From Promethearchaeota archaeon (GTDB lineage Archaea > Asgardarchaeota > Lokiarchaeia > Sigyniarchaeales > SOKP01): a stretch of DNA of 17,879 nucleotides. Shown piece by piece: positions 1 to 17,879 of the stretch (position 1 is the stretch's first letter; every line of letters begins with the position of its first letter). The notes beneath the pieces are model-generated. The model was not told where the DNA came from, did no database searches, and worked only from the letters and a program-made list of their open reading frames with translations. The stretch covers positions 1-17,879 of the forward strand of contig RDOA01000063.1 in the NCBI GenBank assembly GCA_011364925.1. Reading direction: 5' to 3'. Both the position numbers and the translations under genes were made by a program.

Positions 1-63
1 TCTTAAGTATTATCATCTTAACTTTATTTTGCCTTTAGAGTATTTACTAAACCTTCATACCCC

Positions 64-75
64 AAAGCTATAAAT
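64..75 (+). promoter_or_regulatory. Putative BRE/TATA box (AAAGCTATAAAT) for the PCNA-like gene; probably a leaderless transcript
   Basis: TATAAA at 69-74 lies about 25 nt before the ATG at 99; no SD visible. Confidence 0.45.
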
Positions 76-98
76 TTGGAATACGCCTCTTTAGATTT

Positions 99-1322
99 AT
101 GACTGTAATCGAAGATCAATATAATTGGAATAAATTGGCTGAAAGAGGTTCTGGTTACGAGGAAGTGCGAACTAAATTAAGCGCTTTAGAAGTCAACTGG
201 TACGGTCTACAGAAGGAACAAGTCTTTACCGAAGAAAACGAGTTCACGAAACGGTTTAAACAAGAAGTGAAAACAAAGGTAGACGGGATTTTCGAGTCGA
301 GCGCTCTACCCCAGAAAGACATCGCTTCGATGAAGAGAAAGTTTCACGCAAGAGTTCAAAAAAACTTAGAGTTAGCAGTGCTAAAAAAGGGATTAGCCCA
401 GATAACCTTCGATCAATACCCTTTATACAAGTTTTTCGAAGCCTTTAACACCTTCGTTGACGAAGTGGAGTTTAACGTGTCAAGAGATCAGATTAAGGTT
501 GTAATTAGCGACCCGTCCAGAATTGCCGTCATCAAAGTCGCGTTTAGCAACGATTCTTTTTTGTTTCTTAGGGAAGGAACGGTAAGCGTTAACATTGGGG
601 ATTTGAAGGAGATGCTTAGATGTCAGAGCAAAAGCGAATCTACGGTTACCCTTTTGTTCGCGGAAGAAGGGCTTGAAATGAGCATCACATCAGAGAAAAG
701 AAAGAGAACCATAGTACGAAAGCTTAACGCGATAGATTTCGAGCCCCAAGAGATGCCACTTGATACGCTAAACGCTATCAAGTATCCCTTTGAGTTTGAA
801 ATGACCAAAGACGATTATTTAGATCTCTTAGGTAATTCCGGGAGATATAGCGAAATCTTAGGCATAAAGACGACTCTTGAAAATGTTATCTTCTCGGAAG
901 CGAGCGATAAAGGGAGCGCAGAGATCGAGTACAAAAAAGACGATTTACCCAACCTAACATTTTTAGAAGACGTGTTAGATTTGGAATCGGAGATAAAAGA
1001 AGTCCAACTTGTAGATAAAGAAATTTTTGACGCAAAGCGATGCAAGGGATACTATTCACTTCCTTTTCTAAGACTGATCAAGGAGTTTTGCGCCGTATTG
1101 AATAGTAAAGATGCGATTAAGTTCTCTCTAAAGACTTCACACCCTTTGAAAGCTCAGATAACCTTCAAGAAGCTTACGAACGCAACCATCGTCTATTTCC
1201 TCGCCCCCAGAATGGACGAGGTAGATGAGGACGATTTCGAAGACGAAGAGGATCTTGAACCAACCGAAACAGAATATATGATTGAAAACGATTTTGAGTC
1301 ATTTGACAGCAAAGAAGAGTAA
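99..1322 (+). CDS. pcn: PCNA (DNA sliding clamp) family paralog with ~95-aa N-terminal extension and acidic C-terminal tail
   Basis: PCNA motifs from about residue 99: FVDEVEFNV, ISDPSRIAVI, VSVNIGDLKEML, KGYYSLPFL, HPLKAQI and the terminal YFLAPR. Confidence 0.85.
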   Translation: MTVIEDQYNWNKLAERGSGYEEVRTKLSALEVNWYGLQKEQVFTEENEFTKRFKQEVKTKVDGIFESSALPQKDIASMKRKFHARVQKNLELAVLKKGLAQITFDQYPLYKFFEAFNTFVDEVEFNVSRDQIKVVISDPSRIAVIKVAFSNDSFLFLREGTVSVNIGDLKEMLRCQSKSESTVTLLFAEEGLEMSITSEKRKRTIVRKLNAIDFEPQEMPLDTLNAIKYPFEFEMTKDDYLDLLGNSGRYSEILGIKTTLENVIFSEASDKGSAEIEYKKDDLPNLTFLEDVLDLESEIKEVQLVDKEIFDAKRCKGYYSLPFLRLIKEFCAVLNSKDAIKFSLKTSHPLKAQITFKKLTNATIVYFLAPRMDEVDEDDFEDEEDLEPTETEYMIENDFESFDSKEE

Positions 1323-1334
1323 ATCTAGCTTAAA

Positions 1335-1370
1335 TTTTTTTTGTTATTTTTTGTTTTATTTACCTTTTCC
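1335..1370 (+). terminator. Oligo-T archaeal terminator region
   Basis: Several T-runs directly after the stop at 1322. Confidence 0.5.
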
Positions 1371-1538
1371 TTAAAAGATTTAAATGATCGAAAAGAAGTA
1401 TATACTTTTAAATAAGAGAAGGAAAGCCTTAACACTCAAATTTTCTATATCTAGGATAAATTACCAACCCTTAAAAACTGTTAATAATTCTAATCCTAAA
1501 TAGAGAGAGTTGAAACTAAACTAGTATAAGAAAAAAAA

Positions 1539-2300
1539 ATGACCCACACTTCAGAACCTACCAAAGATACTAGGAAATCTCAAATTTTTGTTCAAAAAAA
1601 CCCCGAGAATACGGAAGAATTGTCTATGGACCCTAAAAAAACTCAAACCATAAATAATGATGAAACTGTGAAAATAGAAACTGAAAAAAATTATCATTCC
1701 GACTGGTTAGAAATGAGAACCTCCATCCTTTCTCCTTTATCAATCTCATTTATTTCGATATTTACGGCTATAACTATTGTTCTTGGGTATTTAATGGCGT
1801 ATATTCCTAACATCGAGGTTTTTACTATGATGATCTTCTTATCAGGATTTATTATGAGTAAAAAGGAAGGTGCGATTGTTGGGTTATTGAGTTCGTCAAT
1901 TTTTACATTTTTCAATCCGTTAGGACCATCTCCTCCACCACTGTTTATATACCAATTATTTCATTATACAATGACTGGGGTTTTGGGCGGACTAACAAAA
2001 GATTACTTGCGAAGAAAGGAATATTTTAAACCTTCAGAGGATATGTATGTTTTTCGAATATTGTTGCTATTTGGATTTTTAGGAGCTATTATTACATTTA
2101 TATTCGATATACTCAGTACATTGTTTGGTGGTTTTGTGGTTTCGGTTACAATCGATTATTTTGTAGCAACATATTTATTAGGAATAGTGTTCACTTCAAT
2201 TCATTTAATAGGAAATGTGTTAATTTTTACATTCCTATTACCAGGCTTAATTCAAATAATAGTGAAATTAATAGATCAAAACAATTGGATAATGATTTAA
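1539..2300 (+). CDS. ECF transporter S-component (substrate unknown); start uncertain
   Basis: About 6 TM segments with IPNIEVFT, GAIVG and FFNPLGP motifs typical of archaeal ECF S components; hydrophilic ~55-aa N-terminus. Confidence 0.75.
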   Translation: MTHTSEPTKDTRKSQIFVQKNPENTEELSMDPKKTQTINNDETVKIETEKNYHSDWLEMRTSILSPLSISFISIFTAITIVLGYLMAYIPNIEVFTMMIFLSGFIMSKKEGAIVGLLSSSIFTFFNPLGPSPPPLFIYQLFHYTMTGVLGGLTKDYLRRKEYFKPSEDMYVFRILLLFGFLGAIITFIFDILSTLFGGFVVSVTIDYFVATYLLGIVFTSIHLIGNVLIFTFLLPGLIQIIVKLIDQNNWIMI

Positions 2301-2322
2301 GACAAAATATGATCAAAATTTG

Positions 2323-2805
2323 TTAATCTGCTTCCGTGAGTAGTGTTACTTTCCCACCAGCAGATTCGATTTTCTCAATTGCTCGTTTTGAGGCTTTATT
2401 TACTGTAAGATTTACTTTTTTGTTAATTTCTCCGCGGCCTAGGATTTTTTGGATATTAATATCCTTAAGATTTATAGAGTAAGTATTTCCTGACTTCGTT
2501 GCGACATTTTTTACGGTGAGATCGTCAATTTTTGAATCTAAATCTTTTATATTAAGTGTATTTATATGGTAGATACGCCTGATGTCTTGGGGTCGTTTAA
2601 ATCCTCTTTTTCCTAAATCCCAATCAGGATCAGGAAATCCTAGTTCTTTTTGTTTGAGATAATAAGATTTCATACTCTTTTTCCATTGTGTAGTTTTTCC
2701 CCTACCAACTCTCTGACCTGTTTTTCTATGTTGTCCAACTTTACCGTACCCTTGAGTGCGAGTTCCTCTCTTTTTCCGAATCCTTTTTGGAAATTTTCTC
2801 GTTAT
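2323..2805 (-). CDS. rpl15: 50S ribosomal protein uL15 (160 aa), non-canonical ATA start
   Basis: Frame stays open 44 codons above the ORF-track ATG and encodes the uL15 N-terminus TRKFPKRIRKKRGTRTQGYGKVGQHRKTGQRVGRG; C-terminus KILGRG...ASKRAIEKIESAGGKV; SD AGGTGAT at 2811-2817. Confidence 0.93.
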   Translation of the reverse strand: MTRKFPKRIRKKRGTRTQGYGKVGQHRKTGQRVGRGKTTQWKKSMKSYYLKQKELGFPDPDWDLGKRGFKRPQDIRRIYHINTLNIKDLDSKIDDLTVKNVATKSGNTYSINLKDINIQKILGRGEINKKVNLTVNKASKRAIEKIESAGGKVTLLTEAD

Positions 2806-2823
2806 AATATATCACCTTTTAAT

Positions 2824-3360
2824 TTATATCATTTTATGAATCAGTTCATTAATAAACTGATCTATATAACCCAAAGTTCCTCCTTCATTATAGTGTTTTT
2901 TGATTGTTCCACGATGTCCTTTTCTAGGAGGATGCAACCGAAAAACTGGCTTAATTTTATACACATCCTGAGTCCTATATTTTACTTCTCCCGATAGTAA
3001 AGCTTTAGAGAACTCTTTTAAATTCTTGTATTTAGTGAGATTCTTGATATGTTCATCAGTGAGTGGTTTATTTCCCTCTAGTTTCCCTCTTGCTCTTAAC
3101 AGTCTTAACAGAGTTTTCTCATCGATTTCCCCATAAGCAATATAGTCTTTACATTTTTTTAGCATCCCCAAATAACTGACATCCCCCCATATAAGCACTC
3201 CATGATTCACTTTAAACATTCTTAACATTTTTAACGTGTCTGAAATTGAACGCTTCATCCCTGGAGCACCTCTTATACGAACTGCAAAATATAACGCTGG
3301 AGGTTTGGTTACTTTCATTTTTGATTTCTTTCTTATTAATACATTATTTTCTGCCATCAT
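2824..3360 (-). CDS. rpl30: 50S ribosomal protein uL30 (L7e-like long form)
   Basis: AVRIRG, TLKMLRM, KDYIAYGEID, FRLHPPRKG; SD-like GAGTGGTG ahead of ATG ATG (start 3360 or 3357). Confidence 0.95.
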   Translation of the reverse strand: MMAENNVLIRKKSKMKVTKPPALYFAVRIRGAPGMKRSISDTLKMLRMFKVNHGVLIWGDVSYLGMLKKCKDYIAYGEIDEKTLLRLLRARGKLEGNKPLTDEHIKNLTKYKNLKEFSKALLSGEVKYRTQDVYKIKPVFRLHPPRKGHRGTIKKHYNEGGTLGYIDQFINELIHKMI

Positions 3361-3376
3361 GTACACCACTCATTAT

Positions 3377-3991
3377 TTATAAGTTGAAATTATATTTGTG
3401 AGCATTTTTAAGAGCATTGAATGTAGCTTTTACCAGGTTTTCGCTGGTTCTAGAATCACCATAAGTGTTGCTCCATACATCTTCGATTCCAGCTAGTTTC
3501 AATACTTGTTTAACTTTATCAGCACAGGCTAATCCAACTCCTTGTGGAGCCGGGATTAAGCGAATTTTTACAGATCCACACTTTCCTTCTACTTTGAATG
3601 GAACGCTATGAGTGTGTCCACATCCACATTCTTTACTCCCACAGCCTCTAAGAACGGGAACAACAGAAAGTTTTGCTTTATCAATTGCTTTTCGTATAGC
3701 AGGACCTACTTCTCTTGATTTGGCTGATCCTACTCCAATAAAACCATCAGCTCCGACAATTACAACGGCTTTAAATCTAGAACGTTGACCACTTGCGGTC
3801 ATCTGTTGAACCATGTTAATTGTAACTACGCTTTCTTGAAGTTGTGGTATAAGAACATTGATGATTTCTGTTTCTTTGACTACAAGATTATTTGCGAATA
3901 TTTTATCTAAAGTAATCAGTCCCTGTTGGACTAATTCACCTAATCGTGTGGAAGGAATCCAACCTTCTTCAGAATTTCTTTGTCGACTCAT
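3377..3991 (-). CDS. rps5: 30S ribosomal protein uS5
   Basis: WIPSTRLG, GQRSRFKAVVIVG, RGCGSKECGC, LIPAPQGVGL. Confidence 0.97.
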   Translation of the reverse strand: MSRQRNSEEGWIPSTRLGELVQQGLITLDKIFANNLVVKETEIINVLIPQLQESVVTINMVQQMTASGQRSRFKAVVIVGADGFIGVGSAKSREVGPAIRKAIDKAKLSVVPVLRGCGSKECGCGHTHSVPFKVEGKCGSVKIRLIPAPQGVGLACADKVKQVLKLAGIEDVWSNTYGDSRTSENLVKATFNALKNAHKYNFNL

Positions 3992-4003
3992 ATAAATTCA
4001 CTT

Positions 4004-4597
4004 TTATGTGCTACTTCTTATTTTTTTGAATGTATTTGCAACTAATTGACTAATTTTTTGTGGATTAACATTATTCTTCTTGAGGTAACCAGAGAAAACT
4101 TTCTCATATTCCTCAGAATTCTCATTTTTTAAGAAGTTGGCATATTGCTCAATGTGAGAACCTTTTATCGTTTCTTCTATATTGTTTGGAAAAAAATCTT
4201 CGCTAAAGGGAATTTCTAATCCTGATTCGAGTAAACCCTTAAAAGCTGCAAGTACTCGATTTTTGTGATAGAAGATTCCTAAATCAAGAATTGCCTCTTC
4301 AATATTCTGTTTTTTTGCTCTTAATCCCGCTAGATAACCAGTGAGATATGCTGCGGGAATATTACCTGTATTAGCGTTCCATCCAAATTTTGAGACTAAT
4401 TCTTTAGAAAAAGCCGAAATTACCACTTCATCTCCAGCTGTTTTTGAACGAATAATTTGGACGATCATGTGATTATTTGAAGCCCTAATTACAGCTCTTA
4501 ATTTTTTGGATTTTAATAATTTCAATCTCCTATGATAGTTAGTTTTACCTTCTGCTCTCCTTCTGAATGGTTTTCTATATCTTGGTCCTTTCGCCAT
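4004..4597 (-). CDS. rpl18: 50S ribosomal protein uL18
   Basis: GPRYRKPFRRRAEGKTNY, NIPAAYLTGYLAG. Confidence 0.97.
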   Translation of the reverse strand: MAKGPRYRKPFRRRAEGKTNYHRRLKLLKSKKLRAVIRASNNHMIVQIIRSKTAGDEVVISAFSKELVSKFGWNANTGNIPAAYLTGYLAGLRAKKQNIEEAILDLGIFYHKNRVLAAFKGLLESGLEIPFSEDFFPNNIEETIKGSHIEQYANFLKNENSEEYEKVFSGYLKKNNVNPQKISQLVANTFKKIRSST

Positions 4598-4600
4598 TGA

Positions 4601-5059
4601 TTACCTACCTCTTCTAATATAATCTTTTTCTTTAATATACCGATTCATTTGAGCAACGCTATTGAACATTCCACCTTTTGCATTCTTATATAGTTTTCTA
4701 TAGGTAGCAGCTGTAATTAATTTCCTATTTCTTAATTTTTTAAGTTCTCGTCTTTGTGGGCGAATTCGATTCATCCACGCTTTTTTCTTTGGTAACCGTG
4801 CGTGTTTTGTCCCTTTTCGTTTTCCTAATCCCCTAGCTCTACCTTTTTTCTTCCGTTCATGTTGTAAGATTTTTCTATAGCTTGAATTTCCGTGTTTATA
4901 TTTTTTAATTATAATTCCTTCTTTTATTAAATTGCGGATATCCTCTCGAGTAATTGCCATTTTAATCTCATCAATTAAATATGGATCGAAATACACTCGA
5001 TTTTCCCCACATTTTAAGATTTCAGCTGCCATTCTTTTTTGGGCTTTTAGACTCATCAT
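4601..5059 (-). CDS. rpl19e: 50S ribosomal protein eL19
   Basis: LKAQKRMAAEILKCGENRVYFDP, GKRKGTKHAR, KAKGG-type motif NAKGGMF. Confidence 0.97.
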   Translation of the reverse strand: MMSLKAQKRMAAEILKCGENRVYFDPYLIDEIKMAITREDIRNLIKEGIIIKKYKHGNSSYRKILQHERKKKGRARGLGKRKGTKHARLPKKKAWMNRIRPQRRELKKLRNRKLITAATYRKLYKNAKGGMFNSVAQMNRYIKEKDYIRRGR

Positions 5060-5084
5060 GTATCACTTTATTAAGTAAACTTTT

Positions 5085-5549
5085 TTAATCTTCATCTTCG
5101 AATAATTCTTCATCTTCTAAATCCGTTACCGAGGATTCTAAAGCTGTTTCTAAATGCTCCATTTCACTTTGAGATATGCCTAAATTTAAAACTTTAAATC
5201 CTCTACTTTGAGCATAATCAATTACACTAATTCTTTTCTTTACCCCTAATCTTGTCGATACTTTAATCGCATGCTTTCTATTATTTAGGCCTTTCATATC
5301 GTCTATATTATGAACTCTTACCTCCTCATACCCCGACGGATGTAAGCCCCTTACTTTTTTGGGGCCTCTATAACCCACTGAAGGAGATTTAACTCCAGTT
5401 TTAGTTTTTTTCCTTGTTTGTGAATCAATCCCTCTTGCCTTTCTCCACGAGTCTTTTACGCGTTTATACCTCCAAGATTCGACACGTCTAAAAGAGGGAC
5501 GTCTTTTATTCATTCTTTTTCTGAGTTCAATCATTCTTTTTTGTTCCAT
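5085..5549 (-). CDS. rpl32e: 50S ribosomal protein eL32 with acidic C-terminal tail
   Basis: WRKARGIDS, VGYRGPKKVRGLHPSG. Confidence 0.97.
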   Translation of the reverse strand: MEQKRMIELRKRMNKRRPSFRRVESWRYKRVKDSWRKARGIDSQTRKKTKTGVKSPSVGYRGPKKVRGLHPSGYEEVRVHNIDDMKGLNNRKHAIKVSTRLGVKKRISVIDYAQSRGFKVLNLGISQSEMEHLETALESSVTDLEDEELFEDED

Positions 5550-5564
5550 TTTAATAACCTCAAC

Positions 5565-6143
5565 TTATTTGACTTCCCAAGCAATTTCTTCTCCGTTCTG
5601 AATTCTATAGAGAAATACACCGTCTTGAAAAACTCGAGGATCTTTTTTTCTAATTCTGCACGCTTTTCTTAAATTCGCAGCTGTTTGTCCAAGTGTTTCT
5701 TTATCTGGTCCAATTAAAAAGACATCATCTCCTTCAACTTTCACTTTTACATTATCTAAATAATTAGTGACTCGTGGAGCTCTTTCACCAAGAAAGTTTA
5801 CGACATGTATCTCTTTTTTATCAGGAATCACTTCGACTGTGCAAGGAAAATGACTGTAACATACTTTACATACATATTTATAGTTTGTCTGAACACCAAT
5901 TATTAAATTTCTAATTAGATTTATAACAGTATTAATTAAAGCAAGTGTTCCACTTTTTGGGAAGTGGGTTGTAAAGATCATTTTATTTCCTTCAATTGTA
6001 ACTGATATACCCCTCACATGAGAAAAATCTTTTGTGATTTTTCCATTTGGACCGTTTATAGTAATGTGATGATTTTCATCAAGTGTAACTTTAATTCCTT
6101 CCGGAATTTCCATTTCTTCCTTAAAATATGCCACTTTTACCAT
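5565..6143 (-). CDS. rpl6: 50S ribosomal protein uL6
   Basis: YSHFP, NFLGERAPR, KDPRVFQDG. Confidence 0.97.
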   Translation of the reverse strand: MVKVAYFKEEMEIPEGIKVTLDENHHITINGPNGKITKDFSHVRGISVTIEGNKMIFTTHFPKSGTLALINTVINLIRNLIIGVQTNYKYVCKVCYSHFPCTVEVIPDKKEIHVVNFLGERAPRVTNYLDNVKVKVEGDDVFLIGPDKETLGQTAANLRKACRIRKKDPRVFQDGVFLYRIQNGEEIAWEVK

Positions 6144-6185
6144 TTATCATTACCTTTTGTTATTTTAATCTAGTTGATAGTTGAT

Positions 6186-6569
6186 TTAGAAGATGTAGCA
6201 AAGTGTCATGCCTCCAATATGCTTTTCCTCCGCCTCTTTGAGAGTCATAATACCTTGATTTGTCGTAAGTACAATTATTCCTAAACCAGGCGCGGGAAGC
6301 AGCCTTCTTTCAAGCGATTCAAATTGAGATTCATTATAATTAAGCCTCATTAAACCAGCACAATGGTTAATTTTTCCTAACAATGCAATTTTAAATTTTC
6401 CTTGCCTCCCATCGTCATATCTCTCAAATTCACCAATATAGGCGTATTGTTGGAAAATACGAAGCACCCTTTGGTTTAATTTTGAAGCTGGACTGACAAT
6501 CACTTCTTTTTTCCTTGCTTTTTCTGCGTTTTTAAGGTCATTACACATATCAGCCAGTGTATTTGTTAT
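6186..6569 (-). CDS. rps8: 30S ribosomal protein uS8 (127 aa), probable non-canonical ATA start
   Basis: Conserved N-terminal helix TNTLADMCNDLKNAE extends above the ORF-track ATG to ATA at 6567-6569; GYIGEFE-type motif, DDGRQG, TTNQGIMT; SD GAGGTG at 6576-6581. Confidence 0.93.
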   Translation of the reverse strand: MTNTLADMCNDLKNAEKARKKEVIVSPASKLNQRVLRIFQQYAYIGEFERYDDGRQGKFKIALLGKINHCAGLMRLNYNESQFESLERRLLPAPGLGIIVLTTNQGIMTLKEAEEKHIGGMTLCYIF

Positions 6570-6597
6570 TTTTTACACCTCATTTCTAATTTCAATA

Positions 6598-6744
6598 TTA
6601 ATCGTATCTATAAAATCCAATTTCTTTTCCTATTTCGTAGAAACAACGACGACATATATATAAACCATATCTCCTTATTAAACCTCTATGAGTATGACAT
6701 CGTCTACATTCTCTTTGACCTTTACCAATTTTACCTTGAGGCAT
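6598..6744 (-). CDS. rps14: 30S ribosomal protein uS14, zinc-binding type (48 aa; absent from the ORF track)
   Basis: Manual translation MPQGKIGKGQRECRRCHTHRGLIRRYGLYICRRCFYEIGKEIGFYRYD; CxxC...CxxC; expected position between uL5 and uS8. Confidence 0.97.
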   Translation of the reverse strand: MPQGKIGKGQRECRRCHTHRGLIRRYGLYICRRCFYEIGKEIGFYRYD

Positions 6745-6769
6745 TCTTATCAATCTTCTTGCTAAATAA

Positions 6770-7375
6770 TTATGCGAAATCTAAATCTAATTTATCTACT
6801 ATTTTAATTCCAAAATTTTTTTTTAAAAAATATTGAGCTTCTAAACGAGAAACATAATGATGTTTTGGTACTTTCGCTCGACCTTTTCTTCGATATTTTA
6901 CTCGCATTCCTGGTCTTACAATTCGACCAACTACATCTAAACCCCAAATACCAATTATATTATCATATTCTATTCCCGGAATGGTAATATGTTCTGTAAT
7001 TCCAAAACCAAAATTTCCGTAATTATCAAAGCTTTTTCTTAATATTCTATCATTATTTACAACAAAAAGTCTTTTTAATAAGTTCTCAGCTTCTTTATTG
7101 CGAATGGTAACCATTGTGCCAATTGGGCGTCCTATTCTTAAGTTAAATTCTTTGACATTTTTCTTAGAAAGAGTCTTTATGGCAGGCTTGCCGGAAATGG
7201 TTTGTAACACTGTAGCGGCTCGTTCTAATTCTTCTCCTCCAGCACCAACTCCAATATTAAGAACCACTTTTTCTAAATAAGGTTTCTTCATTGGATTTTT
7301 CCACATTTCTTCAAAGATTTTCTCTTGTTCCTTAGAAGATTTTTTCATCATTTCTCTTACTGCTTTAGCTGACAT
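6770..7375 (-). CDS. rpl5: 50S ribosomal protein uL5
   Basis: NPMKKPYLEKVVLNIGVG, GNFGFGITEHI, RPGMRVKYR. Confidence 0.97.
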   Translation of the reverse strand: MSAKAVREMMKKSSKEQEKIFEEMWKNPMKKPYLEKVVLNIGVGAGGEELERAATVLQTISGKPAIKTLSKKNVKEFNLRIGRPIGTMVTIRNKEAENLLKRLFVVNNDRILRKSFDNYGNFGFGITEHITIPGIEYDNIIGIWGLDVVGRIVRPGMRVKYRRKGRAKVPKHHYVSRLEAQYFLKKNFGIKIVDKLDLDFA

Positions 7376-7396
7376 AATAAACTTCCTCTCTTAGTC

Positions 7397-8149
7397 TTAA
7401 TCTAATTTTGGTATATTGATTTCAGATTGGTCTTCACCTATGATAAATGTATAATCATAGAGGGTTTCTGTATGATCTGAATTATGTTGTATAGATACTG
7501 TACTTGCCTTCGGACCAAATCTCTTTAAAATGTTTATAATTTTTCCCACTTGCCCAATATTTTTCCCAGACATGATAATTGCTAAATTCCCTTCCTTAAA
7601 CTTTAATACTTTTAGTATTTCTTGTTCAGGAACAGAAATTTTTAAAACATCCATTCTTTTGTAAATATCCTCTTTAGGTTTTGTTGGATCCTTAACTCGA
7701 ACTAACACATTCCTTCCATCATGTAAGTTTAATTGAATATTTCCTCCCTTGATTGTGGATTTCTTAGTAATTCTGCACAATTTAAAAGTACTCTCTGCTT
7801 CCGGTATTTCATGCAAAATTAATCCATGATGTGAATCAGGAAGAATTCGATAATGTTTATTTAGTTTTTCTATACTTAGCACATCCATCAAACCTACCGG
7901 GTACGTTTCATCTCTTACGATCTTTCCATCTACCTTAAAATTTCCTAATCCAATTAGTTTTTTCGCTTCTCTATGATTATCTACTATGTGTAATAAGTCT
8001 CTAACAATATGCAATAATGGTAAACAGAATCTATTTGGATGAGGTCCAGGTGATGGTTTTAAGAAAAATTTACCGTGTTTTCTCCTAATTTGTAAATATT
8101 TGGGAGTGTTAAATCTTTTTAAAGTTCTTGTGCCCCCATGTCTTGTCAT
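7397..8149 (-). CDS. rps4e: 30S ribosomal protein eS4
   Basis: PSPGPH, VDGKIVRD, PVGLMDV, QLNLHDGRN. Confidence 0.97.
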   Translation of the reverse strand: MTRHGGTRTLKRFNTPKYLQIRRKHGKFFLKPSPGPHPNRFCLPLLHIVRDLLHIVDNHREAKKLIGLGNFKVDGKIVRDETYPVGLMDVLSIEKLNKHYRILPDSHHGLILHEIPEAESTFKLCRITKKSTIKGGNIQLNLHDGRNVLVRVKDPTKPKEDIYKRMDVLKISVPEQEILKVLKFKEGNLAIIMSGKNIGQVGKIINILKRFGPKASTVSIQHNSDHTETLYDYTFIIGEDQSEINIPKLD

Positions 8150-8581
8150 CTATTTCTCTTCCTCCTCTTTTTGCTTTTTTGGTGCTTTTAATTCATCTCC
8201 AGTAAAACCAAAGACCGCTTTACGGTCGATTATACTTGCTCTCCAAGGATCCATTTTCTTTTCCTTTGAGAATTTTGTTATTATTAATTTTGATACATGA
8301 ATCGCAGGGTGAAATTGAGTACCATCAGCTTTATCAAAAGTCGCTTCTTTAATTTTTACTCTTTGATTTCTAGTTAATTCGATAACTTCACCTTCAAAAT
8401 CTTTAAACTCACCCTGAGTAATTCGTACTTCATCACCTACTTTTATAGGGAGTGTTTTTATCCCATATTCTTCTGTTACAAAATCTGCAACTCTTGCAGT
8501 TAATAACTTTGAATGTTGATGATTCTTACTCTGATACAATGCCTTCCTCTGTCTCCGAGGATGTTTTGATTTCACTTTCAT
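8150..8581 (-). CDS. rpl24: 50S ribosomal protein uL24
   Basis: SKHPRRQRK, KOW motif GDEVRITQGEFK. Confidence 0.95.
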   Translation of the reverse strand: MKVKSKHPRRQRKALYQSKNHQHSKLLTARVADFVTEEYGIKTLPIKVGDEVRITQGEFKDFEGEVIELTRNQRVKIKEATFDKADGTQFHPAIHVSKLIITKFSKEKKMDPWRASIIDRKAVFGFTGDELKAPKKQKEEEEK

Positions 8582-8600
8582 TTTTTAACTCCTTTTTTAT

Positions 8601-9026
8601 TTAAATAATTAATGAAGAAATGGATGCTAAACGTGGAAATAATTCAGCAGCTTCTCTAGCTATAGGTCCACGAATTTCTGTAGCCTTAGGGTCTCCCTCT
8701 TTAGTTATTATCACACCAGCATTATCTTCAAAACACAATCTTGTTCCATCTAGTCGTCTATAAATCATTTTTTGCCGAACAATAACCGCTTTTACAATGT
8801 TTCCACGTAAATCTGGACGACCTTTTTTAATAGTTACCGAACAAACAGATCCTACGGATGCTTTTGGTAATCTTCTTAATCGCGTTTTAGAGTGATCGAC
8901 ATTTATAATCTGTGCTATTTTAGCACCTGAATTATCTGTAATAAAGATTTTTGAGCCGTTTTGAACCCCGTAACTAGTTCTTGGTTTAATCTGTTTTTTT
9001 CGTCCTAGCTTTCTTCTCGTTCCCAT
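8601..9026 (-). CDS. rpl14: 50S ribosomal protein uL14
   Basis: DNSGAK, AVIVRQ, FEDNAGVI, GPIAREAA. Confidence 0.97.
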   Translation of the reverse strand: MGTRRKLGRKKQIKPRTSYGVQNGSKIFITDNSGAKIAQIINVDHSKTRLRRLPKASVGSVCSVTIKKGRPDLRGNIVKAVIVRQKMIYRRLDGTRLCFEDNAGVIITKEGDPKATEIRGPIAREAAELFPRLASISSLII

Positions 9027-9377
9027 CTAATCTGCCCCCGTTCTTATTTTATCTAATACAATGAAAGCTTTTGTTTTAGAAAGTTTTCTACTTTCTCCTA
9101 CTCGTACTAAATCTCCTATCTCAATTACATGATTAAGACATTCTGGTAGATGACATACGAGTCTCGAATTACGTCTTTCATACCTCTGATATTTTTTAAC
9201 GAATTGAACATAGTCTTGCCTAATTACTACAGTATTCTTTGATTTCTTGTTAACTACTACTCCTTTTGTAATTTTTCCTCTGATTCGGGACGTCCCATGA
9301 AAAGGACAATCTTTATCGCTACATTCGCGAGCAGTAGGAGGATTTACTCCCGGAATACCAATATTTCTAACGCTCAT
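9027..9377 (-). CDS. rps17: 30S ribosomal protein uS17
   Basis: RNIGIPGV, CSDKDCPFHG, KYQRYERR, LSKTKAF. Confidence 0.97.
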   Translation of the reverse strand: MSVRNIGIPGVNPPTARECSDKDCPFHGTSRIRGKITKGVVVNKKSKNTVVIRQDYVQFVKKYQRYERRNSRLVCHLPECLNHVIEIGDLVRVGESRKLSKTKAFIVLDKIRTGAD

Positions 9378-9387
9378 TTTACTTCCT

Positions 9388-9675
9388 TTACCACTTCTTT
9401 TTTTTTAAATTTCTTAACCTATTTTCAGGATTACCTAGAATTTTTGTTCCATTTACTTCTAGCGTTCCATTATTTAGTTTAAATCTGAAATCATAATCTT
9501 TTTTAATAAAATTCTTTCTCACGTTATCTTTTTCTGTTATTAACATGTTTTGAGTATCATCAATAACCACGCCAACATCCGAAAATTCGATGTCCTTAGA
9601 TTTCGATTTAAGTCTGGCTTTTACTTCAAAACCTATCAAATCGTGGTATATTAGATACTTTGGACTAATCATCAT
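9388..9675 (-). CDS. rnp1: Ribonuclease P protein subunit aRpp29 (Rnp1)
   Basis: HDLIGFEV, GVVIDDTQNML, NGTKILGNPENRL; canonical position upstream of uS17. Confidence 0.92.
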   Translation of the reverse strand: MMISPKYLIYHDLIGFEVKARLKSKSKDIEFSDVGVVIDDTQNMLITEKDNVRKNFIKKDYDFRFKLNNGTLEVNGTKILGNPENRLRNLKKKKW

Positions 9676-9683
9676 GTCATCAT

Positions 9684-9881
9684 CTATTTCGTTTCATTCT
9701 TTACAGTGAGAATTCTTGCAATTTGTTTTCTTATTAGCTTCGCCTTAGCTGGATTATCTGAGACTCCGCCACCAGTTTGTTGACTATATAACATCATTAA
9801 TTCTTCTCTCAATGCTAATAAATTCCTCTCTCTTTCTCTTTCGTCCATTTCTCGAACTTTTTTTGCCGTAATTATATCCAT
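9684..9881 (-). CDS. rpl29: 50S ribosomal protein uL29
   Basis: GGVSDNPAKAKLIRKQIARILTV. Confidence 0.95.
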   Translation of the reverse strand: MDIITAKKVREMDERERERNLLALREELMMLYSQQTGGGVSDNPAKAKLIRKQIARILTVKNETK

Positions 9882-9913
9882 TTTTTTCCCTTATATTTAT
9901 TTGATTTTATTTT

Positions 9914-10702
9914 TTATTCCTCAGTCTTTTCATCCGTTTCTTTTTCTGAATCTAAATAAAGTTCAGATGTATCATCTTCTTCAACTTCATCAAATAACTC
10001 TTTTTCTACAGCGGTTAAATCCCTTTCTTCCTCAATAACTTCGTAGTCTTTTTCAGCTTTTGTTTTCGTTAATTCAGATAACTTTTTTGTTTGAATTTTT
10101 GCTAAAGACGCATCGTCAATTTTGACCGTGTCTCCCATTCTCGTATCTGCATGCATAATCTTAACAATGATTCCTAGAGTACCAGATTTCTGAATACATT
10201 GAGCTACACCTCTGTCTACACCTTCCTGGGCAGGTTGACCTGATTTTGACATTGTGCCCGCTCGAAATACCGTTGTTCTGGCTCTTTGGCTCGTGACTTT
10301 ACCTGAAACGATAATCTCTGTACCTCTGGCACCAGAATCCATTATTTTTCTTAAGATGTAATATCCCGCTCTTCTGTAATGCCGTCCTCGATCTAATGAA
10401 TATGCTAACCGTTCTGCCATGATTTGTGCGTTCAAATCGGGATTAGGAACCTCTTCAACTTCGATCTGGGGCATTTCCAGTCCAAATCGATCGTGGAGGA
10501 CATCTGTAATCTCTTGAATCCGTTTTCCAGCCTTCCCAATTACAAGTCCTGGCCTACTTGTTTTCAAAGTGATCCTTACTCCAAGTGGAGTCTTCTGAAT
10601 ATCTACCCCTGCAAATCCTGCCCGAACAAGCTCTGATCTCAAGTATTCATTTATCTGCATCAATTTGATACCTTGCTCAATGAAATGTTTCGCTAAAGGC
10701 AT
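9914..10702 (-). CDS. rps3: 30S ribosomal protein uS3 with acidic C-terminal tail
   Basis: KH motif RPGLVIGKAGKRI, LNAQIMAE, GARGTEIIVSGK. Confidence 0.97.
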   Translation of the reverse strand: MPLAKHFIEQGIKLMQINEYLRSELVRAGFAGVDIQKTPLGVRITLKTSRPGLVIGKAGKRIQEITDVLHDRFGLEMPQIEVEEVPNPDLNAQIMAERLAYSLDRGRHYRRAGYYILRKIMDSGARGTEIIVSGKVTSQRARTTVFRAGTMSKSGQPAQEGVDRGVAQCIQKSGTLGIIVKIMHADTRMGDTVKIDDASLAKIQTKKLSELTKTKAEKDYEVIEEERDLTAVEKELFDEVEEDDTSELYLDSEKETDEKTEE

Positions 10703-10751
10703 TATCTTTAATCTCTCTAATCTTTTTATTATATTGCTTTAAATTTTTAAC

Positions 10752-11231
10752 TTAACTTGGAAATTCATAAATTACTATTTCAATATGACTTAAATGCCTA
10801 AATTTTGCCGTGGAACGACCGTGAGCACGCTCAATATAACGTTTAATTATTCTTCCTCTGTGTGTAGCAGCATGAATAATTCTGCATTGTTCAGTATCTA
10901 ATCCTTTAAATTCTGCATTTGATTCTACAGATGTGAGGACCTCATAGATTCGTGCTGCTGCTTTTTGTGGGTAGCGACCAGTGTACCAATTAAATTGTTT
11001 TAAATCCTTCCTATGAGCCAGCTTCTTTTTGTATCTCCTAAAAGGAACGGACTGTTTGAGTTGAATTACTTTTTCTAAATAACTTTTTGCTTGGTCTAAT
11101 TTCATTCCTTTGATAACCGCACAAACTTCTCTTGCTGGTTTTGGCTTTATACGCAAATCTCTCCCAGAAGCTTTAGCTAATCTATCTGCGTCGTATTTTT
11201 GTTCAGTAAATGAATAACCCCAATTTGGCAT
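10752..11231 (-). CDS. rpl22: 50S ribosomal protein uL22
   Basis: VPFRRY, GRYPQKAA, NAEFKGLD, RAHGRS. Confidence 0.97.
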   Translation of the reverse strand: MPNWGYSFTEQKYDADRLAKASGRDLRIKPKPAREVCAVIKGMKLDQAKSYLEKVIQLKQSVPFRRYKKKLAHRKDLKQFNWYTGRYPQKAAARIYEVLTSVESNAEFKGLDTEQCRIIHAATHRGRIIKRYIERAHGRSTAKFRHLSHIEIVIYEFPS

Positions 11232-11274
11232 TATTTATCGTCTCAATTTTTAATTTTTATCATTAATTGTAATT

Positions 11275-11808
11275 TTATTTTAATGGAACATATTTACTTG
11301 ACCGTGTGGCTCCAATTCCTGGTGAACCATGTTGAACATGTCTTCTAGTTAATGAAAATTCTCCTAAATAATGTGCAATCATCTCAGGTTTAACATCTAC
11401 AGTTTCATAGGATTTTCCATTGTATATTCCGATTTTTAAGCCCACCATTTCGGGAAAAATCAGCATATCCCTAACGTGGGTTCTAGTAAGAATATCTTTA
11501 CCTCTTTTCTTAGCTCTATATGCCCTTCTTAGTCTTTCGAGTAGTTTTTTCTGTCTGGGAGGCAGACCTCTTTTTAAGGATCTCCTTGCTCGTGCTGGAA
11601 GTAATTGGATAAATTCGTCCATGCTCATTTTTTTGAGTTCTTCCAAAGTGTATCCGCGATAGTGAAATTTAAGCCGATCTCTCTCTTTTTCTAAATCTAA
11701 TTCCCCTCTTTCTGCTTCTTCTTCGAGTTCTTCTGGAAATTCTTCTTCTAAGTCTTCCTCTTCGATTTCTTCTTGTTCTTCATTATCTTGTTCTTCATTC
11801 GGAGGCAT
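11275..11808 (-). CDS. rps19: 30S ribosomal protein uS19 with ~45-aa acidic N-terminal extension
   Basis: [43 protein letters not shown]. Confidence 0.97.
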
Positions 11809-11935
11809 ATTTCCACCAATCTATTTGTTCCATTTACTATATTTTGTTTATTTTTTACGCTTTTATTTACACGTGTAATGAATTTAGTTATCTATAGAAT
11901 TTTAATTTTATTAAAACAAGAGAACTAAAAACCAA

Positions 11936-12030
11936 AAACTTTAAAGGGTGGGGTGCGACCTTCGAGGAAAAATCACCTATCTCAAAATCTTAAATTTTGC
12001 CGATGGACGCAAGTTGAGAATTTAAAGTTT
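11936..12030 (-). promoter_or_regulatory. Candidate promoter and/or structured 5' leader of the ribosomal operon
   Basis: GC-rich island in AT-rich intergenic DNA with nested inverted repeats; TTTAAA TATA-like box at 12021-12026. Confidence 0.4.
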
Positions 12031-12041
12031 AGAAATTAAAT

Positions 12042-12716
12042 TTAATGATAATTATTCGGATTGAAAATTCGGGTTATATCGTCTTCGTCGAATTTTCCAC
12101 TCCATCTTTCTTCAATAATTACGAAATCTTTGGGATTTTTATTAGGATTTATTACAGAATGATAAGTCATTTTTGGGCTTAAAAATTCGGTTCCCTTTTC
12201 AACAAAGTAATAAACCTTATGAGCATTTATTATAATTGGATTGCCTTTCAGAATTTTCCAATGCTCACTTCTATATTGGTGAATCTGTATGGATATACCT
12301 AATTCTGGTTTAACAAAGATTAGGTTATGATCGGGATATGTGAATTTTATACTGTACCATTTGTTTAATACATCTATGTATCCATTTGGAACATTATTTA
12401 TCTTGCTAAAATTTTCTGGATCAAATTTTTTTTTTTTAGAATGCTCAAATTTATATGGTTCATATATTATTTCATGGTGAGCGATATTTGTATTATATTT
12501 TACAATTACAATTTTATCCCATTTGTTAAATATCATGTAATAATCTTTTGATTTTATTTTTAAGTTACCCTCTTTTAAGTTTCCCGCGAAAAATGATGTA
12601 CCATTTACTAAAAACATTTTGCTAAGATACTTTGGATCAATTGATATTATTAGTTCATTATCCCCATTTTTTCTGAGGTTTGTACCCCTGTTCGGTTTAA
12701 TGGCTTCTTCTATCAT
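12042..12716 (-). CDS. Cupin protein related to the type II mannose-6-phosphate isomerase C-terminal domain, with an unrecognised N-terminal half
   Basis: ISIQIHQYRSEHW, YHSVINP and GKFDEDDITRI match the SLQxHxHRSEHW / HRLEN / EDDIVR motifs. Confidence 0.75.
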   Translation of the reverse strand: MIEEAIKPNRGTNLRKNGDNELIISIDPKYLSKMFLVNGTSFFAGNLKEGNLKIKSKDYYMIFNKWDKIVIVKYNTNIAHHEIIYEPYKFEHSKKKKFDPENFSKINNVPNGYIDVLNKWYSIKFTYPDHNLIFVKPELGISIQIHQYRSEHWKILKGNPIIINAHKVYYFVEKGTEFLSPKMTYHSVINPNKNPKDFVIIEERWSGKFDEDDITRIFNPNNYH

Positions 12717-12717
12717 T

Positions 12718-13704
12718 TTACTGATATTCTATTGTGTGATTCGCATTATAATCATTGAAACGATCCTCAATTTCACTACGATACGGCATTGAAGCTTGAG
12801 CTCCTTGTCTTGTAATAGCTATGGAGGCCGCTGCAGTAGCGTATATTACCGAAGTGAGTAATTCTTCTCCTTGGCATATTTTACTAGCTAAAACTCCATT
12901 GAAGCAATCTCCTGCACCGACAGTATCAACAGCTGGTATTTCAAAAGCAGGAACTTTTGTAATGCTATCTGTTATCGCATCGTATATAACACAACCTTTT
13001 TTACCAAGCGTAGTTATTATGGTCTTTACTCCTAAATGTGATATATGCTTTGAAGCTTGGATTATTTTTTCATTATCATTTCCTTTTAAATTTTTAAATT
13101 TTAAAAGCGAATGTAATTGTATTAATTCGCCCTCGTTGGGAATTATAATGTCAATTTTACTTAGAATTGAAGGACTAATTGGTTTTAAAGGGGCTGGATT
13201 AAGAATTTTTACGACATTTCCTTGTGAAGCAATCTTATAAATTTCTTCAATAGTCTCAATAGGAATCTCCATTTGAACTACTAAGCATTTAGCATTTCTA
13301 ATGATTTCAGATCTATCGCGAACCTCTTCAGGAGATAACTTAAAATTGGCGCCAGGTGCTACACTAATCATGTTCTCACCTTTCTCGTCGATTAAAATAA
13401 AAGCCACACCGCTTGATTCTAGGGGATCCCTAATAACATACTCTATATTTACCCCTTCCTTGTTTAATTGAGAGACCATATCGTTTCCAAATGTATCCAT
13501 TCCAATCTTCCCAATAAAAATTGTATTAGACCCAGATCTCACGGAGGCTACCGCTTGGTTCGCACCTTTACCTCCCAAGAATTGCCTAAAAACTCCTCCT
13601 GTTACGGTTTCACCTGGTTTTGGGAACCGTCGTGAGTAAATATTCAAATCCATATTACTAGAACCGATAATAAGGGTATAAGGGTCGGGAAGTGGTGTAC
13701 TCAT
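12718..13704 (-). CDS. rbsK: Ribokinase (PfkB family)
   Basis: GSSNMDL, PKPGETV, GGKGANQAVA, LNPAP, PNEGE, DTVGAGDCFNG. Confidence 0.95.
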   Translation of the reverse strand: MSTPLPDPYTLIIGSSNMDLNIYSRRFPKPGETVTGGVFRQFLGGKGANQAVASVRSGSNTIFIGKIGMDTFGNDMVSQLNKEGVNIEYVIRDPLESSGVAFILIDEKGENMISVAPGANFKLSPEEVRDRSEIIRNAKCLVVQMEIPIETIEEIYKIASQGNVVKILNPAPLKPISPSILSKIDIIIPNEGELIQLHSLLKFKNLKGNDNEKIIQASKHISHLGVKTIITTLGKKGCVIYDAITDSITKVPAFEIPAVDTVGAGDCFNGVLASKICQGEELLTSVIYATAAASIAITRQGAQASMPYRSEIEDRFNDYNANHTIEYQ

Positions 13705-13767
13705 CTTTTTAATAAAACCTTTTATTTTATCATCTTCCGTTTATATTATCAAATTATGGTTCATCAC

Positions 13768-13805
13768 AATTAAAACCAAATGATCCTTTCCGAATGGTTT
13801 TAATT
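13768..13805. repeat. Perfect 11-bp inverted repeat (AATTAAAACCA-N16-TGGTTTTAATT) in a divergent promoter region
   Basis: Arms at 13768-13778 and 13795-13805. Confidence 0.7.
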
Positions 13806-13894
13806 TAATATAATTTTAAAAGTAATATTAAGCAAAGTAATCTTGCTTGAAATTATAAAAAAAATTATGTCTGAATCTTATAAAGGTGTTCAAT

Positions 13895-14212
13895 ATGGCT
13901 AAAGACAAAATTATTGGAGCAATCGTAATGATCCTAGGCATTCTAATCGCTATTGTTTATACCATGGGAAGCGTTGTAGATTTGTGGTTCAATACTCTCG
14001 GTAATAACCCAAATTGGGATGCCGCCTTACGGTTATTTGGTGTCGATTGGCTCGATTACAGATTGTTTACTGTTCTACCACTCTGGATAATGGTACTCCT
14101 AATTGCGATTATCGCTATCTGGATAGGATATTCTATGCTCACGACCCCAGCACCGGTCCCGCTCGAAGAGTTAGAAGAGGAATTAGCTGCTGAAGAGGAA
14201 TCTGAAGAGTAA
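13895..14212 (+). CDS. Two-TM membrane protein resembling eukaryotic DPM2/PIG-P (105 aa)
   Basis: SD AAGGTG at 13883-13888 favours ATG 13895; DKIIG...YT first helix, LP second helix, WIGYSMLTTP, acidic tail. Confidence 0.6.
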   Translation: MAKDKIIGAIVMILGILIAIVYTMGSVVDLWFNTLGNNPNWDAALRLFGVDWLDYRLFTVLPLWIMVLLIAIIAIWIGYSMLTTPAPVPLEELEEELAAEEESEE

Positions 14213-14266
14213 AAAGAATATTTTTAATTTTTTTATTTTTTTTATTTTACATTTGGTTAAAATATA

Positions 14267-15007
14267 CTAAAATTCTAATTTTACCATATTCAAGTTTAGA
14301 TCGTTTAAATCTATTTGTATTAGAGCGTAATTTGGAATTTCTATAGCGTGAGCGGTGAGCGGTGTTGTACTTACAAGGATACTGTTATTGTTCTTATTTA
14401 TAAATAAGGTATGGTGCCTTCCATTAAAATTCGCTTTATGATTTGTAATTACATTACAAATTTGCGAATTAAATAAGAATGCGTTAGCTCCGGCACCTAT
14501 TTCGATGTTTTTAAAAATGGTCTCCAGACTTATCTTCAAGCTATTACTCTTCTGGATTTCGTCTATTATTGAACATAGGTATTTTCTTGTGTCCAAGTCA
14601 GTTTCTTTGTAAATTTTGTTTAACTTTGGATTGGTTAATTCTTTTGTGAGGAACTTTTTAATGATCCCATTATGGGTTATAAGATATTCTTTTTTAATAT
14701 CTATAGGATGTATGTTGCTAAAACTTTTCTTCCAGGGCAGAGTTTTTCTTGCGTGAACTAAAAGGAATCTAGTTTTTATATTCGAAAGGTTCTTCCAGTC
14801 TGCGTGGTAAATTGGAGTTATATCTCTTTTTACTACAAGTCTATTGTCTTCTTCAGAGAGGAAAGCAAATCCCCAACCTAATCCATGATGTCCAAGGATA
14901 TCGTACTTCCTAAAATAGCGCCAATGACAGGTTTTCACGAACTCTTTTAATATATCATAATTCAGATTAGTAGGCTCAAGAGAGCACTTAAAAAACATTC
15001 GACACAT
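14267..15007 (-). CDS. Class II glutamine amidotransferase (Ntn hydrolase, YafJ/EgtC-like)
   Basis: MCRM N-terminus with catalytic Cys2 fixes the start at 15007; HGLGWGFA, VHARK, HP, THNG, TD motifs. Confidence 0.85.
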   Translation of the reverse strand: MCRMFFKCSLEPTNLNYDILKEFVKTCHWRYFRKYDILGHHGLGWGFAFLSEEDNRLVVKRDITPIYHADWKNLSNIKTRFLLVHARKTLPWKKSFSNIHPIDIKKEYLITHNGIIKKFLTKELTNPKLNKIYKETDLDTRKYLCSIIDEIQKSNSLKISLETIFKNIEIGAGANAFLFNSQICNVITNHKANFNGRHHTLFINKNNNSILVSTTPLTAHAIEIPNYALIQIDLNDLNLNMVKLEF

Positions 15008-15044
15008 ATTTCTCAAATAAGATCTTTAGATCTAACTAAAAGAA

Positions 15045-16166
15045 TTAAGAATCACCTAAAAAGTAAGCGAATATAGAACCGTTATCATGGCAGCTAATAA
15101 GAAGTTCTAACTCAGAATCGTATTTTAGGTCATTAACACAAGATTTTTTATCAATTTTAACAAGAATATTACCAGATCCCGATTCTATAATTAAAATATT
15201 ACCTTTAGTAGTTCCCACAATAATATATTTCTTCGTAAAAACTTCGATCGGAATATATGTTTCCACATTAACATTTTTAATTTCCCAAATTTTCTCGAAA
15301 TCTGAATTTAGGCAAATAAATTGTGAAGTAAATTCATAATTCTCGATTTTGATATTATCATCGAAATAATCGAATGAGTAAGTGCTTACTAATAGAAATA
15401 GCTTCCCATCATGAAGAAATGATGAACATTTCCAAACAATGTCTTCAAATTGAAGAGTTTTTAAATCTTCGTGTGTGTTTTTATTAAATAAATGAAATTT
15501 TTTATCATCTCCTCCACAAGCTATCAAGATTTCGTTGCCTCTTTTGATATATGAAACGCATCGAACTTTATTGTTAAATCGTTTAAACCAATTTAATTCG
15601 CCCGTTTTTCCCTTAAAACTACGGATAGTTCCATCGTTTCCACAAGCAATTATCTCTAAAGCTAATGGGTTATCTAAATCTTGCCAAATAATAGCATCAC
15701 CGATTCCTTCTTCAAATAGTTGCCCCCATATTAAAGAACCGTCAATTGAGTTCAAGCAACGTATACTTTTATCTATTGAATATGCTATAATTTCTTTAGT
15801 GCCATCAAAATTAACATCTGCTTGTAAAAACCCACTGATAGAGGTTCCAAACTGATGCGACCAAAGAGGAGTTAATTCATAAGACTTAGAACATTTGAAT
15901 GTTCTTAATAATCCATCTAAACCTGCTAACACAACTTCATTTTTATCGTCATGATCAATGTCAAAGATTTTAACTTGCCAAAGAGAGGAATTTTCTGTGA
16001 TTTCTAGTTCATTTATTTTTTTACCAGTTAACGATAATATGAGCAATTTCCCAGAATTAGTGAAGCCAAGAATTTCGTTGTGACCATTGTTATTGAGATC
16101 TCCTATTTCAATCCCAAGTATTGACTCGTTGGAATGGAAATCCCATCGTTGTTCGATAGTATTCAT
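15045..16166 (-). CDS. Beta-propeller protein (FG-GAP/WD40/PQQ-like repeats), no signal peptide
   Basis: Repeats GDLNNNGHNEI, DIDHDDKNEV, DVNFDGTKEI; ~42-aa periodicity with G.L.W blade ends. Confidence 0.75.
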   Translation of the reverse strand: MNTIEQRWDFHSNESILGIEIGDLNNNGHNEILGFTNSGKLLILSLTGKKINELEITENSSLWQVKIFDIDHDDKNEVVLAGLDGLLRTFKCSKSYELTPLWSHQFGTSISGFLQADVNFDGTKEIIAYSIDKSIRCLNSIDGSLIWGQLFEEGIGDAIIWQDLDNPLALEIIACGNDGTIRSFKGKTGELNWFKRFNNKVRCVSYIKRGNEILIACGGDDKKFHLFNKNTHEDLKTLQFEDIVWKCSSFLHDGKLFLLVSTYSFDYFDDNIKIENYEFTSQFICLNSDFEKIWEIKNVNVETYIPIEVFTKKYIIVGTTKGNILIIESGSGNILVKIDKKSCVNDLKYDSELELLISCHDNGSIFAYFLGDS

Positions 16167-16307
16167 TGTTTCATCCTCTTTGCTTTCACAAATTTGTTAA
16201 GAGTTAATTTATGAAACAGAAATTATTTTTAATAAAATATAATTATAAATAAAAATAGATGTAATTTCTAATTATTGATCAAAACGTATAATAAAAAGTG
16301 ATAAAAG

Positions 16308-16769
16308 ATGTCGAATGAGAGAAGTGAAATTCCCCAAAAAACAATATTTTTTATGGGAGTTTTAATCTTTAGTGCTATTGGTGGCATATTACTCCTGGCT
16401 TTTGATTTCGGTGGGTGGAATGGTTCCAATTACTACCTTGGAGTATATATTTGGGGAGGTATCAATGCATGGAATAGTGTTTTTAGTATTCCAATCTTAA
16501 TCTCAGGATTGATGCTTCTATATTGCGCAGCCATGGCAGTTTTAGTGCTTTGGTTTCCTGATAAAATCCCTGATAAAAAAATGATTCAATTCGGCTTTTA
16601 TTTTGCAGCAATTGTAGTTACACTGAGTGTAATTGGGGGTATAGTTTTTGCTGTAGATATGGAAATTGAAGACGTTTGGTGGTGGTTTGATGCTGGATTT
16701 TATGGCGGAATAATCGGTAGTATATTTACTACTGTATTGTATTTCTTTGGATTAAGAACTCTTGAGTAA
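16308..16769 (+). CDS. Hypothetical 4-TM membrane protein
   Basis: Four hydrophobic segments; SD-like AAGTGA upstream; T-tract downstream. Confidence 0.75.
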   Translation: MSNERSEIPQKTIFFMGVLIFSAIGGILLLAFDFGGWNGSNYYLGVYIWGGINAWNSVFSIPILISGLMLLYCAAMAVLVLWFPDKIPDKKMIQFGFYFAAIVVTLSVIGGIVFAVDMEIEDVWWWFDAGFYGGIIGSIFTTVLYFFGLRTLE

Positions 16770-16843
16770 TAAATTCATTTTATTTTTATTTTTTTTCTTG
16801 TGAAAATTCTAAGTTCCTTAATGATCATATCCTAAAATAAGAA

Positions 16844-16883
16844 AGAAATTTAAATCTTTTACACAATTCTGATAAACAAAGTT
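16844..16883 (+). promoter_or_regulatory. 40-bp conserved upstream element, copy 1 (contains TTTAAA TATA-like box)
   Basis: 39/40 identical to 17296-17335; ends 60 nt before the ferredoxin 1 ATG. Confidence 0.7.
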
Positions 16884-16942
16884 TATAATGATCATTTGTG
16901 CAAACAAAGATTAAAAATAACAAAACAACAAAGGTATATAAA

Positions 16943-17140
16943 ATGTCATTTAAAATCGAAGTTGATATGGACGCTTGTAGTGGTTGCGGTACATGCTATG
17001 AAGTATGCCCAAGTGAATGCTTTGGAGAACCAGAAGGTGGAAAGGTTAATATTATTGAGGAAAACAGGGATGACTGCGTAGGATGTAGGGCTTGTGAAAC
17101 CCAATGTGAAGAAGAAGCTATTACCATCACAGAGGAGTAG
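16943..17140 (+). CDS. fdx: 2[4Fe-4S] ferredoxin, copy 1 (65 aa)
   Basis: CSGCGTCYEVCP and CVGCRACETQC; start set at ATG 16943 by alignment to copy 2. Confidence 0.93.
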   Translation: MSFKIEVDMDACSGCGTCYEVCPSECFGEPEGGKVNIIEENRDDCVGCRACETQCEEEAITITEE

Positions 17141-17158
17141 TCTGATCTTAGAAACATA

Positions 17159-17190
17159 GGTTTTTTTTTATTAATCTTTTTTTTATTTTT
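17159..17190 (+). terminator. Oligo-T terminator of ferredoxin 1
   Basis: Long T-runs about 20 nt after the stop. Confidence 0.55.
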
Positions 17191-17198
17191 ATAGTTGA

Positions 17199-17282
17199 TT
17201 ATTTGAGCATTTCAATGTTCTCTAATGGAATCCAACCTGATTTCCCGTTTTTAGTTATAGCCCAAATCCAACCAGGCCATTC
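17199..17282 (-). pseudogene. 3' remnant of an SH3-domain gene
   Basis: Translates as EWPGWIWAITKNGKSGWIPLENIEMLK*; no start codon upstream before an in-frame TAA. Confidence 0.65.
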
Positions 17283-17295
17283 GCAAGCCTTTAAG

Positions 17296-17335
17296 AGAAA
17301 TTTAAATCTTTTACATAATTCTGATAAACAAAGTT
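17296..17335 (+). promoter_or_regulatory. 40-bp conserved upstream element, copy 2
   Basis: 39/40 identical to 16844-16883; ends 62 nt before the ferredoxin 2 ATG. Confidence 0.7.
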
Positions 17336-17396
17336 AATTGTTCTATGATCTAAAAATTAAATAATTTTGAAATAGAAAAGTATAGGAGTTAAGGAA

Positions 17397-17594
17397 ATGA
17401 GTTTTAAAATTAAACTAGACTTAGATAATTGTACTGGTTGTGGAACTTGCTACGAAGTTTGCCCAAGTGAATGTTTTGGCGAACCAGAAGGCGGAAAAGT
17501 AAATGTGATCGAAGAAAATAGAGATGATTGTGTCGGTTGCAGAGCATGTGAAACCCAGTGCCCTGAGGAAGTAATTGAAATTATCGAGGAATAG
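17397..17594 (+). CDS. fdx: 2[4Fe-4S] ferredoxin, copy 2 (65 aa)
   Basis: CTGCGTCYEVCP and CVGCRACETQCP; SD-like AGGAG upstream. Confidence 0.95.
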   Translation: MSFKIKLDLDNCTGCGTCYEVCPSECFGEPEGGKVNVIEENRDDCVGCRACETQCPEEVIEIIEE

Positions 17595-17616
17595 ACATTA
17601 AATAACTTTCATAGAT

Positions 17617-17658
17617 TTTTCAGCTTTTTTTTTTAATAATCTTTTATTTGTTTTTTTA
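17617..17658 (+). terminator. Oligo-T terminator of ferredoxin 2
   Basis: Several T-runs after the stop. Confidence 0.5.
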
Positions 17659-17693
17659 TAATATTATCTTCTATTACTTTATATTATATTAGT

Positions 17694-17715
17694 TCGTGAA
17701 ACCCGCCTTTCACGA
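17694..17715. repeat. Perfect 8-bp inverted repeat TCGTGAAA-CCCGCC-TTTCACGA
   Basis: Read directly from the sequence. Confidence 0.65.
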
Positions 17716-17879
17716 TCAATTGTATATATCAGGGAGATATCTAGAAATACAAGAAGATATTACAAAATGATTCAAAAAGTAAACATGTTATAGATCAGCA
17801 CATAAAAATACAATTAATTCTTTAATGTAAATTAAAACTTCTTTGAGTCGAATCGTTTCATTTACACCATGAGAATTTG

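Follow-up and report, generated by a model that had tools for sequence, protein, structure and literature searches.

In this study, we address the question of where translation of ribosomal protein uL15 begins in a member of the Lokiarchaeia in which the uL15 reading frame holds no ATG, GTG or TTG ahead of an internal methionine, Met45. The public gene call for this locus takes the ATG of Met45 as the start, and in this way reports 116 aa out of a protein of 160 residues. Judging from the sequence comparisons set out below, we consider it very probable that uL15 is instead made full-length, by Shine-Dalgarno (SD)-directed initiation at a near-cognate isoleucine codon (AUH; ATT, ATA and ATC are together written ATH). 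The window is an entire contig of 17,879 nucleotides (17.9 kb), which belongs to a 3.9-Mb MAG of 112 contigs. This genome is designated G000, and other G-numbers denote other genomes of the same genus.

The uL15 start region and the N-terminal arm

The uL15 gene lies on the minus strand in the order eL32-eL19-uL18-uS5-uL30-uL15, and its position after uL30 is that of an spc-type operon (Table 1). From the end of uL30 into uL15 the minus strand reads ATG ATA TAA ATT AAA AGG TGA TAT ATT ATA ACG AGA AAA TTT CCA, and between the TGA and the conserved TRKF of uL15 there are only the three codons TAT ATT ATA. Read from the ATA, the frame is open via TRKFPKRIRKKRGTRTQGYGKVGQHRKTGQRVGRGKTTQWKKS to ATG45 and ends with the TAA at 2325-2323. 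By a rough estimate, a run of 47 codons without a stop, such as the one ahead of Met45, would arise by chance with a probability of ~0.92^47, or ~2% at 32% GC. The SD of uL15, AGGTGAT, is fully complementary to the 3' end of the 16S rRNA encoded on contig C86 of the same genome (GGATCACCTCCT), and within the 21-gene cluster the strongest SDs are those of uL15 and uS8, the two ATA genes. The 21 bases before ATG45, on the other hand, contain no visible strong SD. Read-through or recoding of the TGA was rejected, only ATT AAA AGG being found between the uL30 TAA and the TGA. A second look at the minus strand reproduced all the uL15 coordinates of the sequence-only reading, together with its statements that no canonical codon precedes Met45 in frame, that the SD is perfect and that read-through of the TGA would reach nothing other than the uL30 stop. 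The start of uL30 itself is ambiguous, with GTG GTG TAC ATG ATG at window positions 3355-3369 (minus strand) and no clear SD; its ORF of 181 aa is longer than the ~155 aa that are typical of archaeal uL30.

Table 1. Positions of the start-region features of uL15, uS8 and aIF1 (window positions unless a contig is named)
Feature	Position	Strand	Remarks
uL15 full-length gene, 160 codons + TAA, read from ATA	2323..2805	-	Pfam PF00828 and alignment to 9e6q_AL
ATA, likeliest uL15 start (near-cognate AUA)	2803..2805	-	orthology; 6 nt past GGTGA
ATT, alternative or additional uL15 start, one codon 5' of ATA	2806..2808	-	3 nt past GGTGA
uL15 Shine-Dalgarno AGGTGAT	2811..2817	-	perfect 7-nt complement of own 16S 3' end
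In-frame TGA within uL15 SD, shuts frame upstream	2812..2814	-	
uL30 stop TAA, 18 nt 5' of uL15 ATA	2824..2826	-	
ATG45 of uL15, sole canonical in-frame codon	2671..2673	-	start in public gene call
uS8 start ATA	6567..6569	-	after GAGGTG (6581-6576) + TAAAAA
aIF1/SUI1 gene	G000:C86:10208-10534 (= L048 1426-1752)		ATT start

The identity of the protein, named L15P in archaea and L27a in eukaryotes, and the reality of its N-terminal arm were examined by three kinds of comparison. Firstly, the C-terminal domain Pfam PF00828 (Ribosomal_L27A) matched residues 83-154 over profile positions 1-72 of 72 (E 5.4e-16). Secondly, the best match of a phmmer search against solved structures was the archaeal uL15 9e6q_AL (E 3e-17), in which chain residue 2 aligned with query residue 2 and the basic Gly-rich arm (RGxRTxGxG..GxHR) was present from that residue onwards, so that the ATA falls at the Met1 position of the solved protein. 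Thirdly, among the five closest species, codons 2-44 showed 7-23 synonymous vs 1-6 non-synonymous differences, with an omega of 0.02-0.06 and dS near saturation, and codons 45-159 behaved alike. Purifying selection on codons 2-44 indicates that the N-terminal arm is translated.

The start codon in relatives and across the genome

The uL15 gene was found in all 42 species of the genus. Aligning the start codon across related genomes, a check put forward with the sequence-only reading, gave ATG at the homologous position in eight species (G002, G004, G008, G011, G048, G049, G052 and G056), ATT in the four nearest ones (G013, G014, G024 and G044) and ATA in G000 alone; the relatives are thus not uniformly ATG. 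The remaining species start at the next codon, where ACG is replaced by ATG (TTG in one). A spacing of 6 nt after GGTGA is common to the eight ATG species, the four ATT species and G000, and it is also that of the ATG starts of G010 and G023. The five species with ATT or ATA make up a single clade (SH-aLRT 94) in a genus tree that was built without the start region, and in each of them the uL15 frame is shut three codons upstream by the TGA of the SD. Where G000 has Met45, each of the four sisters has Lys (AAA). Moreover, the first canonical in-frame codon in G024 is TTG113 (of 160), indicating that the essential uL15 of that species is not made from a canonical start and that ATT must start it. 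The NCBI annotation of this orthologue (MFX0046975.1) is likewise read from ATT, as a 160-aa protein with MTRKF at its N-terminus.

Beyond the genus, where one genome per species was surveyed in GTDB, uL15 with an ATT start was found in further Promethearchaeota genera, always as GGTGA + 6 nt + ATT ACA. A second, independent clade of this kind makes up 25 rows of a 99-row tree, 21 with ATT and 4 with a canonical codon at or beside the site, and over the whole tree five changes of the ATH/NTG label are required. ATA was present in only one of the tree's 26 non-redundant ATH-bearing uL15 sequences, that of G000. The existence of two separate ATT clades implies that the change from ATG to ATT in uL15 was fixed twice independently and retained over long divergence, which makes AUH a stable state and not a transient defect. 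Four sequences within the big ATT clade (L096, L120, L121 and L124) have gained GTG or ATG at the ATT or one codon before it; in these cases a canonical start seems to have been restored secondarily. A contig titled 'Candidatus Nanopelagicaceae bacterium' (L119, DATKTW010000178.1) carries a Loki-type uL15 that is 81% identical to that of the window; this MAG is probably mislabelled or contaminated.

A second ATA start was found in the same operon, in the gene for uS8. Its start region reads GAGGTG TAAAAA ATA ACA AAT ACA CTG GCT GAT on the minus strand, and at least 15 species of the genus have ATA as the start codon, the others having ATG, TTG or GTG. The Pfam S8 match runs from residue 4 (profile position 2), and the public call begins at Met8 (120 aa).

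To what extent the rest of the genome uses such starts was assessed with a screen of stop-to-stop ORFs that have at least 20 codons before the first canonical codon and a frame-0 coding score higher than that of the other five frames. This six-frame comparison replaced a screen based on codon usage only, which was swamped by antisense shadow ORFs. G000 was found to contain 102 such long-leader ORFs, with an ATH codon behind an SD in 58 of them, and in the same ORFs the codon at an SD-aligned spacing of 5-7 was ATA in 14 and ATT in 12 (AAA in 4, any other in at most 2). With the strict filter, the codon at GGTGA+6 was ATT in 6, ATA in 7 and ATC in 3 cases vs ATG and TTG in 4 each and any other in at most 2. 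Sites resembling ATH starts occurred at 8-10 per 1000 GGTGA/AGGTG sites vs 0.2-1.3 for control motifs that were scrambled or contained TGA, and the SD-anchored census of G000 showed no enrichment of CTG or ACG starts.

The spacing of these codons is restricted. ATH starts are found almost only 3 or 6 nt past GGTGA, which puts them in the reading frame of the TGA within the SD, in contrast to ATG, for which the spacings are 4, 6, 7 and 9; ATT or ATC at spacing 3 makes up a second class of ATH starts in G000. The spacing bias is 25:4, of which filter bias accounts for a roughly twofold excess only. The stop codon itself does not explain the ATH spacing, as judged from the control motifs that contain TGA, which failed to attract such codons; this result also spoke against read-through or recoding of the TGA.

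The encoded proteins and their orthologues give a similar picture. Pfam domains begin 2-4 residues past the proposed ATH codon in a dodecin, a protein with an MGMT-type DNA-binding domain, a Pyr_redox_2 protein and uS8; in ThiF the domain starts at residue 10. Across the genus, the ThiF start codon is ATT in 13 cases, ATC in 1, ATG in 12 and TTG in 2, that of dodecin is ATG in 16, ATT in 12 and ATA in 2, and that of an amidohydrolase is ATA at spacing 6 in 12, four species having ATT or ATC at spacing 3. On the basis of these comparisons, ATH starts are a genome-wide and lineage-wide habit, not private to uL15.

Among the amidohydrolase orthologues L200-L204, some have GTA at SD+6 and ATT or ATC at SD+3; L201, with GTA at spacing 6, has a TGA inside the match as well, and L203 (G014) reads TGA TTT AAC TTA CAA, without any ATH or NTG. 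In two HdrA-like ORFs of G000, both on the minus strand, coding continues past an in-frame TGA (contig C112, ORF begin index 94099, ..TGA GGT GTT AAT ATT GGA..; contig C38, index 14157, ..TGA ACC GAG GGA GGT..), and these TGAs are candidate selenocysteine codons, not starts.

Initiation at uL15 and the alternatives

We propose that the 16S 3' end would pair with AGGTGAT at 2817-2811, and that this pairing would bring the ATA at 2805-2803 into the P site; most likely this codon is used alongside the adjacent ATT at 2808-2806 or in its place. The CAU initiator tRNA (Met-tRNAi) would then read AUA or AUU with a third-base mismatch at C34, giving an N-terminal Met, and the SD duplex would position the codon and account for some of the stability. 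The sequences directly show the anatomy of the site, the orthology of the codon, the selection on the arm, the enrichment across the genome and the recurrence in further genes and species; that uL15 is initiated at this codon, which residue comes first and how efficient the process is, we infer. It seems that the organism and its relatives tolerate ATT, ATA and ATC as starts given a strong GGTGA-type SD 3 or 6 nt upstream. The uL15 codon would have changed from ATG to ATT in the ancestor of the five-species clade and from ATT to ATA in the G000 lineage.

Several causes of such tolerance were considered. The initiator tRNA gene, on contig C44, has the standard CAU anticodon (anticodon arm GGGCTCATAACCC), and a pattern search based on the GGG-loop-CCC arm matched this normal gene only and revealed no initiator-like gene with a different NAU anticodon. 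The normal gene (G000:C44, minus strand, near index 13375) seems to contain an interruption past the anticodon arm. For this 100%-complete genome, ARAGORN reported 11-12 tRNA genes and the Rfam tRNA family 24 matches, and most tRNA genes of G000 are probably intron-bearing or split. A general need for termination-reinitiation was not supported, since 9 of 33 ATH genes and 15 of 40 ATG genes follow another gene of the same strand by no more than 40 nt; uL15 itself starts 18 nt past the uL30 stop. Lastly, loss of the initiation factor aIF1 was rejected as the cause of ATH starts, its gene (SUI1) being present in G000.

The aIF1 gene itself starts at ATT. It begins with ATT AAA GAC GAC GAY ATT TGT in 30 of 30 loci of the genus (L259-L288), behind a leader that is nearly invariant across the genus (ATAAAGGTTGTGAAAAAAGAGT), and no canonical codon lies ahead of the Zn-knuckle Cys. 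The aIF1 of Sulfolobus rejects AUU in vitro, according to the work of Hasenohrl et al. as it is cited in PMC4705826. Taken together with the presence of aIF1 in this genome, this cited result means that efficient initiation at AUH needs explaining. One tentative explanation, to which we would give a minor chance and which is built on the analogy with IF3, is that the Lokiarchaeia have a lowered and self-tuned start stringency, in which the AUU-started aIF1 would feed back on its own synthesis; the resulting set-point would let genes with a strong SD, including uL15 and uS8, start at AUH, and the output of ribosomal proteins might thus be coupled to initiation fidelity.

Within the AUH reading, most of our belief goes to the ATA as the uL15 start and a smaller part to the ATT one codon before it. 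The ATA is favored because it occupies the orthologous position and because the genome as a whole prefers ATA at spacing 6. The proposal that uL15 starts at this ATA, which came from the sequence-only reading, is now supported by codon orthology, by selection on the arm and by the GGTGA + 6 spacing; the ATT named there as the other candidate stands as well, since sequence alone does not separate the two, and both may be used. If the ATT were the start, which we regard as possible although doubtful, the protein would begin M-I-T-R-K, and the ancestral ATT would have decayed to ATA, with a new ATT taking over one codon before it. In keeping with this, the ATT is new in the G000 lineage, the sisters carrying GAT or AAT at this position, and spacing 3 is that of a real class of starts in G000 (ATT in 5-6 and ATC in 3-4 cases) and among the amidohydrolase orthologues; at this spacing ATT occurs and ATA never does. 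Tandem in-frame ATH codons, moreover, were seen in 7 of 26 ATH genes vs ~5-10% at the codons flanking the starts of ATG genes. However, spacing 6 is the most common class among ATA starts (7-8 cases genome-wide), a lone ATA serves as the uS8 start in at least 15 species, and the position orthologous to the uL15 starts of the relatives is that of the ATA, not the ATT.

An error of assembly or sequencing, such that the true uL15 codon is ATG and the ATA a consensus mistake, is very improbable. The source is indeed a MAG of 112 contigs, but ATT, not ATG, is what the four nearest species show, the genome itself has dozens of further ATH starts, and the ATA of uS8 is common to at least 15 independent assemblies. 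A single-base consensus error from ATT to ATA may nevertheless have occurred at the uL15 of G000, the sole ATA among the ATH-bearing sequences of the tree, and the start would still be non-canonical.

We give even less credence to a truncated uL15 that starts at Met45 (MKSYY) and leaves the 44 codons upstream untranslated. The frame does offer no canonical codon other than ATG45, and the deposited product is of the corresponding length, but the arm shows an omega of 0.02-0.06 in codons 2-44 with many synonymous changes and aligns with solved uL15 from residue 2. In addition, the four sisters all carry Lys in place of Met45, G024 lacks canonical codons ahead of residue 113, and the 21 bases that precede ATG45 show no strong SD. 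The view of the sequence-only reading that a truncated protein is unlikely is borne out by the selection on the arm, the sister species and G024. A start at 2815-2813, on the GTG within the SD, with either a +1 frameshift or an A-run indel error after it, is hardly credible: a few codons of this frame can be read (GTG ATA TAT TAT AAC GAG AAA A..), with A-runs further on, but the same frame meets TGA immediately in G024 and G044 (GTG ATA TGA), and this GTG has no SD upstream and no support from the relatives.

Significance and comparison with known systems

Gene callers that accept only ATG, GTG and TTG shorten uL15 to 116 of 160 residues and clip uS8, and the same clipping affects a few percent of the genes in this and related Asgard genomes, which are widely used for inferences on the origin of eukaryotes. 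Moreover, because AUH starts the gene for aIF1 as well as genes that are essential and highly expressed, the lineage offers a natural system in which to study the proofreading threshold of e/aIF1.

The uL15 start resembles canonical archaeal starts in its leader. In Pyrococcus abyssi, the aEF1A leader GGAGGUGAUUUAAAUG is a canonical SD-led start with a 5-nt spacing (PMC6237735), and the uL15 leader shares with it the SD core GGUGA, the same anti-SD and a similar spacing (6 nt). It differs in the codon, AUA, AUU or AUC standing in place of the AUG, GUG and UUG that a 2020 review gives as the only archaeal start codons (PMC7531240). Our literature searches found no paper on ATT, AUA or AUH starts in Lokiarchaeota or other Asgard archaea.

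Mitochondria have reassigned AUA to Met, and their tRNA-Met carries f5C34. The use of AUA and AUU as initiators for many genes is common to mitochondria and to the archaea described here, whereas in the latter ATA and ATT occur abundantly within genes as ordinary Ile codons, and the gene for the initiator tRNA looks standard. Near-cognate starts in eukaryotes (CUG, GUG, ACG and AUU, in uORFs and N-terminal extensions) are policed by eIF1, depend on scanning and Kozak context, and favor first-position mismatches (CUG, GUG). They share with the archaeal starts a homologous fidelity factor (eIF1/aIF1) and the tolerance of a mismatch in the P site; unlike them, the archaeal sites are positioned by an SD and nearly all of them are third-position mismatches (AUH).

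In the way it works, the uL15 start is similar to certain starts of bacteria. SD-led AUU and AUA starts occur in Escherichia coli at infC, which encodes IF3, and at pcnB, and NCBI table 11 lists ATT, ATC and ATA as alternative initiators. As in infC and pcnB, the start codon is a third-base near-cognate of AUG behind an SD, presumably read by the normal initiator tRNA. The infC gene, which encodes the bacterial factor for start-codon fidelity, uses AUU (PMC4705826), and the aIF1 gene, which has the same architecture, does so in 30 of 30 loci here. The host, on the other hand, is an archaeon with the eukaryote-type factors aIF1, aIF1A and aIF2, its near-cognates are confined to third-position mismatches, and in contrast to the one or two regulatory genes of the bacterial cases, the starts described here extend to dozens of genes at minimum, including those for ribosomal proteins.

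Follow-up and report, generated by a model that had tools for sequence, protein, structure and literature searches.

Sequence comparison makes it very probable that ATA, and not ATG, is the start codon of rps8 and rpl15 in this Loki-type Asgard archaeon; the two genes code for essential ribosomal proteins, uS8 and uL15 respectively. The likely explanation is that initiation in this Lokiarchaeia genus is relaxed and guided by the Shine-Dalgarno (SD) element, that ATA, ATT and ATC (together named AUH) form a fourth class of start codons, that the initiation factor aIF1 limits its own synthesis, and that uS8 and uL15 are ordinary members of this class. The explanation was built on the observed positions of the start sites, their matches in orthologs, a genome-wide peak in SD spacing and the covariation of SD strength with the start codon.

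The window, i.e. the whole analysed stretch of 17,879 nucleotides, harbours a ribosomal cluster on the minus strand running from uS19 to uL15, with all 19 genes present. An in-frame ATG was found at the expected place in 17 of them, the exceptions being uS8 and uL15. The positions given by the sequence-only reading, namely two genes with a strong SD followed after 6-7 nt by ATA-ACN next to 17 genes with ATG, were confirmed. SD strength was calculated as the duplex with the 16S rRNA 3' end of the same genome, taken from contig C86; among the 19 cluster genes, only eS4 (-10.1 kcal/mol) matches uS8 (-9.5) and uL15 (-9.9). A search of public RNA datasets for the cluster region listed none.

The coding sequence of rps8 (6186..6569, minus strand) comprises 127 aa counted from the ATA codon (6567..6569) and agrees with solved archaeal uS8 from residue 3-4 onward. 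The ATA is followed by ACA, an in-frame stop lies two codons upstream, and no in-frame ATG, GTG or TTG occurs between this stop and codon 8, which is the next ATG. Public databases hold uS8 from this contig only in a 120-aa form starting at Met8. The SD motif GAGGTG (6576..6581, minus strand) matches the 16S tail over 6 nt at a spacing of 6, and its duplex energy is identical in 10/10 genomes with ATA, compared to -6.7 and -3.3 kcal/mol in the two genomes of the same clade that start uS8 with ATG. In same-genus genomes the start position carries ATA in 10 of 25 and ATG, TTG or GTG in the other 15; across 60 Asgard genomes, the ten ATA cases all fall in that one clade. An out-of-frame mini-ORF of five codons, devoid of its own SD (6566..6583, minus strand), has a stop overlapping the rps8 ATA, an arrangement which is probably incidental; one extra A in the related genome G016 brings it into frame with rps8. 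The rps8 start is located ~28 nt downstream of the stop of the preceding gene.

In rpl15 (2323..2805, minus strand; 160 aa counted from ATA), the ATA codon (2803..2805) is followed by ACG, an in-frame TGA is present three codons upstream and the next ATG is codon 45. The SD motif AGGTGAT (2811..2817, minus strand) matches the 16S tail over 7 nt, with a spacing of 7 counted from the end of GGTG. Alignment with the solved uL15 9e6q_AL runs from residue 2 to residue 2. Public databases contain uL15 from this contig as a 116-aa form only, short by 44 of the 160 residues, and these 44 residues align with solved structures. Automated annotation has indeed shortened both proteins, as had been predicted from the sequence. 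The uL15 start is ATT or ATA in 25 of 80 Asgard genomes and canonical in 55, with ATT in the three nearest relatives and ATG in most others; the SD duplex averages -8.8 kcal/mol in ATT orthologs and -7.6 in ATG orthologs. On a tree of 86 tips, AUH at uL15 was inherited in clades (7 changes versus at least 16 when shuffled), the move to ATT took place in two separate clades, and ATG members are also found inside the AUH clade. The history of uL15 would most simply read ATG to ATT to ATA, which does not fit the framing of the two codons as independent G-to-A changes. The rpl15 start lies 18 nt past the stop of the upstream gene.

Neither gene has a canonical in-frame start ahead of its conserved N-terminal residues, both ATA codons align to the position of ATG, TTG or GTG in the orthologs, and both SD elements match the tail of the genome's own 16S rRNA at the modal spacings of the genome. 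An artefact or an alternative start (sequencing error, translation beginning only at the following ATG, or frameshifting after initiation at an upstream ATG) is extremely improbable, even if A/T runs adjoin both sites and gene callers picked downstream ATGs. Sequencing error was ruled out by a contig from the public run X2 spanning 6345-6726, which shows zero differences from the rps8 start region, and by the fact that the codons are common to 10 (uS8) and 25 (uL15) genomes; an assembly error was rejected on the same grounds. For uL15, the best same-strain contig among those listed has one unlocated difference in 323 nt, and therefore the choice between ATA and ATT at the rpl15 start lacks an independent fix. 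Initiation at the downstream ATG was rejected on the basis of ortholog conservation and of the 44 skipped uL15 residues that match solved structures. Initiation at the out-of-frame ATG upstream, followed by a frameshift, was also dismissed, since the A-run is absent in the relatives G008 and G011 and there is therefore no conserved slippery site.

In order to define the class genome-wide, SD sites of at least 5 nt without a canonical codon were collected and the in-frame triplet was scored by spacing bin. At spacing 6-8, AUH was found behind 42 of 70 SD sites (p ~2e-21), while other bins gave 5/71 to 12/61 and the coding-sequence background is 9.5%. Three control motifs showed no peak (0/29, 5/35 and 4/27), and the off-frame control gave 3/128. 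The peak recurs in the relatives G008 (18/34) and G017 (9/15); in the 360 kb covered of a complete genome from another family, AUH was present at 2 of 5 sites, too few to say whether the class reaches beyond the family. The net number of AUH genes in the genome is at least ~58, about as frequent as GTG starts. The share of AUH climbs with SD length (4, 11, 14 and 23%), and the SD duplex is stronger at AUH than at ATG sites (-7.9 versus -6.6 kcal/mol, p=2e-5). The near-cognate spectrum (ATA 18, ATT 17, ATC 4, CTG 2, ACG 2) fits a genome of 33% G+C. Ortholog pairs with AUH in one member and ATG or TTG in the other were also identified for unrelated genes; the ortholog results rest on anchored and SD-spacing tests, since antisense shadows and conserved leaders dominated the hits of a looser screen. 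In an incomplete census of ribosomal proteins by composition filter, at least four (uS8, uL15, uS4 and eS28) have no canonical start, which leaves room for a mild enrichment among them. A conserved Thr2 was discarded as a signal, as four of the ten uS8 orthologs with ATA have Ala at codon 2 and AUH genes differ in their second residue, with Ser the most frequent. The initiator tRNA, probably split by an intron, was not located in the genome with ARAGORN and a motif search. A literature search covering few subscription journals found no description of Asgard genes that start at AUH.

The absence of an aIF1 gene between uL29 and rnp1, noticed in the sequence-only reading, was confirmed: the junction (9672..9686, minus strand) consists of the uL29 stop (9684), an 11-nt gap and the rnp1 ATG (9672). 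Loss of the factor from this genome was ruled out, however, since an intact gene was found on contig C86 (G000:C86, ~10208-10537) as the single match to PF01253 above cut-off, and its missing from the cluster reflects relocation only. The product matches the solved aIF1 4mo0 over residues 5-103 and has kept the zinc knuckle and the basic loop. The gene starts at ATT, and AUH was found at this position in 30/30 family genomes read, covering six genera (27 ATT, 2 ATA, 1 ATC), with no canonical codon ahead of the zinc knuckle in 28 of them; it is the only AUH start found to be retained across the whole family. Paralogs add four more AUH starts, so that neither ATG nor TTG is present at the position in 34 family sequences. 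Five other Asgard families show ATA or CTG, while ATG was found in ~20/50 genomes from other Asgard families, and feedback through aIF1 is therefore not universal in the phylum. The search in 24 same-genus assemblies gave no match in seven, and none in the five that were searched again, possibly due to the position of the gene ~10 kb from the often-unassembled 16S gene. In Sulfolobus, aIF1 was shown to discriminate against AUU in vitro (PMC4705826). With an AUH start conserved on aIF1 itself, start-codon stringency in this lineage is probably under self-feedback by this factor. No report of archaeal aIF1 autoregulation was found in the literature searched, which included few subscription journals.

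In the proposed mechanism, a strong SD would pair with the 16S tail and place the AUH codon 6-8 nt downstream in the P site, where the initiator tRNA would match two of its three bases. A+T-biased mutation could then let genes drift between a strong SD with a weak codon and a weaker SD with ATG. By limiting its own synthesis through its AUH start, as IF3 and eIF1 do, aIF1 would fix a permissive stringency, to which uS8 and uL15 would respond as passengers only. Initiation with methionine at AUH, its efficiency and the aIF1 feedback are what we infer from these patterns. Non-canonical starts in E. coli yield only 0.01-2% of the AUG output (10.1101/063800), a level that could not sustain a ribosomal protein if the lineage were not far more permissive, as we presume here.

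Bacterial infC, coding for IF3, begins at AUU or AUA and controls its own translation (Butler 1987, as cited in PMC4705826), the codon being AUA in S. aureus (PMC13009471). The resemblance is that each fidelity factor discriminates against the very codon at which its own gene begins; IF3 is however not homologous to aIF1, whose feedback is putative. Bacteria have a handful of such genes, in contrast to at least ~58 here including essential ribosomal proteins, and infC is itself the autoregulated gene, unlike uS8 and uL15. The homologous eukaryotic factor eIF1/SUI1 (PF01253) is autoregulated via an AUG in poor context (Ivanov 2010, as cited in PMC6237735) and also has a handicapped start, but its handicap lies in the Kozak context during scanning, whereas that of aIF1 is a codon behind an SD-like element. 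In S. aureus, ccpN and cvfC1 start at AUA/AUU behind an extended SD with ~10-30% of the AUG output (PMC13009471), and thus share the third-position near-cognate start directed by a strong SD; they are few and conserved, while the class described here is as frequent as GTG and changes between close relatives.

Relaxed initiation without any feedback, in which the ribosome, the initiator tRNA or aIF1 would be intrinsically permissive and the aIF1 start constitutively weak with the factor scarce, is rather unlikely. It accounts equally well for the genome-wide class, the SD of aIF1 is weak with a spacing longer than in the bulk of the class, and many other Asgard families have ATG on aIF1. A start that is simply weak could also come about through TTG or a lost SD, yet 0/34 family sequences show ATG or TTG; uS8 and uL15 switched start codons repeatedly while aIF1 did not, and its zinc knuckle and basic loop were maintained. 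It is similarly a minority prospect that feedback centred on aIF1 actively tunes a regulon of at least ~60 AUH genes including uS8, uL15, uS4 and eS28. Translational coupling, by which ribosomes terminating on uS14, uL30 or the mini-ORF would be passed to the AUA, seems quite improbable. Both genes are part of a long operon and start close behind the upstream stop (18 and ~28 nt), and the mini-ORF stop overlaps the uS8 ATA; such an overlap nevertheless arises automatically from ATA followed by a purine, the mini-ORF lacks an SD and its frame differs in G016, and the AUH peak is tied to SD and spacing across the genome. Coupling could act in addition to SD-guided initiation at AUH, not in its place.

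In the current description, archaea initiate at AUG, GUG and UUG, and aIF1 rejects AUU. If the SD-guided use of AUH holds true, a lineage close to eukaryotes would start ~9-14% of its SD-led genes at AUA, AUU or AUC, stoichiometric ribosomal proteins included, and this picture would have to be revised. The conserved AUU on aIF1 would make a fidelity-factor feedback shared with IF3 and eIF1 directly testable in archaea. A regulon tuned by aIF1 would tie the supply of ribosomes to the fidelity of initiation and would be a forerunner of the eukaryotic control of near-cognate starts by eIF1. The shortened annotations of uS8 and uL15 affect Asgard marker-gene alignments and proteomics.

In E. coli, S8 represses the spc operon by binding the mRNA at the L5 start and not via a start codon; uS8 sits in the homologous cluster here, but such control is not needed to explain its ATA. 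The sequence-only reading had proposed that the AUA starts of uS8 and uL15 were selected to make one small- and one large-subunit protein rate-limiting sensors of aIF1/aIF2 stringency. The link to fidelity stood in so far as aIF1 has an AUH start of its own, while the selected pair now appears very doubtful and, as a conserved pair, is largely refuted by the comparison of genomes. Very strong SDs in front of weak codons on both genes, the clade-wise inheritance of AUH at uL15 and a non-ATG start of uS8 in 22 of 28 same-genus genomes speak for it. The two starts are decoupled, however: AUH stands on both genes in just 4 of 24 same-genus genomes, on uS8 without uL15 in six, and on uL15 without uS8 only in G144. 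Conservation of the codons was not borne out either, with canonical starts in 50/60 Asgard uS8 and 55/80 uL15 and, for each gene, ATG members nested within its AUH clades. Nor are such starts rare elsewhere, as the ~58 AUH genes are scattered and include uS4, eS28 and unrelated genes. Two out of 19 genes is unremarkable because the genome-wide AUH rate is high (expected 0.86, P(>=2)=0.21 given the SD class of each gene; 0.05 at a flat 2%). The idea of a two-protein sensor in itself adds little. The excess of non-ATG starts on uS8 over its neighbours uL6, uS5 and eL32, which nearly always have ATG in same-genus genomes, together with the ATT of uL15 in two clades, hints at some gene-specific pressure.

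The source Lokiarchaeia genome (G000) has 3.9 Mb and 33% G+C, and the window is its complete 17.9-kb contig C75; by uL15, most of the nearest named relatives carry the label Promethearchaeota/Promethearchaeia, which corresponds to Lokiarchaeia. The minus strand of the window carries a 19-gene block from uS19 to uL15. An in-frame ATG stands at the expected position in 17 of them, the exceptions being rps8 and rpl15. The very probable rps8 start codon ATA (6567-6569, minus strand) lies 6 nt behind a 6-nt Shine-Dalgarno motif (SD); it is preceded by an in-frame stop and a single Lys codon, and the first ATG downstream is codon 8. For rpl15 the ATA (2803-2805, minus strand) has an SD spacing of 7, an in-frame TGA lies within the SD and the first downstream ATG is codon 45. 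Both SDs are complementary to the 16S tail of the same genome, and only eS4 has an equally strong one within the block. The residues skipped by a downstream start are real protein, since solved archaeal uL15 aligns with the rpl15 product from residue 2 and the uS8 alignment to a solved archaeal structure begins at residue 3-4. Positions 6345-6726 showed 0 differences to a contig of the public sequencing run X2. The sequence-only observation that both genes lack a usable canonical start (ATG/GTG/TTG) and have an SD-led ATA in its place is confirmed. Its expectation that automated annotation would truncate both proteins was also correct: public protein databases contain exactly the truncated 120-aa uS8 and 116-aa uL15 products of the window contig and neither full-length form.

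Starts of the ATA/ATT/ATC class (AUH) were counted genome-wide: wherever an SD match of at least 5 nt lay near the 5' end of an ORF that offered no ATG/GTG/TTG, the triplet in frame was scored by spacing. At spacing 6-8, AUH was found at 42/70 sites (p about 2e-21 against 12%), compared with 5/71 to 12/61 in the other bins, 0/29, 5/35 and 4/27 behind three control motifs and 3/128 among off-frame triplets. The same excess recurs in relatives (G008, 18/34; G017, 9/15). Once background is subtracted, about 58 genes of at least 100 codons remain as AUH-started, so that the class makes up no less than roughly 2% of all genes. Among SD-led genes at spacing 6-8, where 45 GTG starts were counted, the AUH share is about 9%; it increases with the length of the SD, from 4% up to 23%. 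Ortholog pairs confirmed AUH cases in unrelated genes, frequently facing ATG or TTG. ATA and ATT outnumber ATC, CTG and ACG, as would be expected from A+T-biased mutation of ATG. Further minus-strand genes lacking a canonical start are uS4 (contig C112, 12334-12843), starting at ATC behind a 7-nt SD, eS28 (C54), with 52 codons free of canonical codons and a TTG-started ortholog in G017, and a TFB-like ORF (C70) with 37 such codons.

No aIF1 gene lies between uL29 and rnp1, as had been noticed from the sequence; a single copy, encoding an intact protein, was found on contig C86. Its ATT has an in-frame TGA four codons ahead, and the first canonical codon is codon 41. AUH occupies the aIF1 start position in 30/30 family genomes read, covering six genera (27 ATT, 2 ATA, 1 ATC), and in four aIF1 paralogs as well; 28 of the 30 have no canonical alternative. 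In sister families the position aligns with ATA, TTG, GTG or ATG. Of 50 genomes from other Asgard families, about 20 carry ATG on aIF1, about 10 carry GTG, and about 12 show ATA or CTG in the absence of any canonical codon. aIF1 was not found in 7/24 same-genus assemblies (G004, G010, G012, G017, G018, G023, G024; 82-100% complete), more likely owing to assembly gaps around the 16S gene than to real loss. The aIF1 ATT is overlapped by the stop of a 5-codon mini-ORF that opens with GTG in another frame (positions 1413-1431 of locus L001, from C86); this mini-ORF is found across the genus with varying middle codons.

The uS8 start in 25 same-genus genomes is ATA in 10, TTG in 10, ATG in 4 and GTG in 1, always at the identical codon position. 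On the ribosomal-protein tree the ATA-type genomes fall within one clade of 12, including two ATG members (G002, G004) with SDs of -6.7 and -3.3 kcal/mol versus -9.5 for the ATA type; 35/35 further Asgard uS8 genes read are canonical. For uL15, ATA occurs only in G000, the three nearest relatives have ATT and the other 20 same-genus genomes read have ATG. Across 80 loci of a broader sample, 24 had ATT (two with a nearby GTG), 54 ATG and 1 TTG, and 1 was unreadable; AUH occurred in two distinct clades that also contain ATG members (7 changes versus at least 16 with shuffled labels). AUH is present on both genes in G000, G013, G014 and G024, on uS8 only in six genomes and on uL15 only in G144, so the two starts are decoupled. 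Within the block 0.86 AUH starts are expected, and two or more would arise with a probability of 0.21 (0.05 if a flat rate is assumed). The proposal that uS8 and uL15 form a dedicated sensor pair for aIF1/aIF2 stringency is therefore not supported: the starts are decoupled, 2/19 is compatible with the genome-wide rate and nothing singles out either gene. Some gene-specific pressure on the uS8 start is nevertheless suggested, because it is non-ATG in 22/28 same-genus genomes whereas the neighbours uL6, uS5 and eL32 rarely depart from ATG. The sequence-only interpretation is partly supported, in the very probable ATA starts and, through the conserved AUH on aIF1 itself, in the link to initiation fidelity; a special role of the pair is not supported, and the weight of the finding lies in the lineage-wide AUH class and the aIF1 start.

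Codon positions, SD dependence, spacing, turnover and the covariation of SD strength with codon are direct observations. Mechanistically, a long SD duplex would place AUH in the P site, compensating the third-position mismatch, as for the AUA/AUU starts of S. aureus, measured at 10-30% of AUG (PMC13009471). Non-canonical starts in E. coli reach 0.01-2% (10.1101/063800); since uS8 and uL15 are needed stoichiometrically, AUH efficiency here would have to far exceed the E. coli values. aIF1 feedback would keep stringency at a permissive level, and any response of uS8 and uL15 to aIF1 would be incidental. In vitro, AUU is rejected by the aIF1 of Sulfolobus, and AUU is what the autocontrol of infC depends on (PMC4705826); eIF1 is autoregulated via poor start context (PMC6237735). 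By analogy, aIF1 of G000 probably resembles infC-type control, with an AUH start on the fidelity factor's own gene, and the remaining AUH genes probably resemble the SD-directed near-cognate starts of S. aureus. Haloferax profiling listed near-cognate codons among putative alternative sites, which the authors left aside (PMC7261190); our literature search found no report of an AUH start class in archaea, nor of aIF1 autoregulation.

Several further features were recorded. In rps8 of G003, G004, G015, G023 and G150 (loci L023, L024, L025, L026, L292), hairpin inserts with bulge-helix-bulge geometry, 29 nt where measured, lie at two different positions near codons 45-48; the window's own rps8 has no such insert. 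A 29-nt insert with bulge-helix-bulge geometry (4-bp helix, two 3-nt bulges) splits the P-loop codons of the aIF2-gamma gene (contig C53, about 19121-19149, minus strand). Without it the reading frame and the Gly-Lys-Thr motif are intact again, and the G008 ortholog is uninterrupted. The insert is probably an intron that the tRNA-splicing endonuclease excises from the mRNA of this core initiation factor. An MvhD/VhuD-like gene (C112, ORF offset 35646, minus strand) has an in-frame TGA, kept in G017, which probably encodes selenocysteine.

At its uL15 end (window 2323) the block lacks secY and has a convergent ECF-type membrane gene in its place; at the uS19 end (11820) a cupin and a PfkB kinase replace uL3-uL4-uL23-uL2. 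uS19, uS3 and eL32 bear long acidic extensions. A plus-strand ORF at the contig end (51-1322) encodes a PCNA-like domain (PF00705, residues 125-229), preceded by an N-terminal part of ~120 aa, and an acidic tail, and its composition appears different. The 383-aa beta-propeller protein at 15045-16196 (minus strand) is possibly eukaryote-like, judging from weak BBS2/BBS7, ITFG2 and FG-GAP matches. Two near-identical small 4Fe-4S ferredoxin ORFs lie in tandem on the plus strand (16892-17140 and 17376-17594).

Follow-up and report, generated by a model that had tools for sequence, protein, structure and literature searches.

Probable translation initiation at an ATA codon in the ribosomal protein uS8 gene of a Promethearchaeota lineage

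The start codons accepted for archaeal genes in textbooks, in gene finders and in model archaea are ATG, GTG and TTG only. The uS8 gene in the stretch of Promethearchaeota DNA analysed here raises the question of where, and by what means, translation of a ribosomal protein begins when none of these codons stands at its conserved N-terminus. The window, i.e., the whole 17.9-kb contig (C75; 17,879 nucleotides), belongs to a genome of 3.9 Mb with 32% G+C, and carries on its minus strand a cluster that, judged from the translations, has the order S19-L22-S3-L29-Rpp29-S17-L14-L24-S4e-L5-S14-S8-L6-L32e-L19e-L18-S5-L30-L15. The uS8 gene is located between uS14 and uL6, which is its position in the archaeal ribosomal protein cluster. 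The upstream gene, uS14 of the zinc-finger type (6598–6744, minus strand, with ATG at 6744 or TTG at 6753 as start candidates), ends with a TAA at 6600–6598, 28 nt before the ATA codon of uS8 discussed below; it scores under the Pfam cutoff against PF00253, but lies at the expected place in the cluster.

At the S14–S8 junction, the minus strand reads ATGAGGTG-TAAAAA-ATA-ACA-AAT-ACA-CTG-GCT-GAT-ATG, with an in-frame TAA two codons above the ATA, exactly as a preliminary description of the locus had it. The Shine–Dalgarno (SD) hexamer GAGGTG (6576–6581) is followed by a 6-nt spacer, TAAAAA (6570–6575), of which the first three bases form the TAA (6575–6573) that closes the uS8 frame upstream, and the last three are AAA (6572–6570); the run of A at the spacer comprises six bases (6574–6569). 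The ATA (6567–6569) is the sole near-cognate codon at SD distance. It is followed by codons 2–7 (ACA AAT ACA CTG GCT GAT, 6549–6566), which encode the conserved TNTLAD segment at the start of helix 1 and are omitted by gene callers, and by the first ATG of the frame (6546–6548), which is the start used in automatic gene calls and would encode Met8 of the protein proposed here. A scan of the uS8 frame revealed no ATG, GTG or TTG between the in-frame TAA and this ATG. We consider it highly likely that translation of uS8 begins at ATA 6569–6567 by SD-led near-cognate initiation, in which case the gene would occupy positions 6186–6569 of the minus strand (127 codons and a TAA stop). This start, which the preliminary description had put forward, is supported by the lack of an earlier canonical start, by a suitably spaced SD that is complementary to the 16S tail of the genome, by homology of the codon to the canonical starts of relatives, by its conservation in a clade with two reversions, and by coding-type variation in the codons ahead of the first ATG.

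With the ATA as start, the protein would have the N-terminus typical of uS8. The Pfam profile PF00410 (Ribosomal_S8) matches with 84.7 bits against a cutoff of 24, over profile positions 2–126 of 126, and the alignment begins at residue 5 of the stop-to-stop frame, a Thr of TNTLAD, which is placed at profile position 2. The best PDB matches are archaeal 30S S8 chains (E about 1e-31), and the solved archaeal uS8 chains of 129–130 residues align over residues 4–127, i.e., from the same Thr as in the Pfam alignment. The Leu-Ala-Asp segment of helix 1 is found in every solved archaeal and eukaryotic uS8 that was aligned, with Leu-Ala-Asn as its counterpart in Pyrococcus, and the reading of TNTLAD as the conserved uS8 N-terminus in the preliminary description is thereby borne out. 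Relatives with canonical starts have a uS8 of 127 residues, and several hundred such proteins in the protein collection begin with MTNTL or MVNTL. The public gene call for the window and for near relatives is a protein of 120 residues with the N-terminus MCNDL or MCNNL, one example being the NCBI record from Promethearchaeota Loki_b31. Very probably, these public calls drop seven conserved residues, giving 120 instead of 127.

The nucleotide variation in codons 2–7 among the 18 members of the clade that contains the window's gene consists of third-position changes (A/G, T/C, G/A/T, and T/C/G) and synonymous CTN/TTA changes of the Leu codon, the remainder being one shared Thr/Ala change and two singletons. 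Neither indels nor stops occur in these codons in any of the 18 members, in contrast to the region from the S14 stop up to the SD, which has indels. Judged from this pattern, the seven codons ahead of the first ATG evolve as coding sequence, which is difficult to reconcile with a start at ATG 6548 as annotated, where the product would have 120 residues, and what precedes it would be seven untranslated codons left over from a lost ATG. We regard that alternative as improbable, even though it is the one adopted in public gene calls, and even though Met8, found throughout the clade as well as in L022, a relative with an ATG start, is older than the ATA and could have softened the switch of start codon. 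No SD is found near ATG 6548, as the end of GAGGTG lies 27 nt upstream, and it is the distance from the SD to the ATA that is conserved. A start at the first ATG would also remove the Leu-Ala-Asp of helix 1, and would set the protein apart from hundreds of relatives with 127 residues.

Initiation at the ATA is consistent with the ribosome-binding site. The 16S rRNA 3′ end of the genome is GGATCACCTCCT, and GAGGTG pairs with this tail over 6 nt; if the preceding AT (6583–6582) is included, ATGAGGTG matches the extended SD AGGAGGTG at 7 of 8 positions. The ATA is located 6 nt after GGTG, inside the range of 5–8 nt where canonical starts peak genome-wide. The genome-wide mode is slightly longer, 7–8 nt from GGTG, and the 6-nt distance of uS8 is also seen with ATG. 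The same ATGAGGTG is present ahead of six other genes in the genome, which have ATG, TTG or ATT starts.

For comparison with relatives, S8 loci were gathered from 40 genomes of the same genus and order and from 54 further records, and the start region was read in 60 distinct family-level S8 sequences of related Promethearchaeota. The codon homologous to the ATA is ATG in 27 of these, TTG and ATA in 15 each, and GTG in two. In a tree of S8 coding DNA, the ATA species fall in one clade of 18, the sister of which has an ATG start, and two lineages nested in the clade (L073, and L006/L065) are back to ATG. As read from this tree, the history of the uS8 ATA is one of a single origin followed by two reversions to ATG. 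GAGGTG is kept in 15 of 15 ATA species, and the revertant lineages each carry one base change that weakens the SD (GAGGTA and GAGGAG, respectively). In each of the 15 ATA species the SD match extends over 6 nt at its longest, compared with a mean of 4.5 in ATG-start and 5.2 in TTG-start species. The pattern would fit with SD strength being traded against start-codon strength in uS8, where one clade and two reversions amount to few independent events. The distance from the SD to the ATA is conserved among relatives, in which the spacer reads TAGAAA, TAGAAG or TAAAAAA as variants of the TAAAAA in the window, and the layout given in the preliminary description is shared by 15 separately assembled species, so that it is not due to chance.

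In the mechanism that we propose, the 16S tail CACCUCCU would pair with GAGGUG and set the P site 6 nt downstream, on the AUA, where the initiator Met-tRNA (anticodon CAU) would pair with the first two bases and a C–A mismatch would be tolerated at the third. The weak AUA codon would be offset by the strong SD. The product is expected to start with Met-Thr-Asn-Thr-Leu-Ala-Asp, Met being the presumed first residue, and to comprise 127 residues; the predicted N-terminal peptide is (M)TNTLADMCNDLK, compared with (M)CNDLK for a start at the first ATG. A second, shorter uS8 isoform could arise from the in-frame ATG that all clade members have seven codons further on.

The preliminary description also pointed to an out-of-frame micro-ORF, ATG AGG TGT AAA AAA TAA (MRCKK*; 6566–6583, minus strand, with the ATG at 6583–6581), and this is present as described, with its stop overlapping the ATA of uS8 as ATAA. 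The two-base overlap is similar to the ATGA/TAATG type of stop-start coupling; different from that type, the upstream frame is no gene but a stretch of only five codons that begins within the SD, and such frames show no enrichment at starts of this kind. If the micro-ORF were a coupling device, MRCKK would be translated, and reinitiation after termination on the UAA that overlaps the AUA would make the weak codon usable. An ATAA/ATAG (or ATGA) overlap in 16 of the 18 clade members would agree with this, as would the T of the micro-ORF ATG, which is kept in 18 of 18 members, though G would pair better with the 16S tail. The micro-ORF is retained in 14 of 15 ATA species, but the geometry is lost in L010, where it is fused in frame with S8, and in L073, where it has nine codons. 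Its stop arises automatically when ATA is followed by a codon that begins with A or G. In this genome, such a micro-ORF accompanies 1 of 69 SD-led ATA, ATT or ATC starts, namely that of uS8 itself, compared with 4 of 124 SD-led canonical starts, and an ATG within 24 nt upstream is found at 30% of the starts in both the near-cognate and the canonical class. Also against coupling, ATGAGGTG stands ahead of six other genes, and the SD would be occupied by any ribosome translating the micro-ORF. Because the ATG is part of the extended SD, the stop is automatic, the geometry is not maintained in L010 and L073, and the frequency is that of the background, the micro-ORF is judged incidental: it looks like a by-product, and the coupling suggested in the preliminary description, left unsupported by these comparisons, is in our view quite unlikely.

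A start at the upstream ATG 6583 combined with a −1 shift on the A-run, or with an A added by the polymerase, would give MRCKKITNTLAD..., a reading that the preliminary description had listed and that we consider very unlikely. The upstream ATG is indeed conserved in 18 of 18 clade members, but it lies within the SD and is not itself preceded by one, and the ATG-start relatives L006 and L073 share it and need no shift. The spacers TAGAAG (L007) and TAGAAA (L008 and L067) contain no slippery run, and six A is short for transcriptional slippage. A consensus fold of eight species gives −2.45 kcal/mol without covariation, i.e., no regulatory hairpin or frameshift stimulator was found at the S14–S8 junction, and the combination of a conserved slippery run and a stimulatory structure typical of programmed −1 frameshifting is missing there. 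One relative, L010 (identical to L109; G016:C73, JAHLWS010000073.1), has an ATA start and seven A in the spacer, which puts the SD-embedded ATG in frame with S8 in an open frame of 138 residues. This natural variant could be taken in favour of slippage; however, the spacer has here changed by one base without loss of the gene, which fits an SD spacer and not a frameshift site, and together with the TAGAAG spacer of L007 it rules out −1 slippage at the A-run.

The possibility that a TATA-like element, TTTATAGA, located about 27 nt ahead of the upstream ATG, acts as an internal promoter and gives rise to a leaderless transcript of the micro-ORF was rejected. The element encodes part of S14 (F-Y-R), and among close relatives its spacing from the ATG varies by 5–6 nt, which argues against a promoter role.

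Initiation at near-cognate codons does not appear to be confined to uS8. A census of this genome was restricted to open frames of 100 codons or more, and to codons in them that precede the first canonical start and are followed by six codons free of canonical starts. ATT, ATA or ATC is found at SD distance in 56 of 3076 cases, compared with 17 of 6503 for the control codons AAA, AAT, TTA, TAT and TTT (odds ratio 7.1, p=5e-15), and the near-cognate rate of 1.8% is similar to that of canonical first starts, 2.2%. ATT and ATA peak 7–8 nt after GGTG, the same as ATG, TTG and GTG. A count of the codons after each GGTG made without these conditions was dominated by in-frame GGTG inside genes, and was discarded. 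Many of the candidates expose known N-termini, e.g., the P-loops of small GTPases, a universal stress protein, and a uS4-like MGDPRR motif behind ATC. On the basis of the census, near-cognate initiation at ATA, ATT and ATC is a genome-wide habit that would involve dozens of genes.

A second example in the window is uL15, which has no canonical start. Here, GGTGA (2816–2812, minus strand) is followed after 6 nt (7 from GGTG) by an ATA (2805–2803) that aligns with the ATG of ATG ACG AGA AAA TTT in relatives; the three closest species (G024, G013, and G014) have ATT in this place, and use of the first in-frame ATG would cost 46 conserved residues. Homopolymer runs are error-prone and ATA encodes Met in some organelles, but a sequencing or assembly error at uS8 (a true ATG, or A7) or a reassignment of ATA to methionine has a negligible probability, since the same ATA and spacer recur through the divergence of at least 15 species from separate assembly projects, which excludes an assembly error and with it the one-base error in the A-run considered in the preliminary description, and since ATT and ATC are used likewise as starts and an internal Ile codon of uL15 alternates between ATA and ATT, which indicates near-cognate initiation and not reassignment.

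A uS4-like N-terminus (IGDPRRLKKKFKKPKHPF) follows AAGGTGATGCAAA-ATC in another contig of the genome (G000:C112, minus strand, about 98.7 kb from the far contig end in reverse-complement coordinates). The frame has no canonical start for 22 codons, and its identity as uS4 was recognised by eye; it would represent an ATC start in another ribosomal protein gene.

The initiator tRNA gene, located by its anticodon-arm pattern, is present in the genome and has a standard CAU anticodon arm, GGGCTCATAACCC. ARAGORN, run on the whole genome with or without intron search, reported no tRNA with a CAT anticodon, and 11–14 tRNA genes in all; the Rfam tRNA model identifies 24. Most tRNA genes of the genome are probably interrupted. 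The initiator gene (C44, minus strand, near 13375 in reverse-complement coordinates) seems to have additional sequence, possibly an intron, behind the anticodon arm.

Among the genes with a near-cognate start is that for the initiation factor aIF1 (SUI1; G000:C86:10199-10534, plus strand; L117/L118). Its frame opens four codons ahead of an ATT, and both its zinc knuckle and its SUI1 domain are encoded before any ATG, GTG or TTG. Across 17 genomes of the same genus, neither this ATT nor the GGTTGTGA in front of it varies; elsewhere in the order, the start codon is ATA in two other genera, and TTG, GTG or ATG in others. Judged from this arrangement, aIF1 likely starts at the ATT behind GGTTGTGA. 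Bacterial infC starts with AUU in E. coli and with AUA in S. aureus, and is thought to be autoregulated (PMC13009471); the ATT of aIF1 is a parallel to this by analogy only. The tolerance of near-cognate codons may reflect a lineage-wide relaxation of start-codon stringency tied to aIF1, whose own gene would start at ATT. A further step, which we offer tentatively and regard as rather doubtful, would be that stringency is regulated in the genus, such that aIF1 senses its own level as IF3 does, and that the strong-SD near-cognate genes (uS8, uL15, and probably uS4) follow. The conserved AUG embedded in the SD of uS8 could add a second regulatory layer.

SD-led initiation at AUA and AUU is already established in bacteria. 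In S. aureus, AUA or AUU starts are found behind extended SD motifs in four genes per genome (infC, ccpN and citZ with AUA, and cvfC1 with AUU), with a measured output of about 10–30% of that of AUG (PMC13009471). Similar to the case described here, an SD of unusual length positions a conserved AUA or AUU start, the gene for a proofreading factor uses such a codon, and a swap to AUG is possible. The systems differ in that the bacterial one employs IF3 and fMet-tRNA, whereas the present one is archaeal (aIF1, aIF1A, and aIF2) and would extend to dozens of genes including those for ribosomal proteins. E. coli infC and pcnB have AUU starts, and initiation has been measured from all 64 codons (PMC13009471 refs 73–75; PMC4705826; bioRxiv 10.1101/063800). 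The shared features are tolerance of a third-position mismatch to the initiator anticodon and use of a weak start as an expression setting or autoregulatory sensor, and the difference is that such starts are rare exceptions in E. coli.

For archaea, the literature searched contained no systematic account of ATA, ATT or ATC starts, in Asgard or in other lineages, and yielded only two related reports. An ATT start was proposed for the tubulin gene AtubA of a Heimdall-group Asgard archaeon in a methods-section remark that calls it rare (PMC13394414). As for uS8, this is an Asgard gene for which the deposited protein lacks a conserved N-terminal strand that is restored by an upstream near-cognate codon, in that case ATT, at ribosome-binding-site distance; it differs in being a single gene, considered without comparative or genome-wide analysis. 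In ribosome profiling of Haloferax volcanii, about 30% of the putative alternative initiation sites are near-cognate, and these were set aside as possible false positives (PMC7261190). Unlike the start of uS8, these are alternative sites and not the sole start of essential genes.

What is new here is the involvement of an essential ribosomal protein, the single origin and two reversions with matching SD changes, and the truncated public records. The uS8 gene would have kept its ATA while at least 15 species diverged, and the habit also appears to touch aIF1, the start-codon proofreading factor; we know of no ribosomal protein gene among the near-cognate starts of E. coli. With one origin, two reversions and matching SD changes, the uS8 clade would constitute a natural experiment on the trade-off between SD and start codon in a eukaryote-like initiation machinery. 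The truncated public proteins of the clade affect alignments, phylogenies and structure work on Asgard proteins.

Two further observations concern the coding regions. In four species of the same genus, L022 (G004:C109), L024 (G023:C35), L025 (G015:C26) and L023 (G003:C147), the only S8 gene found is broken near codon 48 by a 29-nt insert that shifts the frame and brings stops. The insert forms a perfect hairpin of 8–9 bp (fold z −2.6 to −3.5), the stem of which is preserved by compensatory changes between L022 and L025; that of L023 is an unrelated 29-nt hairpin, located 6 nt further upstream in S8. These may be mini-introns in a protein-coding gene or small palindromic insertions, and a search of the genome to which the window belongs revealed no such insert. 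In the window, uS19 (11275–11820, minus strand) has an acidic, Glu/Asp-rich N-terminal extension of about 45 residues ahead of the conserved domain.

Follow-up and report, generated by a model that had tools for sequence, protein, structure and literature searches.

The window analyzed here, a stretch of 17,879 nucleotides of contig RDOA01000063.1 from a Promethearchaeota archaeon, carries a small gene, P0001, at 13895-14212 of the forward strand (stop codon included), which encodes a 105 amino acid protein assigned below to the DPM2/PIG-P family of membrane proteins. Translation of 13895-14209 (+) from an ATG start gives 105 residues that match exactly those quoted when this ORF was first proposed from the DNA letters, in what we refer to as the sequence-only reading. 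A Shine-Dalgarno-like motif, AAGGTG, can be read at 13883-13888 (+), 6 nt 5' of the ATG at 13895. The ORF listing offers an alternative GTG start at 13886; since this GTG lies inside the AAGGTG motif, 13895 is taken as the start of P0001. As a single-gene unit, it is flanked upstream by a divergent ribokinase gene and downstream by a convergent class-II glutamine amidotransferase-like (GATase-like) gene. The ribokinase (TIGR02152, 311 bits) is paired on the minus strand (12042-12716 and 12718-13704) with a 224 amino acid protein that contains only the C-terminal cupin of the GMP/PMI-type mannose-6-phosphate isomerases, and the pair is divergent from the DPM2-like gene. Downstream of the stop codon, a T-rich tract (14221-14249, +) is, judging by its sequence, possibly an archaeal terminator of the oligo-T type. 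The promoter/terminator scan of the locus gave nothing, hairpin terminators included, and an Rfam scan matched no family.

P0001 is genuinely coding and evolves under strong purifying selection. Five orthologues of equal length, all belonging to its genus, show 81-84% identity at the DNA level but 90-94% at the protein level; the codon changes among them comprise 195 synonymous and 40 non-synonymous changes, and third positions account for 217 of the 277 base changes. The gene is probably essential. Its GC3 is 0.42, whereas 22 of the other 23 ORFs of the window, every ribosomal-protein gene included, lie between 0.18 and 0.34; expression-linked codon choice, mRNA structure or another factor may be the cause of the raised value. 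ORF 99-1322 (+) alone comes near P0001 in GC3 (0.46). It encodes a 407 amino acid protein, much longer than canonical PCNA, with a weak match to the PCNA N-terminal domain (residues 109-213, E 3.5e-7). Elsewhere in the window, ORF 15045-16166 (-) encodes a 373 amino acid beta-propeller protein with FG-GAP, BBS2/BBS7-propeller and ITFG2-like Pfam matches, which may be a propeller of the Asgard "eukaryotic signature" type. The uS19 ORF (11275-11808, -) encodes 177 amino acids with the S19 domain starting at residue 76, as compared with 134-144 amino acids for orthologues in other Asgard families; its extra length reflects either a mis-called start or an N-terminal extension particular to the lineage.

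The P0001 protein is predicted to be a two-helix hairpin of N-in/C-in topology. In the AlphaFold2 model, which was built from a 48-sequence alignment and has a mean pLDDT of 85.8, the first helix spans residues 3-37 (pLDDT 86-96) and includes the hydrophobic core of TM helix 1 (approximately residues 6-28; 13910-13978, +), preceded by a conserved K-D-K-x-x-G and ending in Y-T. The inter-helix loop (approximately residues 29-56; 13979-14062, +), predicted to be extracellular and containing a short helix at residues 42-48, shows the lowest pLDDT (62-77) and varies in both length and sequence across the archaeal family. TM helix 2 (approximately residues 57-82; 14063-14140, +), modelled as a helix from residue 55 to 83 (pLDDT 95-97), carries P62 and the motif W-I-G-[YW]-[ST]-M. 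It is followed by a T-T-P-x-P-x-P boundary motif (residues 83-89; 14141-14161, +), which reads TTPAPVP in P0001 against a family consensus of TTPPPxP and coincides with a helical break in the model, and by an acidic C-terminal helix (residues 90-105, LEELEEEL...; 14162-14209, +), modelled at residues 90-104 with pLDDT of about 95 and predicted to be cytoplasmic.

Across 48 diverse members of the archaeal family, the columns conserved in at least 90% of sequences are G8, P62, W76, I77, G78, T84 and P85. The family consensus runs from the K-D-K-x-x-G start through Y-T (in the majority of members) at the end of helix 1 to TTPPPxP and then an acidic tail, which is found throughout the family. P0001 carries all of these motifs (K-D-K-x-x-G, Y-T, the helix-2 proline, W-I-G-[YW]-[ST]-M-x-T-T-P-x-P and the acidic tail), and the positions singled out by the sequence-only reading (D-x3-G, YT, the helix-2 proline and the WIGYSMLTTP end) coincide with the conserved columns. 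A search for longer fused forms found approximately 19 natural fusions, paralogues with P0274 among them, in which the hairpin is followed by a Pro/Glu/Thr-rich acidic linker and then a DUF4332/HhH_5 domain, and none in which it is joined to a glycosyltransferase. P0273, a further candidate on a 985-nt contig, was discarded as it looks like a read-through or an assembly artefact. With an HhH/DUF4332 domain of nucleic-acid type following the acidic tail, the fusions suggest that the C-terminus of P0001 is cytoplasmic, facing the side on which the GT2 domain acts. It should be noted that many Thermoproteota genomes hold extra matches to the helix-2/TTPPP/acidic-tail half alone, and that the hairpin module seems to have been reused as a membrane anchor.

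To survey the family, a profile (alignment A1), which recovers P0001 from the window with E 4.2e-38, was run against Asgard and Thermoproteota samples. The gene is carried by 270 of the 301 sampled Asgard genomes, usually in single copy, and by 85 of the 90 that are of high quality. It also occurs in 86 of the 101 sampled Thermoproteota genomes, often with two or more matches and with up to five, so that the family is not specific to Asgard archaea. At least 542 relatives came up in a motif scan of GTDB species genomes, where the best 80 matches to a Bathyarchaeia-type query are almost all from Bathyarchaeia; the earlier impression that shorter WIGYT..TTP relatives exist in other archaea was thus correct. 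One match from a MAG named "Methanocella sp." at NCBI was rejected as evidence for Euryarchaeota, as this MAG falls in the GTDB phylum of Bathyarchaeia (Thermoproteota); the name is probably a mislabel.

For comparison with the eukaryotic proteins, we used the Pfam models of DPM2 (PF07297; gathering cut-off 27.3 bits) and PIG-P (PF08510; 39.3 bits), with a phage holin hairpin family (28.4 bits) as a gauge of composition noise. P0001 shares with DPM2 the build of a small two-TM protein, at 105 amino acids with modelled helices at residues 3-37 and 55-83. Its own scores are below both cut-offs: 21.0 bits against PIG-P (E 3.1e-4), with residues 8-98 aligned to positions 6-85 of the 121-position model, and 10.9 bits against DPM2 (E 0.58), with helix 2 only. 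Such scores are consistent with an artefact in which the composition of two hydrophobic helices imitates homology, P0001 being unrelated to DPM2 and PIG-P. An unrelated 257 amino acid multi-TM ORF on contig 24, which came up as a second PIG-P match in a six-frame scan of the genome and was rejected as a paralogue, scores practically the same on PIG-P (20.6 bits), and 21 of the 48 diverse family members match the holin family, with E values down to 1.2e-5.

The family as a whole argues against such an artefact. PIG-P is matched by 28 of the 48 members (best E 2.3e-10) and DPM2 by 18 (best E 1.7e-8), and among ten members scanned individually, four exceed the curated cut-offs. Two of these pass both models, namely P0136 (DPM2, 32.6 bits; PIG-P, 39.8 bits) and P0241 (31.3 and 42.9 bits), while P0222 (29.0 bits) and P0143 (28.8 bits) pass that of DPM2. 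The passing members align colinearly to nearly the whole models (positions 2-71 of 75 for DPM2 and 3-104 of 121 for PIG-P), and the best holin score in the same ten members, 24.8 bits, is under the holin cut-off. P0001 finds P0136 with phmmer (E 2.4e-11), and hhalign connects the subgroup of P0001 to that of the cut-off-passing members over 94 columns (probability 99.9%, E 8.5e-32). P0001 therefore qualifies as a DPM2-family protein by transitivity only, through relatives that pass the cut-off and the hhalign link to them. Moreover, an independent published tree of PF07297 includes archaeal sequences (PMC12872463). We consider the artefact very improbable, and P0001, by these profile comparisons, very likely belongs to an archaeal family that forms part of the DPM2/PIG-P superfamily. 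The homology claimed by the sequence-only reading thus holds at the level of the family, but not in the scores of P0001 itself.

Structural comparison did not return the DPM2 or PIG-P match that the sequence-only reading had looked to Foldseek for. Fold searches with the AlphaFold2 model (Foldseek against pdb; VIA-align against pdb_via_wide) gave generic helical hairpins only, including ATP-synthase c subunits, Esx proteins and designed bundles, with GtrB and ArnC at chance level. Sequence searches of the PDB with P0001 and with the family profile gave no match to DPM2, PIG-P or DPMS, and the family profile had no sequence match to the Pyrococcus Dol-P-Man synthase (5mlz) at E up to 10. These results could be read in favor of the composition artefact; uninformative fold searches are nevertheless expected for P0001, which is a helical hairpin.

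DPM2 and PIGP have been described as products of a duplication that took place before LECA within a family inherited from archaea (PMC12872463, Nature 2025). In the supplementary table of that study, PF07297 is given an "Asgard" origin and a duplication, dated to 2.51 Ga, that produced DPM2 and PIGP. The evolutionary link between the archaeal family and the eukaryotic proteins is therefore already published and is not new. A protein-language-model atlas also contains Asgard clusters that are automatically named Dol-P-Man regulatory protein or in which some of the members carry DPM2, and our literature search found no paper on the function of the archaeal DPM2/PIG-P-like protein. With high confidence in the homology, we regard the archaeal family as the pre-duplication counterpart of DPM2 and PIG-P, co-orthologous to both.

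As to the features shared with DPM2 (PF07297), the archaeal proteins have the small two-TM hairpin, an N-terminal D/K-x-x-G, an aromatic-Thr pair at the end of helix 1, an early proline in helix 2 and an I-x-[YW]-x-M end of helix 2. They differ from it in a longer, variable loop and in the conserved TTPPPxP and acidic C-terminal helix, whereas the C-terminus of eukaryotic DPM2 is a short basic tail. With PIG-P/Gpi19 (PF08510), a subunit of the GPI-GlcNAc transferase, they share a two-TM hairpin with a cytoplasmic C-terminal extension. The archaeal family differs from it in predating the split between DPM2 and PIG-P.

To look for functional associations, 99 gene neighbourhoods were compared, comprising 21 diverse Asgard loci and 78 loci, mostly from Bathyarchaeia, found with a Bathyarchaeia-type query. 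A GT2 gene is present in only one of the 99, so that gene order gives no support for a glycosyltransferase partner. The neighbors that are conserved have housekeeping functions. The uS19 end of the ribosomal-protein operon lies near the gene in 12 of the 21 Asgard loci, and 73 of the 78 other loci have an S-adenosylhomocysteine hydrolase gene immediately upstream in the same orientation.

This arrangement favors a role outside glycosylation, in which the protein would be a housekeeping membrane anchor or scaffold whose acidic tail tethers another cytoplasmic factor, the hairpin having been recruited only later by eukaryotes into DPMS and GPI-GnT. In addition to the 98 neighbourhoods that lack glycosyltransferase linkage, synteny with ribosomal-protein operons, NAC, AspRS and S-adenosylhomocysteine hydrolase points in this direction, as do the fusions to C-terminal DUF4332/HhH_5, the occurrence of up to five matches per Thermoproteota genome and the GC3 of P0001, which, set against all but one of the other genes, suggests special expression constraints. 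However, small housekeeping subunits often lack linkage in operons; DPM2 and PIG-P, the only relatives to have been characterised, both serve glycosyltransferases as accessory subunits; and the TM motifs (G8, P62 and WIG) are conserved beyond what hydrophobicity requires, suggesting a specific intramembrane partner. We consider the scaffold role somewhat unlikely.

Two other sets of neighbors bear on the nature of a possible sugar substrate. An archaeal GlmM (TIGR03990, 565 bits) is encoded one to three genes away in 6 of the 21 Asgard loci; in two of these six, a GlmS-isomerase-like SIS protein is encoded directly upstream of the gene, and a SIS homologue is nearby in a third. This "phosphomannomutase" neighbor was at first a candidate for a link to mannose, which was dropped for those lineages as the protein is archaeal GlmM and the SIS neighbor is GlmS-like. 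The GMP/PMI-type cupin gene, in turn, is near the gene in 5 of the 21 Asgard loci, the window included; it is present at each of the five loci from the order to which the window belongs, and the ribokinase gene occurs in the three loci of the window's taxonomic family.

The GlmM and SIS neighbors would fit a PIG-P-like role, in which P0001 would belong, as a small subunit, not to a Dol-P-Man synthase but to a UDP-GlcNAc-dependent transferase whose acceptor is an inositol lipid or a different lipid, as in a GPI-like synthesis of GlcN-archaetidylinositol. PIG-P is also the best Pfam match of P0001 and of most family members, and the convergent neighbor in the window is the class-II glutamine amidotransferase-like gene. 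On the other hand, the GlmM linkage is found only where both genes adjoin the uS19 operon and may thus be inherited synteny; it is absent from the 78 mostly Bathyarchaeia loci; and in the taxonomic family of the window the neighbor is the GMP/PMI-type cupin, which points to mannose. Furthermore, in the host genome, which is estimated to be 100% complete, no match was found to the PIGA domain (PF08288) at E up to 0.01 or to PIG-C/GPI2 (PF06432) at E up to 1, which sets the archaeal protein apart from PIG-P and leaves a complex resembling the GPI-GlcNAc transferase unrecognisable in this genome. A PIG-P-like role is, in our assessment, quite improbable.

The question of the partner narrows to short DPMS-like GT2 enzymes. 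The genome contains eight GT2 genes. Two of them lie in tandem on contig 81, within a nucleotide-sugar gene cluster, at 104735-105601 (288 amino acids) and 105841-106812 (323 amino acids). The best PDB match of both is the Pyrococcus Dol-P-Man synthase (PfDPMS, 5mlz), with E values of 2.5e-19 and 3.8e-17, respectively. Each has one hydrophobic segment, at about residues 250-272, and is without the four-helix membrane domain of the type-III enzyme; in this build, both resemble yeast type-I Dpm1. A third GT2, a TM-less protein of 238 amino acids (contig 81, 23701-24417), is ArnC/DPMS-like. It is less likely as a partner of P0001, having its own operon with two multi-TM proteins. This operon (contig 81, 21108-25534; L139:1109-5535) encodes, in order, a 354 amino acid multi-TM protein, the TM-less GT2 and a 358 amino acid multi-TM protein, a layout that suggests a three-part lipid-linked glycosylation module of the GtrA/GtrB/GT-C style.

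Short DPMS-like enzymes are also found beyond this genome: in five other Asgard and three Bathyarchaeia genomes, the DPMS-like matches lie in frames of 235-330 amino acids, with one exception of 424 amino acids. Type-III DPMS is found in some Thermoproteota as well, so that its distribution and that of the hairpin family are not cleanly complementary. Topologically, DPM2 and DPM3 have their counterparts in the two TM-helix dimers of the type-III DPMS of Pyrococcus furiosus (5mlz), whose TMH1 and TMH3 are somewhat similar to human DPM2 (PMC5526996), while the eukaryotic and type-III membrane domains are expected to differ (PMC12992685). The DPMS-like enzymes of the host genome differ from the type-III enzyme in that they lack its four-helix membrane domain. 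Nor was a homologue of DPM3 found in the genome (best E 0.17), a further difference from DPM2, which associates with DPM3 and DPM1 as a regulatory, stabilizing subunit of the eukaryotic Dol-P-Man synthase and is also a component of the GPI-GlcNAc transferase.

The sequence-only reading had seen in this gene a candidate link to the eukaryotic Dol-P-Man/GPI machinery. The link is real, but it had been published (PMC12872463), the family extends to Thermoproteota, neither a PIG-A domain nor PIG-C nor DPM3 was found in the genome, and all but one of the gene neighbourhoods are devoid of a GT2 gene.

Parallels for a functional pairing come from eukaryotic systems. The type-I DPMS of yeast is regarded as a DPM1-DPM2 heterodimer (PMC12992685). 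Yeast Yil102c-A, according to work cited in the same paper (PMC12992685), is a separately encoded DPM2-like micro-protein that acts with a type-I Dpm1 of a single C-terminal TM helix. Its parallel to the archaeal hairpin is a functional analogy, not a sequence-based one. Human DPM2 raises DPMS activity, and its exact role is described as unknown (PMC5526996). For eukaryotic Dpm1, a TACK/Asgard ancestor has been proposed (PMC4973528).

By analogy with these systems, we tentatively propose, at slightly less than even confidence, that P0001 assists a short DPMS-like Dol-P-sugar synthase as an accessory subunit. We infer the identity of the partner and the roles of hairpin and tail as follows. P0001 would bind and stabilize a membrane-associated lipid-linked-sugar glycosyltransferase, as DPM2 and PIG-P do, and the best candidate partners in the genome would be the two tandem DPMS-like GT2s on contig 81. 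GT2 and P0001 would then make up a pair similar to the yeast (type I) DPM1-DPM2 pair, in which the hairpin would sit beside the membrane segment of the enzyme, and the TTPPPxP motif and the acidic helix would contact a cytoplasmic surface. It counts against this proposal that the DPMS-like GT2s already have a membrane segment of their own and may therefore need no helper.

A more far-reaching version, which we consider unlikely as a whole, is that TACK and Asgard archaea share a two-component Dol-P-sugar synthase composed of a short DPM1-type GT2 and a single hairpin, in which the TTPPPxP motif and the acidic helix would act as a tether, as DPM3 later did, and the hairpin would be ancestral to both DPM2 and PIG-P. 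If true, the hairpin would be the ancestral universal helper of the lipid-linked sugar transferases of the ER. Dol-P-Man and GPI-anchor synthesis depend on DPM2 and PIG-P as essential helpers, and a single, strongly conserved archaeal homologue provides a simpler system in which the function of the hairpin may be addressed, and helps to date the assembly of the glycosylation machinery of the ER.
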